DNA from: an uncultured Candidatus Saccharibacteria bacterium | GTDB lineage: Bacteria; Patescibacteriota; Doudnabacteria; UBA920 | Assembly (NCBI GenBank): GCA_964631145.1 | Contig: CAZVXT010000001.1 | Location: 52,969-116,968, forward strand | Direction of reading: 5' to 3' | Length of the DNA: 64,000 bases | Shown: one piece after another, positions 1-64,000 of the stretch | Position numbering within the stretch: the stretch's first letter is position 1 | Layout: each line of letters starts with the position of its first letter | Translations under genes and position numbers: made by a program | The notes under the pieces: model-generated | What the model was told of the DNA's origin: nothing | Database searches by the model: none | The model's input: only the letters and a program-made list of their open reading frames with translations

Positions 1-1
1 T

Positions 2-850
2 GTTGGTTTAAAAATATTAGGAGAGAGTCAATTTAAAATCTTTACAGATAATTTTGCAAAACTATATTCTGATGCCGGTTATTATATTAGAGTTTACGGC
101 ACTTTGCCGCATGCCAATATCTTGGGTGGTGTTCTAGTTATTTGTTCTATATTCAACCTATACTTACTTAACAAAAATATACATAAGTATTTAAAAATTG
201 CTTTTAGTTTACTTTATATAATTACTGCGATAGTTATAGGTTTAACATTTTCCAGAAACGCAATTTTGGCTTATATAATTAGCACTACAATATTCTTAAC
301 CTTAAACTTATTTAAATATAGTTTCTCAAAGAACTTACTAGCAATAGTTACAGTTATACTATCAATTATAATTACCACATTAATAGTAAATCCCTTAATT
401 TCCGCAAGATTAAATATTAAAGATCAATCCATAACTGACAGATATCTTTATAATAAAGCAGCTATAAATATGATAATTCGAAATCCAATATCAGGCGTTG
501 GACTGGGAAACAGTGTTTTACAGCTAAATAAATACTCAGATCATAAATTTAACTCAACAGAAACTCAACCTATACACAATTCATATCTCGCAATTATTAG
601 CGAATGGGGGATAGTAGGACTAGCAACAATAATTGCCTATTTTTGGCTTATATATAAGACATTTTGGCTTTATGCAAAAACAAAAAGCAGCCAATTAGCT
701 GCTATTATATCTATTCTAATTGCAATTTCCATACTAGGTATTTTCGACCATTATCCTTATACATATTTTCCTTTTACGTTGCTAGTAATAATTATTTGTG
801 GAATATCATATAGGCATATCACTTATGATAATTCATCCCAGCTAAAATAG
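2..850 (+). CDS. O-antigen ligase (Wzy_C/WaaL-family) membrane protein, 3' part; reading frame is open to the window edge so the 5' end lies outside the window
   Basis: Multi-TM protein with the H-N-x-Y-L...E-W-G motif (IHNSYLAIISEWGIVGL) typical of Wzy_C; no in-frame stop between position 2 and the TTG at 104. Confidence 0.5.
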   Translation, partial: VGLKILGESQFKIFTDNFAKLYSDAGYYIRVYGTLPHANILGGVLVICSIFNLYLLNKNIHKYLKIAFSLLYIITAIVIGLTFSRNAILAYIISTTIFLTLNLFKYSFSKNLLAIVTVILSIIITTLIVNPLISARLNIKDQSITDRYLYNKAAINMIIRNPISGVGLGNSVLQLNKYSDHKFNSTETQPIHNSYLAIISEWGIVGLATIIAYFWLIYKTFWLYAKTKSSQLAAIISILIAISILGIFDHYPYTYFPFTLLVIIICGISYRHITYDNSSQLK

Positions 851-1289
851 TTCCAGCTCTGTACAACTGTTCTATTAATACAAGCCTTGCCATATTATGA
901 GGAAATGTTAACTTGCTCAAAGATAGAGTATAACTTGAATTTAAAACAGCCTCTCTAGACAAACCAACTCCACTACCCAACAAAAAACATAAGGTTTTTC
1001 CTGATTCTGTAATATGATTAATAAATGTTGCAAACTCTGTGCTATTAAAGGACTTACCTACTTCTTCCAAAGTGATTAAAATATCGTCTTCTTTTATATA
1101 CTTTTGGACCTTTTTCCACTCTACAAGCTTGATATTTTCTATACCTGAGGATTCACTATAAGATTCTTCTGGCAATTCTATTAACTCGTGCTTATAAAAC
1201 TTTGGAAAACGCTTAAGGTATTCGTTTTCCAATTGCTTATAACCAGGTTCTTTTAATTTTCCTAAACAAATAATTTTTAATTTAATCAT
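819..1289 (-). CDS. rlmH: 23S rRNA (pseudouridine1915-N3)-methyltransferase RlmH (SPOUT family)
   Basis: 156 aa; N-terminus MIKLKIICLGKLKEP..YLKRF and length are typical of RlmH. Confidence 0.8.
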   Translation of the reverse strand: MIKLKIICLGKLKEPGYKQLENEYLKRFPKFYKHELIELPEESYSESSGIENIKLVEWKKVQKYIKEDDILITLEEVGKSFNSTEFATFINHITESGKTLCFLLGSGVGLSREAVLNSSYTLSLSKLTFPHNMARLVLIEQLYRAGTILAGMNYHK

Positions 1290-1318
1290 ATATAAAAAGC
1301 CGCCTCATGGCGGCTAAA

Positions 1319-1549
1319 TTATTTAACTAATTTTGTATATAAATCTATTAAAAAATTAGTTTTCTTATCATAAAAATAAACCGCCAATACCGCAATAACA
1401 AAAGCAGAATTTACAAATAATACTCTCCAAAGATCACTTCTAACCAAATTATACTCGTGAGAGTGTTCATTGTATATTGAAGAATCAACATTATTAATCA
1501 AGCTTCTATTTTCTTGATTTTGGTGCTTATTTTTCATTTTTTTACTCAT
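1319..1549 (-). CDS. Hypothetical small protein with a C-terminal TM helix
   Basis: 76-aa ORF with a hydrophobic C-terminus; no recognisable domain. Confidence 0.3.
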   Translation of the reverse strand: MSKKMKNKHQNQENRSLINNVDSSIYNEHSHEYNLVRSDLWRVLFVNSAFVIAVLAVYFYDKKTNFLIDLYTKLVK

Positions 1550-1621
1550 AAAAACATGATACTATTTATTAGGTATATTAACAAGTTGTGAGCAAAAAAT
1601 ATTGATGCTAAAATAGCATTA

Positions 1622-2086
1622 ATGTCTAACAAACTGATTTATTTAAATATTATTGTTTCTTCTTTTGCTGTTTTAATAGGGATGGTTGGTTTAATTTTGA
1701 TACTCAGAAAAAATGAGTGGAAAAAATTATTTAGCCAAGAAGAGCAACCAGAAAACCTTGAGGATATCATTACAATAATTGGTCAAAAAATTAAAAATCT
1801 TCAAGAAAAACAACAAGAAACAATCGAAAACATTAAACAAATCTCAGAAATTTTAAATACCTCATTTAAGAAAATAGGTGTAATTCGATTTGATTCTACG
1901 GGGGATGATGGTGGAAATTTAAGCTTTAGCATTGCTTTACTTAATAGCCACAACTCAGGTATTATCATCACAAGCCTACATGGAAGGCAACATAATAGAA
2001 TTTACTGCAAACAAGTAGAAAATTCGGAGGTTATACAAACATTAAGTAACGAAGAGCAACAAGCTCTACAAACAGCATTAAACTAA
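1622..2086 (+). CDS. Hypothetical N-terminally membrane-anchored protein
   Basis: 154 aa with an N-terminal TM segment and a conserved-looking core (RFDSTGDDGGNLSFSIALLNSHNSGIIITSLHGRQ); family unknown. Confidence 0.4.
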   Translation: MSNKLIYLNIIVSSFAVLIGMVGLILILRKNEWKKLFSQEEQPENLEDIITIIGQKIKNLQEKQQETIENIKQISEILNTSFKKIGVIRFDSTGDDGGNLSFSIALLNSHNSGIIITSLHGRQHNRIYCKQVENSEVIQTLSNEEQQALQTALN

Positions 2087-2095
2087 TAAACTATC

Positions 2096-2476
2096 ATGGC
2101 ACAAGATACAACAGCAGAGACCGTAGTAGGTCCATCAGTAAAAATTCAAGGTGATCTAAACTCAGAAGGAAACATCAGAATTGAGGGGAGCGTAGTGGGA
2201 AAAGTGAACACTTCGCAAAGTGTTCATGTAGGCGAGCAAGCAAAAATCATGGCTGATATGCATGCTGGAAACGCTATAATCTCGGGAGAAGTTCAAGGAA
2301 ATATCAAAATTGTTGGTAATTTAATCCTACAAAAAACAGCTCGTGTTGCAGGTGATATATCATGTGGGGTTCTCAGAGTAGAAGATGGTGCATTATTTAC
2401 AGGCAAATGCAATATGAAGGGTGCTGCAGCGGAAAAAAGCAAAAACAGCAACACCGAACCAGAAGCAGAAGCCTAA
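2096..2476 (+). CDS. Bactofilin-family cytoskeletal protein
   Basis: 126 aa with a repetitive beta-helix pattern (KIQGDLNSEGNIRIEGSVVGKV...GEVQGNIKIVGNLILQKTARVAGDI) typical of bactofilin/DUF583. Confidence 0.7.
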   Translation: MAQDTTAETVVGPSVKIQGDLNSEGNIRIEGSVVGKVNTSQSVHVGEQAKIMADMHAGNAIISGEVQGNIKIVGNLILQKTARVAGDISCGVLRVEDGALFTGKCNMKGAAAEKSKNSNTEPEAEA

Positions 2477-2543
2477 ACCAGAATTGATATTCAAATTTTA
2501 ATTTTTAATTCCCGGTAGGTCTTACCGGGATTATTGTTCCAAA

Positions 2544-3386
2544 ATGTATTTTTATATTTTAGACGGACAAAATATACCGCAACCACAATTTGAAAAGGCT
2601 CAGGTGACGCTTCAAGGATTGCTAGCAGAATTTAGAATTAGCGGAGAAATGGCTAGAACTAGCAGCATCAGAACCATAAAGGATTTAGTAGAAACTGCTA
2701 GTGAAAGAGGTGTAAAAACCTTAATAGCGTGTGGAACTGACGACACTTTCAATATAATGATGGCGCATTTAAAGGGTCGTGATTTTGCATTAGGCTTTAT
2801 ACCTCTTACTGACGATTCTTATCTAGGACAAATTTTAGGTGTCGACAGCCTTCTTACCGCTGTCAAAACTGTAGCTGCAAGACGAATAGAAAAGATCGAT
2901 CTTGCATATTTAGATGAAAATTACTTTGTTTCTCAAGTAGAATTTGGCATCGCATCTACTCAAATTAAACAAATGAGCTGGTGGGCGAGTCTAACAAAGC
3001 TTAATAAAACCGAATATAAAATAAAAATCCGCATCGATAATTCCTACACCATGGATATCACTTGCTTAGGTGGTACCATCACCAATAGCCGTCCTCATAG
3101 TAGCAAAAAAAATAACATAGCAAATCCTACAGATGGCTATTTAGACCTAATGGTCTTAGAAAGTTTAAGCAAAGTAGACGTTTTAAAATACAAGCCGGAT
3201 ATAGCAAATGGGGTGCTTGAAAACATTCCTGGAACATCAGTAATTAAATGCAAAACTGTAGAATTTTTAGAACCAAAAGGGTTTCCGCTGACAATTGCAG
3301 GAAAAACCTTTGCAAAGGCCCCAGCAGCAATATCTATTATTCCTAGACAACTTCGCATGATAGTGGGTAAAAACCGAACATTTTAA
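2544..3386 (+). CDS. Diacylglycerol/lipid kinase catalytic-domain protein (YegS/BmrU-like)
   Basis: LIACGTDDTFNIMMAHL matches the DAGK_cat GGDGT-like motif region; 280 aa. Confidence 0.6.
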   Translation: MYFYILDGQNIPQPQFEKAQVTLQGLLAEFRISGEMARTSSIRTIKDLVETASERGVKTLIACGTDDTFNIMMAHLKGRDFALGFIPLTDDSYLGQILGVDSLLTAVKTVAARRIEKIDLAYLDENYFVSQVEFGIASTQIKQMSWWASLTKLNKTEYKIKIRIDNSYTMDITCLGGTITNSRPHSSKKNNIANPTDGYLDLMVLESLSKVDVLKYKPDIANGVLENIPGTSVIKCKTVEFLEPKGFPLTIAGKTFAKAPAAISIIPRQLRMIVGKNRTF

Positions 3387-3419
3387 ATTAAAAAAGAGAG
3401 TAGAAATACTCTCTTTAAA

Positions 3420-3875
3420 TTATTTATCAGCATTAAACTGTTTAATCACAATATGATCAATTTTGTTAGCGATCAACCTCTTAAAGTCGTTTGCTTTTAC
3501 AGTTACCCCTTTTTGATTCATAAACATATTGGCAATATTGCCAAGTAATAAAACCCATCTATCTTCAGATATTCCGATATTTTCTGGGGCTTTTAAAAAT
3601 TTATTAGTATTTTTTATTGCTTCCAAAACAGAATCATATAATTCTTCACCAGATTTTCTAACCTCTTGCGAACTAAATGAGTCTAGTTCTTTAAGATTGT
3701 CAGATATATAATCGTTTAGCGGTATTTGATCACCCGGGTAAAAATGACCCCCCAAATCCACCCCATGTAAATAAGCAAAATATAATTTTGCATAAACAAT
3801 ATCTATGCTCTTAATAGGTATTTCTATGCCTAAAGCTTTTAAGATTAGCACAAAGGCTATAATTCTAGAATTCAT
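3420..3875 (-). CDS. Hypothetical protein (accessory-class gene with a perfect SD)
   Basis: 151-aa ORF preceded by AGGAGGAATTATG; no recognisable domain. Confidence 0.5.
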   Translation of the reverse strand: MNSRIIAFVLILKALGIEIPIKSIDIVYAKLYFAYLHGVDLGGHFYPGDQIPLNDYISDNLKELDSFSSQEVRKSGEELYDSVLEAIKNTNKFLKAPENIGISEDRWVLLLGNIANMFMNQKGVTVKANDFKRLIANKIDHIVIKQFNADK

Positions 3876-3970
3876 AATTCCTCCTAAATAAAATTATCCT
3901 TAAGAATATCTAAATATTCTATATTCTGCAACTTGCCAAAATTAGATTTTTTTAGTATATTTAATAAGTT

Positions 3971-5911
3971 ATGAATTTATCATCCTTATCGCACGAATTA
4001 AATATCTCAATCGGGGAGTTGAGGCAGAAAGCTGCCGCAGCCGGTTTACCAATACCTGTTCGTGCAAATAAAATTGATAATCACTTTGCAAAACAGATTT
4101 TAGATAAACTTAAATCCGTAAAAACACCTGAAACAAAAGCAACAGAAAATTCTAATAAATCTATTACTCTACCAAGCTTTATTAAAGTTCGTGATTTTGC
4201 AGAAAACCTCAAACTTCCAGTTACCACAGTTATCAAAACACTTATTCAAAACGGTGTTATGGCAACAATTAATGAAGAAATAGATTTTGACACAGCAAGT
4301 ATTATAGCTAACGATTTAGGGTATGAAGTTAATTCAGCTGAAAATTCAAGTACAGAATTTGGTGCTGGCTACTTACAAGAACAACTTACTCACGAAAAAG
4401 AGAGCGGGGCTATATCCAGACCACCGATAGTTGCTGTAATGGGACACGTAGACCATGGGAAGACCACATTATTAGATGCAATTAGAAGTGCCAATGTAGT
4501 AGATACAGAATCTGGTGGTATAACTCAACATATTGGAGCTTATCAAATTAAGCACGACAATAAAGTTATAACCTTCTTAGACACTCCTGGACACGAAGCT
4601 TTTGTAGAAATGCGTGCCCGCGGTGCTAATGTAACAGATATTATCGTTTTAGTTGTAGCAGCTGACGACAGCGTAAGACCTCAAACTATTGAGGTTATTA
4701 ACCGTGCCAAATTTACCAATACTCCAATTATCGTTGCTATTAACAAGATCGATAAAGAAAATGCTAATGTTACCAAAACCAAGCAAGAATTAGCAGAGCA
4801 TGGAATTTTAACTGAAGACTGGGGAGGAAAAACAATAGCTGTAGAAATTTCAGCAAAACAAAACATCGGTATTGATAAGTTATTAGAAATGATCTTACTT
4901 CAAGCAGAAATAGAAAACTACACAGCAAATCCAAACGGTAAAACACTAGGAACTGTTATCGAATCCCATATTGCCCAAGGACAAGGATCAGTTGCGACTG
5001 TTATTGTACAAAACGGCAGCCTTAAAGTTGGAGATGTGATTTCTGCAGGAATTGGATATGGCAAAGTTAAGTCTTTAGAAGATGCGAAAGGTAAGAAGCT
5101 AAAGTTTGCAGGACCTGGTACACCTGCTGTAGTATCTGGTTTTTCAGACTTGCCAGAAGCAGGTGATATTTTGCAAACACCGCAGTCTTTGGAAGAAGCA
5201 AGAAATATTGCGATAACGGCACAAAAGCTTAAGCATAGTAGAAAACTAACCGCACGCAGCAAAATCCAAGGTGACACTGATTCAAAAACATTAAACCTTA
5301 TTCTTAAAGCTGATGTTGCCGGCTCATTAGAAGCTATAAAACAATCTTTAGCAAAACTAAAGAATGATGAAGTACAAATTAATATCCTTAATGAAGGTAT
5401 TGGTGAAGTAAATGAAAATGATGTGTTGCTTGCAGAAAACACCAAATCAACAGTCATTGGTTTTAGAGTAAAAACCAATCCTAAAGCTATCAACTTGGCA
5501 AAACAGAAGTCAATAACAATTGATAACTATGATGTTATTTATGAACTTCTAGAAACAATCACCAGCGCAGTTGTAGACATGTTCACCCCTGAAATGGAAA
5601 AAGTTACATTTGGCTCAGGTGAAGTATTAGCAATATTTAGAACTGAAAAGGGGCAAATGATTATCGGTGGTAAAGTTACAGAAGGTGAAGTTCGCAAAAA
5701 TAAGCAAATAGCAATCTTAAGAAAAGATAGCGAAGGACAACTACAAGAAGTAGCAAGGGGAGAAATACTAGAACTTCAACAAAATAAAATAGATACCAAA
5801 GAAGTTACCAAAGGCAATGAGTTTGGTATGAAGATCAAAACCAACTTCAAGCTTACAGCCGGCGATACCCTAGAAAGTTTCGAAGAAAATCTAAAAAAGA
5901 AAAGTTTATAA
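3971..5911 (+). CDS. infB: Translation initiation factor IF-2 (short form)
   Basis: G-domain motifs [23 protein letters not shown] and NKID; 646 aa. Confidence 0.95.
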
Positions 5912-5988
5912 AAACACTTAATTATTGACAATTAAGTGTTTTTTTGTTATATTAAATTTCTAAAATCGATTTTATTGGAGGAAAAATT

Positions 5989-6342
5989 ATGGCGATAATT
6001 GCCTATATACCAAAGCACGATTATGATACAAACCAAAGGCTAAAATCATTTTGTGAGTTGTTTTATCAAAATCAAGAGGACAACATAATTATAAACCCGG
6101 ATACACACGCCATAGCATTTGAGTGGGAAAATTTCTGCATTACGACAGCAGAAGTTTATCATCAAAACTTTGCATCACTTTGTAACAGAAACAATGTATT
6201 TGTATTAAAAACAGGGTTTAGAATTAATGCCGGTTTAAGGCTTCAAATCAATGAGCATATCAAAAGACTTGATCCAAACAACCAAGTCCATCCCATGGCT
6301 CATATTAATTTTGAAGAAGAAAAAGATTTCTATCTTTGGTAA
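5989..6342 (+). CDS. Hypothetical protein between infB and rbfA (sits where ylxP/DUF503 is found in other bacteria, but no clear DUF503 match)
   Basis: 117-aa ORF with GGAGGAAAAATTATG SD. Confidence 0.5.
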   Translation: MAIIAYIPKHDYDTNQRLKSFCELFYQNQEDNIIINPDTHAIAFEWENFCITTAEVYHQNFASLCNRNNVFVLKTGFRINAGLRLQINEHIKRLDPNNQVHPMAHINFEEEKDFYLW

Positions 6343-6445
6343 GCCAAACAATAGACTAAGCAACATATTTTGCTTAGTTTTTTATTTAGGCAAAATAAAC
6401 TACTTTTACTAAGAAGACTTGATATAATTAGCTTAGTTTGTTATA

Positions 6446-6841
6446 TTGAATCTTCAGTCTATTTTTATTATGTATAAGCAAAATCAAGACAATTCAAATC
6501 GCAATGCGAGATTATCATCTCTTATCCAGCAACTGCTAGGGCAAATTATTATACCTTACTTAGAGGGACAAAGCGGACTGACCACCATCAGTCAAGTTGA
6601 AGTTAGCGGCGACAATAGATGGGCGAAGGTGTGGCTTTCTATAGTTGGCGGTGATGACGACCAAATATTTAAAGCTCTTAAAGAAAATATCTATGATATC
6701 CAAGGAGATTTGAACAGACAATTAAAAATGAAGCTAGTCCCAAGAATTCAATTTTATTTAGACACTTCACCAAGATACGCTCAGCATATCAATGAGATTC
6801 TAGACGAAATAAAAAAAGAAGACCAATCACAAACAAACTAA
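6446..6841 (+). CDS. rbfA: Ribosome-binding factor A
   Basis: Size and sequence (..VSGDNRWAKVWLSI..) typical of RbfA; lies downstream of infB as expected. Confidence 0.8.
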   Translation: MNLQSIFIMYKQNQDNSNRNARLSSLIQQLLGQIIIPYLEGQSGLTTISQVEVSGDNRWAKVWLSIVGGDDDQIFKALKENIYDIQGDLNRQLKMKLVPRIQFYLDTSPRYAQHINEILDEIKKEDQSQTN

Positions 6842-6864
6842 AATATCTACTTCAAGGACATATT

Positions 6865-7830
6865 ATGACGGAAGATTTTCTTCAAGCAAAAAATTTAATA
6901 GAAAACTCACAAAATATTTTATTTACGACCCACGAAAAAACAGACGGTGATGATTTTGGTTCAGTCTCAGCTATTGCACTTCATTGCCAAAATCAAGGTA
7001 AAAATATCACAATTTCAACAGCTGGCGGTTTCCCGAGCCAGCTTAACTTTTTAGCGCTCGCAAGCCAAACCCAAGATGATGTTAAAGAAGGAGACTATGA
7101 TCTTTTGGTGATATCTGGATGCTCTAATATTGAGCGTATACGAAACCCTTTTATAGAAACCTTAAACATTCCAAAAATAAATTTTGATCATCATCCAGAC
7201 AACCAAATGTATGGTGATGTCAATGTAGTAGATCCCAATAAATCTTCTGTTGCAGAACTAGTTTATGATTTTTTTAAATTTTGCAATTGGCAAATCACTC
7301 CAAAGATAGCTCAATCCTTGCTAACAGGAATTGTTACCGATACTGGAATTTTTATGCATAGCAACACAGGCGCTACAACATTAGAAGCTGCAGCTAACTT
7401 ATTAGAAAATGGTGCAATATTAAACGAAATAACGAAAAGTACTTACGAGAATAAAAGTGCTTTAAGCATGCAAGCATGGGCAAAAGCCTTACAAAATTCA
7501 TATCTTAACAAAAGCACCGGAGTAATATATTCCATACTAACAGAAAAAGATTTGGAAGAATTAGGTAACCCAGAACTAACTATTTTTGAAGGCGTAGTAG
7601 AGACACTAAATAAAGCTCCAGAAGCAAAATATGCCATGTTCTTAAAAGAAGAAAAGGGTCGCATCAAAGGAAGTCTTAGAAGCGATCCCCACAAAGGCAC
7701 TAATGTTCAAGAAATTGCCCAAAAACTAGGTGGTGGCGGACACAAATGGGCATCTGGATTCTCTTTATATGGAAAACTAGAAAAAAGTGCAGACGGTAAC
7801 TGGCAAATTATAAGCACAAAAAACAGCTAG
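6865..7830 (+). CDS. nrnA: DHH/DHHA1 phosphoesterase (NrnA-like nanoRNase/pAp phosphatase)
   Basis: Motifs HEKTDGDD, NFDHHPDN and GGGGHKWASG (DHH + DHHA1 GGGH). Confidence 0.85.
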   Translation: MTEDFLQAKNLIENSQNILFTTHEKTDGDDFGSVSAIALHCQNQGKNITISTAGGFPSQLNFLALASQTQDDVKEGDYDLLVISGCSNIERIRNPFIETLNIPKINFDHHPDNQMYGDVNVVDPNKSSVAELVYDFFKFCNWQITPKIAQSLLTGIVTDTGIFMHSNTGATTLEAAANLLENGAILNEITKSTYENKSALSMQAWAKALQNSYLNKSTGVIYSILTEKDLEELGNPELTIFEGVVETLNKAPEAKYAMFLKEEKGRIKGSLRSDPHKGTNVQEIAQKLGGGGHKWASGFSLYGKLEKSADGNWQIISTKNS

Positions 7831-7915
7831 CTGCTGTTTTTTATACATAAATATTATAAAATTTAGGCAAAAATATTTATGCTAATTAATACTGGATTTT
7901 TTTTGAAGTTTGTAT

Positions 7916-7933
7916 TATAATACCTAAGTATTT
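7916..7933 (+). promoter_or_regulatory. Conserved 18-nt promoter-like motif TATAATACCTAAGTATTT upstream of the tRNA locus (a second identical copy is at 19230..19247)
   Basis: Exact 18-nt repeat containing a TATAAT hexamer, found upstream of two separate tRNA loci. Confidence 0.5.
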
Positions 7934-7940
7934 TTAGTTA

Positions 7941-8025
7941 GCTCGGGTGGCGGAATTGGTATACGCGTACGCTTGAGGTGCGTATGCCCTAGGGCTTGAG
8001 GGTTCGAGTCCCTCCTCGAGCACCA
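7941..8025 (+). tRNA. tRNA-Leu(GAG), type II with long variable arm
   Basis: Cloverleaf with anticodon loop TTGAGGT, T-arm GGTTCGAGTCC and 3' CCA. Confidence 0.85.
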
Positions 8026-8042
8026 GAGATAAAATACAATAA

Positions 8043-8062
8043 GGGCGATTAGCTCAGTTGGC
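8043..8062 (+). pseudogene. Orphan duplicate of the tRNA-Val 5' end (19-20 nt identical to the start of the downstream tRNA-Val); the tRNA-like sequence then degenerates
   Basis: GGGCGATTAGCTCAGTTGG repeated at 8043 and 8160; no T-arm or acceptor 3' half in the following ~100 nt. Confidence 0.5.
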
Positions 8063-8159
8063 GTAGGCGAGCTTTGCGAGCCGTTATTATAGACTCCCAA
8101 AACAAATTACAAATACAAGGAGCTGGAATTTATTTCAGCGACCAAAGAATATAAATTTA

Positions 8160-8236
8160 GGGCGATTAGCTCAGTTGGTTAGAGCGTCTCGTTTACACCG
8201 AGAAGGCCAAAGGTTCGAATCCTTTATCGCCCACCA
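8160..8236 (+). tRNA. tRNA-Val(TAC)
   Basis: Anticodon loop TTTACAC, T-arm GGTTCGAATCC, CCA end. Confidence 0.9.
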
Positions 8237-8251
8237 TAAAAATTACAATTA

Positions 8252-8326
8252 GCCCTGGTAGCTCAGTGGTAGAGCAGACGCCTGAAGAGCGTCGTGTCGT
8301 CAGTTCAATTCTGACCCGGGGCACCA
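8252..8326 (+). tRNA. tRNA-Phe(GAA)
   Basis: Anticodon loop CTGAAGA; cloverleaf; CCA end. Confidence 0.85.
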
Positions 8327-8337
8327 TAAAATATAAC

Positions 8338-8411
8338 GCGGCTATGGTTCAATGGTAGAATTCTTCCTTGCCAAGGAAGGGATAGGGGTTCGATTCCCCT
8401 TAGCCGCTCCA
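8338..8411 (+). tRNA. tRNA-Gly(GCC)
   Basis: Anticodon loop TTGCCAA, T-arm GGTTCGATTCC, CCA end. Confidence 0.9.
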
Positions 8412-8412
8412 A

Positions 8413-8440
8413 ACAAAACCCCCTACAGGGGGTTTTGTTA
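8413..8440 (+). terminator. Rho-independent terminator after the tRNA cluster
   Basis: AAAACCCCCTACAGGGGGTTTTGTT hairpin plus a T-tract; TATAAT of the Nudix gene follows immediately. Confidence 0.7.
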
Positions 8441-8450
8441 TAATTTAAAT

Positions 8451-8855
8451 ATGGAAAATAGAAAAATTAAATCTCGATGCATTATCCTAAACCAAGAAAA
8501 AATTCTTTTAGTTCATAATTCAGAACATGACTATTATTTCTTTCCTGGTGGTTCTTCTAATAATAACGAAAGTCCTGAAGAAACATTGATACGAGAAATA
8601 AACGAAGAGTTCAATTCTAATCTTGAAAACATAAAATTGATTGATATACTAAGAAACGTTGGCGTCAATCAAGATGAAACAATTTCAATGTTTAGTGCAG
8701 ACTTTTTAGATAAAGAGTTATATAAGCAACCAATAATCAAAATTGCCGATGTAAACATGTATGCAAAATGGATATCTTTAAATGATATTAAAAACAATAA
8801 TTTAAAGTTATTTCCTGAATATAACTATCCTAAAATGTTTGAAAAATTATATTAA
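8451..8855 (+). CDS. Nudix hydrolase
   Basis: Nudix box GGSSNNNESPEETLIREINEEF (GX5EX7REUXEEXGU pattern); start moved to the ATG at 8451 because the longer ORF overlaps tRNA-Gly; TATAAT lies at -12..-7. Confidence 0.8.
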   Translation: MENRKIKSRCIILNQEKILLVHNSEHDYYFFPGGSSNNNESPEETLIREINEEFNSNLENIKLIDILRNVGVNQDETISMFSADFLDKELYKQPIIKIADVNMYAKWISLNDIKNNNLKLFPEYNYPKMFEKLY

Positions 8856-8904
8856 CTACTTTAATTAAATAGCTCCTATATGGGAGCTATTTAATTAAAT
8901 GAAA

Positions 8905-9165
8905 TTATTTATTGTTTTCTTCCATTATAACCCCAAGCTTATCAATTACTTTGTCAGCCGTTTCTTCAGTTTCAAAAGACCAGTAATCATCCGCATTTCC
9001 ATCTTCATCTGATAATAAAATTTCATAGTAACCATCAGCATTTTGTTGTGGCTCCAAGTCCCATGACAAACCAGATTGATCCGCTATACCAAATATCTCT
9101 TGAGCTATTTTATTTATTTCTTCTTCAGATAAATTTCCTTTGTAACTACGAAAGTCTTCGTTCAT
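8905..9165 (-). CDS. Hypothetical highly acidic small protein
   Basis: 86-aa ORF rich in D/E; no recognisable domain. Confidence 0.4.
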   Translation of the reverse strand: MNEDFRSYKGNLSEEEINKIAQEIFGIADQSGLSWDLEPQQNADGYYEILLSDEDGNADDYWSFETEETADKVIDKLGVIMEENNK

Positions 9166-9225
9166 TTTGTTTTCCTATTAATTATATGTATCATACATTT
9201 ATAAATTAATTTATTCAACAATTCC

Positions 9226-9597
9226 ATGCTTAATCAATCAGAAATACTAGAGCTTTCAAAAAGCAATATTATCTTGCCTTTTGAACCAAATTCACTTAAA
9301 CCAGCTAGTTACACCTTTAGACTTGGCGGAAAGACAGAACAGACTATTATTAAACCAAGGGAGTTTAAGGTTTTACAATCACTAGAACAGATAAATTTTC
9401 CAAACAACCTAGTAGGGCAATTGTCTACTAGAGGGTCAATAGCAAAACTTGGGTTAGATTGCTTGCTTACCGATACAGTAATAGAACCCGGGAGTATTGG
9501 GCATTTAAGTTTTTGTACAAAAAATAATTCTACTGAACCAGTCATTTTAAAGCTAGGAGAACCTATTGTTAAATGTATTTTTACCTTAATAAATTAA
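9226..9597 (+). CDS. Minimal dCTP deaminase/dUTPase-fold protein (Dcd-like) with substitutions at catalytic positions
   Basis: NNLVGQLSTRGSIAKLGLDCLLTDTVIEPGSIG aligns with E. coli Dcd [33 protein letters not shown]; only 123 aa, C-terminal tail absent, and the position of catalytic Glu138 reads Cys. Confidence 0.6.
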   Translation: MLNQSEILELSKSNIILPFEPNSLKPASYTFRLGGKTEQTIIKPREFKVLQSLEQINFPNNLVGQLSTRGSIAKLGLDCLLTDTVIEPGSIGHLSFCTKNNSTEPVILKLGEPIVKCIFTLIN

Positions 9598-9912
9598 TAA
9601 GTCAATTTAACTTAAAGATAAGAGCAAAAACATATAATTTGGCTTAAATAAAGTATAAAATGCCAATTTAGCCTTGAAAATAACCTTCGAAACTGGTATA
9701 CTTATCTAGTAAATTACTGCTTTAGGCAGTCTTTTTTAATCAAAGCAAGTCCTGTAAAGGGATAGAAAAACTATTAAAAAAGCCAATAAAACAGTAAATT
9801 TACAGGTCATTTTATCGAGAAATTCATTAAGTCTTTAGCGCAATAGAAAGAATAGTGCTTACGATTGAACCTTTCGGCTTGCGAATCAAGATTAAGGAGT
9901 TGCCTTGAAATA

Positions 9913-10584
9913 ATGAAAGCTAATTTAAATCCAAACACTATCATAGAAAAATTAGTAGTAGTACTAGCTTTTCTACCACTTGTTACAATGGTATATCCAG
10001 AAACAGTGGCTGCTGCATATAATGAAGCGGAAGTGTCTGGGAGACAAGCTATAGTTTTTCAACTCAACTCAAAATCAAAAACAGAAATTGACAATGTATC
10101 CATGTTAACTTATGACCAAGCGGCAGCTGCCGATCCATTGGTAGGAAAAGTTAAAGCTTATTTACAGAGCAAAGGATCACCTTTGGCAATATATGCCGAT
10201 GAAATTGTTAAACAACCACAATGGCAACGTGCTTTAGCTATCAGTTACGTAGAAAGTAACTTTGGTAAGCGTTGTGCAAACAACAACTGTAGCGGTATTG
10301 GTGTAAAACCAGGACACCCGTCTTGGAGAAAATACAACACCAAACTAGATTGGTTTAAAGATATGTCTGCCTTGTTAGAAAAACCAACTTATAAAGAAAA
10401 ATATAAAACCTGTGCCCAAATGAAAGGTGTTTATGTAGTACCTGGAAGCAGCAGGTGGGTAAATGGTTGTAACCAAGTAAGCGGCGAATTACTAACTATT
10501 ACACGTGAAGCAGAACAAGAACGTCTTGCTTTGTCTAACACAAATAATACAGTAGTTGCTGCTACAACTTTGATTGAAAAATAA
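9913..10584 (+). CDS. Secreted GH73-like peptidoglycan hydrolase (N-acetylglucosaminidase family), tentative
   Basis: Signal-peptide-like N-terminus; YVESNFGKRCANNNCSGIGVK resembles the GH73 hallmark E-S-x-x-G ... N-N-x-F-G-I-K; AAGGAG SD 9 nt upstream of the ATG at 9913. Confidence 0.4.
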   Translation: MKANLNPNTIIEKLVVVLAFLPLVTMVYPETVAAAYNEAEVSGRQAIVFQLNSKSKTEIDNVSMLTYDQAAAADPLVGKVKAYLQSKGSPLAIYADEIVKQPQWQRALAISYVESNFGKRCANNNCSGIGVKPGHPSWRKYNTKLDWFKDMSALLEKPTYKEKYKTCAQMKGVYVVPGSSRWVNGCNQVSGELLTITREAEQERLALSNTNNTVVAATTLIEK

Positions 10585-10616
10585 AATGCAAAAGCCGCTA
10601 TAAATTAGCGGCTTTT
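10585..10616 (+). terminator. Rho-independent terminator
   Basis: AAAAGCCGCTATAAATTAGCGGCTTTTGTTTT. Confidence 0.7.
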
Positions 10617-10679
10617 GTTTTATATAATAACTTGAAGAAATTATTTGTTTAAGTTAAAATATGAAAGTATTTAAAAATT

Positions 10680-10754
<75 letters not shown>

Positions 10755-10770
10755 CTAAAAACCAACCCGT

Positions 10771-10857
10771 GCCTGGGTGGCGGAACTGGTATACGCACAG
10801 GACTTAAAATCCTGGGCCCGAAAGGGATTGAGGGTTCGATTCCCTCCTCAGGCACCA
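10771..10857 (+). tRNA. tRNA-Leu(TAA), type II
   Basis: Anticodon loop CTTAAAA, long variable arm, T-arm GGTTCGATTCC, CCA end. Confidence 0.85.
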
Positions 10858-10888
10858 AAAAAGACGTTATTTGATAACGTCTTTTTTA
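10858..10888 (+). terminator. Rho-independent terminator after tRNA-Leu
   Basis: AAGACGTTATTTGATAACGTCTTTTTT. Confidence 0.7.
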
Positions 10889-10940
10889 TTGACACAATAC
10901 AAAATGAGAGCTACAATCTAAAGTCACTATAGGAGGAAAT

Positions 10941-11516
10941 ATGACTGTTCAATATAATAATGAAATAGTGTTAGTTGACATAGATGGGACTAAAGCCAAT
11001 ATTGAAACTTCTTTTGATCCAAAGCTTAAATTAATTTTGCCGAAAGAAATATACGATACCAGAGATCGAAGCAAATACTGGATAGAAGAACAGTTTGATA
11101 AGAAATATCACCAAAAAATTTATGATATTTTTTTACAAGAAGGATTCTTTTTAAACTTAAATCCGATAGAGGGTGCAATAGAAGCAATTCATCAAATGAC
11201 AGATTTGGGATTAGATGTATTAATTTGCACAACACCACATCTTAATTCTAAATTTTGCATAAATGAAAAAATTGCTTGGATAAAAAAATATTTTGGAAAT
11301 GATTTTGAAAAAAGAATTCTGCCGGTGTATGACAAAACGCTAATTCATGGTCAAATCTTAATTGATGATAAACCAGAAATCTCTGGAAGAATTTCCAAAC
11401 CATCCTGGACACATATCATTTTTGACGCTCCCTATAACCAACATATTGATACAAAATACAGAATACGTAATTGGTCTAAGTGGAGAGAAACTGTAGATTT
11501 AATATTAAAGAGCTAG
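10941..11516 (+). CDS. 5'(3')-deoxyribonucleotidase (HAD superfamily, NT5C-like)
   Basis: N-terminal DxDGT motif (VLVDIDGT) and size typical of the 5'(3')-deoxyribonucleotidase family; perfect AGGAGGAAAT SD. Confidence 0.6.
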   Translation: MTVQYNNEIVLVDIDGTKANIETSFDPKLKLILPKEIYDTRDRSKYWIEEQFDKKYHQKIYDIFLQEGFFLNLNPIEGAIEAIHQMTDLGLDVLICTTPHLNSKFCINEKIAWIKKYFGNDFEKRILPVYDKTLIHGQILIDDKPEISGRISKPSWTHIIFDAPYNQHIDTKYRIRNWSKWRETVDLILKS

Positions 11517-11540
11517 CATTTTGCTAGCTCTTCTTTTTTA

Positions 11541-12767
11541 TTATTCAGGTTGAACTTCTGCAACTGGAGCAGATTCTTCTACAACTTCTTCTGCTTTAAC
11601 TTCTTTTTTAGGTGCTTCTGTTAATTGCTTAATAGAAAGACCTAAGCGATGTTCTGCAGGTTCGATAGAGATAACTTTAAATTCTCTTTCTTCACCTTCT
11701 TTAACTACTTGATCAGCAGATTTAACTTCTTCATGAGCAAGCTCGATAAGATGAGCCAAACCTTGAATATCATTATCAAGTTCTACAAACACACCAAATG
11801 GCATAATTTTAGAAACTTTTCCCTTTACAACTTGTCCTAGTTGATATTTTTTAACTGCTTCTTGCCATGGATCTACTTGAAGTTGTTTGATAGACAAACT
11901 AACACGACCCTTTTCGATAGCAATAATTTTTGCAGTTACAGTATCACCAACCTTAAATAAATCTTTTGGATTTTCAATACGTTGCCATGCAAGTTCTGAA
12001 ATATGAACCAAACCTTCTAATTCACCAAACTTAATGAATACACCAAAGTCTACAATACCAGTAATGCTTCCAGTAACAGTATCACCAATTTTAAGACTTG
12101 AAAGTCTGTTAGCCATTTCTTCTTCGAAGACAGCCTTTTCAGAAACGATCAATTTTTCTTCTTCTGGATCAGCTGTAATAACAGCAACATTAAAGAATTG
12201 ACCTACATAACTATTAAGGACACCCAAGATACGATTCTTATCACCCTCTTCAACACGAGGATAGTGCTCAATTGATAATTGAGATACTGGCAAGAAACCA
12301 ACAACATTGTTAATTTCTACCATCAAACCACCTTTATTAGCAGATAAAATCTTAGTAGCAACAATTTCACGGCTTTCCATAAGATCTTTAAGCTTCTGCC
12401 AAACGCGTTCGTGACCAGCTTGACGAAGAGACATTTCGACATTACCTTCACGGTTTTCTGTTTCTACAACAGAAGCAGCAATTAGATCACCAGGTTTTAG
12501 AGAGTTTAATGTAGCTTGATCATCATATAATTCACGACCTCTTACTACACCTACACCATAACCTGTTAAATCGATGTAAACTTCATTCTTAGAGACAGAG
12601 ATGATTTTACCTTCAACCATATCACCTGGCTTTAGCACACGAATCTCTGCGCCACTACCAAGCAAATCTGTCATGGTTTTTGCATTGTTATCACCAGTCA
12701 CGTCGGACGGAGTAACAGTTAAGTCGTCAGTCTTAACAACTTCTTCTTGCTTTATGTCTTCTGACAT
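11541..12767 (-). CDS. rpsA: 30S ribosomal protein S1
   Basis: Multiple S1 repeats (..GDMVEGKIISV.., GDTVTGSITGIVDFGVFIKF, GQVVKGKVSKIMPFGVFVEL). Confidence 0.9.
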   Translation of the reverse strand: MSEDIKQEEVVKTDDLTVTPSDVTGDNNAKTMTDLLGSGAEIRVLKPGDMVEGKIISVSKNEVYIDLTGYGVGVVRGRELYDDQATLNSLKPGDLIAASVVETENREGNVEMSLRQAGHERVWQKLKDLMESREIVATKILSANKGGLMVEINNVVGFLPVSQLSIEHYPRVEEGDKNRILGVLNSYVGQFFNVAVITADPEEEKLIVSEKAVFEEEMANRLSSLKIGDTVTGSITGIVDFGVFIKFGELEGLVHISELAWQRIENPKDLFKVGDTVTAKIIAIEKGRVSLSIKQLQVDPWQEAVKKYQLGQVVKGKVSKIMPFGVFVELDNDIQGLAHLIELAHEEVKSADQVVKEGEEREFKVISIEPAEHRLGLSIKQLTEAPKKEVKAEEVVEESAPVAEVQPE

Positions 12768-13043
12768 TTAATTAATTTCCTATCAATGTATAAAAATAAA
12801 AACAACGTTTAGACGTTGCAATAAAATCTAAAAAGTATTCAAATACATTAATTATTAAACACGCCAATTACTTAGACTTATTGGGGGTTAAGATTTAAGA
12901 AAGAATAGCTTAAACATTTAAATTATTCTTGAAAGGCGTGTACGCCAATAAGTGTTAAGATTATAGCGTTTTTATCTAGCTTTGACAAGTCCTAAATTTA
13001 ATGATATTTTTATATATAAAATTACAAATTAGGAGGAAAAATT

Positions 13044-13724
13044 ATGAGTTGGTTTGAAGAGTTAACCCAAAGTAATACGCAAATTGCTGAATTAAAAACA
13101 ATTCAATCAAAAATTAATAGTATAACTTATACAAAACAAGTTTTAGAAGAAAAAGAGCAAAGCCTTAATGGAGACAGCCAAAATTTAATAAAAAATTTGG
13201 CTGAATTAATTAAAAATGGCGAGCTGTATTTAGACAAAACTTTGAATTACATAATTTCTAGGAATACGAATTTTGAACTTTGGAAACCTTTATACGATAG
13301 GCTAGGAGCTTTAGATGAGTTATTAAGAAGGCACATTGATGATGAGTTGATGTTCATACAGATCGCTGATCAAAATGATGTTAGCTGTTTGCATTTTAAA
13401 AACCACGGTGGAGAGCTGGCATATCAAAACGGTATAGCCACTCTATTTATTAAAGCTGATGAAGCTTATTATAATAACACTTACAACACAAACCAAGAAC
13501 CTAGTTCTAAATTTAATCCTAGCAATATCCTTTCGGAACACGACAATTATATTAAACTGTGGGGTTTTGACATTAGATTCTGGAAATATGATCCGTTAGA
13601 ATTTGAGCCAATAATTAAAAATGAAAGTATTTTATATATATTATTTGGAAAAGACCAAATCATGAATTGTGCCGAACAAAACAAGATTGTTCCTTTGGTT
13701 GATGATTTGAGAATGCGAAAATAA
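13044..13724 (+). CDS. Hypothetical protein (accessory-class, perfect SD, own terminator)
   Basis: 226-aa ORF; AGGAGGAAAAATTATG; no recognisable domain. Confidence 0.5.
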   Translation: MSWFEELTQSNTQIAELKTIQSKINSITYTKQVLEEKEQSLNGDSQNLIKNLAELIKNGELYLDKTLNYIISRNTNFELWKPLYDRLGALDELLRRHIDDELMFIQIADQNDVSCLHFKNHGGELAYQNGIATLFIKADEAYYNNTYNTNQEPSSKFNPSNILSEHDNYIKLWGFDIRFWKYDPLEFEPIIKNESILYILFGKDQIMNCAEQNKIVPLVDDLRMRK

Positions 13725-13726
13725 TA

Positions 13727-13760
13727 AAAACCTCGAGAAATTTCTCGAGGTTATTTTTTT
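13727..13760. terminator. Bidirectional rho-independent terminator between convergent genes
   Basis: AAAAACCTCGAGAAATTTCTCGAGGTTATTTTTTT palindrome. Confidence 0.7.
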
Positions 13761-14280
13761 ATTTAGAGACAGACTGTGCGTTGTTTTGATTGATTAAATC
13801 AAGCACTAATTCTTCAATTAATTGGTGTGTTTTTTCTTGAGGCAAATGAACACATGTTTGATAATTTGTATCATTTATTAAAAACTGTTTATTACTGCCT
13901 AAAATTTTTGTTCCGTTTTTAGAATAAACAGAAACGTTTACATAGTTTAGGCAGTTAGTTTCAGTCCAAAACCAAATATCAATCTTTAATGACAACACTA
14001 TTCCATTTGGGTCATATTGAGCACCTGAAGAAAATAATAATGATTTAAATTGATTTAAAATTTCAGACTTTTGATCTAAAAAGCTTTGACCAGGACCTGA
14101 ATTATCTCTTTCAAAGTCAATTTGGGAAATTAATAATGGGGCTTTTGTAAAGCCAGCTTTTAGAGTATTTTGCCTAACCATAAACACACTATCATATGCC
14201 GAAATTGCCAGATAGATAAATAGTGGCATAAAGGCAAAAAGCACAATTGCAATCCGTTTGAAAGTAAAAACTTCTTTCAT
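13759..14280 (-). CDS. Hypothetical N-terminally anchored/secreted protein
   Basis: 173 aa with an N-terminal hydrophobic segment; GGAGGA SD. Confidence 0.45.
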   Translation of the reverse strand: MKEVFTFKRIAIVLFAFMPLFIYLAISAYDSVFMVRQNTLKAGFTKAPLLISQIDFERDNSGPGQSFLDQKSEILNQFKSLLFSSGAQYDPNGIVLSLKIDIWFWTETNCLNYVNVSVYSKNGTKILGSNKQFLINDTNYQTCVHLPQEKTHQLIEELVLDLINQNNAQSVSK

Positions 14281-14412
14281 ATTTCAATCCTCCAATTTTT
14301 GATTTAAACTTATCTACAATTTTAAAAACAAGCAGATAATTATGTTAATTAAACCAAAGAATTGCGTATTTGTCAAGATGCAATGCTTAAACAAAACTGT
14401 TATAATTTATGC

Positions 14413-15045
14413 ATGCAAATTCAATATTTTGGGCTTTCTAGCTATAAAATTACTACAAAGGAAGCAGTAGTGATTACCGATCCTTTTGACAAAGAATCAG
14501 GACTAACTCCACCGCGAGGTGCTGCCGATATAATTATTCTTGCAGAAGAGAAGAACAAGCTTTACACAGCAACCTCTGGATTTTCTGGAGAACCATTTAT
14601 TATCCCTGGACCAGGAGAATACGACACTAAAGGTGTAACAGTTACAGGAATACCGCTTAAACAAGATGAGGGAAGATATGTTACGGTTTATCTAATTGAA
14701 AGTGAGGGTATAAAAATTTTAAACCTTACCCACATTAGAGAGTGGAATATCAAGCACGATGATTTGGAAGATTTAGGAGAAATAGACATCTTAATTTTAC
14801 CTGTAGGTAGCAATAGCGTAATGCTTCCTAAACTAGCTTCGCAAATTGCACATGATATTGAACCAAAAATTGTAATCCCAAGTCACTACGAAACAAAAGG
14901 GCTTGCACTACCTTACGAAAAAGTTGATGAATTTCTAAAAATCTATGGCGTAAAAGATGTAGAAGCAATAGATAAGCTAAGCTTGAAGAAAAAAGACTTA
15001 ACACAAGAAAAAACCCAAGTGGTAATCCTAGACCCATTGAGGTAA
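14413..15045 (+). CDS. MBL-fold (UPF0173-like) protein with a degenerate metal-binding motif
   Basis: Overall pattern (ITDPF..., ...VIPSHYET) resembles UPF0173 metallo-hydrolases, but the HxHxDH position reads ILAEEKN; start chosen at 14413 because TATAAT lies at -12..-7. Confidence 0.4.
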   Translation: MQIQYFGLSSYKITTKEAVVITDPFDKESGLTPPRGAADIIILAEEKNKLYTATSGFSGEPFIIPGPGEYDTKGVTVTGIPLKQDEGRYVTVYLIESEGIKILNLTHIREWNIKHDDLEDLGEIDILILPVGSNSVMLPKLASQIAHDIEPKIVIPSHYETKGLALPYEKVDEFLKIYGVKDVEAIDKLSLKKKDLTQEKTQVVILDPLR

Positions 15046-15219
15046 ATATAAATTCTAGTATAGGGTATGCTTTTGAAAGTATTATAGTTTTTTCACTAGT
15101 CCTCGCTCTATAAATAAGTTTATAATAAAGAGCTGTGGAATTCGTTCAAAAACTATAATACTTGCAACAACAAATATAAACACTGCAATAAATTTCTAAC
15201 AAAAAACTAAAACAACAAA

Positions 15220-15435
15220 ATGAAAAAAGTTATTGAAAAAATTCGTCAAAAACCCGAACACGAACAAAATCGAATAATATGGGTTGTTGCAGCCATAGCA
15301 ATTATTATTCTATTGGGTTTATGGATCTTATTAGGAAATTCTAAAAGAGCCAATTCTCCAGGGGGAGTGATCAATAACATTAACCAAGAAGTAAACGATA
15401 ATAAAAATCTGTTTCCAAACTTATTTAATAAATAA
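15220..15435 (+). CDS. Small membrane protein immediately upstream of gyrA
   Basis: 71 aa with a single TM helix; 8-nt gap to gyrA. Confidence 0.35.
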
Positions 15436-15443
15436 CAGTTAAC

Positions 15444-17912
15444 ATGCCAAAAGAAGAAACTTTGACAAACAATAATGTAGGAGTGATCAAACAGCGTTTC
15501 CTTGAACAAGAAATGCAAGAATCATACCTCGATTACGCAATGAGCGTTATTGTTGCACGTGCTTTACCAGATGTTAGAGATGGAATGAAGCCAGTTCATC
15601 GCCGTATTTTGTATGCCATGCAATCCATGGGATTGCGACATAATGGAAAAACTACTAAGTCAGCAAAAGTTGTAGGTGAAGTTCTTGGTAAATATCACCC
15701 TCATGGAGATACCGCTGTATACGATTCTATGGTTCACATGGCGCAAGAATTCTCTATGCGTTATCCATTAGTAATTGGTCAGGGTAACTTTGGATCCATG
15801 GACGGCGATAGTCCCGCTGCGATGCGTTATACAGAAGCCAAGCTTAGCGCTTTAGCAGAAGAGATCTTAACAGATATAGAAAAAGATACAGTAGACTTTA
15901 GAGACAACTACGATACTACCGAGAAAGAACCTGTAGTACTTCCTGGTAAAGTACCTAATCTTTTACTAAATGGAACATTAGGTATTGCGGTTGGTATGGC
16001 GACTGACATGCCTCCTCATAACTTAAATGAAGTAGCAGATGCGATCGTTGCAACCATAGAAAATAACGATATCACCATAGATGAGTTAACCGATATTATC
16101 AAAGGACCTGACTTTCCTACCGGTGGAATTATTTACGACCGCAAAGCTATCAAAGAAGCTTACGCATTAGGAAAAGGGGGTATAGTAACCAGAGCAAGAG
16201 CAGAAATTGATGAAATGAAAAATGGACAACCGCGCATAGTTGTTACTGAAATTCCTTACCGAGTAAACAAAGCTACTTTATTAGAAAAAATCGCCGACTT
16301 AGTAAGAGATAAAAAGGTTGAAGGCATTAAAGATGTTCGTGATGAAAGCGATAAAGATGGAGTTCGAGTTGTAATAGAACTTAAGAAAGAAGCTTTAGCA
16401 AATAAAATCTTAAACCAACTTTACAAGTATACTCAATTGCAAGATACCTTCCATATGAACATGCTTGCATTAGTTGACGGAATAGAACCTCATGTACTTA
16501 ATCTAAAAACTATTTTAGAAAAATACATTGAGCACCGCCAAGTAGTAGTTCGTAGAAGAACAGAATATGAACTTCGCAAAGCAAAAGAACGAGCTCATAT
16601 TTTGGAAGGTTTAAAGATTGCTTTAGATCATATTGATGAAGTAATCGCCTTAATTAGAAAAAGTGGAGATAAGGTAGAAGCGAAAGCAAACTTAATTAAG
16701 AAGTTTAAGCTTACCGAAATACAAGCAGATGCAATCTTAGAAATGCGCCTTCAAACTTTAGCAGGATTAGAACGCAAAAAGATTGAAGATGAATTAAAAG
16801 AAAAGCTTAAACTGATCGCTGAATTAGAAGGAATATTAAAATCAGAAAAGAAAATTTTAGGCATTATCAAAACCGAAGTCCTCGAACTTAAAGACAAATT
16901 TGGAGATGAACGCCGAACAAGTATTGTGGCTCAAGGTATTGGGCAATTTAACGCTGAAGATCTGATTCCAGAAAATAGCGTTATTATCTCTACTACTAAA
17001 TCAGGATACATTAAACGTCAATCTCCAGACACCTATAGACAACAAAGTCGTGGCGGTAAAGGGGTTATCGGACAGACACTAAAAGAAGAAGATGTTATCG
17101 ATACTGTAATATCTGCCTCTAGTCATGATGATATGATGTTCTTTACCAACAAAGGAAGATTATTTGTAACCAAAGCTTACGAATTGCCAGAAAGCAGCCG
17201 TACCAGCAAAGGACAAGCCTTAGTAAACTTCCTACAATTGGGTAATGATGAACAAGCTACAGCCATATTAGCAGTTCCAAAAAACTCTACAGCAAAATAC
17301 TTGGTGATGGCAACCAAAAACGGACTTATCAAAAAAGTTGACCGCGATGCATTTGATAAAGTTAGGAAGAGTGGAATTATCGCTATTGGACTCAAAGATA
17401 CTGATGAACTAAAATGGGTTAAAACAAGTAGTGGTAATGACGAAATAATGCTTTCTACAGAAGATGGGCAAGCTATACGCTTTAAAGAATCTGATATCAG
17501 AGCCATGGGAAGAACAGCTAGCGGCGTTACAGGTATCAGACTAAAAAAGAGTGATCATGTAATTTCTATGGATATTATCGATAAAGAAATGGCTGGTCAG
17601 GGACGCGATGTACTTGTAGTTATGGAATTAGGGTTAAGCAAAAAAACCCCAGTGAAAGACTACAAGATTCAAAAAAGAGCAGGTAGTGGAATTAAGACTG
17701 TAAAGATAACTCCGAAAACAGGAAAAATAGTATCAATGGCAATTCTTAGCCCAGAAGATAATAATGACAAAGATTTATTAATTATTTCTAAGCAAGGGCA
17801 AACCATTAGAACATCTCTAAAATCAATCTCTACACTAGGTAGAACAACCCAAGGCGTTAGGGTCATGAAATTAGCAGACGGTGATACGATTGCCAGCGCA
17901 ACTGTTGTATAA
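15444..17912 (+). CDS. gyrA: DNA gyrase subunit A
   Basis: [26 protein letters not shown] and the active-site region; 822 aa. Confidence 0.95.
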
Positions 17913-17916
17913 AAAT

Positions 17917-17947
17917 AAAAAGACTATCGATTGATAGTCTTTTTTGT
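17917..17947. terminator. Bidirectional terminator between gyrA and the HD-domain gene
   Basis: AAAAGACTATCGATTGATAGTCTTTTTTG. Confidence 0.7.
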
Positions 17948-19132
17948 TTAAATTAAATTTTCTATTGCAAATTTTTCGGCTTGATCGATAATCTTATGAT
18001 TAATATATTCAGGAGCAATGTTAATATGAACCAAATAATTATTATCGTAAGGATTTCGATTAAGCATATAGCGTTCTCCATTAATCTCTGATAATGGAAT
18101 TTTGACAGAGCGACCTATTCTATCTTGCCCAAGATAAACAGTAACCGCATCTACTGGTAGATTATTTTGCTTAGCAAAAATGCATGCCATAACAAACCTG
18201 TTGTCCCAAATTGAAATACCTTTTAATCTTTGACTAGGACTAGAGCTTTTATAAGTATAAACCCTGTGCAAAAACCTCCATTCTTTGAGGCGATTCAGAA
18301 AACCCAACGCCACACTGTCCTGACAATAAGCTTTTCTTGATAAATAATTTAGAGCCTCTTGATCAGTGAATGTAAAAAATAATTTACTCTTAGCAATGTC
18401 ATTCTGCAAGTAATATAAAACAGAAGATAACATGCTCGCAATTATTAAGTGAGGTTCTCCGTATGCGTTTTCATATACGCTTTTTCTTGCATCCATCCAA
18501 CCAACTATTTGTTGATGCAAAATTCCACGCTCCTGAATAGGAAATTCAAAAATCCACTCTTCACCATTCCATCTAAAATGTTTTGCAATGGTAACCGGGT
18601 TATACCAACTTTTCCATCTATTAATAGATATTGCATATCTATTAATATTATCCAAATTATCTATATCTAAAGAACCATGGATAATATCAGAAAAGGGTTT
18701 ATTTTTTCCACAGATCATAGCGACTAAGTCTTTAATATCTATGTTACAGTCTTCTATTAGTTTTCTATCGTCCTTGTGCTTACTTAACAAAACTTCTAAA
18801 TAGCTTTCACCGTTATGGTTAATAAATTTCTTCATTAAAGGCTCAGATAAATGGGCAAATGGAGGGTTACCATAATCATGATAAAGAGCTGATAAAAAAA
18901 TCAATGTTAATTGACTTGTTGTTAGATGCGGGTTATTTTTCACCACCTGCAGAGCTAGATATAACACACCCAAACCATGATGAAACCTTGAAGGTAACGA
19001 AAATGGTAAAAATTGGTTTGGAATAATCCCCAAAGTAATATTTCTAGCCCTTTTGGACAAAACACTGGACATAAAAGGTTCCAGCCATTTAGGCAACTCA
19101 TATTCTCCATAAATTGTGTCGTAAATTTGCAT
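17948..19132 (-). CDS. HD-domain phosphohydrolase related to dGTPase/SAMHD1-type dNTP triphosphohydrolases, with a divergent HD-region signature
   Basis: PSRFHHGLGV and ALYHDYGNPPFAHLSE correspond to dGTPase motifs (H..H and HD..H.PF.H); AGGAGGA SD. Confidence 0.6.
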   Translation of the reverse strand: MQIYDTIYGEYELPKWLEPFMSSVLSKRARNITLGIIPNQFLPFSLPSRFHHGLGVLYLALQVVKNNPHLTTSQLTLIFLSALYHDYGNPPFAHLSEPLMKKFINHNGESYLEVLLSKHKDDRKLIEDCNIDIKDLVAMICGKNKPFSDIIHGSLDIDNLDNINRYAISINRWKSWYNPVTIAKHFRWNGEEWIFEFPIQERGILHQQIVGWMDARKSVYENAYGEPHLIIASMLSSVLYYLQNDIAKSKLFFTFTDQEALNYLSRKAYCQDSVALGFLNRLKEWRFLHRVYTYKSSSPSQRLKGISIWDNRFVMACIFAKQNNLPVDAVTVYLGQDRIGRSVKIPLSEINGERYMLNRNPYDNNYLVHINIAPEYINHKIIDQAEKFAIENLI

Positions 19133-19295
19133 AAATCCTCCTAATATTTAATATATTAAAGTAACAGCTTTGTTAAATTTAGTCAATTTAAAGGGTTTTT
19201 TAAAGATTGATCAAATTGTTAAGATAAACTATAATACCTAAGTATTTGATTTATAAGCAAGAATTTATTCCCAGCAATACAAATAAATAATTAAT

Positions 19296-19372
19296 GCGCG
19301 TGTAGCTCAGTTGGTTAGAGCACAAAGCTTATACCTTTGCGGTCCCTGGTTCGAGTCCAGGCACGCGCACCA
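19296..19372 (+). tRNA. tRNA-Ile with UAU anticodon (reads AUA), preceded by the conserved 18-nt motif at 19230..19247
   Basis: Canonical cloverleaf; anticodon loop CTTATAC; T-arm GGTTCGAGTCC; CCA end. Confidence 0.75.
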
Positions 19373-19385
19373 CTAAACACATTTT

Positions 19386-19652
19386 ATGGATATTGAAAAA
19401 CAAAAAGAAGTTTTTGAAGATAAATATCAATCCAAGCTTGGTATGGGATATGATGAATGGTTAGATCAAGCCCCAGAAACAGAAGATCAAGCATATGAAA
19501 AACTTGCAGAAATAGATAAAGAATTAAAGCAATTAGCAGATGCATTAAGTAACAGCCAAGGTGGTCATAGAGAAGAATTAGAAGACGAAAGAGATAGATT
19601 AAAATTAGAATACGATATCATTGAAGAAATGTTTGGTTTAGAATTAGATTAA
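19386..19652 (+). CDS. Hypothetical acidic protein
   Basis: 88 aa, D/E-rich. Confidence 0.4.
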   Translation: MDIEKQKEVFEDKYQSKLGMGYDEWLDQAPETEDQAYEKLAEIDKELKQLADALSNSQGGHREELEDERDRLKLEYDIIEEMFGLELD

Positions 19653-19693
19653 TAATTAACACCTTTTACCATAAAGGTGTTTTTGATAAAAAT

Positions 19694-20359
19694 ATGTTAT
19701 ATATTGTACCTACCCCAATAGGAAACTTAGAAGACATTACATTACGTTCTAAAAAAGCTTTAAGTGAAGCTGATTTTTTAATTGCAGAAAACCCTTCTAC
19801 AACTAAAAAGCTTTTAAACTTACTAGGTATAACAAAAAAAGAGGTGGTGCAATTAGCGGATCATAATGAAGCACGAGTTTTAGATACGTTAATTGAAAAA
19901 CCAAAAACACAGTCAGCGTGTTTGGTTAGTGATGCAGGTACTCCAACTATTTCTGATCCAGGATTTAAACTAGTCAGAGAATGTAGAAAAAATAATATTG
20001 AAATTATTTCGCTACCAGGTGCTACTGCAATTACAACCGCACTCGCAGGATCCGGGCTTCCTACAGATAAGTTTATATTTTCTGGATTCTTTCCTAAAAC
20101 TGAAATTAAAGTTTGTAGACAAATAGAAGAAGCTAAGAATATAGAAGCCACTCTAATAGCTTACGAATCTCCTCAAAGGTTAATCAAAACTTTAGAAATA
20201 ATAAACAAAAACTTTTCTGACGCCAAAGTGGTAGTAGCAAGAGAACTTACCAAAATGCACGAAGAATTTGTTTATGGAACTATAAAAGAAGTATTAGAAA
20301 AATTTAAGACCAGACAATCAATTAAAGGTGAAATAGTTATATTAATTTCTTTTAAATAA
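19694..20359 (+). CDS. rsmI: 16S rRNA (cytidine1402-2'-O)-methyltransferase RsmI
   Basis: MLYIVPTPIGNLEDIT...; tetrapyrrole-methylase-fold signature. Confidence 0.85.
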   Translation: MLYIVPTPIGNLEDITLRSKKALSEADFLIAENPSTTKKLLNLLGITKKEVVQLADHNEARVLDTLIEKPKTQSACLVSDAGTPTISDPGFKLVRECRKNNIEIISLPGATAITTALAGSGLPTDKFIFSGFFPKTEIKVCRQIEEAKNIEATLIAYESPQRLIKTLEIINKNFSDAKVVVARELTKMHEEFVYGTIKEVLEKFKTRQSIKGEIVILISFK

Positions 20360-20364
20360 TAATT

Positions 20365-21084
20365 ATGAGCGGTCATAGCAAATGGTCAACAATCAAAAGA
20401 GCAAAAGGAGCTGCAGATGCTAAACGCAGCAGTCTTTTTGGCAAGCTAGCAAAAAAAATTAGCATTGCTGTATGGGAAGGCAATAGTGGTGACCCTAGTC
20501 ATAATTCTAGATTACGCACAGAAATTGATCGTGCAAAAGAAGCGGGTCTACCAAACGATAATATAGATAGGGCAATTAAAAATGCGCTAGGTCAAAAGGA
20601 TTCTCAAATCAAAGAAGTTGTGTTTGAAGCTTACGGTCCATATGGTGTAGCTTTGCTCATAGAAGGAGCCACTAATAACAACAATCGCACAGTTCAAGAA
20701 ATCAAACACATACTAAACAAAGCTGGAGGAAGCTTAGGCGCGCAAGGTTCTACTGCATGGCAGTTTAAAGAGATTGGACAAATTATTATAGAAACTACTG
20801 GCGATAACAAATCAGAGATTGAATTATTAGCCATTGACTGTGGAGCAGAAGATATTATAGAAATTGATAATGGTTTAATCATAAAAATCTCCTCGCAAGA
20901 TTTAAACAAACTGAAAGATGCTTTACATAATCATGCAAATCAAATAATAGAAAGTACAATAACAAAAATCAGTGATCAAGAAATTGAACTCACTGAAGAA
21001 CAAACTAAGAAAATAGAAAACATAATTTCTTCTCTGGAAGAAAACGACGATATTGTTAACGTTTATTCAAATGCAAAAATATGA
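20365..21084 (+). CDS. yebC: YebC/PmpR-family transcriptional regulator
   Basis: MSGHSKWSTIKRAKGAADAKR N-terminus is diagnostic. Confidence 0.9.
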   Translation: MSGHSKWSTIKRAKGAADAKRSSLFGKLAKKISIAVWEGNSGDPSHNSRLRTEIDRAKEAGLPNDNIDRAIKNALGQKDSQIKEVVFEAYGPYGVALLIEGATNNNNRTVQEIKHILNKAGGSLGAQGSTAWQFKEIGQIIIETTGDNKSEIELLAIDCGAEDIIEIDNGLIIKISSQDLNKLKDALHNHANQIIESTITKISDQEIELTEEQTKKIENIISSLEENDDIVNVYSNAKI

Positions 21085-21551
21085 AAATACTAGGCATAGA
21101 CCCTGGCACAGCAACAACAGGGTTTGCAATTATTACAGAAAGTAAAAACAATTTTGTTATAGACCAGTTTGGGGTTATCTCAACACCAAAAACAGATACT
21201 GACCAACAAAGACTATTAACAGTTTTTGAAGATCTAGAAAGTTTAATCAAAAAGTACAAACCCGACAGACTTGGTGTAGAAAAATTATTTTTTACCAATA
21301 ATCAAAAAACAGCTATAACTGTAGCCCAAAGCAGAGGCGTCGTGTTATTACTTGCGGCAAAATACAAATTAGATATTTTTGAATTTACACCATTACAAGT
21401 AAAAAATATTTTATGTGGTTATGGCAAGGCAGATAAAAAACAAGTTCAACTTGCAGTAAAACAAATTTTCAAACTTAAACAAATACCAAAGCCAGATGAT
21501 GCGGCAGATAGTCTTGCTATAGCATTATGTGCTGCTTGGAAAAAGTTATAA
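21081..21551 (+). CDS. ruvC: Holliday junction resolvase RuvC
   Basis: MKILGIDPGTATTGFAI...; 156 aa; overlaps yebC by 4 nt. Confidence 0.9.
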   Translation: MKILGIDPGTATTGFAIITESKNNFVIDQFGVISTPKTDTDQQRLLTVFEDLESLIKKYKPDRLGVEKLFFTNNQKTAITVAQSRGVVLLLAAKYKLDIFEFTPLQVKNILCGYGKADKKQVQLAVKQIFKLKQIPKPDDAADSLAIALCAAWKKL

Positions 21552-21568
21552 AAAATTTAAAAATCCGC

Positions 21569-21597
21569 TTGCCAAAAAAATTTTTAAGTGTTACGAT
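21569..21597 (+). promoter_or_regulatory. Sigma70-like promoter (TTGCCA-17-TACGAT) for the acidic micro-ORF
   Basis: Sequence match to -35/-10 consensus with 17-nt spacing. Confidence 0.5.
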
Positions 21598-21677
21598 GAG
21601 CACACAGTTCAAGCTATTTATGGACTGATATTTTATCACTAAGTTCTTGCCTTCAAGCAAGGACAGGAGACGACATC

Positions 21678-21845
21678 ATGTTGTTAGAAGACGGCACAAT
21701 GATGCACGACGGTTCTGACGCTGGTCAAACAGAAGAAACTACAGAAGAAACTACTCCAGAAACCATGGAAGAAACTCCAATGGCTACTGAAGAAGAAACT
21801 TCTACTCCTTCTGAAGAAACCAAAGAAGAAGAAGCTGGAATGTAA
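21678..21845 (+). CDS. Unannotated 55-aa highly acidic Glu/Thr-rich micro-protein
   Basis: MLLEDGTMMHDGSDAGQTEETTEETTPETMEETPMATEEETSTPSEETKEEEAGM; GGAGA RBS; own promoter; followed by the terminator at 21848..21880. Confidence 0.45.
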   Translation: MLLEDGTMMHDGSDAGQTEETTEETTPETMEETPMATEEETSTPSEETKEEEAGM

Positions 21846-21847
21846 AA

Positions 21848-21880
21848 CAAAACCCTCGATTAATTCGAGGGTTTTGTTTT
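21848..21880 (+). terminator. Rho-independent terminator
   Basis: AACAAAACCCTCGATTAATTCGAGGGTTTTGTTTT. Confidence 0.7.
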
Positions 21881-21923
21881 ATCTTTTTTATATCAGAAGT
21901 AATTAAAAGTTTTATATTTGAAG

Positions 21924-23111
21924 TTAGTTTAATTTCACAAATTTTCTTTTTCCAGCTTGTAAAATAATAGTTTCTTTTAAATTAACAACAATATCCTTAC
22001 TTTCGATCTTTTGCTGATTAACTTTTATTCCACCTTGATCAAATAATCTCTTAGCTTCATTTTTACTATCAACCAACTTTACCATGACTAGTAACTCTAT
22101 AATATCGTATTTACCGGGCTTTATTTTAACTTTAGGAATATCATTTGGAATTTCTTTATTGCTAAACTGTGCAATAAATTGTTCTCGTGCTTGCAAAGCT
22201 TGCTTAGCTCCATGATACTGTTCTACCAATTTACTCGCTAATATTATTTTTTGGTCACGAGGATGAGAGTTATCCTTTAATAATTTCTCTATTTCTTCTA
22301 AAGAATAATTTGTAGCAAATTGTAAATATTTTTCTGTTAGATTGTCTGGTAAACTCATTGCTTTACCAAACATATCCTTAGGAGAATCTGTTAAGTTAAT
22401 TGTATTGCCCCATGAAGAAGACATTTTGCGACCATCAGTACCTTCTAAAATTTCTGTCATTAAAATATTCTGTGGATGTTGTCCATATGCTTCTTGCAAA
22501 ACTCTACCAGCCAAAAGATTAAATCTTTGATCTGTGCCGCCCAGTTCTACATCTGATTTTACCGCAACGCTATCATAACCCTGCATTAGAGGATATAGTA
22601 ATTCTCGAAGTGATACACGTTTTCCAGCATCCAAACGTTTTTTGATATTTTCCCTGACTGAAAATTCATGTAACCCAAATTGATTTGCCAAAAATCCAAT
22701 TTCTGCAAACCCTAATTTTTTTAACCATTTTGAATTGTAATGAAATTCTGTTTTACTCTTATCTAAAATTTTATATGCTTGGGATAAATAAGTTTTTAAG
22801 TTTTCTTTAATAGTTTTTTGATCCAACATTGGACGCTCTGCATCTTTATCAGAGGTATCACCAATCACACCTGTAAAATCTCCGATAATAAAAACCACCT
22901 GATGTCCTAAATCTTGAAAAGCTCTAAGTTTCCACAAAACAACACTTCTTCCCAGGTGAAGGTTTGGACTAGTAGGGTCTATTCCTAATTTTACACGCAA
23001 TTTCTTTTTCCCTTGCAATAACTTTTCTAAATCATCCTTATTAATTACTTCCGATACAGCTCTTTCCAAAATTTCTTTAATTAAGCTCTGTTTATTTATC
23101 TTTTTATTCAT
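21924..23111 (-). CDS. tyrS: Tyrosine--tRNA ligase
   Basis: HLGRSV (HIGH-type) motif, KMSSS motif, C-terminal S4 domain. Confidence 0.9.
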   Translation of the reverse strand: MNKKINKQSLIKEILERAVSEVINKDDLEKLLQGKKKLRVKLGIDPTSPNLHLGRSVVLWKLRAFQDLGHQVVFIIGDFTGVIGDTSDKDAERPMLDQKTIKENLKTYLSQAYKILDKSKTEFHYNSKWLKKLGFAEIGFLANQFGLHEFSVRENIKKRLDAGKRVSLRELLYPLMQGYDSVAVKSDVELGGTDQRFNLLAGRVLQEAYGQHPQNILMTEILEGTDGRKMSSSWGNTINLTDSPKDMFGKAMSLPDNLTEKYLQFATNYSLEEIEKLLKDNSHPRDQKIILASKLVEQYHGAKQALQAREQFIAQFSNKEIPNDIPKVKIKPGKYDIIELLVMVKLVDSKNEAKRLFDQGGIKVNQQKIESKDIVVNLKETIILQAGKRKFVKLN

Positions 23112-23208
23112 AGTTACTAATTTTATATTTAACCGTATATTTTACAGTATAACATTAAATTTGAAATAAATTTTTGGTAATTTTGCAAAAAATCAGTATA
23201 ATTTAACT

Positions 23209-26019
23209 ATGAAAATTTATAATTTTAACGGTACCGGGCAGGGTCATACCAAAAGCCGGTCATCAAAAATTTTAGGGAAAATATTATTTTACTTAAAAAC
23301 AGGTAATTGGTTTACTTGGGCTTTTAGAATTGCAGCTGCGGGTGTTTTGTTAGTTGCATTTTTATTTATCTATTATAGTAGAAGCTTACCTGATCCAAAT
23401 AGATTATTAGGTCGCAATGTTCCAGAGAGTACCAAGATTTATGCAGCAGATGGTAGCATGTTATACGAAGTTCATGGCGAAATTAAACGCACCCTAGTAA
23501 ACCTTGATCAAATTTCACCTGATCTAAAACACGCAACTATTGCAGCGGAAGATAAAAATTTTTACAAGCACGCAGGAGTGTCAGTTATGGGACTAGCAAG
23601 ATCGGTAATAGTAGATATAATCCATATGCAAAAAAAGCAAGGTGGAAGTACAATCACTCAACAATTTGTTAAAAATGCCGTATTAACTAGGGACAAATCT
23701 TTTACTAGAAAAATTAAAGAAATAATTATTGCAATAGAACTTGAAGCAAGGTTTTCAAAGGATGATATTCTCAAACTCTATTTAAATGAAATTCCTTATG
23801 GTCGAAATGCCTACGGTATTGAAGCAGCTAGCCAGACTTACTTTAACAAACATGCCAACGAGCTTAGCCTTGCCGAAAGTGCATACCTTGCTGCTTTACC
23901 TCAAGCACCAAGTTACTATAACCCAAGCGGTCCAAATTTTGACGCATTACAAGCAAGACAAAAAAATATCTTAAAGTTAATGGAAGAGGAAGGTTACATA
24001 ACCGCTGATCAACACGAACAAGCATTAAACGAAGAAGTAGCATTTCAAACTGTAAAAACAGCTATAGTTGCTCCTCACTTTGTACAATATGTAGAAGATT
24101 ATTTAGGACAAAAATATGGTGAAAGTACTCTTCAAGAAGGTGGTCTAAAAGTATATACAACTCTTGATCCAAAACTTCAAGCAATTGCAGAAAAAGCAGT
24201 AACAGACGGAGCGGCAAAAAATATCTCTGCTGGAGGTTATAACGCCGCATTGGTAGCAATGAATCCAAAAAATGGATACATATTAGCAATGGTTGGTAGT
24301 AAAGATTATTTCGGCGAATCTCAACCTAAAGGATGTGTTCCAGGAAAAAGCTGTTTATTTGAACCTAATGTTAACGTCGCAACAACATTACAGCAACCAG
24401 GAAGTAGCTTTAAACCTTACGCATACGTTACTGCTTTTGGACCAGACTTCAAATACTCTCCAGCTAGTATGTTAGTAGACGTTGTTACCAACTTTGGAGG
24501 AGGATACACTCCACAGAACTTTAACTTAGGTCAAAATGGACCAGTCTCTATGAGAAAAGCTTTAGCAGGAAGTTTGAACATCCCTGCTGTTAAAACAATC
24601 GCTCTAGTTGGTGCCGATAACGTAGTAAAGACTGCAAGAGATTTGGGTATAACCGCTCCTCTAAAAGATTGTGGTTTAGCGTTAGTTCTTGGTGGATGTG
24701 ATGTAAAATTAATCGATCACACTGCCGCTTATGCAACACTTGCAAACGGCGGAGTAAAAGTAGATAAAACAGCAATCTTAAAAGTTGAAAGTAAAGAAGG
24801 TCAAGTTTTAGAAGTACATGAAGAAAAGAAGACTCAAGTTTTGGATCCTCGAGCAGTTTATCAATTAATTGATATCATGACTGATAATTCTGCTAGAGCT
24901 TATGTATTTGGTGCTAATTCTGCATTAACCTTAAAAGATAGACTAGTGGCTGCAAAAACTGGTACAACTCAAGATTTTCGTGATGGATGGACCATGGGCT
25001 TTACCCCAAGCTTAGTAGCAGGAGTATGGACAGGAAACAATAATAACGCTCCTATGAAGCGTGATGCCGTACAAACCGCAGGTCCTATATGGAATCAATT
25101 TATGAGAGAAGCTCTAGCCGGAACACCAGTAGAAAAATTTGAAGAGCCAGAAGGTATTAAACACATAGCAGTAGATAGCGTTACCGGAAAGCTTCCAACT
25201 CAATATTCACCATCAACAAAAACAGAGACTTTTGCAGATTATAATGCACCGACAAAATATGATGACTTACATATTGGTATTAAAATCGATTCGTCTACAG
25301 GTCAGCCAGCGACAGATTCCACACCTGAAGAATTAATAGTTACAGAAATATACCAAGATTTACACAGTGAAAGACCAAAGGATCCTAATTGGGAAAATCC
25401 AGTTATTGCTTGGGCATTAGCAAATAGTTATAAATATCCGCCAGGTAGCGGTGTTAATAATAATCAAAGTCAAAATCAAACTAGTGTAAGCTTCGCTTCT
25501 CCACAAAATGATGCGATTATCAAACAACTACCTATCAGTATTAGTCTGGGAACACCACAAGATACAACTAAAGTAGAAATACTATTAGATAACCAGTTGG
25601 TAAAGACTTTAACATCAAGTCCTTATAACACCACTCTTGGACAAAGCATTGGTGATGGAAATCACACCTTAACAGCAAAAGCATATCTTCAAAGCGGGCA
25701 GACAGTAACTAGTAGTATAAATATAAAAGTAGCAATTACTGCAGACCTGGTAATAACAACCCCTGATTCTGGACTAACAGTACAATTTCCATTAACAATA
25801 GAAGCAGACAGCTCAACACTTTTTGGATCAGTAACATTTTGGTATCAAGGATCTAGTGGAAGTGCAAAGCAAATTGGTGCAGCTGAAATATCTGACATCG
25901 GAGGTAATTACAGATATTCAATTTCTTGGGATAGCCCGCCAAAATCTGGAAAGTACTCAGTATATGCAAAAAGTAATACTGGCGTAACTAGTAGTAAAAT
26001 ATCTATTACAGTTCCTTAA
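23209..26019 (+). CDS. Class A penicillin-binding protein (glycosyltransferase + transpeptidase) with a ~250-aa C-terminal Ig-like extension
   Basis: GT51 motifs (AAEDKNFYKHAGV, GGSTITQQ), transpeptidase SxxK/KTG (GSSFKP, KTGTT); TATAAT at -12..-7. Confidence 0.9.
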   Translation: MKIYNFNGTGQGHTKSRSSKILGKILFYLKTGNWFTWAFRIAAAGVLLVAFLFIYYSRSLPDPNRLLGRNVPESTKIYAADGSMLYEVHGEIKRTLVNLDQISPDLKHATIAAEDKNFYKHAGVSVMGLARSVIVDIIHMQKKQGGSTITQQFVKNAVLTRDKSFTRKIKEIIIAIELEARFSKDDILKLYLNEIPYGRNAYGIEAASQTYFNKHANELSLAESAYLAALPQAPSYYNPSGPNFDALQARQKNILKLMEEEGYITADQHEQALNEEVAFQTVKTAIVAPHFVQYVEDYLGQKYGESTLQEGGLKVYTTLDPKLQAIAEKAVTDGAAKNISAGGYNAALVAMNPKNGYILAMVGSKDYFGESQPKGCVPGKSCLFEPNVNVATTLQQPGSSFKPYAYVTAFGPDFKYSPASMLVDVVTNFGGGYTPQNFNLGQNGPVSMRKALAGSLNIPAVKTIALVGADNVVKTARDLGITAPLKDCGLALVLGGCDVKLIDHTAAYATLANGGVKVDKTAILKVESKEGQVLEVHEEKKTQVLDPRAVYQLIDIMTDNSARAYVFGANSALTLKDRLVAAKTGTTQDFRDGWTMGFTPSLVAGVWTGNNNNAPMKRDAVQTAGPIWNQFMREALAGTPVEKFEEPEGIKHIAVDSVTGKLPTQYSPSTKTETFADYNAPTKYDDLHIGIKIDSSTGQPATDSTPEELIVTEIYQDLHSERPKDPNWENPVIAWALANSYKYPPGSGVNNNQSQNQTSVSFASPQNDAIIKQLPISISLGTPQDTTKVEILLDNQLVKTLTSSPYNTTLGQSIGDGNHTLTAKAYLQSGQTVTSSINIKVAITADLVITTPDSGLTVQFPLTIEADSSTLFGSVTFWYQGSSGSAKQIGAAEISDIGGNYRYSISWDSPPKSGKYSVYAKSNTGVTSSKISITVP

Positions 26020-26024
26020 ATAAA

Positions 26025-26056
26025 AAATAACTAGCCAATGCTAGTTATTTTTTTAT
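26025..26056. terminator. Bidirectional terminator between the PBP gene and jag
   Basis: AAATAACTAGCCAATGCTAGTTATTTTTTT. Confidence 0.65.
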
Positions 26057-26520
26057 ATTTTTATCTTGATCTTCCTATTTGGTTCAACGCCTACACTTTC
26101 TGTATTTAAATGAGGAAACTGCTCTTGTATATAATTATGAACAAATTTTCTTTCAAATCTTGGTAAAGATGGCAATAAAACATATTCTAAACCATGTTTT
26201 AGTTCGGATACAGAATCTTTTACTATTTGCTTTAGTTGATACTTGCGGTTAGCTAAGTAATCATCTATATCAAGAGTAAATCTAACCGGTAAATCTTTAA
26301 ATTGTTTATTTACTATTGCAAATACTATATGTTGTAATGCTTGTAAATTTAAACCCTGCTTACCAATCAAAAGCTTTCTATCATAAGTAGAAATATTAAA
26401 CACCAAACCATTAGCTAAACTATTTTCATAGTTAATTGTTGCATTAAAACCTGCCACTTTTAATAAATCACCTATAAGTTGTTTAATAAATTCAATTTGC
26501 TCTTGATTTGGATTTTGCAT
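26053..26520 (-). CDS. khpB: Jag/KhpB (KH + R3H RNA-binding protein)
   Basis: Position downstream of yidC plus a C-terminal R3H-like region. Confidence 0.75.
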   Translation of the reverse strand: MQNPNQEQIEFIKQLIGDLLKVAGFNATINYENSLANGLVFNISTYDRKLLIGKQGLNLQALQHIVFAIVNKQFKDLPVRFTLDIDDYLANRKYQLKQIVKDSVSELKHGLEYVLLPSLPRFERKFVHNYIQEQFPHLNTESVGVEPNRKIKIKI

Positions 26521-26536
26521 AAGCTTTTTATATTAA

Positions 26537-27232
26537 TTATTCTTTGTGAAAATAATGAACGTAATATTGTTGAGCAATAGCAAACAAAGTTGTAACAATC
26601 CAATAAAGAGGAAGACCTGCCGGCAAATTCCATGCGATAAATACTGAAACCGCTGGTAATAAATAAGTTAACTGGGCATTCATTGCTTTTACAGTTATAT
26701 CAGCGTTTGTATTATTACCTTGCCATTTGATTGTTAAGTAAGACTGTACAAACTGAGCCACACCAGCCAATATTGCCAATACAGGGTTATGAGCACTTAA
26801 GTTAAGAACCCCAAGAAACATAGGATTAATAGCACCAGGATGAGAAACAAAGCTATACAATCCATCAAGATTACCTTTTAATGCTTTATCAAAAACTCTG
26901 TACAAAGCAATTAAAATTGGTAGCTGAATAAGCAAAGGTAAACACGATGATAAAGGATTAATATTATGTTCTTTATACAAATCCATCATTGCTTTTGCTT
27001 GTGCTTCGCGATCATCTTTATACTTTTCTTTCAAATCATTAAGCTTTGGCTGAAGAGAACTTAAAGCTTTTTGTCCTTTTAGTGATTTATGCATAAAAGG
27101 AGCTAAAACTATTCTAATTAGTATAGTAACTAATACAATCACCAAACCTATATCATGGATAGGTAAAACATTATATAAACCTATTAAAAGGTTTAAAATT
27201 GGTCGGTAAATTAATTCTGTGTATATAAACAT
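26537..27232 (-). CDS. yidC: Membrane protein insertase YidC (short form)
   Basis: Multi-TM 231-aa protein in the conserved rnpA–yidD–yidC–jag context. Confidence 0.85.
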   Translation of the reverse strand: MFIYTELIYRPILNLLIGLYNVLPIHDIGLVIVLVTILIRIVLAPFMHKSLKGQKALSSLQPKLNDLKEKYKDDREAQAKAMMDLYKEHNINPLSSCLPLLIQLPILIALYRVFDKALKGNLDGLYSFVSHPGAINPMFLGVLNLSAHNPVLAILAGVAQFVQSYLTIKWQGNNTNADITVKAMNAQLTYLLPAVSVFIAWNLPAGLPLYWIVTTLFAIAQQYYVHYFHKE

Positions 27233-27235
27233 ATT

Positions 27236-27466
27236 TTATATTTTATCTATTTTTGGTTGTGCAAACGGATTGCATTTAATAATTCTTATAAAACCCTTAG
27301 GTAAACCTTTAAATAAACCATAAGATTGCAGACTTTGAATCATATAAGTACTACATGAAGGATAAAACCTGCAAAACCCATAAGGATACTTATATTTTAG
27401 CAAACCATGGTCTGGAGAAAGAGTTTTTTGATAAATTTTTATAAAAAAGATTAAAATTTTAACCAT
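27236..27466 (-). CDS. yidD: Membrane protein insertion efficiency factor YidD
   Basis: C..YPSCS..C motif (CRFYPSCSTY); 76 aa. Confidence 0.85.
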   Translation of the reverse strand: MVKILIFFIKIYQKTLSPDHGLLKYKYPYGFCRFYPSCSTYMIQSLQSYGLFKGLPKGFIRIIKCNPFAQPKIDKI

Positions 27467-27797
27467 TTATTAATATTTTTGCTTTAATTAAAGCGGTTTT
27501 TAGTTCGTTTTTTATATCGATACTAGAATCTAATAAAATAGCTGGTTTTATAAGTAAAATATAATAACCTGGCTTTATATTAGGTAATTCTTTATACCAA
27601 TAATCTCGACATAATCTTTTAATTCGATTTCTTTTTACAGCACTTTTAGTGACTTTATTAGAAACAATTACCGTAAACTTTAAATCCTTACTTGGTAAAT
27701 ACTTTAAATTAAAAAGTGGCGAAAAAAAAGATCGCCCCTTTTTTAAAACTTTCTCAATGTCAAGAGTTTTATTAAGGCGATGTTCTTTTTTTAACAT
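27459..27797 (-). CDS. rnpA: RNase P protein component
   Basis: Basic 112-aa protein in the rpmH–rnpA context. Confidence 0.85.
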   Translation of the reverse strand: MLKKEHRLNKTLDIEKVLKKGRSFFSPLFNLKYLPSKDLKFTVIVSNKVTKSAVKRNRIKRLCRDYWYKELPNIKPGYYILLIKPAILLDSSIDIKNELKTALIKAKILING

Positions 27798-27800
27798 AAT

Positions 27801-27935
27801 TTATACTGTTAAGCGTTTGCGGCCTTTTTGGCGGCGGCGTGCCAAGACTGCTTTTCCAGTTCTAGTTTGAGATCTTTTTCTAAAACCATGGACCTTCTTA
27901 CGCTTCTTAGTTTTTGGCTGATAAGTTCGTTTCAT
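27801..27935 (-). CDS. rpmH: 50S ribosomal protein L34
   Basis: Hand translation: [44 protein letters not shown]; absent from the ORF track because it is under 60 aa. Confidence 0.9.
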
Positions 27936-28025
27936 CTGAGCAATATTATTTAAATTCTTTAAAATTATACCGTAAGAATATTAATAAGTCAATTAAAAAT
28001 ATCTCGATTTATTGAGTTTTACACA

Positions 28026-28115
28026 TTAACCACAAAATATCCACAAGTTATACACATGAAATTACTTTTTTGGCTTAAATAACAGGAAACTTATCCTATT
28101 TTACATGTTGATAAC
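28026..28115. promoter_or_regulatory. DnaA-box cluster upstream of dnaA (oriC/dnaA promoter region)
   Basis: TTAACCACA (28026), ATATCCACA (28038), TTATCCTAT (28091), TGTTGATAA (28107) in an AT-rich spacer. Confidence 0.6.
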
Positions 28116-28156
28116 TCTGTTGATATGATGAGAATAATTGGTTTATCAATAAAAAT

Positions 28157-29518
28157 ATGAATGAACAACAACTCTGGAAAGCAATTTTAGGAAACTTAGA
28201 AGTATCAATTAGTAGGGCAAACTACTTAACATGGTTTAAGAATACATCGATCATAGAACGGGGAGAAAACTATATCACAGTAAGCGTACCTAGTTTATTT
28301 ATCAAAAACTGGATTAATGATAAATACCATGGTTTTATTATTAAAGCCTTAAAGTCTATATCTCCTGATATTAAAGAGGTGAAATATCAAATAGGTGGAA
28401 CCAAGGTAGAAGAAAGTAATCAAGGAACACTTCTAAATAAGTCAGAGAAGACGGAAAAAAACACCGTTTTTTATCAAACTTCAGAAAGTGTTAATAGTAA
28501 TCACAATCTAAACAAACAATACACCTTTGAAACTTTCATCATTGGGCATAATAACGAGTTAGCCTATGCAGCTTCTACAGCAGTTTCAAAAAACCCTGGA
28601 AACCAATATAACCCTTTATTTATTTATGGTGGAGTAGGATTAGGGAAAACCCATTTAATGCAAGCGGTTGGTAATAAATTATTAGGAGAAAACCCTAGGG
28701 CAAGAGTCTTATACTCTTCTAGTGAAAAGTTTACTAACGACTTTATCAAATCTATTCAGCAAAAAAAAGTTGATGAATTCAAGAATGTATATAGAAGCGT
28801 TGATATGTTACTAATAGATGATATTCAATTTATTGCAGGTAAAGAACAGACTCAAGAAGAATTTTTCCATACGTTTAACGAATTAAGAGACAAAGGCAAG
28901 CAAATTATTATTACTTCCGACCGTCTGCCAAAAGATATTCCGGCAATTGAACAAAGGTTAATATCTAGGTTTGAATGGGGAATGGTTGTAGATATTAGTC
29001 CACCAAACCTTGAAACCAGAATAGCTATTATAAAAACTAAGTTAGCTAAAAAAGACATTAACTTATCAGAAGAAATTATTAACTATATTGCAGAAAATAT
29101 AGTTAGCAATGTCCGTGAACTAGAAGGTGCCTTAAACAAAATTACTGTGTTTAGCCAAGTTGGTAATAAGCAAATTTCGCTAGATCAAGTTAAAAGCGTA
29201 TTAGGTACAATAATTAATAGTAAAAAGAAGGTTGTTTCTATCAGAAAAATTGCCGAAACAGTAGCTAATTTTTATAGCGTTACAGTTGATGATCTTATAA
29301 AACAGTCTAGAAAAAAGGAATTTGTTAAACCAAGGCAAGTAGCAATGTACATAACTCGTAAAGAATTAGCTAGTTCTTTTCCTACAATAGGGGAATTTTT
29401 TGGGGGACGCGATCACACAACAGTTATGCATGGGGTAGAAAAACTAGAAAAAGCAGTAGCAATTGAAGATCCAATTAAGCAAGAACTGGAGCTAATTGTT
29501 GAAAAATTGTATGTATAA
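28157..29518 (+). CDS. dnaA: Chromosomal replication initiator DnaA
   Basis: AAA+ Walker A GGVGLGKTHL, box VII, C-terminal DNA-binding domain. Confidence 0.95.
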   Translation: MNEQQLWKAILGNLEVSISRANYLTWFKNTSIIERGENYITVSVPSLFIKNWINDKYHGFIIKALKSISPDIKEVKYQIGGTKVEESNQGTLLNKSEKTEKNTVFYQTSESVNSNHNLNKQYTFETFIIGHNNELAYAASTAVSKNPGNQYNPLFIYGGVGLGKTHLMQAVGNKLLGENPRARVLYSSSEKFTNDFIKSIQQKKVDEFKNVYRSVDMLLIDDIQFIAGKEQTQEEFFHTFNELRDKGKQIIITSDRLPKDIPAIEQRLISRFEWGMVVDISPPNLETRIAIIKTKLAKKDINLSEEIINYIAENIVSNVRELEGALNKITVFSQVGNKQISLDQVKSVLGTIINSKKKVVSIRKIAETVANFYSVTVDDLIKQSRKKEFVKPRQVAMYITRKELASSFPTIGEFFGGRDHTTVMHGVEKLEKAVAIEDPIKQELELIVEKLYV

Positions 29519-29521
29519 ACC

Positions 29522-29682
29522 TGTTGATAAGGTTGTGAAAAACTGTGTATCAATTTTAGATAAATCAAAAATCCTAAAATTATCCAGTTTTCATCAATAG
29601 TTAATCAAGTTTTTATCAACAACTAAATTACAATTTCGAGACCGTATTTATTAAACAAAATCAACTAATCCACTTATCCATA
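29522..29682. promoter_or_regulatory. DnaA-box cluster in the dnaA–dnaN spacer (likely oriC core)
   Basis: TGTTGATAA (29522), TTATCCAGT (29580), TTATCAACA (29613), adjacent TAATCCACT/TTATCCATA (29666-29682). Confidence 0.6.
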
Positions 29683-29715
29683 CGCCTTATTACTACTACT
29701 AAATATATATAAAAT

Positions 29716-30810
29716 ATGAAAATAATAAGTACTCAAGAAAATTTAAAAAACGGGTTACAAATAGTTTCTAAAATAGTAGGTAATAATACAACATTACCGA
29801 TTCTTAATAACTTATTATTTGAAACAGAAAACGGTTTATTAAAAGTTTCTGGCACAAACTTAGAAACAGGGATTAGTAATTTTATTCCATGTAAAATAGA
29901 AGTCGAAGGGAGTTTTTGTGTAGGCGTAAAAACTTTTAACGACCTTATTAACAACTTATCCGGAAATATAACTTTAGAGGTTAAGGATAGTGAATTGATT
30001 GTTTCTACAGAACATACTAATTCACGGTTAAAGACATTACCAACTGACGATTTTCCTGCAGTTCCAAAATTAGAAAACGAGCAAAAGATTAAACTTAATT
30101 CTATAGAATTTAAAAAGGCTTTAGATCAGGTTTTATTTGCTGCTAGCTTAAGTGAAACTCAACCAGAAATTTCCGGTGTATTATTCTGGTTTGGATTAGA
30201 AAAGGTTTTAATTACAGCTACAGATAGATACCGTTTAGCGGAATATGCTCTAAAGTATTCTGGTGGTTTGGAAAAAAAGATTATTATTCCTTCTAAATCA
30301 GTTGCGGAAATTTCTAGATTACTGCAATACGCAAATGGCGATGATATTGAAATGGTTGTTACTGATACTCAAGTTTCTGTGATGATAAACGATATTTACT
30401 TGTTAGCGAGAGTTATTGATGGACAATATCCGGATTATCAACAAATTATTCCTAATTCTTGTAATACCGAGATAACTTTGCAAAAAGATCAACTTCTTTC
30501 TTCTGTTAGGACAAGTAGCGTGTTCTCACGTGCTGTAGGAAGCTTAAATATCGCTTATGACGCGTCTAAACAGCTTTTGACTATAAATTCTATGTCTCAC
30601 GATATTGGGGAGAGTCTGATCGATATTCCGGTTAAAATTGATAACGGAGAAGGTGTGCTAATTTTTAATTACAAATACTTAATGGATTATCTTACTCATT
30701 TGTCTGACGATGATATTGTTATCAAAATTATTGATGATAATAGTCCTGTAATATTTGTTCCAAAAAATAGCAAAGATTATTTATATCTAGTAATGCCAAT
30801 TAAGCAATAA
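29716..30810 (+). CDS. dnaN: DNA polymerase III beta sliding clamp
   Basis: 364 aa; position after dnaA; three-domain clamp length. Confidence 0.9.
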   Translation: MKIISTQENLKNGLQIVSKIVGNNTTLPILNNLLFETENGLLKVSGTNLETGISNFIPCKIEVEGSFCVGVKTFNDLINNLSGNITLEVKDSELIVSTEHTNSRLKTLPTDDFPAVPKLENEQKIKLNSIEFKKALDQVLFAASLSETQPEISGVLFWFGLEKVLITATDRYRLAEYALKYSGGLEKKIIIPSKSVAEISRLLQYANGDDIEMVVTDTQVSVMINDIYLLARVIDGQYPDYQQIIPNSCNTEITLQKDQLLSSVRTSSVFSRAVGSLNIAYDASKQLLTINSMSHDIGESLIDIPVKIDNGEGVLIFNYKYLMDYLTHLSDDDIVIKIIDDNSPVIFVPKNSKDYLYLVMPIKQ

Positions 30811-30811
30811 T

Positions 30812-31894
30812 ATGAAAATTAATAAAATTATTTTAAAAAACTTTAGAAATTATCCAGAACTTGATTTGGAAATAAATAATGATACTGTTGTTTTGTCTGG
30901 TCCTAATGCGGTAGGTAAAACTAATTTATTAGAATCAGTTTATTTTGGCTCTTTATTTAAGTCTTTCCGCGATGATTCTGAATTTATTTTTTTGCGAGGA
31001 AGTAATGATACTGAAGTAAAGTTTGAACTAGATAAGAATGGAGAAACTCATTTATTAGAAATATTTATTGGTAAGCGTGAAAAGGTTGTTGCTAATTTTA
31101 AACTGGATGGAATAAAAAAGAAAAGAAAAGAAGTTCAAGGGTTTTTATCAGTAGTTATGTTTGAGCCAACAGATGTAGAACTATTTACTGCTTCACCAGA
31201 AGGAAGACGTAAATATTTGAACATGGTTTTGTCTCAAAAGCATCTAGAATATATTGATTTACTAAATAATTATAAAAAGGCAATGGTGCAAAAAAATAAA
31301 CTATTGCTTGGAAACAAACAGGGATTTAATAATTTAGATGCTTTGCCTTCATGGAATGAACAACTAGTAAATTATGGTAGTAAAATTACTTACTTACGCA
31401 AGCAATATGTTAATTTTTTAAATCAGCATTTATCAGAAGTTTATGCAGGTATTTCTAAATTTCATCGTCCAGTAGAAATAGTTTACGAAACTATAAACGG
31501 TGATACAGAGGAAGAAATTGCAGAAAACTTTAGAGCTTTTCTGCAAGAATATCAGCCTCGAGAAGTTGCTTCTGTAAGTTGTTTAGTTGGTCCTCATCGC
31601 GATGATATGAGGCTGCAGAGTGAGGGTTTGTATCTAGTATCTTTTTCTTCTCGTGGAGAAAAACGTAGTCAAATTTTGGCTTTAAAAATACTTGAATTAG
31701 AGTATTTAACAAAACAAGGTGATACACCAATATTGCTGCTTGATGATGTTTTATCGGAGTTAGATGATACAAGAAGAACTTTTTTACTTAAATATTTACA
31801 AGGGAAGTTTCAAACAATTATTACCACAACCCACCCCTTAGAAATGGTTGGTCAACATATTACACTTAGTCCTGGCACTCAAGAAGAAGAGTAA
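30812..31894 (+). CDS. recF: DNA replication/repair protein RecF
   Basis: Walker A GPNAVGKTNLLES; SMC-like; dnaA–dnaN–recF order. Confidence 0.9.
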   Translation: MKINKIILKNFRNYPELDLEINNDTVVLSGPNAVGKTNLLESVYFGSLFKSFRDDSEFIFLRGSNDTEVKFELDKNGETHLLEIFIGKREKVVANFKLDGIKKKRKEVQGFLSVVMFEPTDVELFTASPEGRRKYLNMVLSQKHLEYIDLLNNYKKAMVQKNKLLLGNKQGFNNLDALPSWNEQLVNYGSKITYLRKQYVNFLNQHLSEVYAGISKFHRPVEIVYETINGDTEEEIAENFRAFLQEYQPREVASVSCLVGPHRDDMRLQSEGLYLVSFSSRGEKRSQILALKILELEYLTKQGDTPILLLDDVLSELDDTRRTFLLKYLQGKFQTIITTTHPLEMVGQHITLSPGTQEEE

Positions 31895-31897
31895 AAC

Positions 31898-31925
31898 AAA
31901 AAAACCGCAAATGCGGTTTTTTTGT
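31898..31925. terminator. Bidirectional terminator between recF and manC
   Basis: AAAAAACCGCAAATGCGGTTTTTTTG. Confidence 0.7.
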
Positions 31926-31935
31926 TTCATAAAGA

Positions 31936-33015
31936 TTATAAATATTTTTTTAATTTTTTATAATTTTCTTTATTTTTAATTAAATCAATTATTTCCTTAA
32001 GTTCTTCGCTATTATTTTTATTAGCCACAAGTATCGAATCTTGAGTAACAACTATAACTAAATCTTTTACATGTAATGTTGTTATTAATTGTTTAGGGTG
32101 GTAATTATAAATCAAGCTCCCAGTTGTTTTATGTGGAATAACTAATCCTTTAGTTAAGTTATCCTTTTTATTTGATTGAATATCTTTAACCGCACTCCAT
32201 CTTCCAACATCTTGCCATCCAAATTCAGATGCAAGAACATGAAGTTCTGAAGGGTTGTTAATTAGTATTTCTTCGAAATCAAACGAAGGTATTTTGTTAT
32301 ATAATTCTTCTAATACTTTTTGGTAATTTTTTTTGCCAATTTCAGATTTTATCTTCATTAAAATATTATAAGCTTCAGGATAATATTTTTTATATAAGCT
32401 TAATATATGATTGATTGAAGATACAAAGTATCCAGTGTTCCAAAAATGCTTTCCACTTTCGTAATATCTAAGAGCTTCTTTATGATCTGGTTTGTCTGTA
32501 AATTTATTAACTTGTCTAACTTCAGAATTTTTTAATTGTTTACCTGATTGTATGTATCTAAATCCGATATGTGGGGAAGTTGGGGTTGCCCCAATTGCCA
32601 ATATTGTACTAGTGTTATTTTTTAAGTGTTCTTTAGCCTTTAGTAGAGTTTGTAAATACTTATCATTTTGATGGATATAGTCATCGCTCCATGCAGTTGC
32701 AAAAATATCTTCATCGCTTTGGCTTTGGATAGTAATTAATGCAAGTCCTAAAGCTGGTCCTCTGTTTCTAAGGCTTGGCTCTAATGAAAAATTAGAAACC
32801 GGCACTGCCGGTACTTGGTTTTTTGTATGTTTGCCGTAAGATTTTTGGGTGGCGATAAAGATTTGCTCTGGTTTAAACTTTGTTTTTAGTCGCTTGTATG
32901 TTTGTTGTAAAAGGGTATCTTTGCCAACCATTTCTAAGAATTGTTTAGGCTTGCTTTTTGTAGAAGCTGGCCATAATCTAGTGCCATTTCCACCAGCAAA
33001 AATAATAATATTCAT
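31936..33015 (-). CDS. Mannose-1-phosphate guanylyltransferase-like nucleotidyltransferase
   Basis: N-terminal IIFAGGNGTRLWP motif (G-x-G-T-R sugar nucleotidyltransferase); 359 aa. Confidence 0.75.
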   Translation of the reverse strand: MNIIIFAGGNGTRLWPASTKSKPKQFLEMVGKDTLLQQTYKRLKTKFKPEQIFIATQKSYGKHTKNQVPAVPVSNFSLEPSLRNRGPALGLALITIQSQSDEDIFATAWSDDYIHQNDKYLQTLLKAKEHLKNNTSTILAIGATPTSPHIGFRYIQSGKQLKNSEVRQVNKFTDKPDHKEALRYYESGKHFWNTGYFVSSINHILSLYKKYYPEAYNILMKIKSEIGKKNYQKVLEELYNKIPSFDFEEILINNPSELHVLASEFGWQDVGRWSAVKDIQSNKKDNLTKGLVIPHKTTGSLIYNYHPKQLITTLHVKDLVIVVTQDSILVANKNNSEELKEIIDLIKNKENYKKLKKYL

Positions 33016-33020
33016 ACCGA

Positions 33021-33557
33021 TTAGTCTTTTATATTCTTAATTCTTTGTTCATATAAAGCCAAAACTATATTAGTAATTTTTTCTGGTTTAGGAACATTGT
33101 TAAATTCAAATCTTTCTGTAGCTCCAGCAGTCTGAATAAACACGTTTCCATAATCAAAAATATTACCAAAGAAACCACTTTTTTCACTAGTTACATCTTC
33201 AATGGTTTCAAGGTTAAGTTCGGAGGCTTGTCTTTTTAATAATCCATTTTGATCTATGTCTACTACGCGTTTTTCGCTTACAATATGGACATTGAGATAG
33301 TATAGCACCCATATAACGAAAATGGCAATAATTAATCCTAGGTAATAAATCTGTGCTGCAAGGCTTAATAAATCAGATACTATACCACTAAAATTAAATA
33401 AATTAGAGCCACCAACAAAATAGTTAACTATCAAGGGGATAAAGATTAAAATAAAAAGCACTCCTAATTTAATTGATAGTGGAAACCAGTGTTCTCTAAC
33501 AACTAAAATAATTTTTTCGTTTGGTTGTTGGCTAGGAAATAAAATTTCTTCAGGCAT
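33021..33557 (-). CDS. Membrane-flanked bacterial PH-domain protein (YdbS/DUF304-like)
   Basis: Two TM helices followed by a ~100-aa domain; architecture typical of bPH_2. Confidence 0.45.
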   Translation of the reverse strand: MPEEILFPSQQPNEKIILVVREHWFPLSIKLGVLFILIFIPLIVNYFVGGSNLFNFSGIVSDLLSLAAQIYYLGLIIAIFVIWVLYYLNVHIVSEKRVVDIDQNGLLKRQASELNLETIEDVTSEKSGFFGNIFDYGNVFIQTAGATERFEFNNVPKPEKITNIVLALYEQRIKNIKD

Positions 33558-33765
33558 ATTTTTGGATAATATTATGTAATGTTAAAAAAGCAGTCGCTAT
33601 TGAGGCTGTTAAAAAAACACCAAATAGCACACTGACTATAATGGTGATTTTTTTACTTCTACCGTATGAATTTAGGATGTAAATAGATAATAATGAAATA
33701 ATAACAAAACCAATAATTAGTAGCCAGAAAACAATATTTATAATATTAACTATTATATTATTCAT
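33550..33765 (-). CDS. Small 2-TM membrane protein
   Basis: 71-aa hydrophobic ORF overlapping the downstream gene. Confidence 0.35.
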   Translation of the reverse strand: MNNIIVNIINIVFWLLIIGFVIISLLSIYILNSYGRSKKITIIVSVLFGVFLTASIATAFLTLHNIIQKYA

Positions 33766-33767
33766 TT

Positions 33768-34799
33768 TTATATTAGAGTCTCTTGATCTTTTGGTTGTTT
33801 ATAACCAAGGTGATCATAAGCAAGTTTGGTGGCAACTCTTCCTTTTGGTGTGCGGATTATAAAACCGCACCTAATTAGAAATGGTTCATGGACATCAGAT
33901 ATTGTATCTAATTCTTCACCTGTGCTCGCTGCGAGTGAAGATAGCCCAACTGGACCGCCATTAAACTGCTCGATAATAATTTGTAAAATTTTACGATCAT
34001 GTTTATCTAAGCCATACTCATCTATTTCCATCATATTTAAAGCTTGTTTTGCATGATCTATATTAATTTTATCATGTCCCGAGACTTGTGCGAAGTCTCT
34101 CACTCTCTTTAAAAGTCTATTAGCGATACGTGGCGTAAACCTTCCTCTATTAGCAATTTCCAGTGCTGCCATGTTATCAATATCATTATTTAATATTTGA
34201 CTAGACCTGGAAATTATTTTTTGAAGATCCGCATTATCGTAATAATCAAGATGGTAAATTAATCCAAATCTATCTCTCAGTGGGGCAGATAACATCCCCA
34301 ATCTTGTAGTTGCTCCAATTAATGTAAACTTTGGTAACTCCATTCTGACTGATCTTGCGCCAGGTCCTTTACCGATCATAATATCCAAAACCTTATCTTC
34401 AAGGGCTGGGTAAAGAATTTCTTCTACTGATTTATTTAAGCGATGAATTTCGTCGATAAATAAAGTGTCACCTTCATTTAGATTAGTAAGTAATGATGCT
34501 AAATCCCCAGCTCTTTCAATCGCTGGTCCTGTAGTAATTTTTAAGTTAGAACCTAGTTCTTGGCTAATAATATGGGCAAGAGTTGTTTTTCCTAAACCTG
34601 GAGGACCATAAAATAAAAGATGGTCTAATGGTTCGTTTCTTATTGCCGCTGCCTTGATAACAATGTTGAGATTGTCTTTTAAGCTTTGCTGTCCTATAAA
34701 TTGATCTAATGATTGTGGGCGTAAAGAAACTTCCCAAATTTTTTCTTCAGGCTCTGGTATATTATTTAGGATTGTTTCGTTATCGCTTGTATTAATCAT
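33768..34799 (-). CDS. ruvB: Holliday junction branch-migration ATPase RuvB
   Basis: Walker [18 protein letters not shown], RuvB C-terminal domain. Confidence 0.95.
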
Positions 34800-36100
34800 A
34801 TTGATGAATTAGTATGTGTTTGATTATTGGGGGTTATAGGTGTATTTTCTGGTGTAGTCGGGGTTGTTGGGTTGGTAGTCGGTGGTGTGTTTGGTGTCTG
34901 GTTATTAGGTATAAAAGTTTCGGTTTTATGAAATAATGCAGGAGGTAAGTAGGTAGAAGAAAAATTATCTTTACGAGTTTGTCCATCTATTATAACTGTT
35001 CTGTTCCATAATGCCTTCATAGAACCATCTGATTTTCGATCAAACTGACTTGGTTTTCCTAGTGTAACTTCTCGATTATCTCTGGTTCCATAAAAATCAA
35101 AAACCAAGTAATCATTATTTTTAAAATAAGGCCAGATTAAGATACTGCCAGGAGTGTCATTTTTAAACTTTAAATCTATAACACCAGGATAAATAGTTGC
35201 ATCAGTACCTTGGGGTGCATAATAATTTACGGCATATGAATGATTTCTTCGTTGGGTAATTGGTAGTCCCGCGTGCATTGCTGCGCGGAAAGTGGTTGAC
35301 GAAACTTGACACAAACCTCCACCTAATTCTGGGATAGTGCCTTTATCAGCTTTAATGACTAATTCTGGAAGAAATCCATATTCTGCTTCAACTGGCCCTA
35401 GATATTTATTAAAACTAAATTCTTCTCCTGGCTTGATAATTACACCCTTCATTTTAGAAACCCCAACTTTTATATTTACTCTTCTGTTAGCAGGGCTACC
35501 ATTAAACTTTGATTCTCCTCTTCCTATTAATTCTTTGATTCCTAAATCATTTAAATCTTTTAGCGAATTTTTAGGTGCAGTTTCTATTACAGGTAGCTTT
35601 ATATTTAAAGTATTATCTTTATTTAAGTTATCTAAAATTGCTAAGGTTGCGTTGTATCTATCAAGTATTCGTCCCACTGTTGGAGGGGTAAATTCTACAG
35701 CCTTATCATTTTTGATTACTAGTTTTGGTTCTTCCGTTTGACTATCTATATTAGTAGATAGTGTTTTTGTCCACAAATATATTTCCTTTGGGTTGTAATT
35801 GTATTTGGTGGTAAGAAATAATTGCCCTGTTGTAAAGTTAGAATATTGTTTTATATATTGATTAATGGGAAAAACAACATCTTTGATAAATACTTGTTCT
35901 TTAATATAATAATTTCCTTCCCATAGCTTTTTTTGACTATCAGGTATGGTTGCTGTAACTTCAGGATTAACTGTATTTACATCTTCAAAACTAGGAACTG
36001 GTTTTGGCAGATCGCTGGCATGACTAATTTTGCTGGGGATTAAGATAATACCTAAAACAAAAAAAGAATATATAATTAATTGTTTACTTGATGATGTCAT
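34796..36100 (-). CDS. VanW-family protein with a signal anchor and a Pro/Thr-rich C-terminal tail
   Basis: [29 protein letters not shown] matches the VanW core; C-terminal [18 protein letters not shown] tail. Confidence 0.7.
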
Positions 36101-36500
36101 TTTGAAGATATATTTTTATTGTATTTTTTGGCAGATTATTAAAAATTTTATCCGCCCACTCTATTATTGTTATGGTTTCTTGCCTTCCCCATATTTCTGT
36201 TAATTCTAAGCTTTTTAAATCTGAAAAGTTTTTTAAACGGTAAATATCAAGGTGGTAAAACCATTTTGCATTAATCTTATCTTGCTTTGGGATTTTATAC
36301 CTCTGCATGATTACAAAAGTGGGGCTACTAATATTATTTTTGATTTTTAGGTTTTTGCCTAAATGTTTGGTAAAGGTCGTTTTGCCACTGCCTAAATTTC
36401 CAATCAAAGCTATAATTTCTCCACCCCGTAAATCTTTTGCAAAACTTTGGCAAAAAGATTCGATTTCTGAGAGTTTTATTCGGTAGGTTTTTTTCATCAT
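36084..36500 (-). CDS. tsaE: tRNA threonylcarbamoyladenosine biosynthesis ATPase TsaE
   Basis: ALIGNLGSGKTTFTK P-loop; 138 aa. Confidence 0.85.
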   Translation of the reverse strand: MMKKTYRIKLSEIESFCQSFAKDLRGGEIIALIGNLGSGKTTFTKHLGKNLKIKNNISSPTFVIMQRYKIPKQDKINAKWFYHLDIYRLKNFSDLKSLELTEIWGRQETITIIEWADKIFNNLPKNTIKIYLQNDIIK

Positions 36501-36586
36501 AAACTTAAAAGTGATTATATTGTACCGATATTGACCCTATTAGTAAAATTGGCTATATTAAAAGACTGGACTTTGGTCCTAAAATT

Positions 36587-37726
36587 ATGAATCAAGACAT
36601 ATTATTACAAATCAATAAAAGCATTGAACAGTCTTCTTCCATTGGAATAGTATTACCTAGCTATGTAACAGTAGATATTTACGCTAGTAGTTTGGCTTTG
36701 CAAAACTGGTTAATTGGTATGGGAAAAACTGTTTTTTTGTATGGAGTGGGTAAGATTCCGCAGTATGAATTTTTTGATAACCCAGAAATACCTTTAGTAA
36801 ACTTTTCTGACAATAACCAACTCCAAATCAGTATTAGTAGTTTAAATGCTACTCCTAGCTCCTTGCGATATGAAAAAACAGAAAATGGCTTAACTGTTTA
36901 TATTAATATTAAAGACGGGCAGATTAAATCTGATGATGTAGTTGTAACTCCTCCAGCTCTAAACCCTGATTTATTATTTTTATTAGACGGAGCTGATTAT
37001 GAAGCATTTGGAGATTTTTATAAAAAAAACGTTGCTGTTATTACAACCACAAAAAAAATTAGCTTAAGCACTAATCCTTCTCATAATTATTTTGCAGCAA
37101 TAAACTTTGTTAATACAGAAGTTTCAAGTTTGAGCGAGCTGGTTTATGATTTAATTGATAGCAAAAATGTTGGTGAATTTAGCGAGCGTGTAGCGACTAA
37201 TTTATTAGCAGGGATAATTTCTCAGACACAAAGTTATAGAAGTAGTAAAACTAATCCTCAAACTTTAAATAAATCTGCAAAACTTATTAGAGCAGGTGCG
37301 CGTCAGCAAGACATTATAAAAGATTTATACAAAACTAAACCTTATAATTTTTTGCAGCTATGGGGAAGAGCTTTAGCAAGAGTTGTGTATTATACAGAAA
37401 ATAATTTTTTGCAAACCACTTTAACAAAACAAGATTTTATAAAAACTTCATTAACTACGCAGGTTATACCTCAAGTTTTGATTGATCTGATAGAAATGTC
37501 TAGTGGTTTTAATATCTTTGCTCTTGTTGTTGAACAGGATTCTGGTGTTAATTTGTATTTAGCAAGTTTGCCTCATGTAAACTTACAAAAATATTTTAAA
37601 GCTTTTGATATAGATTCTGATACAGAACTTTTGCCATTATTTGGTAATTATATTTATACTAGCTTTTTGATTCCCGATTTAGAACTCGCTACTGTAGAGC
37701 AAACTTTAGCAAAAATTAGCTTTTAA
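36587..37726 (+). CDS. Catalytically degenerate DHH/NrnA paralog (pseudo-enzyme)
   Basis: Collinear similarity to the nrnA-like gene at 6865 (SLSELVYDLI vs SVAELVYDFF; ATNLLAGIISQTQ vs AQSLLTGIVTDTG), but the DxD, DHH and GGGH motifs are all absent. Confidence 0.55.
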   Translation: MNQDILLQINKSIEQSSSIGIVLPSYVTVDIYASSLALQNWLIGMGKTVFLYGVGKIPQYEFFDNPEIPLVNFSDNNQLQISISSLNATPSSLRYEKTENGLTVYINIKDGQIKSDDVVVTPPALNPDLLFLLDGADYEAFGDFYKKNVAVITTTKKISLSTNPSHNYFAAINFVNTEVSSLSELVYDLIDSKNVGEFSERVATNLLAGIISQTQSYRSSKTNPQTLNKSAKLIRAGARQQDIIKDLYKTKPYNFLQLWGRALARVVYYTENNFLQTTLTKQDFIKTSLTTQVIPQVLIDLIEMSSGFNIFALVVEQDSGVNLYLASLPHVNLQKYFKAFDIDSDTELLPLFGNYIYTSFLIPDLELATVEQTLAKISF

Positions 37727-37782
37727 ATGATATAATCAAGACAAGATATATTGTAAACTTGAAACAAATACCAAAGTAAAAT

Positions 37783-39405
37783 ATGACAAACTTTTTATCT
37801 AACAATCAAAAAGATTTAGAAAAAAGTCTTAATGACCAAAAACAAAAAATAGAAGAAGCTCAGGCGCAGCAGTTGGCGGTAACTATGCAAATGCCTTATA
37901 TAAATTTAAGGACTTTTCCTGTTGATTTGCAGTCGCTTTCTTTGATGAGTAGAGAAGAGTCTTTGCAGTCAGAATCAGCGCCAATATATAAGGATCATAA
38001 AGATTTGAAGATTGCGACAGTAAACCCATCCAACCCTTTTTTGCATGTTTTAAAAGAAAAGCTTTCTAAAGAATACAAGATTAATATTTATTTTTGTTCT
38101 CGCGGCGGTTTGATGTCTTTGCAAAAATTTTATGACAAGGTATTAAGACCATCTAGTCCTACTAACGAGCAAATCGTTTTAGATCAGACATCACAAAAAA
38201 AGATTGCTGATGTTTTGCCTTCTACTCCAGTCACTGAAGTTTTGCAAATTTTGTTTTCCGGTGCTGTAAGTCTAGGAGCTTCTGATATTCATCTTGAACC
38301 GGAAGAGAAATCTCTCAAAATTCGTTATCGTATTGATGGGGTTTTGCAGGATGCTGCAAGTATGGATGCTGGGATGCATAAACAGTTAATTTCCCGCATT
38401 AAGTTATTAGCAAAACTAAAACTTAATATATCTAACGAAGCTCAAGATGGTAGATTTACAGTTATGAATAATGAAAAAGAGTTAGATGTACGTGTTTCTG
38501 TTTTACCATCTAGTTTTGGAGAAGCAGTTGTTTTAAGGCTTCTTGGTGTAGGTGTTTTGTCTCCTGATATTGATAATTTAGGGTTGTCTGGTAAAGCTTA
38601 TAAACAAGTTATGGAAGCTTTACAAAAAACAACTGGCATGATTATCGCAACTGGTCCCACAGGTAGTGGTAAAACTACTACTTTATACTCTTGTCTAAAA
38701 TTTTTAAATAAACCAGGTATAAAAATTATTACTTTAGAAGATCCGGTAGAATATAAGCTGTCTGGTATTCAGCAAACCCCAATTGATCATCGAGTTGATT
38801 TTAGTTTTGATAAAGCGCTCAGATCTGTCTTGAGACAAGATCCTGATGTTGTTATGGTTGGTGAAATCCGTGATCCAGAAACAGGCGACACCGCGTTGCA
38901 AGCCGCTTTGACTGGTCATGTTGTGCTAACTACTTTGCACACAAATGATGCTGCAGGCGCTATTCCAAGATTGTTAACCATGGGAATAAAACCATTTGTA
39001 ATTTCTCCAGCTGTTAATGTGATTATTGCCCAGCGCTTGGTCAGAAGGTTATGTGAGTTTTGTATGGTTCAAGCTACCCTGGATCAAGTATTGTTAGAAA
39101 AAGTAAAACATGAATTATATAATATCCATGCTTCTGCAGAAGTAGTTGTCCCTAAAGAATTTATCTTTTATAGTTCTCCTGGATGTGATAAATGTGATGG
39201 GCTGGGTTATAAAGGACGAATCGGAATATATGAAGTAGTGACAATTACTGATGAAATGCGGGAGTTAATTCTTACAGAGCCCTCTGGATTATCTATAAAA
39301 AAGATAGCTTTAGAAAACGGAAGTTTAACGATGCTTCAAGATGGTTTGCTTAAAGCCCTAAATAAATTAACTGATGTTACAGAAGTTATAAGAGTTGTAG
39401 GATAA
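37783..39405 (+). CDS. pilB: GspE/PilB-family type II/IV secretion ATPase (PilB-like)
   Basis: T2SSE N-terminal domain; Walker A GPTGSGKTTT; Asp box; His box; tetracysteine (CEFC...CDKCDGLG). Confidence 0.85.
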   Translation: MTNFLSNNQKDLEKSLNDQKQKIEEAQAQQLAVTMQMPYINLRTFPVDLQSLSLMSREESLQSESAPIYKDHKDLKIATVNPSNPFLHVLKEKLSKEYKINIYFCSRGGLMSLQKFYDKVLRPSSPTNEQIVLDQTSQKKIADVLPSTPVTEVLQILFSGAVSLGASDIHLEPEEKSLKIRYRIDGVLQDAASMDAGMHKQLISRIKLLAKLKLNISNEAQDGRFTVMNNEKELDVRVSVLPSSFGEAVVLRLLGVGVLSPDIDNLGLSGKAYKQVMEALQKTTGMIIATGPTGSGKTTTLYSCLKFLNKPGIKIITLEDPVEYKLSGIQQTPIDHRVDFSFDKALRSVLRQDPDVVMVGEIRDPETGDTALQAALTGHVVLTTLHTNDAAGAIPRLLTMGIKPFVISPAVNVIIAQRLVRRLCEFCMVQATLDQVLLEKVKHELYNIHASAEVVVPKEFIFYSSPGCDKCDGLGYKGRIGIYEVVTITDEMRELILTEPSGLSIKKIALENGSLTMLQDGLLKALNKLTDVTEVIRVVG

Positions 39406-39415
39406 CAGTATATTT

Positions 39416-39450
39416 AAAAAAGCCAGGGAGTCCTGGCTTTTTAATTTTTG
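39416..39450 (+). terminator. Rho-independent terminator after the pilB-like gene
   Basis: AAAAAGCCAGGGAGTCCTGGCTTTTTAATTTTT. Confidence 0.7.
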
Positions 39451-39501
39451 ACCTGCAAATTAATTTCATATACAATAGTTTATTAAAGGAGGAATAAGAA
39501 A

Positions 39502-39930
39502 ATGTTTTATCAATATAATTTATTTGGTTGGTTTATTATTTTTTGTATAGTCGCATTTTTTATTGCATTTGCATTGGCTGTGTATATAAAAATGACTAAA
39601 AAATATACATTTGATTTTGAATTTCCAAAAAATCAGCATGATCTTAATGAGATGGTAGATTATTTGGCAAGTATGCCTGAGTGGTGTGTTTATAATTACT
39701 TTTTAAGTAAAAGTAATAAGCAAAGTGGTTTAGTAATACAAATTTCTCATATTGCTAAACTCTGGGAAAAAGAAAATATTTTTATTATTAACACACACCC
39801 AAATTATGAAGAAGTTTATAAGTATTTAGAAAACTCAAATTATCAAGTAGAGTTAACGTTTTTAAAAAATAACCTTACTATAAGTAGTAATAATCCTCTA
39901 GATTATTTGCAAGTTAAAATTTCAGATTAA
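39502..39930 (+). CDS. Hypothetical N-terminally anchored membrane protein (standalone unit: promoter, SD, terminator)
   Basis: 142 aa; TTGACC...TATACAAT promoter; AAAGGAGGAATAAGAAAATG; hairpin with T-run at 39931-39953. Confidence 0.5.
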   Translation: MFYQYNLFGWFIIFCIVAFFIAFALAVYIKMTKKYTFDFEFPKNQHDLNEMVDYLASMPEWCVYNYFLSKSNKQSGLVIQISHIAKLWEKENIFIINTHPNYEEVYKYLENSNYQVELTFLKNNLTISSNNPLDYLQVKISD

Positions 39931-39983
39931 AGTCGGAAACCCCGGCTTTTTTTATTATTCTAAAATCGGTACAATGCCTATAT

Positions 39984-42746
39984 ATGGCTACAAAAAATGA
40001 TAAAAAACGATATTTATTAATAGATGGAAACGCTCTCGTCCATAGGGGCTTTCATGCAGTTCCTTTACTCTCCACTAAAGATGGTTTGTATACTAATGCT
40101 GTTTATGGATTTACTACAATACTTCTTAAGGCAATTAAGGATTTAAAGCCAACACATATTGCTTGTTGTTTTGATTTGGCTGGTCCAACCTTTCGCCATG
40201 AAGAATATGAAGACTATAAAGGTACTAGAACAAAAGCTGCTGACGAATTATATCAACAGTTCCCTTTGGTTAAGGAAGTGGTGTCAGCTTTAAATATTCC
40301 AATTTTTGAATTATCTGGTTTTGAAGCAGACGATTTGCTTGGCACTTTATCTGTAAAAATTTGTGAAGCCAATGATCATAATTGCGATGTTATGATTGCA
40401 ACAGGAGATCTAGATAGCTTGCAGTTGGTTAATAAATGCGTAAAGATTTATACTTTACGAAAAAGTATTGCAGATACAACTATTTATGACGAAAAAGCCA
40501 TCAAAGAAAGATATGGATTATTGCCAAAGCAAATGATAGATTATAAAGCGCTTCGAGGTGATCCCTCTGATAATATTAAAGGCGTTAAAGGAATAGGAGA
40601 AAAAACTGCAGGAGAATTGATTCAAGAATTTGGTAGTATCGAAGCTTTATACAATGCAATAAAATCCCAGTCAAAAAAAGTTGAAGAAAAAATTAAGCCA
40701 CGCGTAGTAAAATTGTTAACTGATGGCGAAGATGACGCGCGACTAAGTTATCGATTATCAAAAATAGTTTTAGATGTGCCAATCGAAATAGATATCAAGT
40801 CTTATAAATTTGTAACTACAAATTTTGATAAAACTGTTGATCTTTTTAAAAAGCTGGAGTTCAAATCTCTTTTAGATAAATTGCCAAAAAACTATGTAGA
40901 CTCTGAAGATTCTAAAAACGATATAACTAAATCAGAAGATCAGATTATGAGTCAAAATATCGGGGAGCAAAATTATCAACTTATCGATACCTCAGAAAAA
41001 TTAAATAAAATTTTACCGAACTTAAAAAAGCAAAAATACTTAGTAGTAGACACAGAAACTGATCAGTTAAATCCGATGGTTGCTAATGTTATTGGAATTT
41101 CTATTTCATATCAAAAAGGATTGGCTTATTATATTATCCAAGAACTGTTAAGTAATAAAGATTTACAAAATATATTATCTGATAGCCAAATCAAAAAAAT
41201 CGGACAAAATATTAAGTATGATTATTTAACATTGGAAAATAGAGAAATTAAATTATCTCCAGTGTGGTTTGATACCATGCTTGCTTCCTATTTGCTTAAC
41301 GCTGGGACCAGGCAACATGGTTTAGATACAATGGCTTTTAATATACTGGGGTATCAAATGCAGTCTATCGAAGAATTGATAGGAAAAGGAAGAAATCAAA
41401 TTTCTATGTCAGAAGTTCCGGTAGAAAAAGTGTCATGGTACGCAAGTGAAGACGCAGATATTACTTTCCGCTTGTATGAGATTTTATCAGATCAGTTACA
41501 ATCAGAAAAATTAGATAAAGTTTTTTTTGATATAGAAATGCCTTTAATTTTGGTTCTTGCAAAAATGGAACGTGCTGGTATTGGCGTTGATGTTAAATTA
41601 TTAAACGATTTATCTGTAAAAGCTGAAAAACAAATTGCAAAATTAGAAAGCAGTATTTATAAGCATGCAGGGCAAGAGTTTAACATTTCTTCTCCAAAAC
41701 AATTGCAGGTTATTTTGTATGAAAATTTAAATTTAACTTCTGGTAAAAAGAATAAAACTGGATTATCAACTGCAGCAGGAGAATTAGAAAGATTGCGTGA
41801 CGAGCACCCTATTGTTTCTGATATTTTGGAATATCGTGAATTAACTAAATTAAAATCTACTTATTTAGATGCGCTTCCTTCTATGGTTAATAGTTCGACT
41901 GGAAGAATTCATACAAACTATAATCAGACAATTGCTGCTACAGGAAGATTGTCTAGTACGGATCCAAATTTGCAAAATATTCCAATTCGTGGACAAGGTT
42001 TGGGCAGTGAGGTAAGAAAAGCTTTTGTTGCTAAGTCAGGGTATAAATTAGTATCTTTGGATTATTCTCAAATAGAACTTCGTATCGCTGCTCATTTGTC
42101 TGGTGATAAGACTATGGCAGAAACTTTTAAAAAGAATGAAGATATTCATACCGCTACCGCATCTATGGTATTTGGAGTAAAGCCAGAACTGGTAACTGCT
42201 GATATGCGTCGCGATGCAAAGATGGTTAACTTTGGAGTATTATATGGGTTGTCTAGTTTTGGTTTGTCTGATCGGTTAGTAAGCATGTCGCAAGGATCAG
42301 CACAAGACTTTATCAATAAATATTTTGGTGCGTTTCCTGATGTGCAAACTTATTTAGAAAAAGTAAAATTAGAGGTTAGAGAAAATGCTGCAGTTACAAA
42401 TATGTTAGGAAGAATTAGAAAGTTTCCAGAAATAAAATCCAGTCAATATTTTATTCTTCAGGCAGCAGAGCGTGCAGCAATTAATTTTCCAATCCAAAGT
42501 TTAAGTGCTGATATTATAAAACTAGCAATGCTAGAAATCTATAAAGAATTAGATGGACAAGAAGAAATTCAGATGTTGTTGCAAGTGCACGACGAACTAG
42601 TTTTTGAAATTAAATCCGATAAGGTTGATAAATGGATAAAAAAAATAAAGCCTATTATGGAAAACTCCCTAAAGCTTTCTGTTCCAATAGTTGTAGAGGC
42701 AAAGGTTGGCGATAATTGGGGCGATATGGAAAAGGTTAGTTTTTAA
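39984..42746 (+). CDS. polA: DNA polymerase I (5'-3' exonuclease + 3'-5' exonuclease-like + polymerase domains)
   Basis: 920 aa; 5' nuclease N-terminus; motif A DYSQIELR; motif C QVHDELVFE. Confidence 0.95.
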   Translation: MATKNDKKRYLLIDGNALVHRGFHAVPLLSTKDGLYTNAVYGFTTILLKAIKDLKPTHIACCFDLAGPTFRHEEYEDYKGTRTKAADELYQQFPLVKEVVSALNIPIFELSGFEADDLLGTLSVKICEANDHNCDVMIATGDLDSLQLVNKCVKIYTLRKSIADTTIYDEKAIKERYGLLPKQMIDYKALRGDPSDNIKGVKGIGEKTAGELIQEFGSIEALYNAIKSQSKKVEEKIKPRVVKLLTDGEDDARLSYRLSKIVLDVPIEIDIKSYKFVTTNFDKTVDLFKKLEFKSLLDKLPKNYVDSEDSKNDITKSEDQIMSQNIGEQNYQLIDTSEKLNKILPNLKKQKYLVVDTETDQLNPMVANVIGISISYQKGLAYYIIQELLSNKDLQNILSDSQIKKIGQNIKYDYLTLENREIKLSPVWFDTMLASYLLNAGTRQHGLDTMAFNILGYQMQSIEELIGKGRNQISMSEVPVEKVSWYASEDADITFRLYEILSDQLQSEKLDKVFFDIEMPLILVLAKMERAGIGVDVKLLNDLSVKAEKQIAKLESSIYKHAGQEFNISSPKQLQVILYENLNLTSGKKNKTGLSTAAGELERLRDEHPIVSDILEYRELTKLKSTYLDALPSMVNSSTGRIHTNYNQTIAATGRLSSTDPNLQNIPIRGQGLGSEVRKAFVAKSGYKLVSLDYSQIELRIAAHLSGDKTMAETFKKNEDIHTATASMVFGVKPELVTADMRRDAKMVNFGVLYGLSSFGLSDRLVSMSQGSAQDFINKYFGAFPDVQTYLEKVKLEVRENAAVTNMLGRIRKFPEIKSSQYFILQAAERAAINFPIQSLSADIIKLAMLEIYKELDGQEEIQMLLQVHDELVFEIKSDKVDKWIKKIKPIMENSLKLSVPIVVEAKVGDNWGDMEKVSF

Positions 42747-42749
42747 ATT

Positions 42750-42782
42750 TTGTAAAACCGCTCTAATTTAGGAGTGGTTTTA
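42750..42782 (+). terminator. Rho-independent terminator after polA
   Basis: AAACCGCTCTAATTTAGGAGTGGTTTTATG forms a 9-bp stem with one G·U pair. Confidence 0.55.
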
Positions 42783-42904
42783 TGTAGATTTTATAATTAT
42801 TTTATGTGGTTGTGATATTATAAACGAGAAGAAATAATCAAAGCAAAAATTGAAACTCAAAGTAATGTGCAAAAATTACATAGAAAAAAATTAAAATTTA
42901 GGAT

Positions 42905-43894
42905 ATGGATACAGGAGAAATAATAATTTATAAAGATAATAGTGGTCCTCAAATTGAGGTAAATTTTGTTGATGATACTATATGGCTCACCCAGTCGCAG
43001 ATGGCTGATCTGTTTGGTAAAGACATTAGAACTATCTCTGAACATATCAAAAATATCTTTAAAACCGGGGAATTAGCAAAAGATTCAGTTATCCGGAATT
43101 TCCGGATAACTGCAAAAGATGGTAAAAACTATAATACGGCACATTACAATTTAGATATGATAATTTCTGTAGGATATAGAGTTAATTCTAAGCGCGGTAC
43201 TCAGTTTCGTATTTGGGCTACTTCAAAAATTCGAGATTTTTTACTAAAAGGTTATGTAGTAAATAAAAACGTTTTGCAATCTGGTGCTCTTGCAAAAGTT
43301 AAAGAGTTAGAGGGGGCGGTTAGGTTGATTCAATTAGCAATACAAAATAAAAAATTAGAAGGATATGAAAAGGAGGTTTTAGATATTATTACAGATTATG
43401 CTGCAACTTGGACTTTACTATATCAGTACGATGAACAAAAGCTACAACCAGAGCATGTGGTAAAGAAGGTAACTAGAAAATTAGATTATGAACAAGTTAC
43501 AAAATCTATTGATAAATTTCGAGACCGATTACTAAAAGATAAACAGGCTAGCAAGTTATTTGGAAAAGAACAAGATGGTAAGCTCCAGGCATTGTTAGGA
43601 AATATAGAGCAAACTTATGACGGCAAGTCTGTGTATGAAGGTTTTGAACAAAAGGCTGCTCATTTATTATACTTTGCAATTAAGGATCATCCTTTTGCAG
43701 ACGGTAATAAACGAATTGGTTCTTTATTATTTATTTTATACTTAGTAGAAAATGATCGCATTTATAACAAGCGAGGCGATAGAATAATTAATGACAATGC
43801 ATTAACAGCAATTGCATTATTAATTGCAGAAAGTAGTCCCAGTGAAAAAAGCACAATGGTTAATTTAGTGGCAAGTTTGATTGCAAAAAAATAA
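42905..43894 (+). CDS. RhuM-family N-terminal domain fused to a Doc/Fic (death-on-curing type) C-terminal domain
   Basis: C-terminal HPFADGNKRIGS matches the Doc variant of the Fic motif HxFx(D)GNKR; the N-terminal ~200 aa resemble virulence-protein RhuM-family proteins. Confidence 0.7.
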   Translation: MDTGEIIIYKDNSGPQIEVNFVDDTIWLTQSQMADLFGKDIRTISEHIKNIFKTGELAKDSVIRNFRITAKDGKNYNTAHYNLDMIISVGYRVNSKRGTQFRIWATSKIRDFLLKGYVVNKNVLQSGALAKVKELEGAVRLIQLAIQNKKLEGYEKEVLDIITDYAATWTLLYQYDEQKLQPEHVVKKVTRKLDYEQVTKSIDKFRDRLLKDKQASKLFGKEQDGKLQALLGNIEQTYDGKSVYEGFEQKAAHLLYFAIKDHPFADGNKRIGSLLFILYLVENDRIYNKRGDRIINDNALTAIALLIAESSPSEKSTMVNLVASLIAKK

Positions 43895-43990
43895 TTTTAA
43901 AAAAGCCTTGGTACAGCCGAGGTTTTTGTTTTATTGACTCAATGCTATTTTTAGCGTAATATTTATTTTTTATATAAGTTAGGAGGAAAT

Positions 43991-44527
43991 ATGCTAGAGC
44001 AAATTCAAGACAATAAAGATCTGCTTTTGGTTGATTACAACATCAAGCCATTTGTCCCAGAAGGATGGTATTTTTATAAACCTGTCACCAAACTCGGTGT
44101 TTATGTTTATAGAATGCAAGATTTTATCATTATTCCGGCAATGAATTTTAAAATCAATAATGAAGATAAAATTAATTACCGGAAATTTCGTGAACGGTTT
44201 GAAGAGTCGCAATTAATATCGCCTGATGTGAGAGTTATGGAAGAAATGATTAAGCAAAAATCTAATTTATTGCCTCTGTCTTGGTTTAAATTAGATATGC
44301 ACTATCATTTTTTAGAAACTTTATATGGCGTTCCTCATGGTGAAAGAATGCGAAGGTATATGTGTTGGGGGTATGCTAGGTGGGCTGTAGAATATCGTTA
44401 TCATCCAAGACAAATTCTAAAATGGCGTTCCGATTATTCGTTTGGCGAAAGCCCCTTCGGTGAAAATGACTTTATTGTAATTTTAAAACAAGATGCTGTT
44501 ATTGAATATATAGATAAGTTAGATTAA
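43991..44527 (+). CDS. Hypothetical protein downstream of the RhuM–Doc gene (own promoter, perfect SD)
   Basis: 178 aa; TTAGGAGGAAATATG; Trp/Tyr/Arg-rich C-terminal half; no recognisable domain. Confidence 0.5.
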   Translation: MLEQIQDNKDLLLVDYNIKPFVPEGWYFYKPVTKLGVYVYRMQDFIIIPAMNFKINNEDKINYRKFRERFEESQLISPDVRVMEEMIKQKSNLLPLSWFKLDMHYHFLETLYGVPHGERMRRYMCWGYARWAVEYRYHPRQILKWRSDYSFGESPFGENDFIVILKQDAVIEYIDKLD

Positions 44528-44564
44528 ACTAAATATCATAGATATTTTAAATTAAATATTTTTA

Positions 44565-44592
44565 ACAAAAACACCCAATTAAGGGTGTTTAA
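44565..44592. terminator. Bidirectional terminator shared with rpsT
   Basis: AAAAACACCCAATTAAGGGTGTTTAATTTTG. Confidence 0.65.
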
Positions 44593-44599
44593 TTTTGTT

Positions 44600-44869
44600 C
44601 TATTTAGCAGAAAGTTTGTTTAAAGCTTTTGCAAGTCTAGATTTTTTGCGAGAAGCAGTATTTTTGTGAATTACATTCTTCTTTGCAGCTTTATCTAAAG
44701 CAGACATTGCTTTCTTTAAATCTTCCGCAGCAGTTTTGCTGTCTCCAGTTGTTATGCTTTTGCGTGCTACTTTTACCGCATCTTTAGTTTTGAACTTGGT
44801 GCGAGTATTAATAGTGTTGCGGCGTCTAGATTGACGCATTGCCTTTTGGGCAGACTTGGTATTTGGCAT
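44600..44869 (-). CDS. rpsT: 30S ribosomal protein S20
   Basis: MPNTKSAQKAMRQSRRRNTINTRTKF... is the canonical S20 N-terminus. Confidence 0.9.
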   Translation of the reverse strand: MPNTKSAQKAMRQSRRRNTINTRTKFKTKDAVKVARKSITTGDSKTAAEDLKKAMSALDKAAKKNVIHKNTASRKKSRLAKALNKLSAK

Positions 44870-45071
44870 TGAAGGTTATTATTTGATTTAAGTTTGTAAT
44901 TAAGCAATTGATTCCTTATCTGTTTTTAGACACGGCAGAAAGGAAAAATCTTTAGTTATTATACCGACAAACAATAGAAAAATCAAGTCACTGTCTTTTT
45001 AATATATAGTTGACTCAAGAGCATTTTTTAGTTAAAATGATTAGAAAATTTAAATAGGAGGAAATTTTATA

Positions 45072-45827
45072 ATGAATAGTAATAAAAGCGAAGCTTTGCA
45101 AGTTGATAATGTTCAGAATAACCTAAAAGCAAAAATTGCAATTCAGGCGTGCGAACAATTGGGTTTTACTGGGTATCTTAGGTATTTTCAAGAAAATAAA
45201 CAAGCTTTGACAAAAGATTTAAACGAAGTAAGTTTAAGTTCGGTTTTAGGTAACGTAGGAATAAATTTTTATCCTGAACAAGCCTTTAATAGAATTATTG
45301 ATGAATATTTTTGGGCTAATTTTAGTAAAGGTAAATTTAATTTATGGTTGCATAACTTAGAAATTAATCACTGGGTAAAATTGTATTTTTCTATATTTTT
45401 ATTATTTTACTCTATATCGTATTATACTCTTCATTCTTATGTATGGGGTAATAATACACCCGCTTGTATTTTGATGTCGTTAATTATTTCATTTTTTGCT
45501 TTTGCCGCAATTAAGGATTTGGTTTTAAATCCAAGAGAAGAAAAAGTAGAAAAGCTAAAAATTAAAAAATCAGATTTAAGTAAAACTAGCCTAGATGTAA
45601 ACCCAGAATTTATTACCATGGCGTTGCAAATTAAATCGTTTGACTCAACTGCGAAATTTAATATTTGCTATTATTATAAAGATTGGGGTATTGATTCAAA
45701 TAAACCTCAATGGCTAGAAGTAACTAATGCTTCTGGAGAAAAGTGTTATATTCCTGAACACGAAGGTGATTGGCAAAATTATTGTGACCTACCTTCATCT
45801 AGTGAACAAGTATTAAATTATTTATAG
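45072..45827 (+). CDS. Novel membrane protein, paralog A of a tandem pair
   Basis: 251 aa; N-terminal soluble domain with ACEQLGFTGYLRYFQENKQ; central TM helices; C-terminal domain MALQIKSFDSTAKFNICYYY; own promoter TTGACT-17-TAAAAT, AGGAGGAA SD and terminator. Confidence 0.55.
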   Translation: MNSNKSEALQVDNVQNNLKAKIAIQACEQLGFTGYLRYFQENKQALTKDLNEVSLSSVLGNVGINFYPEQAFNRIIDEYFWANFSKGKFNLWLHNLEINHWVKLYFSIFLLFYSISYYTLHSYVWGNNTPACILMSLIISFFAFAAIKDLVLNPREEKVEKLKIKKSDLSKTSLDVNPEFITMALQIKSFDSTAKFNICYYYKDWGIDSNKPQWLEVTNASGEKCYIPEHEGDWQNYCDLPSSSEQVLNYL

Positions 45828-45917
45828 TCGACAAGTTCGACTATTTTTTTATTTTCATAGTCTTTACATGACTATTTATAAATGTTAATATTTATAGAAT
45901 TTAAAAAGGAGGAATAT

Positions 45918-46607
45918 ATGAAAACAGATTTAGATTTATTAGATTATAAAAAAACTTTAGCAAAAGAAGCTGCTAATAAGCTTGGATTTAGAGGGTATTT
46001 GCCTCAAGGTAACCAACAAGTTGTTAAGCAAAATTACCCTGAAATTCCATTAATGCCATTACTAACTCAATATGGATTTCCGGTTTATGACCAATGTTTT
46101 TTTAATAATAGAGCCAACCAAATTTTTGAAGAAAATTTAGAACAGGCGGGGTTATTAAAAAAGTATAATTTTAGAAATAAGGTCCAAATAACTTTTAACA
46201 AATGGTTTGTCTTATATCCTTTTTTAATAATAGTTTGTGGACTAGAGTTGTTTTTTGCTTATTTAGTTATAACAACTAACTACGAATCATTGGGAGCGGT
46301 ATGTATGTTATCAGGTATAGTGTTTTTGTTTGTATTGATGATAGTGTTAATGAGATTTGCATTGTTTTTATCCGGAAAAAACTTTCAACACCGTTTTCAT
46401 TCGATGGATCTTAAAAGTTTGAAAAACGACTGGGTTCATCCTATTGTGATTGAAATGGCATTGAAGATTTTTGACCAAGACAATTCTGCTAAATTTGAAG
46501 TTGGATATTTTCTTGACGAAGCACAAAAGCCTGCGAGTCAAAATCAATTTTTGGTAGTTCAGAATTATTATTCCGGTGATCAGAAATATTATATGAAGAT
46601 CACTTAA
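45918..46607 (+). CDS. Novel membrane protein, paralog B of the tandem pair
   Basis: Homologous motifs AANKLGFRGYLPQGNQQ and MALKIFDQDNSAKFEVGYFL; start set at the ATG at 45918 after AAGGAGGAATAT; own terminator at 46609-46641. Confidence 0.55.
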   Translation: MKTDLDLLDYKKTLAKEAANKLGFRGYLPQGNQQVVKQNYPEIPLMPLLTQYGFPVYDQCFFNNRANQIFEENLEQAGLLKKYNFRNKVQITFNKWFVLYPFLIIVCGLELFFAYLVITTNYESLGAVCMLSGIVFLFVLMIVLMRFALFLSGKNFQHRFHSMDLKSLKNDWVHPIVIEMALKIFDQDNSAKFEVGYFLDEAQKPASQNQFLVVQNYYSGDQKYYMKIT

Positions 46608-46656
46608 CAAAAAAGCACTGCATTAATTAGCAGTGCTATTTTATTTACAAAAATTA

Positions 46657-48723
46657 TTACCCCTTCTTTTTTAATTTTTGAATTTTTTTAACTTCGCCAA
46701 TCCTGTCACGTAAGGTAGCGGCGAGTTCAAATTCCAAATTTTGAGCAGCGAGTTCCATTTGGGCTTCTAGTTCATCAATATAAAGTTTTGATTCTTTGCT
46801 GTCCAGCTTGGTGATATCAATAGCTGTATCTGTATTTCCATCAGGCAGGCTTTCTTTACTTCCTGCAAGTCTGCTTTCTGCAATCTTTTTTTGAATGCTC
46901 ACAGGTGTGATACCGTTTGCATTATTATACTCTTCTTGAATTTTTCTGCGTCTTGTTGTTTCATCTATTGCTGCTTTCATGGATTTGGTAATTCGATCGG
47001 CATACATTATTACATGTCCATTCAAATGCCTAGCTGCTCGACCCATAATTTGCATAAACGATGTTTCGCTTCTCAAAAAGCCTTCTTTATCTGCATCCAA
47101 AATTGCTACTAAAGAAACTTCTGGTAAGTCCAGTCCTTCACGTAGAAGATTGATCCCAATTAAACAGTCATAAATTCCTAAACGTAGGTCTCTTAAAATT
47201 TCTAACCTTTCAAATGTATCAACCTCGCTATGAAGATATTGTGCTTTTATACCAGCTTCATTGATATAGGTTGATAATTCTTCTGCCATGCGTTTGGATA
47301 ATGTGGTAACCAAAACACGTTCGTGGTTTTTAATCCGCTCTTTAATTTGCTCTAGGAGGTGATCAACTTGGTTTTTGATTGGACGAATTTCTATGGTTGG
47401 ATCTAGTAACCCTGTCGGACGGTTTATTTGTTGTGCAATAACTGTTTTGGCTAGCTTGTCTGCATCTTTAAAATCATTTTTAGATTGCTTTTTTTTGCCT
47501 ATAATCAAATTTTCTTCAATACACTTTCTTGCTTCATATGGACCTGGTGTTGCAGAGACATACACAGCTTGATTTATCTTGCCTTCAAATTCAGTAAATT
47601 TAAGTGGGCGATTATCCATGGCGCTTGGTAATCGGAATCCGTATTCTACTAATGTTGATTTGCGACTTTTATCGCCTTCGTACATAGCACCGATTTGAGG
47701 AATGGTTTGGTGGGATTCATCGATAAATAGTAAAAAGTCATCAGGGAAATAATCGAGAAGGGTGGATGGAGGGTCTCCAGGTGCTCTTCCGTCAAGGTGT
47801 CTTGAGTAGTTTTCTATACCTGCGACAAAGCCTGTATTATTTAAAATTTCTAAATCGTAATTTGTACGTTGTTCTAATCTTGCAGCTTCTAAAATTTTTC
47901 CATCTTTGCGAAGTTGATTTAGTCTTAGCCTTAATTCTGTGCGTATTGCTTCCATCGCGGATTTCACTTTTTCTTCTGGGGTTACGAAATGTTTGGCTGG
48001 AAAGATTTTAATAGCTTTAAGTTTTTCTAGCAATTCTCCAGAGACCATATGTAATCTTTCAATTTCTTCTAACTCGTCACCAAAAAACTTTAATCTTATA
48101 ATTGTGTCTTCAGAAGCAAGGACGATTTCTAATGTATCTCCTTGTGCTCTAAAAGTTCCGCGCTTTAGATCGTAATCATTGCGGGCATATTGCAAATCAG
48201 TTAAGCGTCTAAGTAGTTTATCTCTTTTGTATGTTTGTCCTGCGGTTAATTCCATGGATAGCTCTAAGTAGTTATCTGGATTGCCTAGTCCGTAGATGCA
48301 AGAGACTGATGCAACAATTAACACATCGCTTCGACTCATTAAAGAGGTTGTCGCTGCGTTGCGAAGCCTATCAATCTCTTCATTAATTTGTGTTTCTTTT
48401 TCTATAAAAGTATCACTACGGGGAATGTATGCTTCCGGTTGATAATAATCATAGTAGGAGACAAAATAATGTACTGCGTTGTCAGGGAAAAATTCTTGAA
48501 ACTCACTAGCTAGCTGCGCTGCTAAAGTTTTGTTGTGACACATTATCAAAGTTGGTTTTTGGATTTTCTCTACAACGCTGGCCATGGTAAAAGTTTTACC
48601 GCTACCTGTAACTCCAAGTAGGGTTTGATGTTTGTATCCAGACTCCAGAGAGTTAACCAAAGTGCTGATTGCTTTTGGTTGGTCTCCTGCTGGGGCAAAT
48701 TTGCTTTTCATCTTAAACTTCAT
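46657..48723 (-). CDS. uvrB: Excinuclease ABC subunit B
   Basis: Walker [13 protein letters not shown], helicase motifs, C-terminal UvrB/UvrC interaction helix. Confidence 0.95.
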
Positions 48724-48756
48724 AGTTCTTGTATTATAGCGAAGTTTCTTACCAAA

Positions 48757-48782
48757 ATAAAAACTGACCTATTTGGTCAGTT
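48757..48782 (-). terminator. Terminator of the small-protein operon
   Basis: AACTGACCTATTTGGTCAGTT hairpin (8-bp stem). Confidence 0.55.
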
Positions 48783-49070
48783 GGTAATTAGAACAATAAT
48801 GCCTAAGTGTTTGCGAGCTATTTGCTCGGCTAATAATATAAGATTATGGTCTGGTGGACAGCCGATAATAATTAAATTTGGGCTTCCTGTATTCTTTACT
48901 GATTCTTCTGGTAAATAAAATTCTGGGATTTTAAAATCAAGTTTTGGTTCTTGATGTTTATTAGCGTCAGAATTTTTATGAGGAAGCCATTTATCGTTTT
49001 TGCCAAATCTCATATTTGTTCTAGATTTGTTAAAATGTTTTGTATTTTTAAAGTTTTGCCTTCTATACAT
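48777..49070 (-). CDS. Hypothetical small basic protein (third gene of a 3-gene accessory operon)
   Basis: 97 aa; N-terminus MYRRQNFKNTKHF shares the RRQNF motif and a 15-nt DNA repeat with the upstream micro-ORF; start overlaps the upstream stop (TAAAATG); GAGGAGG SD. Confidence 0.45.
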   Translation of the reverse strand: MYRRQNFKNTKHFNKSRTNMRFGKNDKWLPHKNSDANKHQEPKLDFKIPEFYLPEESVKNTGSPNLIIIGCPPDHNLILLAEQIARKHLGIIVLITN

Positions 49071-49072
49071 TT

Positions 49073-49215
49073 TACCTCCTCTTTTTATGATGAGATTGGC
49101 GACTTTGCCATATTTGTTTTAAAGATCTAATCGAGTGAGTAATTTTTACAACAGTTAAATAATTAAAAAAGTTTTGCCTTCTACGACGAAAACTTGCAAA
49201 GAAGTGGCTATTCAT
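49073..49215 (-). CDS. Unannotated 47-aa very basic micro-protein
   Basis: Hand translation: MNSHFFASFRRRRQNFFNYLTVVKITHSIRSLKQIWQSRQSHHKKRR; TTGGAGGAAATTATG SD; its last codons encode the next gene's SD. Confidence 0.4.
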
Positions 49216-49281
49216 AATTTCCTCCAAATTAAAAATGAAAAACTTTAATTTTATTGTAACGTAAATGATGCTCCGGTCAAG

Positions 49282-49758
49282 TTAATCTTTAATTATTGAA
49301 ACAGCTTTGGTCTTTCTAACTTGGCTTGGTGCGGTTGCCCATAAAATTACTCCAACGATTTGCAGCACTAATGCTGTAATTAACCATATTTGATAAAAAG
49401 CATTAGGATTCCATAATTTTCCGTATGAAATAAATAACGATATTGCTACTGGTATTACCGCAAAAATATCACAGATGGTTAAATACAATTTGTCATATTT
49501 TAGTTTTGTTCTAAAAATTTCCCAAGGGTCAGATTTTTGTTCAAGAAATTTTCCTAAACGATGAACCATTGTATCTAGTCTGATAATAGAGCCAACAAAA
49601 GCTAATCCAAAAACAATATTCCAACCCGAGAAATAATTATTGTTAAAGATCTCAGCGGTAATGCATAAACCCACACATATTAATCCCAAGACGAAAGCCA
49701 AAATTTTGTGAAATAAGTCATTCACAATAATTTCTAATCTATAACTATTATTTTCCAT
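49282..49758 (-). CDS. Hypothetical 4-TM membrane protein (first gene of the small-protein operon)
   Basis: 158 aa; TAGGAGGATTTATG. Confidence 0.5.
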   Translation of the reverse strand: MENNSYRLEIIVNDLFHKILAFVLGLICVGLCITAEIFNNNYFSGWNIVFGLAFVGSIIRLDTMVHRLGKFLEQKSDPWEIFRTKLKYDKLYLTICDIFAVIPVAISLFISYGKLWNPNAFYQIWLITALVLQIVGVILWATAPSQVRKTKAVSIIKD

Positions 49759-49837
49759 AAATCCTCCTACCTAAATTTTCTGATCATTATAATTAAATTG
49801 TGTTTACTAGTCAAGGTGTCCTTGATATAATTTTTGT

Positions 49838-50791
49838 ATGAATAATGTTATTGAAATTAGTAATTTACGCAAAAAATACAAATTACCAAAACAAGACCAG
49901 CAAAAAAATAAAACCCACTTCGAAGCTGTTAAGGGAATTAATTTTGAAGTAAGACAAGGAGAAGTGTTTGGAATACTTGGTCCTAATGGAGCTGGTAAAA
50001 CAACTACATTAGAAATTATTGAAGGACTTAAGCAGCAATCTGAAGGGAAAGTTTTGGTATTAGGCTTTGATAATATAGATAACGCTGATGATTTAAGGAA
50101 AAATATCGGAGTACAGCTACAGTCCAGTGAGTACATTAACTTAATGACTTTATCGGAGCTTCTAGTATTGTTTGCATCTTTATATAATACGACTGCAAAT
50201 GTGGATCAATTGTTGGGCTTTGTAAATTTACAAGATAAGAAAAATTCTTTAGTAAAAGATTTATCTGGTGGACAAAAGCAAAGATTTACTTTAGCTTCTA
50301 GTTTGGTCAATAATCCAAAAATTTTGTTTTTAGATGAACCTACAACGGGATTGGATCCACGCGCGCGCCATGATATTTGGGCTTTGATTAAGAAAATAAA
50401 TAATCAAGGGGTGACAATAGTTTTGACAACTCATTATATGGAAGAAGCTGAGTATTTGTGTAACCGTGTAGCAATTATGGACGCTGGAAAGATTCTCGCG
50501 ATCAATCATCCAAAAAAGTTAATTGAAGATTTGTCTCATACAACTCAAGTAAGTTTTTTGACAGAAGGTTCTATTAAAGAATCATTATTTGAGAATATTG
50601 CAGAGGTTCAAAAAATATATTCAGAACCTCCAAAAATTATTTTAGAAATATCTAGTCTTAATTGTTTGAGTAATATTGTAGAGACTCTGCAAAATAATCA
50701 AGTTTCGTTTAGCAGTTTTACTGTTAAAACCGCAAGCTTGGAAGATGTATATTTGGATTTAACGGGTAAGTCATTTGAACAAATAAATTAA
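49838..50791 (+). CDS. ABC transporter ATP-binding protein (ABC-2 exporter type)
   Basis: Walker A GPNGAGKTTT, signature LSGGQKQR, Walker B ILFLDEPTTGLD. Confidence 0.9.
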   Translation: MNNVIEISNLRKKYKLPKQDQQKNKTHFEAVKGINFEVRQGEVFGILGPNGAGKTTTLEIIEGLKQQSEGKVLVLGFDNIDNADDLRKNIGVQLQSSEYINLMTLSELLVLFASLYNTTANVDQLLGFVNLQDKKNSLVKDLSGGQKQRFTLASSLVNNPKILFLDEPTTGLDPRARHDIWALIKKINNQGVTIVLTTHYMEEAEYLCNRVAIMDAGKILAINHPKKLIEDLSHTTQVSFLTEGSIKESLFENIAEVQKIYSEPPKIILEISSLNCLSNIVETLQNNQVSFSSFTVKTASLEDVYLDLTGKSFEQIN

Positions 50792-50795
50792 CTTT

Positions 50796-51542
50796 ATGAA
50801 CTCTAGTTTTTATCAATTATTTTTAATGAATTGGCGTTTGCTGTATCGCAATAGAACCGGGTTGTTTTTTACTTTGGCTATGCCTTTAATTATTTTTACT
50901 GCACTTTCTATTTTGGCAATTAGTAGGTTTATTCAAGGCGGCATCAATTATTCTCAATATATTTTACCTGGAATTATTGCGATGACAATAATGCAAGGTG
51001 GTATTTATAGCCTTGCATATTGGATGATAGATTTAAAATCTCGCAATGTTATTAAACGCTTTTTAGTTACTCCACTAAAGACAAAAGATTTAATTAGTAG
51101 CGTACTTCTTAGTAGAATTTTAGTTGCTGTATTGCAAGCAATATTTTTAACAGCAGTGGGTGCTTTGTTTTTTGGAATCGACTTAAAGTTAAACATGGTA
51201 TTTGCTTTTATATTTATTATTTTGGGAGCATCAATATTTTTGCTCGCTGGATTATTAATTTCTACTATCGCTGATACTTACGAAGCCGCTGCGCCAATTA
51301 CTTCGGTAGTCGGATTGCCTTTAACTTTTTTGGGAAATATTTTTTATCCAATTGATGGATTACCTATTGCTCTTAAAAAATTTGCAGAAGTCTTGCCAAT
51401 TACATATATGGCGGATGGTATAAGACAATCGTTTTTCGGTAATCCTACATGGAGCAGTGTGGGCTTTAATATTTTAATTTTAATGGCTTGGTTGGTATTT
51501 ATGATTTTGATTACTTTCAGAGTGTTCAAATTAAAGGAGTAG
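50796..51542 (+). CDS. ABC-2 family transporter permease
   Basis: 248 aa, 6 predicted TM helices, adjacent to the ATPase. Confidence 0.8.
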   Translation: MNSSFYQLFLMNWRLLYRNRTGLFFTLAMPLIIFTALSILAISRFIQGGINYSQYILPGIIAMTIMQGGIYSLAYWMIDLKSRNVIKRFLVTPLKTKDLISSVLLSRILVAVLQAIFLTAVGALFFGIDLKLNMVFAFIFIILGASIFLLAGLLISTIADTYEAAAPITSVVGLPLTFLGNIFYPIDGLPIALKKFAEVLPITYMADGIRQSFFGNPTWSSVGFNILILMAWLVFMILITFRVFKLKE

Positions 51543-51770
51543 CTAGTTATTAATTAAGCAGTAATATATTTTTTTACTAACCTAGTCTCTATAAAATAAA
51601 TTCATAAATAGAGCCGCGAAGTTGTTCGAAATGTTATAGTGCTGCTTTTTATATAATTTAAAATAGCTGACATTTGAATTAGTTAGTTTTTTATTAGGAT
51701 CAATATATTTGACAAAAACTTAATTTTTAGGTATAATTGGATTATTAATTTAGTTTAGGAGGATTTTAAA

Positions 51771-52178
51771 ATGTTAACATATTCTAGGATTGCAACTATG
51801 TCGCTAATAGTCGTTTCGTGGCTATTATTTATTTTCGGATTTACTTCCACAGATAATTTTGTCCTCCTAGGAGGATTGATTACAATAATTGCTGTGGCTT
51901 TGTGTTTATTTGCTACGCAAGTTGAAAGTAGTAGTATGGGGGTATCTATTATAGAGTTTTATATTGTTGCCTTACATTATGGGGCGACAATAGCAATTGC
52001 TTTTTACCAAAGACTTCCTTTTGGGGTCACTTACACTCTTATAAGTATATTTGCGCTAATTTCATTTTCTGCACTGGCAATGTTTGGCGGTGCTGTATTC
52101 AATAATGCCTCTGCTGTCCGAATTAACTTTTGGACACCTAATTATGGAGACATATGGAAAAGGAAACCTGGCAAATAA
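51771..52178 (+). CDS. Hypothetical 4-TM membrane protein (perfect SD)
   Basis: 135 aa; TTAGGAGGATTTTAAAATG. Confidence 0.45.
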   Translation: MLTYSRIATMSLIVVSWLLFIFGFTSTDNFVLLGGLITIIAVALCLFATQVESSSMGVSIIEFYIVALHYGATIAIAFYQRLPFGVTYTLISIFALISFSALAMFGGAVFNNASAVRINFWTPNYGDIWKRKPGK

Positions 52179-52281
52179 TCAATTATTTGTTAATTAATAT
52201 TTTTGGTTTCGCGTTAGTTTTTATTATGCGAACAATATTTAAAATTTTAAGAATTTTATAAAAATAAAAGCGTAAGAGTTC

Positions 52282-52677
52282 TTACGCTTTTTTCTTTTTT
52301 GCTTTTGTTATATTTGGTTTTTGACCATAGTGCAGCTTTATGTTTTTAGAAGGTTCTGATTTATCTAACTTCAAAAAATTTTCAACCACTTTATTATTAG
52401 GCAAAACTATTACTGGGATATTTAATCCAAGTGCAAGGCTTTGTCCCAAAGCTGTTCCAACTCTAATCCCTGTAAAAGACCCTGGTCCGCTGGCGGTAAT
52501 AATTTTTGATATTTGATTAAACTTAAGTTTGTTGGATTTTAAAAACCTTTCTAGTAACTCTAAAGTTTTGTAGTTCTCATTAAAGGCTATCTCAAAAGTT
52601 TGTTTAATGATTTTTTCTTTGGATACGATTTTAAATTCTGCCTGTCCAAAATTAGTTGTATTGATAACTAAAATCAT
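52282..52677 (-). CDS. tsaB: tRNA t6A biosynthesis protein TsaB (N-terminal-domain-only short form)
   Basis: ITASGPGSFTGIRVGTALGQSLALGLNIPVIVL is the TsaB/YeaZ signature; only 131 aa. Confidence 0.75.
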   Translation of the reverse strand: MILVINTTNFGQAEFKIVSKEKIIKQTFEIAFNENYKTLELLERFLKSNKLKFNQISKIITASGPGSFTGIRVGTALGQSLALGLNIPVIVLPNNKVVENFLKLDKSEPSKNIKLHYGQKPNITKAKKKKA

Positions 52678-53975
52678 GATTCTAAAATTTGCTTAATAAT
52701 CTCTCTATCGTCCCACAAAATTCTTTTGTTGCCAGGTAGAACTAGAAACTGTTCACTGCCTTTTCCTGTGACAAGAAGAATATCTTTAGGCTGTAAAATT
52801 TTGATAGCAAATTGTAATGCTTCTAATCTGCTCAGTATTACTTCGTGTTGGATTTTAGGATTTTCAGATCTTATTCCTTTTACTATTTCTGCTGCGATTT
52901 CTTGGGGATTGCTTTCGTATACATCATCGTTGGTCACGATTATATAGTCAGCAAATTGTGCAGAGATTTGTCCAAACTCAAATCTTTTGCTTTTATCACG
53001 ATGTCCGCCAGTCGCACCAAAAACATGAATCAATCTGTTATGTGGCAATTTATGAACTGTTTGAATACTGTTATAAAGCGGCTTGGGCTCTGGTGCGTAA
53101 TCAACAATAATATTTGCGTCTAAATTATTTTTTATAAATTCCATTCTTCCGGCAGCTCCATTATAAGATGCAAGTGCTGTTGCGGATTGTTGTAATGTGA
53201 TGCCATAAAATTTTGCGGCCGTGGTTGCTAATAAAGCATTATAGATATTGAACCTGCCGATGATATTTAAGTTAAACTTAACATCATTAACCATGTAAGA
53301 AGCTGCCCCTTTATCGTTAATCTCAGCGGCTGTAATTAAGTTTGTAATATGTGTCTCTATTTTTTGTTTTAAAGTGACTCCAAACAAATTACTTACTGGT
53401 TGGTTGGCAAAAACTTCATAATGTTTGTCATCAACATTAACTACAATAAATCCATCTTCTGGAATCAATTTAAATAATTTTAATTTAGCATTTCTATAAT
53501 TATCAAAATTACCATGGCTATCCAAATGAGCAGGTGATAGGTTGGTAAAAATTGCCCCAGAAAAATTAATTTTTAAGTGACGATTTTGAGCCATGCCTTC
53601 GGAGGTGCATTCGATAATTGCAAACTGGCAACCATTGCTAACAAGTTGTGCTAAATTTTTTTGAAGTAGCCAACCGCCTGGCATAGATAATCCATGTTTG
53701 TTTAAAATGCTTGTATCTCCATCGCTAAAACCAACTGTTGTAATGTAACCAGTTTTTTTATTATTTTGATTTAAGATATGAGCCAGCATCATGACAGTAG
53801 AAGATTTTCCTGCTGTGCCAGTAACACCAATACAGATTAGCTTTTGACTAGGGTGATCGAAATATAAATCTGCTAAAGTTGCGATCATTCCATGCCAATA
53901 AGGTTGAGCAAGTTTAAAGATGCTTCTGGGAATAAAAATTTTTATAACTTTTTTTATTTGGCTTAACATAAACAA
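52674..53975 (-). CDS. MurE-like Mur ligase lacking the N-terminal UDP-binding domain
   Basis: [30 protein letters not shown] parallels E. coli MurE [42 protein letters not shown] and [16 protein letters not shown] are Mur-ligase motifs; C-terminal [10 protein letters not shown]...WDDRE; overlaps tsaB by 4 nt. Confidence 0.7.
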   Translation of the reverse strand: [433 protein letters not shown]

Positions 53976-54055
53976 ATTATACCTGATATTAATATATTTG
54001 ACAAAAATTGATTTTTATGATAAAATAACAAAAAAAATATGGAGGAATTTTGATA

Positions 54056-54912
54056 TGAATCAAATTCAAAAAATGCAGCAAATTTCCAGTGAAATTCGAC
54101 TTTGGTTAATCAGTTTCGCGATCAGTGTTGTGTTATTGATTTGTGGTGGCGCGCATATTACTTATTTGTCATTTTATAGGGTAGATTGGGGGTTCTGGGG
54201 TAGTCTTTTATTATATTTTTCTATAATAATAGTGCAAGTGGCTGGGGTTGTCTCAATTGCGACTTGTCGCAAGGTTCCTGTATTACATCAGACCTTTAAT
54301 ATTGAGGCAACAAAATATTTTCGGCAAAACCCAAAATTCGTTACTCTTAGAAAAAGTAAAACTGCCCCCGTTTACTTTACGGTTAGAAATATATTTTTCA
54401 TGATTTTTATGGATGACTTTATTCAAAAAGTTGATGAAAATATTAATGAGCAGTATATAGAAATGTTAAATAATATTTCTATAAGTAAAATTGATGAACG
54501 TCATTATGAAAAAGATGAGATCCTACAAAACTTTTTAGAGTCAAACGAAGTTGCCATTGATTATAAAATTTCTAAAAGAATTTTAAAAGCCATTGGAAAT
54601 TACGCAATGGCGATAAATCAAAAGCAGTTGTTGATTGATGAAGTAGAAGCCAGATTTTTTGCCAAGGATCAATCCAAGGTAGTTGAGCAAAAAGTAGAAC
54701 CTCCAAAAGTTCTATCTAAGTTTGAAAGACGGCTACAAGAATTTGAAAAAGAAGTTGGAAGTAATAAACTTTCTACTATGGCTCAAGACCTAATTAACCA
54801 GGCTATTCTTAAAGAAGATCCAAACCTCGTTAGTGGTGCTTTGACAATTTACCGCCAAGACTTAAAAAAGAAAAAAGACTTGGAACAAAAAGCCAAAAAG
54901 GTGAAGGTGTAA
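54056..54912 (+). CDS. Hypothetical membrane-anchored coiled-coil protein
   Basis: Start set at MNQIQKMQQ (ATGGAGGAATTTTGATATG) because the longer ORF overlaps the murE-like start; 2 TM helices plus a charged C-terminal half. Confidence 0.45.
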
Positions 54913-54980
54913 ATTATTTAAAGGATGTTAAAACCATCCTTTTTTATTTTGCATAAAAATAAAACCAAGCAAGCTTGGTT

Positions 54981-55946
54981 TTAAAAAAAGTTTCTAATTA
55001 ATTTAAGAGCTTTATAAATTTGATAAGAAAAATTCTTGATAACAATATCTTGTGCTGGCGGGTATTTGATAGCAAATCCTGGAAACTTTTTTTTGAAATC
55101 ACTAAATCCTGCATTTTTTCCGCTAGAGGTTTGTAATCCCCACCAATCGTATTTTTGTTTGCCTATATTTTGCGCATCTTGGATTATTTTCCAGTGCATC
55201 AAATATGGCGCCATATATTTGCGGTACTCGTAGTTACTGCCGCCAAATAAATAAGTTCGTGTATTTAAAAAGTCTATAGTGATTGCCGAAGTAATAATTT
55301 TGTTGTGATAAGTAGCGGCATAGAGATGATTGCTAACTTGGGAGCTTTTTAAATTATTTATTAAAGTTTTGTAGTATTCAAAATTATGATCTTTGTATTG
55401 CTGCCGTTCGGCTGTGTTATTAATTAGCTTTAGTCCTTCGTTAATTTCCTCTTCTTTATCAAGTATTTTTATTTCAACATTATGCCTTTGTGCCAGATTT
55501 ATATTGTATCTAGTTTTGTGATGCATACTAGATAATATGTCTGGTGCATTATCTGTTAAATCTGTAATCCAAGTAATGCCTGGTTGAATTCTAGAGCCAA
55601 TTTTGCCACGGCAGTTAAATTCTTGTTGAGGTTCTATTTTTATATAAATAAAGTCTTTGTTTAAAGATTTAAGATTATTTAATAAAAAAGCTATACCTAT
55701 TTTGCTTCCTAATGGACCATATGGGCAGTATAAAAACTTTTTGTTTATAAATGGAATTGTTTGAATGAAAAACTGTGCAGAAGCAATAATTTGATTATTA
55801 TCTTCAACTAAATATTTTAACGAAACTTTATTTTGTTGTGCTTGAAAATCTCCCCACTCTATACTTTGCAAAAAAGAGGAGTGTTGCTTTTCGATAAATT
55901 GATTATATAAATCTTTGTTGAGATCGCTAACTTCTATAACTTGCAT
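54981..55946 (-). CDS. FemAB-family (FemX/MurM-like) aminoacyl-tRNA-dependent peptidoglycan branch transferase
   Basis: 321 aa with the FemAB-family layout and conserved C-terminal region (KYMAPYLMHWKIIQDAQNIG). Confidence 0.65.
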   Translation of the reverse strand: MQVIEVSDLNKDLYNQFIEKQHSSFLQSIEWGDFQAQQNKVSLKYLVEDNNQIIASAQFFIQTIPFINKKFLYCPYGPLGSKIGIAFLLNNLKSLNKDFIYIKIEPQQEFNCRGKIGSRIQPGITWITDLTDNAPDILSSMHHKTRYNINLAQRHNVEIKILDKEEEINEGLKLINNTAERQQYKDHNFEYYKTLINNLKSSQVSNHLYAATYHNKIITSAITIDFLNTRTYLFGGSNYEYRKYMAPYLMHWKIIQDAQNIGKQKYDWWGLQTSSGKNAGFSDFKKKFPGFAIKYPPAQDIVIKNFSYQIYKALKLIRNFF

Positions 55947-56507
55947 TTATATTTTCCCAATTAGTTTTAACGCTTCTTTAATTTGCTCTCCGGTATCAAC
56001 AGTTGTATCGATTTTACCAATAACTTCTCGTACTTCTCGAGGATTGTAGCCAAGAGAAATTAATGCATCAAATAAGTCACTGCTTGGTCCAGAAGTAGAT
56101 TGAAGAATATTGCCAGACATTTTATTTTTAAGTTCTAAAATAATTCTTTCGGCAGTTTTTTTACCTACCCCGGACATGCGAGTAAATATATCGCTATCGC
56201 CAGAAAGAATAGCTTGTTCTAACATATCTAATTTACCAGCAGAGATAATGGTAAGAGCCATCTTTGGTCCAACCCCTGTGACAGTTAGGAGCAATTCAAA
56301 AAATTGTAAGCTAGTAAAATCGCTCATACCAAATAAAGTTTGACCGTCATCGCTGGATTTATGGTAAATATATAAAGAAATATTTGAACCAGCTGTTTGA
56401 TCTAAAATCTCTGGAGTTGTAAAAATTTTATAACCAACTCCGTTATTTACCAATATGATAAATTGAGCAGTTTTTTGTAAGATTTTTCCTTCAAGATAAC
56501 TAATCAT
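55947..56507 (-). CDS. ruvA: Holliday junction DNA helicase subunit RuvA
   Basis: MISYLEGKI...; HhH motifs (GVGPKMALTIIS, GVGKKTAERIILEL); 186 aa. Confidence 0.9.
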   Translation of the reverse strand: MISYLEGKILQKTAQFIILVNNGVGYKIFTTPEILDQTAGSNISLYIYHKSSDDGQTLFGMSDFTSLQFFELLLTVTGVGPKMALTIISAGKLDMLEQAILSGDSDIFTRMSGVGKKTAERIILELKNKMSGNILQSTSGPSSDLFDALISLGYNPREVREVIGKIDTTVDTGEQIKEALKLIGKI

Positions 56508-56587
56508 ATAATTGATTATAGCATTGCCCTGGCTTGCACAAAAGACAATTGCGGTTATAATAAATAGAAATATAAGGAGGGGTTAAA

Positions 56588-57376
56588 ATGTCTAGTATTG
56601 TTACTTTCAATAGCGGTGTGTCAGAATTTTATTATTTAATACCAGATAGATTTCAAAATAAAAAAATCCATGGAATTAAAATATGTGTAACAGAAAAAGC
56701 AAATGAGCATATATGTAAATTTTTTACGTCCAACTCACCCTTAATAGCTAGAGCTCTAAAAGAACGCAAAACAATTAATTTTGTTGAGCCAACATTCAAA
56801 GGTGCTTGGGGTTTAGATTCTTGTTGTATTTCAAAGAAAAAAAATAATATAGTCGAGCACACTTTTTCTTTTGATGCTAAATGGTCTTTGATTAGAGAAA
56901 TGCTAAATATAATGTTTTTACTCTTAAGCATAATAGAAGATGATTATTTGGTAAATTCGCAATACAAACAACTAATGATAATTGAATCCTTAGGCGTAAC
57001 AAGTGGATTAAGCCACTCTTATATATCAGGTTCTGTATCATCAATATTTAAAAACTCTTCAGATTTTTTATTTGAACGTGGTAATAAAAACCATCAAGAG
57101 GTTTTAAAAAATATGCAGTATGTATATTCAGAATATTCTTCAGAGCGTAATAAAAGTAGTTTTAGGTTTAGTGTGGACAATGGTGGTCAATTTGGATTAT
57201 CAGTTCCTGGAGATTGTTGCTGTTTAAGTATTCCTTATGACGAACTGGGAGAATTAAAAGATGTTAGTCGATTTGCCTCTCATAACGTTGATGGTATCAC
57301 TCAGCAATTCTCGTTACTAATTGGTTTGGCGACCATGTGGGAAATCGTAAGAAATAACTATCTACTTAAGGTCTAG
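56588..57376 (+). CDS. Hypothetical Cys-containing protein (accessory-class; perfect SD, own terminator)
   Basis: 262 aa; AAGGAGGGGTTAAAATG; contains a CCC triplet and a hydrophobic central segment. Confidence 0.45.
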   Translation: MSSIVTFNSGVSEFYYLIPDRFQNKKIHGIKICVTEKANEHICKFFTSNSPLIARALKERKTINFVEPTFKGAWGLDSCCISKKKNNIVEHTFSFDAKWSLIREMLNIMFLLLSIIEDDYLVNSQYKQLMIIESLGVTSGLSHSYISGSVSSIFKNSSDFLFERGNKNHQEVLKNMQYVYSEYSSERNKSSFRFSVDNGGQFGLSVPGDCCCLSIPYDELGELKDVSRFASHNVDGITQQFSLLIGLATMWEIVRNNYLLKV

Positions 57377-57437
57377 TATTAGACCTTTTTTATTTTCTTA
57401 TACTTTGCTATGTTAAAGAAAAATTAGGAGGATAATT

Positions 57438-58301
57438 ATGGCTCAATATACTAGTATTGGAAACCTTTTTACTATATATAAAGAATCCGTGCCGCAATGG
57501 TATAAAATTAGTTTTGATTTTGTATCAAAATCTTTTGAGTTTATTGTTCAAAAGCAAATCGCAGAATGGTGCGAGGAAAATTTTATAAATAAAAACTTTG
57601 GACATGTTCAAGGCTACTGCAAAGATTTTGGCTTTGAATTTACTAAGCCGTTTAAAAATCAAAATTGGGGATTTAATAAAAATATTTCTGCAAAAAAAAT
57701 AATAAATCAAAATTGGGTTAAATATAAAATTAAGATCCCTACAAAAAATTATTATCAAGGAATTCCTGTTTTTACCCAAAAAAGTAATAAGCAAATACTA
57801 GCAACCTGTGCTTCCATATCGGAATTTGCTTTAATGCTTGGTTGTGTTCCGTTTGATTTGCCTATAGATTATGGACAAAAACAAGTATTACATTTTTATT
57901 CAAGCCTAAACAGCGATGTTGGTGCTTTAAATAGATTTCCGGTTTCTGCTTATGTATCAAGTTCTGTTTGTGAGTGGGCGCTTTTAGCTGGACAAGATAA
58001 TTTAAATATCCTGGCTTATAATATTGATAAAGTAGAAAATATTATCTGTGGTTACCAAAACTATTCGGAGCGTCCCCGAGCATGGATAAATTTAATCAGT
58101 GACTTTTATATAGGAATTAACATTGGTGTGCATTTGGGAATGAGTCCTAACATGCATAATGCTAAAGCTTCTAACTATGATATTGGCTATACATTAGTTT
58201 CTGATAATGCGGATAATTGCACAAATCAGTTGATATTAATGTGTAGCTTGGCTTTATTGCACAATGAAGTAGAAGTTTGTTCAACAGAAGTTTGGGGGTA
58301 A
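57438..58301 (+). CDS. Hypothetical Cys-containing protein (accessory-class; possible distant paralog of the preceding gene)
   Basis: 287 aa; TTAGGAGGATAATTATG; terminator hairpin TGCTAATTTTACATGAATTAGCA at 58311-58344. Confidence 0.45.
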   Translation: MAQYTSIGNLFTIYKESVPQWYKISFDFVSKSFEFIVQKQIAEWCEENFINKNFGHVQGYCKDFGFEFTKPFKNQNWGFNKNISAKKIINQNWVKYKIKIPTKNYYQGIPVFTQKSNKQILATCASISEFALMLGCVPFDLPIDYGQKQVLHFYSSLNSDVGALNRFPVSAYVSSSVCEWALLAGQDNLNILAYNIDKVENIICGYQNYSERPRAWINLISDFYIGINIGVHLGMSPNMHNAKASNYDIGYTLVSDNADNCTNQLILMCSLALLHNEVEVCSTEVWG

Positions 58302-58372
58302 TTTAATATGTTCTGCTAATTTTACATGAATTAGCAGTTTTTTTATTTTTTTCAAAATTTTGGCAAAATCAC

Positions 58373-58400
58373 TTGACAAAAAATACTTGACGTTTATAAT
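58373..58400 (+). promoter_or_regulatory. Near-consensus sigma70 promoter (TTGACA-16-TATAAT) driving a ~360-nt rpoB leader
   Basis: Exact hexamers; the only strong promoter in the 466-nt gap upstream of rpoB. Confidence 0.6.
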
Positions 58401-58767
58401 AAAAAAGTGAATAAATCATAAGAAATCCAGGCAAATCATAAAGCCCTATTTTGCGTCCGCGAAATTGGGAATCTTTTTTTTGAAAAAGCCAAAAAAGCTT
58501 TAAAAATCTGGATTTTAAACACAAAATCACATTACTAATAGAACTTTTGCGTTTGTGGCTAGTTTTGAGAAAAATTGCTCTTGTTAGCAGAATAGCCCAT
58601 AACTACCTCACGAGCATAAAGGCTCTATTACTCCTGAAAAAACACGACTGTTGGTAGCTTAACTGATCAAAAACAAAAATCTCCTCCCAAAGACCTGTTT
58701 TGGGCTTTAAATCATTAAAACTTTTGCTTTATTTAAGGGCAAAAGTAAGGAAAGCTACGTTTAAAGT

Positions 58768-61700
58768 ATGCCAAATGTGCAGCTAGAAGCAATTGGTAGT
58801 ATTGACATACCTGGACAAAGACCTGTTCCCCGCAAGTTTTTCTCCCGTCAACACGAAACCGCTCAATTGCCTAACTTAATTGAGATCCAACTCAATTCAT
58901 ACAAATGGTTTTTTGATAAAGGTCTAAAAGAATTGTTAGATGAAATCAATCCAATTCATGATTTTACTAGCAAAAACCTCGAGTTATATTTTGGTGACTT
59001 CTTCTTTGATAAGCCAAAATATGATGAGATGACAGCTCGTGAGCGTAATACAACTTACGAAGCTCCTCTATATGTAAGTGCAAAATTAGTTAACAAGGTC
59101 ACTGGTAAAACTAAAACACAAGATGTGTATTTTGGTGATTTTCCATTGATGACCCCTCGCGGAACTTTTGTAATTAATGGCGTAGAACGTGTAGTAGTTA
59201 GTCAGCTTATCAAGTCTCCTGGTGTTTTCTTTACTAGTGAGTTTAGTCGTGGTCGCAATCTTTATGGTGCAAAAATTGTACCAAACAGAGGTGCGTGGTT
59301 AGAACTTGATACAGATAACGCTGGTGTTATTGGTGTAAAAATTGATCGCAAACGCCGTATTCCAATTACTGCATTATTGCGTGTTTTTGGTTTGTCTAGT
59401 AATCAAGAAATTTTAGAAGCATTTAAGGATGTTGATACAAATCCAGAAATGAAATACATCCAAGCGACTTTAGATAAAGATGTAAGTACAAATACTGATG
59501 AAGGTTTTAAAGAAGTTTATAAGCGTATCCGTCCTGGCGATTTGGCTACAGTAGATAATGCAAAGTCTTTGATCTCTGCAATGTTCTTTAACTTCGAACG
59601 TTATGATTTGTCTGAAGTGGGACGTTATAAATTTAATCAGCGTTTAGATATTGATGTAAAAAATGAAGATCGCATTCTTTCTTTAGAAGATATGCTTTTG
59701 GTTGTAAAAGAAATTATTCGTTTAAACAATACTGGCGAAGCTGCTGATGATATTGATCACTTAGCTAACCGTCGCATTCGTGCTGTAGGAGAGCTTATTC
59801 AAACTCGTTACCGTGTTGGTCTTGCTCGTATGGCTCGTATCGCAAAAGATCGTATGAGTTTGGCAGATTTAGAAACTGTTACTCCTGCACAATTAATCCA
59901 TGTTCGTCCTATTGTTGCTGCAAGTCAAGAATTTTTCTCTTCTTCTCAGCTATCTCAATTTATGGACCAAACAAATCCTTTGGCTGAGTTGGAGCACAAG
60001 CGTCGCTTGTCAGCAATGGGTCCTGGTGGTTTGTCCCGCGAACGTGCTGGTTTCGAAGTTCGTGACGTTCACCGTAGTCACTACGGACGTCTTTGTCCAA
60101 TTACTACACCTGAAGGTCCAAACATTGGTTTGGTTGCCCATATGGCAACTTATGCTCGTTTAAACGATTTTGGATTTATTGAAACCCCTTATCGAATTGT
60201 TAAAAAATTTGCAAAAAATGATGGAAAAGATGCTGTTGATGAAATAGCCTCCTTTGATATTAAAAACGAAAATGGTGATGTAATAGTAGAGGCTGGAAAA
60301 AAGATTTCTGAATCCGATGCAAAGAAGTTGCAAAAAATTGCAGACTTGGATCAGGTCCGTATTAAAGTTCGTGTTACCAAGAAGGTTCAATACATGGACG
60401 CTTACGAAGAAGAAAAGTTAACAATTGGTCCAGCTAATTTAGATACAGATGAAAATGGTTATTTTGTAGAAGATCGTGTTTCTGTTCGTGTACGTGGAGT
60501 TCCAACTATTGCCGATAGTAATGAAATTGACTGTATAGATATTTCTCCAAAGCAAATTATTTCTGTTACCACTTCTTTGATTCCATTTTTGGAACACGAT
60601 GATGCTAACCGTGCGTTGATGGGTTCTAACATGCAACGTCAAGCTGTTTCTTGTATCGTTCCCCGTGCTCCTATAATTGGTACTGGTATGGAAGGTAAAG
60701 CTGCTCGCGATAGTGGACAGGTGATTATGGCGGAAGAAGATGGTGAGGTTACCTCTGTAACCGGAAACAAAATTACTGTAAAGGGTGAAAGTGGTAAGAC
60801 TTATGAACATACTTTACTTAAGTTTTTACGCACCAACAGTGGTACTTCTATTAACCAGATTGCTCGCGCACAAAAGTATCAAAAAGTTAAAGCTGGTGAT
60901 GTTTTGGCCGATGGTACTTCAACAGAACATGGAGAATTGGCTTTAGGTCAAAATGTATTGGTTGCCTTTATGTCTTGGGAAGGTGGTAACTATGAAGATG
61001 CTATTTTGTTATCTAGTCGTTTAGTACAAGATGATTATTATACTTCTGTTCATATCGAAGACTTTAAGATCGACATTCGTGATACTAAATTAGGCGCAGA
61101 ACAAGTTACTCGTGATATTCCTAATGTAGGTGAAGAAAAATTGAAGAACTTGGATGAAACTGGTGTTGTAAGAATTGGTTCTCAAGTAAAAGCTGGTGAT
61201 ATCTTGGTAGGTAAAATTACACCTAAAGGTGAAACTGATTTAACTGCAGAAGAAAAATTGCTTCGTGTGATCTTTGGAGAAAAGAGCCGTGATGTAAAAG
61301 ATACTTCTCTTACTCTTCCACATGGTGAATACGGTAAGGTAGTAAACATTCGCGAGTTTAGTCGCGAAAATGGCGACAAGCTACAAAGCGGTGTTATAAG
61401 ATCTATTCAAGTTTCTATCGCCGTGCTTCGCAAGATTCAAGTTGGAGATAAAATGGCTGGGCGTCATGGTAACAAAGGTGTTATCTCTCGTATTATTCCA
61501 GTAGAAGATATGCCGTTTATGGCAGACGGAACTCAAGTTGATATTATTTTGAATCCTCTTGGTATCGTCTCTCGTATGAACCTTGGTCAAGTGCTCGAAA
61601 CTCATATGGGTTTTGCAGCTCGTAAACTTGGATATAAAGTTGCAACTCCAGTTCTTGATGGTTTGACTGAAGATATTATTAAAGAAGAATTGCAAAAAGC

Positions 61701-62247
61701 AGGAGTTTCTACTACTGGTAAAGTTACCTTGTATGATGGTAAAACCGGTGAAGCATTTGATGAGCCTGTAACTGTAGGTATGAAATACATGCTTAAACTC
61801 CATCACTTGGTTGATGACAAAATGCATGCTCGTTCTACAGGTCCTTACTCTTTAATTACTCAGCAACCTCTTGGTGGTAAAGCTCAAATGGGTGGACAGC
61901 GTTTCGGTGAAATGGAAGTATGGGCTTTAGAAGGATATGGGGCTGCTCATACATTACAAGAAATGTTGACTATCAAATCTGATGACGTTGTTGGAAGAAG
62001 TAAAACTTACGAATCTATTGTAAAAGGTGAACCAATCAAAAAACCTAATGTTCCAGAAAGTTTCCGTGTACTTGTAAAAGAGTTACAAAGCTTAGGTCTT
62101 GATGTAGAGTTGATTGGTGAACATGGAATAATGAGTGCTACAGAAGAACCTCCAATTATGGAAGAAGCACAGCCAGAGCCAGCGGTCGAAGCTTTGGGTG
62201 GTCCGTCTTTGTTTGATGAACCAGAGAAACCGAAAAAGAAAAAATAG
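58768..62247 (+). CDS. rpoB: DNA-directed RNA polymerase subunit beta
   Basis: 1159 aa; conserved beta motifs throughout (e.g. GFEVRDVH, NMQRQAVSCIVP, GDKMAGRHGNKGV). Confidence 0.97.
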   Translation: MPNVQLEAIGSIDIPGQRPVPRKFFSRQHETAQLPNLIEIQLNSYKWFFDKGLKELLDEINPIHDFTSKNLELYFGDFFFDKPKYDEMTARERNTTYEAPLYVSAKLVNKVTGKTKTQDVYFGDFPLMTPRGTFVINGVERVVVSQLIKSPGVFFTSEFSRGRNLYGAKIVPNRGAWLELDTDNAGVIGVKIDRKRRIPITALLRVFGLSSNQEILEAFKDVDTNPEMKYIQATLDKDVSTNTDEGFKEVYKRIRPGDLATVDNAKSLISAMFFNFERYDLSEVGRYKFNQRLDIDVKNEDRILSLEDMLLVVKEIIRLNNTGEAADDIDHLANRRIRAVGELIQTRYRVGLARMARIAKDRMSLADLETVTPAQLIHVRPIVAASQEFFSSSQLSQFMDQTNPLAELEHKRRLSAMGPGGLSRERAGFEVRDVHRSHYGRLCPITTPEGPNIGLVAHMATYARLNDFGFIETPYRIVKKFAKNDGKDAVDEIASFDIKNENGDVIVEAGKKISESDAKKLQKIADLDQVRIKVRVTKKVQYMDAYEEEKLTIGPANLDTDENGYFVEDRVSVRVRGVPTIADSNEIDCIDISPKQIISVTTSLIPFLEHDDANRALMGSNMQRQAVSCIVPRAPIIGTGMEGKAARDSGQVIMAEEDGEVTSVTGNKITVKGESGKTYEHTLLKFLRTNSGTSINQIARAQKYQKVKAGDVLADGTSTEHGELALGQNVLVAFMSWEGGNYEDAILLSSRLVQDDYYTSVHIEDFKIDIRDTKLGAEQVTRDIPNVGEEKLKNLDETGVVRIGSQVKAGDILVGKITPKGETDLTAEEKLLRVIFGEKSRDVKDTSLTLPHGEYGKVVNIREFSRENGDKLQSGVIRSIQVSIAVLRKIQVGDKMAGRHGNKGVISRIIPVEDMPFMADGTQVDIILNPLGIVSRMNLGQVLETHMGFAARKLGYKVATPVLDGLTEDIIKEELQKAGVSTTGKVTLYDGKTGEAFDEPVTVGMKYMLKLHHLVDDKMHARSTGPYSLITQQPLGGKAQMGGQRFGEMEVWALEGYGAAHTLQEMLTIKSDDVVGRSKTYESIVKGEPIKKPNVPESFRVLVKELQSLGLDVELIGEHGIMSATEEPPIMEEAQPEPAVEALGGPSLFDEPEKPKKKK

Positions 62248-62481
62248 GACGACTTCTAAATTTGAATAACTTCTTCGTTAAAATGCTCCGGTAATTTTCA
62301 CCGTAACAATTATTACGGCTCAAATTATCCTCACATTTTGCCTCGAGTTTATTTCAAATTTATAAGCCTTAAGAATTTAAAATAATTTTCTTAGCTTTCT
62401 ATTTAACAATTTTAAAAAGTGAGAGTACGGTGTTGTAAAATATTTCACTCTCACTTCTATCAAAGATAATTTAAATAAATT

Positions 62482-64000
62482 ATGTTTACACAAACTGAAG
62501 AATTTAAAGGTGTAAAAATCAAACTCGCTAGTCCGGAAACTATTTTAGAATGGTCTCATGGTGAAGTTACCAAACCAGAAACCATTAACTATCGTACTCA
62601 GCGTCCAGAAAAAGAAGGTTTGTTTGATGAAAAGATTTTTGGTCCTATTAAGGATTGGGAATGTTACTGTGGTAAATACAAGCGTATTCGTTACAAAAAT
62701 ATTATTTGTGACAAATGTGGTGTGGAAGTTACCAAAAGCAGTGTTCGCCGCGAACGCATGGGACATATTACTTTAGCTGTTCCTGTAGTTCATATTTGGT
62801 TTTTGCGCAGCGTTCCAAGTCGCTTAGGTTTAGTATTAGACTTAGGTGTTCAAGAACTAGAGCGCTTGGTGTATTTTGCAGCTTATATTATTACTGGTGT
62901 TGATGAAGAAGCTCGCAACGCAACTTTAGAACAAATTGAAGGTGAGTTTAAATCTAAAAAGAAAGAAATTGAAACTCGTTACGAAGGACTGCTTGGTAAA
63001 GCTCGTACCCAAATGGGACAAGATCTAAAAGGCGATCAAGACGTGGTTGCTGCAAAAATTGATGCAGAAGTTACTCGTCTAAAAGACATGTGGCAAAAAG
63101 AAGTTGATGCTTTAGAATCTATTCGCGATCAGGCTCGCAGCGAACTTAAGAGTATTCGCAAAATGCAAATTATTTCTGAACTTGCATACCGCGACCTTTC
63201 TCTAAAGTATGGACCTGTATTTACCGCTGGTATTGGTGCGGAAGCTCTTAAAGGTTTGTTGGAAGAAATTAACTTAGAAGAATTAGCAGCAGAATTAGAA
63301 ACCAGTTTAAAGAACAGTGAAGGGCAGGCTGCTAAAAAGATTTTACGTAGAGTTAAGTTAATCAAATCTATGGTGCGTAGTGGGGTTCGTCCAGAATGGA
63401 TGTTAATTACTCACTTGCCTGTAATACCACCAGATTTGCGTCCAATGGTTCAATTAGATGGTGGACGTTTTGCTACATCAGATTTAAACGATTTGTACCG
63501 TCGTGTTATTAACCGTAATAACCGTCTAAGAAAACTTCTAGAAATTAAATCTCCAGAAGTTATTACCAGAAACGAAAAGCGCATGCTTCAAGAAGCTGTT
63601 GATGCGCTAATTGATAACTCGGTTCGTCATGGTAAAGAAGTCACTGCTTCTACTGGGCAAAAGCGCAAGCTTCGCAGTTTGGCAGATATGCTTAAAGGTA
63701 AGCAAGGACGCTTCCGTCAAAACTTGCTTGGTAAACGTGTAGATTATAGTGGACGTAGTGTTATTGTGGTTGGTCCAAATTTACAATTGCACCAATGTGG
63801 TTTGCCAAAACAAATGGCTTTAGAATTATTTAAACCATTTGTAATTTCTAAACTTATTTCTAGAGAATATGCTCATAACGTCCGTAGTGCTAATCGTTTG
63901 ATCGAGCAGGGACGCAATGAAGTATGGGATATTTTAGAAGAAGTAACTAAAGATCACTTTGTACTTCTTAACCGTGCTCCGACCTTGCACAGACTTGGTT
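62482..64000 (+). CDS. rpoC: DNA-directed RNA polymerase subunit beta', 5' part (continues beyond the window)
   Basis: Hand translation [55 protein letters not shown]...[23 protein letters not shown] (zinc-binding motif) ...[10 protein letters not shown]; absent from the ORF track because there is no stop in the window. Confidence 0.95.

Follow-up and report, generated by a model that had tools for sequence, protein, structure and literature searches.

Comparison with described membrane proteins

The YdbS/YdbT proteins, which carry bPH domains (PF03703), are hairpin-anchored bacterial membrane proteins with cytoplasmic domains, and they provide a lead, and only a lead, for two adjacent genes of uncharacterised function located between rpsT and uvrB in a 64,000-nucleotide stretch of DNA (the window; GC content 33%). 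The likeness consists of an adjacent pair of transmembrane (TM) helices, a very short outside loop and a small soluble domain on the cytoplasmic face, the last two as predicted for our pair, and YdbS/YdbT are themselves mostly uncharacterised. By contrast, the pair lacks a Pfam match to bPH, has an added helical N domain of 95 amino acids (aa) ahead of the hairpin, and has a C domain that is modelled, with moderate confidence, as beta-alpha-beta-beta-beta and not as a PH-like sandwich followed by a C-terminal helix.

Class II holins and, more broadly, small two-TM membrane proteins of phages or of abortive infection are comparable in their N-in/C-in hairpin (predicted for the pair), rapid turnover and orphan status. 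However, the proteins of the pair are 229-251 aa long, of which about 170 aa belong to conserved soluble domains, as opposed to 65-95 aa in class II holins, there are no endolysin or phage genes near the pair and no PHROG or viral match, and conservation within the family is lowest in the TM helices. The best Pfam score was a weak one to SUR7/PalI (PF06687) over the hydrophobic region of the second gene, gene B (residues 85-155; E 6.6e-4, 19.8 bits, below the gathering cut-off of 29.6). SUR7 proteins, however, are four-TM eukaryotic proteins, the match was seen in one of three family members and covered the TM helices only, and we took it as compositional noise.

In CPR/Patescibacteria genomes, lineage-specific hypothetical membrane or secreted proteins occupy variable slots, and many such orphans are to be expected; the host-dependent biology of these bacteria is mostly encoded by uncharacterised orphan envelope proteins. 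The pair resembles these slot-filling orphans in being small, Pfam-less, envelope-associated and clade-restricted, and similar genes fill the same slot in relatives, although such orphans are a descriptive class and not a homologous family. On present evidence, the pair consists of ordinary orphan genes and does not represent a new kind of system. We favor, with a probability of about 0.5, the reading that the pair belongs to an orphan, fast-evolving, clade-restricted family of accessory membrane proteins that was tandem-duplicated in the window lineage. Were a function to be found, the already large collection of uncharacterised CPR/Patescibacteria envelope proteins would gain one small family.

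The gene pair and its expression signals

Both open reading frames (ORFs), described by the sequence-only reading as a tandem pair of paralogous membrane proteins, are present on the same strand, and an independent gene caller run on the public contigs gave identical product sizes of 251 and 229 aa. The features of the locus are as follows.

42905-43894, RhuM/Fic gene (PADLOC match); orf178 and rpsT lie between it and the pair
44600-44869, minus strand, rpsT (Pfam Ribosomal_S20p)
45010-45038, plus strand, candidate sigma-70-like promoter of gene A, TTGACT-17-TAAAAT, 10/12 matches, in the 202-bp divergent region common with rpsT
45056-45063, plus strand, Shine-Dalgarno (SD) sequence of gene A, AGGAGGAA, 8 nt 5' of the ATG
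45072-45827, plus strand, gene A (P0001), 251 aa (ORF, BLASTP, gene caller, hydropathy, shuffles)
45072-45371, plus strand, gene A N domain, aa 1-100
45372-45527, plus strand, gene A TM hairpin, aa 101-152
45528-45824, plus strand, gene A C domain, aa 153-251
45824-45851, plus strand, intrinsic-terminator-like hairpin after gene A, 8-bp stem overlapping the stop codon, with a T7 run
45863-45891, plus strand, candidate promoter of gene B, TTTACA-17-TAATAT with an upstream TG, 9/12 matches, consensus match only
45907-45914, plus strand, SD sequence of gene B, AGGAGGAA
45918-46607, plus strand, gene B (P0002), 229 aa (ORF, BLASTP, gene caller, hydropathy, shuffles)
45918-46202, plus strand, gene B N domain, aa 1-95
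46203-46367, plus strand, gene B TM hairpin, aa 96-150
46368-46604, plus strand, gene B C domain, aa 151-229
46614-46645, bidirectional terminator, common to gene B (plus) and the convergent uvrB (minus), with its hairpin at 46614-46637
46657-48723, minus strand, uvrB (Pfam label)

The open reading frame of gene B reaches further upstream, to an in-frame ATG at 45882, but the start is likely the ATG at 45918, because the SD sequence lies 3 nt upstream of it. The peptides quoted in the sequence-only reading, ACEQLGFTGYLRYFQENKQ / AANKLGFRGYLPQGNQQ and MALQIKSFDSTAKFNICYYY / MALKIFDQDNSAKFEVGYFL, were all found in the translations. Over positions 44001-47000, the window is matched at 100% identity by two Logan contigs (two sequencing runs), which thus show no strain variation; for dN/dS or covariation analysis, the family amounts to three sequences, with the window copies invariant between contigs. 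Apart from the RhuM/Fic gene, the remaining neighbours of the pair are core genes.

The two genes had also been described as independent expression units, each with its own promoter, SD sequence and terminator. Promoter-like boxes, SD sequences and terminator hairpins were indeed found, but this AT-rich stretch has no significant excess of promoter-like sites over shuffled sequence (17, versus 12.4 +/- 3.5), and the promoters of genes A and B are plausible but candidate only, because shuffles yield similar numbers of sites. The hairpin after gene A (45824-45844) has a predicted stability of -8.4 kcal/mol (z -4.1; none of 200 shuffles equally stable), which is weak in absolute terms, and the bidirectional hairpin reaches -14.5 kcal/mol on the plus strand and -19.0 kcal/mol on the minus strand (z about -4.5 on both). 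As judged from these signals, genes A and B are likely separate transcription units, and read-through from A into B is possible because the terminator after gene A is weak.

A three-member family conserved in its soluble domains

Pairwise alignment bore out the proposed paralogy, with 27% identity and 47% positives between genes A and B over 221 aa (BLASTP E 7e-13); no further tandem paralogue pair occurs in the window. Searches beyond the window returned a single additional member. A word-indexed search of 5.8 billion clustered proteins with A, B and a three-sequence profile gave self matches and one other protein, P0003, and HMMER, run exhaustively with a profile on 1.84 billion representatives, recovered P0003 (236 aa, E 3.8e-14) together with P0004. 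The latter (1202 aa) was rejected as spurious, being a low-complexity tandem-repeat translation that was matched in seven short stretches, as was a weak HMM match to an ORF on contig L070 (2632-3216, minus strand), in which the hydrophobic hairpin alone was covered, pointing to composition. Nothing was found by back-translated pattern scans of GTDB species genomes, JGI metagenome contigs (two scans) and IMG/VR, or by tblastn against phage and plasmid records, and no paper turned up when the literature was searched for the run and assembly accessions.

No family match was obtained when the full proteins and their isolated domains were scanned against Pfam, NCBIfam, PHROGs and PADLOC, in agreement with the sequence-only reading, which had recognised no known domain. 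Gene A had no match in Pfam or NCBIfam, gene B reached 13.4 bits against MAG0920_fam (cut-off 43), P0003 reached 17.4 bits against CLN6 (cut-off 27), and the domain-only scans gave no match common to the members. The best E-values were 0.023 to 0.084 in PADLOC-DB 2.0, from single members and to unrelated models (Csx19, PDC-M40B, ZorB), and 0.056 in PHROGs, from a single member. P0001, P0002 and P0003 all share architecture, motifs, location between rpsT and uvrB, and an orientation antisense to both flanking genes. They constitute a new sequence family outside any described family, and there is no sign of a new kind of system.

Since two hydrophobic helices might inflate an alignment score, the N, TM and C parts were scored separately against 1000 shuffles.

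A and B: N domains z 10.6, TM region z -0.2, C domains z 10.1
A and P0003: N domains z 8.4, TM region z -0.2, C domains z 13.6
B and P0003: N domains z 7.5, TM region z -1.0, C domains z 15.1

The family resemblance is confined to the two soluble domains, and the hairpin keeps its hydrophobicity only. With TM scores near zero and soluble-domain scores of 7.5-15, the paralogy is therefore not an artefact of hydrophobic composition, and the hairpin, having no sequence similarity, therefore looks like an anchor. The statement that each part is similar between the two proteins thus holds for the N and C domains, but not for the TM region. All three members share the motif A..LG[FY].GY in the N domain (about 95 aa, helical) and the motifs NP..I..AL.I...D...KF and Q...V.N.SG...Y in the C domain (about 75-95 aa, alpha/beta). 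The C-domain motifs can also be written NPE.I..AL.I...D...KF ... Q.L.V.N.SGE..Y. The three proteins are about equidistant from each other, so that their distances give no date for the duplication.

AF2 models were built from two to three sequences, are of low to moderate confidence, and give domain folds that are provisional. The gene A model was poor (pLDDT 51), and the gene B model, from three sequences, was better (pLDDT 69.5, pTM 0.57). The latter starts with four predicted helices, continues with an unbroken TM hairpin (residues 99-151) and ends in a C domain whose predicted order is beta(160-164)-alpha(175-187)-beta(191-199)-beta(205-216)-beta(222-226). When a profile was compared with PDB sequences, no E-value was better than 0.46, and Foldseek searches with the gene B model gave no significant match in PDB (best E 0.56, SnoaL-like, probability 0.23) or in BFVD (best E 0.1, probability 0.44). 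These searches give the family no fold assignment. Across the Pfam, NCBIfam, PDB and fold searches, there was no confident match to a characterised housekeeping family.

A variable accessory slot between rpsT and uvrB

P0003 is encoded on a 2.1-kb metagenome contig (L003) in the order Fic, rpsT (minus), P0003 (plus) and uvrB (minus), matching the window in slot and orientation. It has its own expression signals, including TTGACA-17-TATTTT with an upstream TG, AGGAGG and a terminator. Between the window and L003, identities are 75% for UvrB (C-terminal part), 79% for S20 and 84% for Fic (C-terminal part), whereas P0003 is 25-26% identical to the window copies, and the range over all pairs of family members is 25-27%. 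The family therefore diverges far faster than its neighbours.

A scan with UvrB identified about 17 related genomes (UvrB 60-79% identical), whose records are labelled as Candidatus Saccharibacteria, Doudnabacteria or Patescibacteria. The gene order abcP-abcA-uvrB-[gap]-rpsT-(fic)-polA is kept in all of them. The gap between rpsT and uvrB, however, ranges from 92 to 2927 bp and varies in content.

L004, L005 and L009, with a fragment in L007: a 224-258-aa signal-peptide protein ending ...C.GHCDT..GRHR
L008, L010, L011, L012 and L046: 53-109-aa TM peptides ending SKRH, SKRY or LRSP
L013: a 163-aa multi-TM protein
L032: a 134-aa N-anchored protein
L015: a 344-aa multi-TM ORF
L006, L014, L016 and L017: slot empty

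These other occupants have no sequence in common with the family. The pair had been placed in an otherwise core-gene context; the flanking genes rpsT and uvrB are as described, but the gap between them is a clade-variable accessory slot, usable as a marker when accessory envelope genes are compared within the lineage. Copy number, proposed earlier as a check, does vary: two in the window, one in L003 as the sole other carrier, and none in the about 17 relatives.

In a neighbour-joining tree of the UvrB C-terminal part and S20, the window and L003 are weakly supported sisters, and genomes with the same slot occupant mostly cluster together, L005 being an exception. The GC content of the family genes (28.7% and 30.1% in the 33% genome; 39% for P0003 in a 42% contig) tracks that of each host at a slightly lower level, and therefore suggests long residence rather than recent transfer. 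These observations are consistent with a single gain in the common ancestor of the window and L003, after which the gene stayed for a long time, diverged quickly and was duplicated on the window side; alternatively, L003 may have lost one of two copies.

The slot also bears on a possible part of the proteins in a conflict system, the immunity-type option of the sequence-only reading. As membrane effectors, or as components that confer immunity (in anti-phage abortive infection, superinfection exclusion or protection from a toxin), they would sense a trigger with their cytoplasmic domains and perturb the membrane with the hairpin. The RhuM/Fic gene, 1.2 kb from the pair, matches the PADLOC candidate defence gene PDC-S23 over its full length (E 4e-118) and also a Doc-like toxin PHROG, and both family-carrying genomes have this Fic gene, but so do five relatives without the family. 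A variable, island-like slot, fast evolution and a candidate promoter for each gene would suit such a role. On the other hand, no PADLOC or PHROG model was matched, the pair has no neighbouring gene for a cyclase, nuclease, NTPase or sensor partner, and phage, plasmid and viral-contig collections contain no relatives. In addition, the sequence of the TM helices is not conserved, which is unexpected in a pore-forming effector, and the ameliorated GC content and apparently vertical inheritance do not favour a conflict role. We therefore consider this explanation unlikely. As a point against our favoured reading, a conflict-related role would also be in keeping with the combination of fast divergence, accessory slot and nearby PDC-S23 candidate. 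A bolder version, which we regard as quite unlikely, is that the three proteins represent a hitherto unseen, fast-evolving family of cytoplasmic sensors or effectors tethered to the membrane. Ultra-small Patescibacteria would employ them in conflict or symbiosis, for example in immunity against phages or related to the host, working with the adjacent RhuM/Fic gene (PDC-S23), and the tandem copies would supply two specificities.

Predicted membrane topology and its implications

Hydropathy places the TM helices at about 101-122 and 130-152 in gene A and at about 96-118 and 126-150 in gene B, separated by a 7-residue loop that is non-conserved and almost uncharged. The first TM helix of A is weakly hydrophobic (Kyte-Doolittle 1.19) and aligns with clearly hydrophobic helices of B and P0003. 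The hairpin status of A comes from this alignment and from a low-confidence AF2 helix. None of the three members has a signal-peptide-like segment, and their N-termini are hydrophilic. Lysine plus arginine residues were counted within 15 residues of the hairpin and in the loop.

A: 8 in the flanks, 0 in the loop
B: 7 in the flanks, 0 in the loop
P0003: 9 in the flanks, 1 in the loop

The positive-inside rule is established knowledge for assigning topology, and the assignment here follows from this rule rather than from a dedicated predictor. Since the N-termini offer no evident signal peptide, lysine and arginine abound on both sides of the hairpin and the loop carries almost no charge, the proteins are probably N-in/C-in, with both conserved domains in the cytoplasm and almost nothing exposed.

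This prediction does not support the view of the sequence-only reading that the pair encodes surface proteins. Such proteins, lying N-out/C-out in an epibiotic bacterium, would diversify for host interaction or as receptors. Patescibacteria are generally considered host-attached, and the rapid divergence relative to UvrB, S20 and Fic in the same two genomes, the secreted or membrane nature of the slot's other occupants in relatives, and the differing copy number among genomes are what might be expected of surface proteins. However, an N-out/C-out arrangement would require a charged N domain of 95-100 aa to cross the membrane without a signal peptide, and the distribution of lysine and arginine is the opposite of what it predicts. 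Moreover, conserved cysteines are absent, and the sole part predicted to be exposed is the short non-conserved loop. A surface role is thus very unlikely. With the conserved domains predicted to lie on the cytoplasmic side, the two proteins should not be counted as candidate adhesins or receptors. The chief value of the analysis lies in correcting the surface-protein reading and in recognising that accessory content varies in the gap between rpsT and uvrB.

If the pair indeed belongs to an orphan accessory membrane protein family, a gene residing in the clade-variable slot of a small-genome Patescibacteria lineage would encode N and C domains tethered to the cytoplasmic face of the inner membrane by two poorly conserved TM helices and their short outside loop. 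The hairpin would be an anchor only, with function residing in the two cytoplasmic domains, which may form a membrane-proximal binding or adaptor module whose partner may itself be lineage-specific. Each copy would be transcribed from its own promoter and translated from a strong SD leader, and the two copies might either be subfunctionalised or act as a heteromer. The data show the paralogy, the architecture, the expression signals, the rarity of the family, its variable slot and its fast divergence, whereas we infer the topology (by the positive-inside rule), the hairpin's role as an anchor and an adaptor function.

It is highly improbable that the ORFs are accessory DNA in decay or without function, whether spurious or pseudogenised, in a junk-tolerant slot, as might be suggested by there being three sequences worldwide, by their extreme divergence, by the slot being empty in four relatives and by a family GC content below that of the neighbours, since all three ORFs are intact, architecture and motifs have been kept although TM similarity is erased, perfect SD sequences, promoter-like boxes and terminators occur in both genomes, and genomes of such small size generally lose non-functional DNA. 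Motifs kept at such low identity, intact ORFs and strong SD sequences argue instead for functional constraint on the accessory family. Perfect SD sequences are not peculiar to the pair, as AGGAGG is found ahead of about 13-15 of the 58 long ORFs in the window, and AGGAGG or GGAGG ahead of 15 of them.

Variable gene content around rpsT and uvrB

In related loci, we found other genes in the rpsT-uvrB slot that houses genes A and B. One group of relatives carries here a protein of 224-258 aa that has a signal-like helix at its N-terminus and is conserved at its C-terminal end (...LLT[IL]CQ.GHCDT..GRHR). This protein has no relation to the family under study (P0001 and P0002, the products of genes A and B, and P0003 on the 2.1-kb metagenome contig L003). 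In another subclade, the slot is occupied by a TM peptide of 53-109 aa, three of the five examples ending in ...GLSKRH or ...SLSKRH; these genes downstream of uvrB may encode a conserved small membrane peptide.

Other occupants of the rpsT-uvrB slot in related loci
L004 8238-8969, +, 224-258-aa slot protein
L005 8354-9028, +, 224-258-aa slot protein
L009 8162-8938, +, 224-258-aa slot protein
L007 10393-10686, +, fragment of the 224-258-aa slot protein
L011 8172-8333, +, TM peptide
L012 5688-5849, +, TM peptide
L046 8115-8276, +, TM peptide
L008 8071-8268, +, TM peptide
L010 7982-8311, +, TM peptide

The polA-rpsT interval is a second variable slot, filled in the window by a RhuM/Fic (Doc-like) gene. 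Its product matches, along its full length, both PDC-S23, a phage-defence candidate of PADLOC (E 4e-118), and PHROG 577, a Doc-like toxin. This gene is present in L003, L007, L009, L013, L014, and L032, and missing from L004, L005, L010-L012, and L046. Between it and rpsT lies orf178, preceded by a perfect AGGAGG, for which scans of Pfam, PADLOC, and PHROG gave no match and about 18 related loci, including L003, held no counterpart. orf178 is apparently a further orphan and may be connected with the Fic gene.

A third variable slot, between uvrB and the ABC transporter, contains orf97, without a counterpart among the related loci, and orf158, a multi-TM protein with a perfect Shine-Dalgarno (SD) sequence, whose counterparts (34-41% identical) are limited to L007, L008, and L012.

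Genes of the second and third slots in the window
42905-43894, +, RhuM/Fic (Doc-like) gene
43991-44527, +, orf178 (178 aa)
48777-49070, -, orf97
49282-49758, -, orf158

Other paralogues and RNA genes

Besides genes A and B, the window holds a single paralogue pair, 25% identical across 174 aa (E 6e-14), whose members are not neighbours. One adjoins a T2SSE/PilB-type ATPase gene, and its product had no match in a Pfam scan. The Rfam scan identified seven tRNA genes, four of them clustered, and no other family at or above the gathering score in the window.

Paralogue and tRNA genes in the window
6865-7830, +, paralogue
36587-37726, +, paralogue adjoining the ATPase gene
7941-8408, +, cluster of four tRNA genes
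10680-10854 and 19296-19369, +, the other three tRNA genes

Two apparent classes of translation start

Translation starts across the window appear to fall into two classes. AGGAGG or GGAGG occurs within 25 nt of the start in only 15 of the 58 long ORFs, 13 of which lack a Pfam family, the remaining two being NT5C and HD; the core genes polA, uvrB, rpoB, the ABC transporter, and rpsT have no SD. A TATAAT-like box (5/6 matches or better) with its 3' end 6-13 nt upstream of the start codon was found in 13 of the 43 SD-less ORFs, five of these boxes being perfect, versus none of the 15 SD-bearing ORFs. The proximity of these boxes to SD-less starts, and their absence from SD-bearing ones, suggests that a large part of the core genome is expressed from leaderless mRNAs.

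Example starts given for the two classes
uvrB, 48723, -
abcA, 49838
polA, 39984
start at 23209
start at 36500, -
start at 56507, -

Follow-up and report, generated by a model that had tools for sequence, protein, structure and literature searches.

What is encoded between an ABC-2 exporter and uvrB in an uncultured member of the Patescibacteria, and do the small reading frames found there belong to one operon with the membrane protein gene beside them? A preliminary description of this DNA (a stretch of 64,000 nucleotides, here called the window) had joined a gene for a protein with four transmembrane (4-TM) segments and two small, basic ORFs, orf47 and orf97, into a single three-gene operon. 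The reading that we put forward, tentatively and with a probability of roughly 0.45, is that the two small ORFs may form a young, species-restricted transcription unit of their own, made up of a promoter, orf47 as an upstream ORF, orf97 as the coding gene and a terminator, with possible coupling between orf47 and orf97. The elements concerned are the following:

49786..49814, minus strand: promoter-like TTGACT-17-TATAAT upstream of the 4-TM gene (11 of 12 matches; consensus match only)
49282..49758, minus strand: gene for a 158-aa membrane protein with about four TM segments (hydropathy; tblastn; gene-like codon score)
49253..49280, minus strand: promoter-like TTGACC-16-TACAAT (10 of 12 matches), starting 2 nt past the stop of the 4-TM gene
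49072..49215, minus strand: orf47, 47 codons, with GGAGG 5 nt upstream at 49221-49225
49168..49183, minus strand: repeat copy 1, inside orf47 (codons 11-16; RRQNF is residues 12-16)
49075..49080, minus strand: Shine-Dalgarno (SD) sequence of orf97, AGGAGG, formed by the two final codons of orf47; the orf97 ATG follows after 4 nt
48777..49070, minus strand: orf97, 97-aa orphan protein (length; codon scores; gene call)
49050..49065, minus strand: repeat copy 2, inside orf97 (codons 2-7; RRQNF is residues 3-7)
48752..48782, minus strand: intrinsic-terminator-like hairpin with an 8-bp stem, AACTGACC-AAATA-GGTCAGTT, and a T-run
48733..48738, minus strand: TATAAT box, ending 9 nt before the uvrB ATG, without SD (read from the sequence)

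The three ORFs were found where they had been placed before, with a correction of one base for orf47, which extends to 49072 with its stop codon included and not to 49073. SD sequences are present throughout, as had been claimed, with GGAGG lying 4, 5 and 4 nt ahead of the ATGs of the 4-TM gene, orf47 and orf97. The neighboring exporter was likewise recognized, as an ABC_tran and ABC2_membrane pair at 49838-51542. The standard genetic code applies: TGA serves as the stop of 4 of the 56 long ORFs and does not occur in frame in uvrB, and an alternative code with TGA as a sense codon was rejected on these grounds.

Hydropathy analysis of the 158-aa protein gave three strong hydrophobic segments (KD19 > 1.6) and a weaker one at residues 44-60 that stays under this threshold; four TM segments are plausible, although only three of them are strong. 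Pfam and NCBIfam contained no family for this protein at cutoff, and PHROGs and PADLOC returned nothing. With tblastn, however, residues 3-154 aligned at 34-41% identity with ORFs of three relatives (L007 6441-6899, L011 3013-3480 and L006 6317-6910; E values of 9e-29, 1e-27 and 2e-16, respectively). These homologs share the orientation of the 158-aa protein gene and its position between the ABC-2 exporter and uvrB, but they end 90-101 nt before uvrB, with a terminator and uvrB directly after them and neither orf47 nor orf97 in between. A small single-TM protein ('MYHD...NRSGGFF') that is absent from the source locus precedes the 4-TM gene in two of the three relatives. On these sequence comparisons, the 158-aa protein belongs to an unnamed 4-TM family that is found upstream of uvrB in some relatives.

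To the small ORFs the relatives offered no counterpart. We compared the locus with 80 uvrB loci from GTDB species representatives and with four loci of the closest UvrB proteins (81% identity), UvrB identity to the relatives being 73-81%. Neither orf47 nor orf97 was detected by tblastn in these 84 loci, and the whole segment is absent from them, in agreement with the earlier notion that the small ORFs are accessory. Between the ABC-2 exporter and uvrB lies a hypervariable slot, which in the other relatives is occupied by unrelated genes or empty; in the source organism, 558 nt separate the 4-TM gene from uvrB, and its three assemblies show 100% identity across 10.3 kb. Judged by these loci, the stretch of about 500 bases is known from one species of Patescibacteria only.

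The proposal of a single three-gene operon is not supported: a promoter-like site lies inside it, and relatives keep the membrane gene beside uvrB without the small ORFs. Because this promoter-like site is situated between the membrane gene and orf47, the small ORFs may be a separate transcription unit. Such a unit would span 49281 to about 48752, in the hypervariable slot that reaches from the ABC-2 exporter (and the 4-TM gene) to uvrB. A sigma-70-type promoter just past the 4-TM gene would drive orf47 and orf97, and the predicted terminator would overlap the orf97 stop. The site at 49253..49280 is the candidate promoter, with a putative transcription start near 49246. Both promoter and terminator calls are consensus matches only, and this AT-rich region contains hardly more promoter-like sites than expected (10 versus 6.5 ± 2.8). 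The hairpin reported before as a terminator is present at 48782-48762 as a terminator-like structure, with its 8-bp stem and T-run, and the orf97 TGA sits in its 5' arm.

Within the unit, orf97 looks coding by its sequence statistics. When 558 nt were simulated in six frames, the probability of any ORF of at least 97 codons was about 0.01. The 3-periodic Markov score of orf97 was 0.11 per codon (real genes, 0.174 ± 0.071), far above off-frame segments (-0.457; 99th percentile, -0.20), and its codon log-likelihood ratio was 0.185 (real genes, 0.23 ± 0.086; 95th percentile of spurious ORFs, 0.146). Of the six frames its own scores best by far, and a gene caller independently called orf97 on two Logan contigs (L001 and L002). 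The encoded protein has a pI of 9.8, with a basic N-terminal part (46 residues, pI 10.5). Residues 1 to about 60 are predicted to be disordered and residues 66-95 to form a beta-alpha-beta unit, although the underlying single-sequence AF2 model is only moderately reliable, with a mean pLDDT of 60 that rises to about 75 in the final 30 residues. The orf97 product would be a small, basic protein with a Lys/Arg/Asn-rich disordered N-terminal region of some 60 residues and a short C-terminal beta-alpha-beta module. As to its role, we can offer a guess of low confidence, namely that the basic tail might bind a polyanion such as nucleic acid and that the beta-alpha-beta unit might self-associate.

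Database searches agreed with the earlier statement that the small ORFs have no recognizable family, sequence and profile searches being negative alike. Neither has a homolog among 1.84 billion representative proteins, or in Pfam, NCBIfam, PHROGs, PADLOC or the PDB, and none turned up on viral contigs, in phage records or among the metagenome contigs of JGI. In Pfam, NCBIfam and PADLOC, orf97 gave no match up to E = 1 and orf47 gave noise only. A word-indexed search of 5.8 billion clusters returned only orf97 itself, and an exhaustive phmmer search of the 1.84 billion representatives returned orf97 and one other match, P0003. This 5869-aa repeat protein was dismissed as spurious because its score is inflated by the short motif G-P-x-III-x-PPDHN, which recurs about 20 times. 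Against PDB sequences the best E value for orf97 was 0.45, and Foldseek against the PDB gave generic beta-alpha-beta matches only (best E, 0.63). The former match, to a beta-carbonic anhydrase (6yjn_A), was rejected: no stretch passed and Pfam Pro_CA was not matched, and where the aligned chain has GCSDSR, at the CxDxR zinc-site motif, orf97 has GCPPD. Homology of orf97 to the 'MYHD...NRSGGFF' proteins, which occupy this slot in relatives, was rejected as well (hhalign probability of 0.2% with a 6-sequence profile), orf97 having no hydrophobic window or TM segment. Likewise, no Pfam or NCBIfam match to ribosomal proteins was found for either orf47 or orf97 that would make them small basic ribosomal proteins such as bL34 or bL36.

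Orphans of this kind are very common in Patescibacteria, for which 45,788 species-level clusters of unknown function have been reported (PMC9132574). The orphan genes of Patescibacteria/CPR described with AGNOSTOS (PMC9132574) resemble orf97 in being small, confined to one species and located in a variable slot of a reduced genome, and the codon usage of orf97 is host-like; an exact 16-nt repeat and an upstream ORF in coupled geometry are peculiar to the present locus. Since orphan genes are a category and not a family, this likeness carries no functional implication. We regard orf97 as an ordinary lineage-specific gene and not as a recognizable new system. If orf97, and perhaps orf47, is expressed, it adds one more species-restricted small protein to the large pool of unknowns in Patescibacteria, and the arrangement of ABC-2 exporter, variable slot and uvrB would be a handy natural experiment on the gain and loss of small genes in such genomes. 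The general picture is unchanged on present evidence.

The status of orf47 as a gene is uncertain. Its product would have a pI of 12.0 (a value well above 11 had been claimed), a net charge of +12 and no Asp or Glu, and the AF2 single-sequence model is one long helix (pLDDT 79). A membrane-active peptide, as had been considered for the small ORFs, is not supported: both lack hydrophobic segments, and for orf47 the helical hydrophobic moment reaches no more than 0.43. According to an alternative that we consider unlikely, though it deserves to be kept in view, the unit is monocistronic, with orf97 as its sole gene and orf47 as a chance frame in a 5' leader of about 175 nt, untranslated or without consequence. 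The length of orf47 is no better than chance in this respect, ORFs of at least 47 codons arising in about half of the simulated 558-nt sequences (six frames). With codon scores of -0.037 and -0.079 per codon, it falls short of the 1st percentile of real segments of 47 codons, and its absence from the gene calls, pointed out earlier, recurs in two independent assemblies of the same organism (L001, L002). Its frame nevertheless scores best of its six and stops 1 nt before the orf97 ATG. The GGAGG 5 nt ahead of its own ATG, too, is one of only 47 on both strands (128 kb), 19 of which precede ORFs of at least 40 codons, and a rough estimate puts the probability that an SD, an ATG and 47 open codons coincide within a leader of 200 nt below 1e-3. 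Only the SD and ATG context argues for orf47, then; its length does not.

Returning to the transcription unit with orf47 as an upstream ORF, any action of orf47 would most likely be exerted via its own translation. Its last codons (AAA AAG AGG AGG, encoding KKRR) contain the orf97 AGGAGG box, as had been noticed, the final AGG AGG pair being the SD itself; the stop codon does not overlap the orf97 start as had been thought, the junction being TAA-A-ATG with one spacer base. Ribosomes would load at the strong SD of orf47 and terminate 1 nt before the orf97 ATG, atop the orf97 SD. Coupled initiation of orf97 would be favored because orf47 termination falls on the orf97 SD. We infer, on sequence grounds only, that transcription may start at the internal promoter and that translation of orf47 and orf97 may be coupled.

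Translational coupling by termination and reinitiation, with the SD of the second gene inside the first, is classically represented by the pairs trpE-trpD and trpB-trpA. With such coupled pairs and with leader ORFs the locus shares the location of the orf97 SD and the stop 1 nt before the ATG, but there is no sign of occlusion of the orf97 SD (z = -1.24), no attenuator terminator separating the ORFs and, among the loci compared, no homologous leader that might reveal a conserved arrest motif. The leader fold had a minimum free energy of -35.3 kcal/mol, which is not significantly different from shuffled sequences (-30.3 ± 4.0 kcal/mol). As a short ORF placed after the predicted promoter (49280-49253) and ahead of the orf97 ATG, orf47 would fit a regulatory leader peptide; attenuator-type alternative structures were not found by folding, by Rfam comparison or in the terminator scan, which gave no terminator-like site on the minus strand between orf47 and orf97. 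The segment had no Rfam match, and a structured RNA or riboswitch was rejected on this result and the non-significant fold. Recoding was rejected by inspection, a -1 slip on U-AAA-AAG missing the orf97 frame and a +1 shift at AGG-UAA having no codon for re-pairing.

The RRQNF motif shared by the two small ORFs had been attributed to a direct DNA repeat of 15 nt. The repeat is exact and in the same codon phase in both ORFs, but it measures 16 nt (TAGAAGGCAAAACTTT, with copies 118 nt apart at 49050-49065 and 49168-49183). When the window was shuffled 100 times, this number of matches was never reached. The 16-mer is not the core of a longer, diverged duplication because its flanks cannot be aligned (216 of 2000 shuffles scored equally well), and a long diverged tandem duplication around it was rejected for this reason. 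If one copy and the intervening 102 nt are removed in silico, a single in-frame ORF of 106 codons would result, which scores 0.085 per codon.

It is conceivable, though improbable in our view, that a split or decaying gene is at hand: either an ORF of about 106 codons that began at today's orf47 ATG was cut by a 102-nt insertion with duplication of 16 nt, or a longer gene lost its 3' part by deletion and left orf97 as its 5' stump. The insertion would have carried, or later gained, the SD and ATG that restart the downstream part as orf97. Exact 16-mers with unrelated flanks are the signature of a junction duplication, unlike what an ancient tandem duplication would leave; that the copies are identical hints at a recent event, and the restored frame scores as given above. 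Yet the phase match has a chance of one in three, and 16 nt is unusually long for a target duplication. Furthermore, neither the window nor any fetched locus contains the 102-nt piece a second time, and no terminal inverted repeats were seen in it; for lack of another copy, the idea of a mobile element was dropped. A stump could be suspected from the model because orf97 ends, at the terminator, in a lone and incomplete-looking beta-alpha-beta unit at its very C-terminus, but a full-length counterpart, be it of the fusion ORF or of a longer orf97, is absent from the databases searched.

Slightly less probable still is that neither small ORF is functional and that the 500 bp or so represent non-coding filler, or what remains of a lost gene, in which open frames occur by chance. 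The total lack of homologs, the absence of the segment from all relatives, the missing RNA family match and the non-significant RNA structure are in line with this. Against it stand the length of orf97, codon statistics that are gene-like in one frame of the six only, two well-placed SD boxes and a terminator exactly at the orf97 stop; moreover, genomes of about 0.65 Mb seldom retain 500 bp of filler. At the opposite end, a gene pair at an early stage of its origin, be it a bicistron that arose de novo or is very young or a freshly split 106-codon ORF, in each case with both products functional, appears to us a long shot. If true, one episymbiotic species would possess a helical micro-protein of charge +12 and a basic beta-alpha-beta protein, for example as a new nucleic-acid-binding or addiction module.

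A toxin-antitoxin-like addiction or defense module is the least credible reading: orf47 and orf97 share with type II systems the small bicistronic layout, the 1 nt gap with its coupling geometry, a promoter-like site and terminator of their own and a hypervariable slot of accessory DNA typical of such modules, but the earlier suggestion of a toxin or antitoxin component found no toxin, antitoxin or defense match in Pfam, NCBIfam or PADLOC (including the RelE/ParE, MazF, VapC/PIN, HicA, Phd, RHH, HTH and AbrB-type superfamilies), both products are basic (pI 12.0 and 9.8) without a detectable DNA-binding antitoxin domain, the pair occurs in a single species and in no other genome, and the coding signal of orf47 is weak.

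Downstream, the unit is bounded by the TATAAT at 48733..48738, which marks the boundary of the small-ORF unit and is probably the promoter of a leaderless uvrB mRNA. It was missed by the promoter scan because it has no good -35 box. The same arrangement of TATAAT and uvrB is present in the relatives.

For the slot that separates the divergent ABC-2 exporter from uvrB, the reading with the best support is that of a variable position occupied by a young transcription unit restricted to one species. In this reading the 97-codon orf97 is a real orphan gene, and the 47-codon orf47, upstream of it, is coupled to it or else is a frame left open by chance in the leader. The locus comprises:

49838-51542, divergent neighbours: ABC_tran ATPase and ABC2_membrane permease
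49814-49786, minus: promoter-like TTGACT-17-TATAAT, a consensus match, the 4-TM gene's own
49282-49758, minus: gene for a 158-aa hydrophobic membrane protein (4-TM gene)
49280-49253, minus: promoter-like TTGACC-16-TACAAT, 10/12 matches, starting 2 bases past the 4-TM gene stop
49072-49215, minus: orf47, product MNSHFFASFRRRRQNFFNYLTVVKITHSIRSLKQIWQSRQSHHKKRR
48777-49070, minus: orf97, 97 codons
48782-48762, minus: terminator-like hairpin, 8-bp stem and T-run, taking in the orf97 TGA
46657-48723, minus: uvrB, downstream of the small ORFs

The exporter and the hairpin terminator of the preliminary description were thus recovered, as were its Shine-Dalgarno (SD) boxes throughout, with GGAGG placed 4, 5 and 4 nt upstream of the ATG codons of the 4-TM gene, orf47 and orf97, respectively. 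Its single three-gene operon is not supported, given the internal promoter-like site. Given this site directly after the 4-TM gene stop, and the 4-TM gene having its own, the small ORFs may form a separate unit of promoter, orf47, orf97 and terminator. Promoter-like sites numbered 10 in the scan of this AT-rich DNA, where 6.5 ± 2.8 would be expected, and are therefore only suggestive.

Two coding models, for which the other 56 of the window's 57 long ORFs served as training set, were in agreement, and orf97 appears to be coding. It had a codon log-likelihood ratio of 0.185 per codon (real 97-codon segments, 0.23 ± 0.086; 95th percentile of spurious ORFs, 0.146) and a 3-periodic Markov score of 0.11 (real segments, 0.174 ± 0.071; off-frame, -0.457, 99th percentile -0.20). 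The frame was far ahead of the other five, and ORFs of at least 97 codons arose in about 1% of simulated 558-nt sequences. For orf47, both model scores (-0.037 and -0.079) were lower than the 1st percentile for real segments of 47 codons; its frame was the best of its six, and ORFs of at least 47 codons arose in about half of the simulated sequences. A gene caller run on two independent assemblies called orf97 and not orf47. Counting both strands, the 64 kb contain only 47 copies of GGAGG, 19 of which precede ORFs of at least 40 codons. At orf47 the ATG follows GGAGG by 5 nt and the frame closes exactly at the orf97 start. The status of orf47 as a gene is ambiguous, this context (SD, ATG and frame end) being the one thing in its favour. 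The genetic code is standard, since TGA terminates 4 of the 56 long ORFs.

The orf47 stop had been said to overlap the orf97 start; the junction reads TAA-A-ATG, so that the two are adjacent with one spacer base. The orf97 SD does lie in the end of orf47, AGGAGG being its final two codons. With the SD inside these codons and the stop 1 nt before the ATG, the geometry is exactly that which putative termination-reinitiation coupling would need.

The direct repeat shared by the two ORFs is exact, although its length is 16 nt and not the 15 first given: TAGAAGGCAAAACTTT lies at 49050-49065 and 49168-49183, with a spacing of 118 nt, and no shuffle of the window reached an equal number of matches. 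We rejected an old tandem duplication centred on the 16-mer because its flanks align no better than chance (an equal score was reached by 216 of 2000 shuffles). No second copy of the 102-nt inter-repeat piece was found in the window or any related locus. An exact 16-mer with unrelated flanks suggests a recent junction-type event. It is possible that orf47 and orf97 arose by the splitting of one gene: as both copies share codon phase, excising one copy plus the 102 nt yields a single 106-codon ORF scoring 0.085 per codon, but such a phase match has a one in three chance of arising fortuitously.

The reading as a young unit in a variable slot draws on comparison with relatives. UvrB assigns the organism to the Patescibacteria (CPR), and its nearest counterparts anywhere share only 81% identity with it; the contig carrying the gene measures 654 kb. 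The order Mur ligase, TsaB, small membrane protein, ABC-2 permease, ABC ATPase, slot, uvrB is conserved, followed by S20 and polA in the three closest loci (L083-L085). Among genomes with UvrB 73-81% identical (L003-L013, L031, L045, L083-L086), the slot (window 48724-49837) is hypervariable. It is empty in some relatives; in others it is occupied, on either strand, by small unrelated proteins of membrane or secreted type:

L085, L012, L013: no gene
L004, L009, L045: small single-TM 'MYHD...NRSGGFF' protein
L007, L011: 'MYHD' protein and a homologue of the 158-aa protein (34-41% identity)
L006: homologue of the 158-aa protein alone
L086: unrelated 160-aa membrane protein
L083: two opposite-strand genes

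The 4-TM homologues end 90-101 nt upstream of uvrB, with a terminator and the uvrB promoter alone in between; the corresponding gap in the window is 558 nt. The small ORFs were rightly termed accessory, tblastn with both giving no signal in 84 related loci. Over 10.3 kb, the three available assemblies of the organism show 100% identity.

The fast-evolving 'MYHD' family (about 80 aa; N-terminal MY(H/D)D..., Pro-rich middle, one TM helix, C-terminal NRSGGFF) is encoded directly after the ABC ATPase in relatives (L004 6720-6992, L007 6146-6382, L009 6747-6980, L010 6091-6342, L011 2709-2969, L045 6747-6992) and is missing from the window's slot. Membership of orf97 was rejected (hhalign probability 0.2%). 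The L045 member has a tblastn match at window 37367-37510 (E 4e-5), within a 379-aa ORF (36587-37726, plus strand) without a Pfam family; the matched stretch may be a related Pro-rich/TM segment, or the similarity may be one of composition.

Against 5.8 billion protein clusters, orf97 and the 158-aa protein each matched only themselves. Exhaustive phmmer with orf97 over 1.84 billion representatives returned itself and one 5869-aa protein, discarded as spurious because a G-P-x-III-x-PPDHN motif repeated about 20 times inflates the score. Pfam, NCBIfam, PHROGs and PADLOC were empty for the small ORFs, in agreement with the preliminary view that no family is recognisable. The PDB sequence search gave a beta-carbonic anhydrase alone (E 0.45), and no matches came from viral contigs, phage genomes, JGI metagenome contigs or Rfam. 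The putative leader folded no better than shuffles (z = -1.24). In Patescibacteria, where one survey counted 45,788 species-level clusters of unknown function (PMC9132574), such orphans are extremely common; the locus is a clean example, an orphan gene in a well-framed variable slot, and will not surprise a specialist.

Of the two products described as very basic, that of orf47 is so (pI 12.0, agreeing with the predicted value well above 11; net charge +12, zero acidic residues), whereas in orf97 (pI 9.8) the N-terminal half is very basic (pI 10.5) and the C-terminal half close to neutral. Single-sequence AlphaFold2 predicted disorder from residue 1 to about 60 of orf97 and a C-terminal strand-helix-strand (E66-70, H75-88, E91-95; pLDDT about 75), for which Foldseek returned generic beta-alpha-beta matches only (best E 0.63). 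The orf47 product was predicted as a single long helix (pLDDT 79) of modest hydrophobic moment (at most 0.43), and neither product has a transmembrane-like segment. That the basic disordered half binds nucleic acid or another polyanion is a guess. The suggested membrane-active peptides are unsupported, as both products lack hydrophobic or strongly amphipathic character, and so is a toxin-antitoxin component, given no family match, two basic products and a pair confined to a single species.

Some observations concern neighbouring genes. uvrB has no SD box (48721-48738, minus strand), and in the window and relatives a TATAAT-type -10 box ends 4-9 nt upstream of its ATG (CTATATAATA...ATG in relatives; ~4985-5003 in L083, L085 and L086, ~6985-7003 in L009), which suggests that a leaderless uvrB mRNA is conserved in this clade of Patescibacteria. 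The TsaB-like protein (52282-52677, minus) has only 131 aa, with a TsaD-family Pfam match of about 54 residues, and is equally short in relatives (127-136 aa). Adjacent plus-strand genes at 45072-45827 and 45882-46607 are paralogues (26% identity over about 235 aa) with no Pfam match above cutoff and a sub-threshold SUR7 match in the second only. At 42905-43894 (plus), a 329-aa protein with RhuM (PF13310) and Fic/DOC (PF02661) domains is likely the product of an accessory or mobile-type gene in this genome of about 0.65 Mb; it was called as 267 aa on one assembly of the organism (L001) and 329 aa on another (L002).

What the first reader, a model, noticed from the sequence alone, without database searches (positions are those of the whole stretch)
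52282..55946. Peptidoglycan stem-peptide module: N-terminally truncated MurE-like ligase with a non-canonical specificity motif, translationally overlapped with tsaB, near a FemAB-family transferase
The Mur ligase at 52674-53975 starts at the equivalent of E. coli MurE residue ~85. The YH.PS…GVTGT.GK..T block is only ~50 aa from the N-terminus, so the UDP-binding domain 1 is missing. At the position of the amino-acid-specificity motif (DNPR in DAP-adding MurE, within VTDDNPRTEEPRAI) the sequence reads [14 protein letters not shown]. The residue added to the stem peptide is therefore not predictable, and the substrate may not be a classical UDP-MurNAc-dipeptide.

Its start overlaps the tsaB stop by 4 nt, which is an unusual coupling of tRNA modification and cell-wall genes. 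A FemX/MurM-like branch-peptide transferase (54981-55946) and an uncharacterised membrane/coiled-coil protein (54056-54912) lie 1 kb away. Together these point to a non-standard peptidoglycan peptide chemistry.
Basis: partly seen in the sequence, partly recalled or inferred. Interest (0 to 1): 0.5.

Follow-up and report, generated by a model that had tools for sequence, protein, structure and literature searches.

The report
Short MurE ligase typical of Patescibacteria
This cell-wall ligase (MurE) really does lack its usual nucleotide-binding front domain and carries an unusual substrate-choice motif, but both traits are shared by hundreds of related ultra-small bacteria (Patescibacteria), so it is normal for its lineage and has apparently not been studied.

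Summary
The ORF 52674-53969(-) encodes a 431-aa MurE-subfamily ligase (TIGR01085, 339.8 bits, cutoff 257.3). It has only the Mur_ligase_M and Mur_ligase_C domains, and two N-terminal helices replace domain 1. At the DNPR position it reads DDVY.

It is not a one-off truncation. All 240 listed close and distant homologues, and 149 of 150 representatives at 50% identity, are about 420-480 aa with the same two-domain build. All are from Patescibacteria. Their motif is [E/D]-D-[P/V]-[Y/F].

Gene order is conserved: ruvA, FemAB-family transferase, short murE, mini-tsaB. FemAB is present in 70 of 80 related loci and is directly adjacent to murE in about 24. tsaB is present in 60 of 80.

My best reading is that this is the lineage's working MurE. 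It probably adds L-Lys or a similar diamino acid, not DAP, and the FemX-like enzyme then branches that residue. This would give a Gram-positive-like peptidoglycan.

The tsaB link is conserved synteny without evident functional meaning.

I could not test whether a full-length murE exists elsewhere in the genome. I found no paper describing this short form. Interest is moderate.

The parts
52674..53969 (-). Short-form MurE (431 aa): Mur_ligase_M plus Mur_ligase_C, with no domain 1
   Evidence: TIGR01085 scores 339.8 bits, above its 257.3 cutoff. Foldseek TM (query-normalised) is 0.85 to S. aureus MurE 4c12 and E. coli MurE 1e8c.
53862..53969 (-). N-terminal 36 residues ([36 protein letters not shown]): two helices in place of the ~90-residue uridine-binding domain 1. 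They carry the family-conserved P14, P23, (Y)H26 and G27.
   Evidence: Y and H are at least 90% conserved in the diverse alignment A2. The first helix is amphipathic and cationic.
53802..53828 (-). ATP P-loop GVTGTAGKS (residues 48-56)
   Evidence: G48, T50, G51, T52, G54, K55 and S56 are invariant in A1.
52917..52931 (-). NDDVY (residues 347-351) at the DNPR specificity position. D348 corresponds to E. coli D413 and Y351 to E. coli R416.
   Evidence: TNDDVY occurs in 117 of 120 close homologues. The wider family reads [E/D]DP[Y/F].
52282..52677 (-). Mini-TsaB (131 aa, N-terminal half of TsaB/YeaZ only)
   Evidence: Orthologues of 99-151 aa follow murE in 60 of 80 loci. The orthologue is 128 aa in CP064996.1.
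52674..52677 (-). ATGA overlap: murE stop TGA and tsaB start ATG
53976..54004 (-). Promoter-like TTGTCA-17-TATAAT ending 6 nt before the murE ATG, with no Shine-Dalgarno sequence (leaderless-looking)
   Evidence: This is a consensus match only.
54981..55946 (-). FemAB-family (FemX-like, 321 aa, no coiled-coil arm) aminoacyl-tRNA-dependent branch transferase
   Evidence: It is the conserved upstream neighbour of the short murE.
55947..56507 (-). ruvA, the first gene of the conserved ruvA-femAB-murE-tsaB order. Its stop directly abuts the femAB start.
54055..54912 (+). Orphan 285-aa ORF (2 TM segments plus a Lys/Glu-rich tail) on the opposite strand, in the variable slot between femAB and murE. 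It is not part of the module.
   Evidence: no family; no homologue in 80 loci; slot content varies.
52266..52291 (.). Bidirectional terminator-like hairpin after tsaB
54960..54983 (-). Terminator-like hairpin after femAB. It separates ruvA-femAB from murE-tsaB in this genome.

Best explanation
The gene is this organism's copy of a Patescibacteria-wide short-form MurE. This is the ATP-dependent ligase that adds the third residue to UDP-MurNAc-L-Ala-D-Glu.

The lineage has reduced the ~90-residue uridine-binding domain 1 to two helices that carry a conserved P...P.YH motif. The complete catalytic core is retained: P-loop, Mg-binding Glu, the carbamylated-Lys position, and the domain 3 residues that hold the incoming amino acid.

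In the amino-acid pocket, the two acidic groups that hold the side-chain ammonium are kept (D348 and E406). The Asn and Arg that hold the distal carboxylate of meso-DAP are replaced by Asp and Tyr. The added residue is therefore most likely L-Lys, or another diamino acid without a distal carboxylate such as L-Orn.

The FemX-like transferase is the conserved operon partner of this ligase. It would then acylate that side-chain amine from an aminoacyl-tRNA, giving a branched, Gram-positive-like stem peptide.

Shown: the architecture, the conservation, the motif, the synteny and the fold.
Inferred: catalytic competence, UDP-linked substrate, Lys-type specificity, and the FemX acceptor.
For: Family assignment:
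- TIGR01085 murE scores above its cutoff, and MurF, MurT, MurC, MurD, Mpl and FolC score far lower.
- The best solved relatives are all MurE. T. maritima L/D-Lys MurE is top at 189 bits.
- The AlphaFold2 model (pLDDT 92.3) superposes on S. aureus and E. coli MurE at TM 0.85. The target-normalised TM is 0.73-0.75 because the targets have an extra domain.

Clade-wide and conserved:
- All 120 close hits are 423-461 aa with only PF08245 and PF02875.
- 149 of the 150 best representatives at 50% identity are short.
- All 120 hits to a diverse profile are 430-475 aa. Those with names are Falkow-, Buchanan-, Kuenen-, Kerfeld- or Doudnabacteria, or 'Patescibacteria group'.
- Catalytic positions are invariant.

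Specificity:
- According to PMC3829189, the Asn and Arg of DNPR bind the DAP distal carboxylate. The first Asp, together with Glu468 (E. coli) or Glu460 (S. aureus), binds the epsilon-amine.
- Here D348 and E406 are invariant, and the Asn/Arg positions are D349 and Y351.

Synteny:
- FemAB lies upstream on the same strand in 70 of 80 loci and abuts murE in about 24.
- Independent gene calls in CP064996.1 and a Kerfeldbacteria contig agree.

Other support:
- The window also encodes a class A PBP, so peptidoglycan is made.
- No detached domain 1 was found in the window or in the 80 loci.
- No second Mur ligase lies within 10 kb on either side in any locus.
Against: - No biochemistry exists for any member.
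- I could not scan the rest of this genome or any relative's genome, so a co-resident full-length MurE is not excluded.
- Loss of the uridine-binding domain is unprecedented among characterised MurC-F enzymes and might abolish or change substrate recognition.
- The motif's fourth residue (Tyr/Phe) matches neither the DAP type (Arg) nor the known Lys type (Asn/Ala). S. aureus work shows that pocket residues only partly determine specificity (PMC3829189).
- The equivalog models for both the DAP ligase (332 against 373) and the Lys ligase (229 against 536) fall below their cutoffs.
- The DYAH motif reads DYAP in this subgroup (compared).
Confidence: 0.68

Rival explanations
1. It is a meso-DAP-adding MurE, as public annotations say. 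The variant motif is a neutral lineage-specific substitution.
For: Sources name homologues as the 2,6-diaminopimelate ligase. The best NCBIfam equivalog by score is a DAP-ligase model, at 332 bits. FemX-type enzymes can also branch LL-DAP in some actinobacteria (my own background knowledge, not checked here).
Against: That model scores below its cutoff of 373. The Asn and Arg that bind the DAP distal carboxylate are both replaced, across the whole family, by Asp and Tyr/Phe. The extra acidic residue would repel a carboxylate. From general knowledge of the group, Patescibacteria largely lack amino-acid biosynthesis, so DAP would have to be scavenged.
Confidence: 0.15
2. It is a MurE-derived paralogue that no longer uses a uridine-linked substrate. 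It might use a membrane-bound or recycled MurNAc-peptide, by analogy with domain-1-less relatives such as MurT. The classical step would be done by another enzyme elsewhere in the genome.
For: Domain 1, the uridine site (PMC3829189), is absent in the whole family. The N-terminal helix is amphipathic and cationic, with a hydrophobic moment (muH) of 0.6-0.7 and net charge about +2. murE lies outside any dcw-type cluster, and no other Mur ligase lies within 10 kb on either side.
Against: Every MurE-like protein recovered from these lineages is the short form. Domain 2, which binds most of the UDP-MurNAc-peptide, is intact and scores as MurE. In distant relatives a sugar-1-phosphate nucleotidyltransferase sits between femAB and murE, which is consistent with nucleotide-sugar chemistry. 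The amphipathic helix could simply cover the surface left bare by the loss of domain 1.
Confidence: 0.12
3. It is a truncation artefact, a pseudogene or a mis-called start.
For: None beyond the short length.
Against: An in-frame stop and a divergent promoter region lie upstream. The same length and the same conserved N-terminal motif occur in hundreds of independent assemblies. The fold prediction is high-confidence.
Confidence: 0.01

Closest known systems
MurE of Thermotoga maritima (PDB 4bub; L-/D-lysine-adding) and of Staphylococcus aureus (4c12; L-Lys-adding)
   Same: They share the MurE subfamily, the domain 2 and 3 fold (TM 0.80-0.85), the P-loop, the carbamyl-Lys position, and the Asp and Glu that bind the side-chain amine. 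Position 2 of the motif is Asp, as in T. maritima DDPR.
   Different: Both have a ~90-98-residue uridine-binding domain 1 that is absent here. The fourth motif residue is Arg (T. maritima) or Ala (S. aureus), against Tyr here. Sequence identity is 27-30%.
MurE of E. coli and M. tuberculosis (1e8c, 2xja; meso-DAP-adding, DNPR)
   Same: Same fold and catalytic machinery.
   Different: Their DNPR reads DDVY here, so the Asn and Arg that hold the DAP carboxylate are lost. Domain 1 is absent here.
MurT (lipid II isoglutaminyl synthase subunit), FolC and CapB: Mur-ligase-family enzymes without a UDP-binding domain 1
   Same: Two-domain build, with the P-loop near the N-terminus.
   Different: Very weak sequence scores (MurT 39.6 bits, FolC 37.5 bits). 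There is no DUF1727. Here the C-terminal domain and the motifs are of MurE type.
FemX of Weissella viridescens (1ne9/3gkr; UDP-MurNAc-pentapeptide:L-Ala transferase), for the neighbouring gene
   Same: Best solved match. Similar length (321 against 335 aa), and no coiled-coil arm of the FemA/FemB kind. PF02388 scores 135 bits.
   Different: Only about 45 bits to FemX. The FemX equivalog model scores 57.9 against a cutoff of 500. The amino acid transferred and the acceptor are unknown.

Membership tests
MurE (UDP-N-acetylmuramyl-tripeptide synthetase subfamily, TIGR01085) | Whole-protein score above the curated cutoff | tested here: met
   339.8 bits against a cutoff of 257.3.
MurE | Central ATPase domain with a TGTxGK(T/S) P-loop, the Mg-binding Glu and the carbamylated-Lys position | tested here: met
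   PF08245 at 140.8 bits. [9 protein letters not shown], E120 and K162 are invariant in the family.
MurE | C-terminal Mur_ligase_C domain holding the amino-acid site | tested here: met
   PF02875 at 76.8 bits. R324, K328, R329, D348 and E406 are invariant.
MurE | N-terminal uridine-binding domain 1 (PF01225; three-domain build) | tested here: not met
   No PF01225 hit. The profile match starts at position 67 of 472. The model shows only two helices. The same holds for all listed homologues.
meso-DAP-adding MurE (EC 6.3.2.13) | DNPR motif, and the equivalog model cutoff | tested here: not met
   The motif is DDVY. NF001126 scores 332.4 against a cutoff of 373.
L-Lys-adding MurE (EC 6.3.2.7) | Loss of the Arg, retention of the Asp/Glu pair that binds the epsilon-amine, and the equivalog model cutoff | tested here: inconclusive
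   The Arg is absent and D348 and E406 are kept. However, NF010628 scores 228.8 against a cutoff of 536, and Tyr is not seen in characterised Lys-type enzymes.
MurE | Catalytic activity on UDP-MurNAc-L-Ala-D-Glu | not testable with these tools
   Requires enzymology.
MurT / MurF | Family model cutoffs; DUF1727 for MurT | tested here: not met
   MurT scores 39.6 against 800 and MurF 78.4 against 288.6. No DUF1727 was found.
FemAB family (54981-55946) | PF02388 above the gathering score | tested here: met
   135.4 bits against 24. Homologues are named FemA/FemB family.
FemX (UDP-MurNAc-pentapeptide-lysine N6-alanyltransferase equivalog) | NF047883 cutoff | tested here: not met
   57.9 against 500.
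TsaB (52282-52677) | TIGR03725 cutoff and the two-lobed, ~210-230-aa build | tested here: not met
   62.8 against 69.3. Only profile positions 2-96 of 212 match, and the protein is 131 aa.

The most novel reading that the evidence does not exclude
Because the uridine-binding domain is gone throughout the phylum, the short MurE may recognise its substrate without the nucleotide. The conserved P.YH helix or a partner enzyme could substitute for domain 1, or the substrate could be membrane-proximal or non-UDP. The enzyme may also install a third-position residue not seen in known peptidoglycans. That would mean Patescibacteria run a mechanistically distinct version of the cytoplasmic Mur pathway.
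Probability: 0.12. Interest if true: 0.75.

Novelty: new variant of a known kind. Interest (0 to 1): 0.4.

Why it matters
Every MurC-F ligase with a solved structure that this search recovered has three domains, with domain 1 holding the uridine of the substrate. A whole phylum-level radiation that keeps MurE without that domain is a natural experiment on what Mur ligases minimally need.

It also gives a sequence-level handle ([E/D]DP[Y/F]) on the unknown peptidoglycan chemotype of Patescibacteria. My searches of the paper library found no muropeptide data for them.

The tight femX-murE operon predicts a branched Lys-type wall. That is relevant to how these episymbionts are seen by hosts, lysins and antibiotics.

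For this particular window, however, the gene is simply the ordinary local copy of that lineage-wide form.

Tried and rejected
- Re-calling the start. An in-frame stop lies at 54017-54015 and a promoter region lies upstream, so no extension is possible.
- Looking for another Mur ligase in the window. Pfam on 30 further ORFs (the ten of 343-453 aa, then twenty of the remaining ORFs of 158-936 aa) found none.
- Looking for a detached domain 1. phmmer with two PF01225-containing segments against six-frame translations of the window and all ORFs of the 80 loci gave nothing below E = 0.1. This is a weak, single-sequence test.
- Looking for a second Mur ligase near murE in relatives. There is one hit per locus.
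- Identifying or walking the source genome. The look-up of encoding contigs has no record for the window's MurE or FemAB, and cluster look-ups give no name. Whole-genome co-occurrence of a full-length murE could therefore not be tested.
- Structural search against AFDB was unavailable.
- Literature. Searches were MurE + Patescibacteria/CPR, 'Mur ligase' + Patescibacteria, FemX + Saccharibacteria, and Saccharibacteria + muropeptide. I found no description of a short MurE and no CPR muropeptide data.
- P0228, the one long hit among the representatives, is a tandem fusion of two ordinary full-length MurEs. It is not a link to the short family.
- The idea that the 285-aa membrane ORF belongs to the module is rejected. 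It has no homologue in any related locus, and the slot it occupies holds unrelated genes elsewhere.
Full report
**1. Checking the observation**

- ligase, 52674-53975(-)
- tsaB-like, 52282-52677(-)
- an ORF on the plus strand ending at 54912
- FemAB-like, 54981-55946(-)
- ruvA, 55947-56507(-)

Reading the upstream DNA shows an in-frame stop at 54017-54015. It also shows a near-consensus TTGTCA-17-TATAAT that ends 6 nt before an ATG at 53969. The 431-aa product from that ATG is the form present in public databases at 100% identity.

No start re-call can add an N-terminal domain. The intergenic DNA holds two back-to-back promoter-like sites, one for the ligase and one for the divergent ORF, whose ATG is at 54055.

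The 4-nt overlap is ATGA.

**2. What the ligase is**

- Pfam finds Mur_ligase_M (residues 51-254) and Mur_ligase_C (276-406) and nothing N-terminal.
- NCBIfam places it in the MurE subfamily, TIGR01085, at 339.8 bits against a cutoff of 257.3. The match runs from profile position 67 to 471 of 472.
- MurF, MurT, MurC, MurD, Mpl and FolC models score far lower.
- The DAP-ligase and Lys-ligase equivalog models both fall below their cutoffs.
- All strong PDB sequence matches are MurE, led by the T. maritima L/D-lysine ligase. The alignments begin at chain residue ~89-94 and query residue ~28-30.
- An AlphaFold2 model built on 45 homologues is confident (pLDDT 92.3, pTM 0.91). It shows two helices (2-12, 15-36) and then the P-loop strand.
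- Foldseek gives query-normalised TM 0.85 to S. aureus and E. coli MurE, but target-normalised TM of only 0.73-0.75. That is what a target with one extra domain should give.

**3. The specificity motif**

NDDVY (52917-52931) aligns with:
- E. coli D-D-N-P-R
- T. maritima D-D-D-P-R
- S. aureus P-D-N-P-A

PMC3829189 states that the Asn and Arg of DNPR hydrogen-bond the distal carboxylate of meso-DAP. The first Asp, together with Glu468 (E. coli) or Glu460 (S. aureus), holds the side-chain amine.

In this protein the Asp (D348) and the Glu (E406, in GKGSEQ) are invariant across the family. The Asn and Arg positions are D349 and Y351. The pocket keeps what is needed for a cationic side chain and loses what is needed for DAP's second carboxylate.

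**4. It is a lineage trait, not an accident**

- The 120 best database hits are all 423-461 aa with only the M and C domains. Those with names come from Patescibacteria or Doudnabacteria.
- 117 of those 120 read TNDDVY, and the P-loop sits at residue ~43-52.
- A profile search of 1.84 billion representatives clustered at 50% identity returned 150 top hits. Of these, 149 are short. The four long ones I scanned are short MurEs with insertions or C-terminal fusions.
- The single exception, P0228, is a tandem of two ordinary full-length MurEs.
- Across these representatives the motif is mostly TNEDPY. The general form is [E/D]-D-[P/V]-[Y/F].
- A second database search with a diverse profile again listed only 430-475-aa, two-domain proteins. 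Those with names are Falkow-, Buchanan-, Kuenen- or Kerfeldbacteria, or 'Patescibacteria group'.
- The N-terminal stub is itself conserved. P14, P23, H26 and G27 are invariant among close relatives. A Y-H pair and an upstream Pro are at least 90% conserved in the diverse set.
- The first helix is amphipathic and cationic.

**5. Genomic context**

Eighty related loci from species-representative genomes were fetched. The window proteins were then searched against their ORFs. The conserved order on one strand is ruvA, femAB, short murE, mini-tsaB, followed by a convergent ABC-2 transporter.

- FemAB is found upstream in 70 of 80 loci.
- ruvA is found in 65 of 80.
- tsaB is found in 60 of 80. It is present in 60 of 66 loci of the DDVY subgroup and in none of the 14 in the more distant EDPY subgroup.
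- In about 24 loci the femAB stop lies within a few tens of bases of the murE start.
- Independent gene calls in the closed 943-kb genome CP064996.1 and in a Kerfeldbacteria contig confirm the order. They also show the same macro-synteny as the window: rpoBC, uvrB and polA nearby.

The slot between femAB and murE is variable. It may be:
- empty
- a LOG/TIGR00725 gene
- a sugar-1-phosphate nucleotidyltransferase
- opposite-strand ClpC-like genes
- an ABC exporter
- in this window, an orphan 285-aa ORF with two TM segments and a coiled-coil-like tail. This ORF has no family hit and no homologue in any locus.

No other Mur-ligase homologue lies within 10 kb on either side of the short murE in any locus. 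No detached domain 1 was detected.

The window also carries a class A PBP, a VanW protein and a Wzy-like protein. The organism therefore makes a wall.

**6. The neighbours**

The FemAB-family protein (PF02388, 135 bits) is closest to W. viridescens FemX among solved structures. It has FemX's compact build of about 320-335 aa without the coiled-coil arm. It is far below the FemX equivalog cutoff. Its homologues are Patescibacteria proteins annotated as FemA/FemB family.

The tsaB product is only the N-terminal half of TsaB/YeaZ. Similar mini forms of 99-151 aa follow murE in relatives. I see no evidence for a functional link between t6A synthesis and the wall. In these compact genomes this is best treated as conserved gene packing.

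**7. Mechanism proposed**

Shown:
- a conserved, confidently folding two-domain MurE with all catalytic residues in place
- a pocket that keeps the amine-binding acids and lacks the DAP-carboxylate binders
- a conserved operon with a FemX-type transferase

Inferred:
- It ligates a diamino acid without a distal carboxylate onto UDP-MurNAc-L-Ala-D-Glu. L-Lys is the most likely, since it is available to an auxotroph.
- It binds the substrate mainly through domain 2, with the P.YH stub replacing domain 1.
- FemX then adds a branch to the side-chain amine.

Rivals are a DAP ligase as annotated, a paralogue with a non-uridine substrate, and an artefact. They are weighed in the structured sections of this report.

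The main open point is whether a three-domain MurE coexists in the same genomes. The tools gave access only to 10 kb on each side of each gene.

**8. Novelty and verdict**

The proteins are already annotated as MurE. However, in my searches of the paper library I found no paper that notes the missing domain or the [E/D]DP[Y/F] motif, and no muropeptide data for the phylum.

I rate it a new variant of a known kind. It is of moderate interest as a phylum-level enzymological oddity. For this particular window it is ordinary.

Noticed in passing
window 53976-54054: Two back-to-back near-consensus sigma-70-like promoters sit in a 79-bp divergent intergenic region. The minus-strand -10 box ends 6 nt before the murE ATG and there is no Shine-Dalgarno sequence, so the murE-tsaB mRNA looks leaderless.
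   Followed up: partly
window 52282-52677 (-); relatives in L002-L065: TsaB is a 131-aa mini form consisting of the N-terminal lobe only. Relatives are 99-151 aa in 60 loci. This suggests a lineage-wide reduced TsaB whose ability to partner TsaD is untested.
   Followed up: partly
window 54055-54912 (+): An orphan 285-aa ORF with two predicted TM segments and a Lys/Glu-rich C-terminus. It has its own promoter-like and terminator-like sites. It has no Pfam or NCBIfam hit and no homologue in 80 related loci. It occupies a slot that holds different genes in different relatives.
   Followed up: partly
L070 9232-9957, L066 8150-8878, L082 2504-3268: In the more distant (EDPY-motif) Patescibacteria, a ~241-254-aa sugar-1-phosphate nucleotidyltransferase lies downstream of femAB and upstream of murE. 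In L070-type loci it directly abuts murE. It resembles the N-terminal half of archaeal GlmU and matches MurU only weakly.
   Followed up: partly
window 56588-57376 and 57438-58301 (+): Two adjacent ORFs of 262 and 287 aa between ruvA and rpoB. Neither has a Pfam hit, and they have almost no homologues in the 80 related loci (1 and 2 hits).
   Followed up: no
window 42905-43894 (+): An ORF combining RhuM-family and Fic/DOC domains, possibly a toxin or mobile-element remnant, next to polA.
   Followed up: no
P0228 (JGI metagenome protein, 979 aa): A tandem fusion of two full-length MurE ligases in one polypeptide. The first has a DNPR motif and the second has DNAE. This suggests two different third-residue specificities in one protein.
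   Followed up: partly
P0238 and P0262 (short-MurE representatives): Short MurE fused C-terminally to DUF192 (613 aa) or to an Archease domain (589 aa).
   Followed up: no
window 28157-31894: dnaA-dnaN-recF, with cumulative GC skew rising after ~28 kb. The window probably spans the replication origin.
   Followed up: no
L070, L071, L073, L074, L078-L080 record titles: Contigs labelled 'uncultured Gammaproteobacteria bacterium' carry short MurE. Four of them (L070, L074, L078, L080) also have the Patescibacteria-type ruvA-femAB-murE synteny. The taxonomic labels of these assemblies look unreliable.
   Followed up: no
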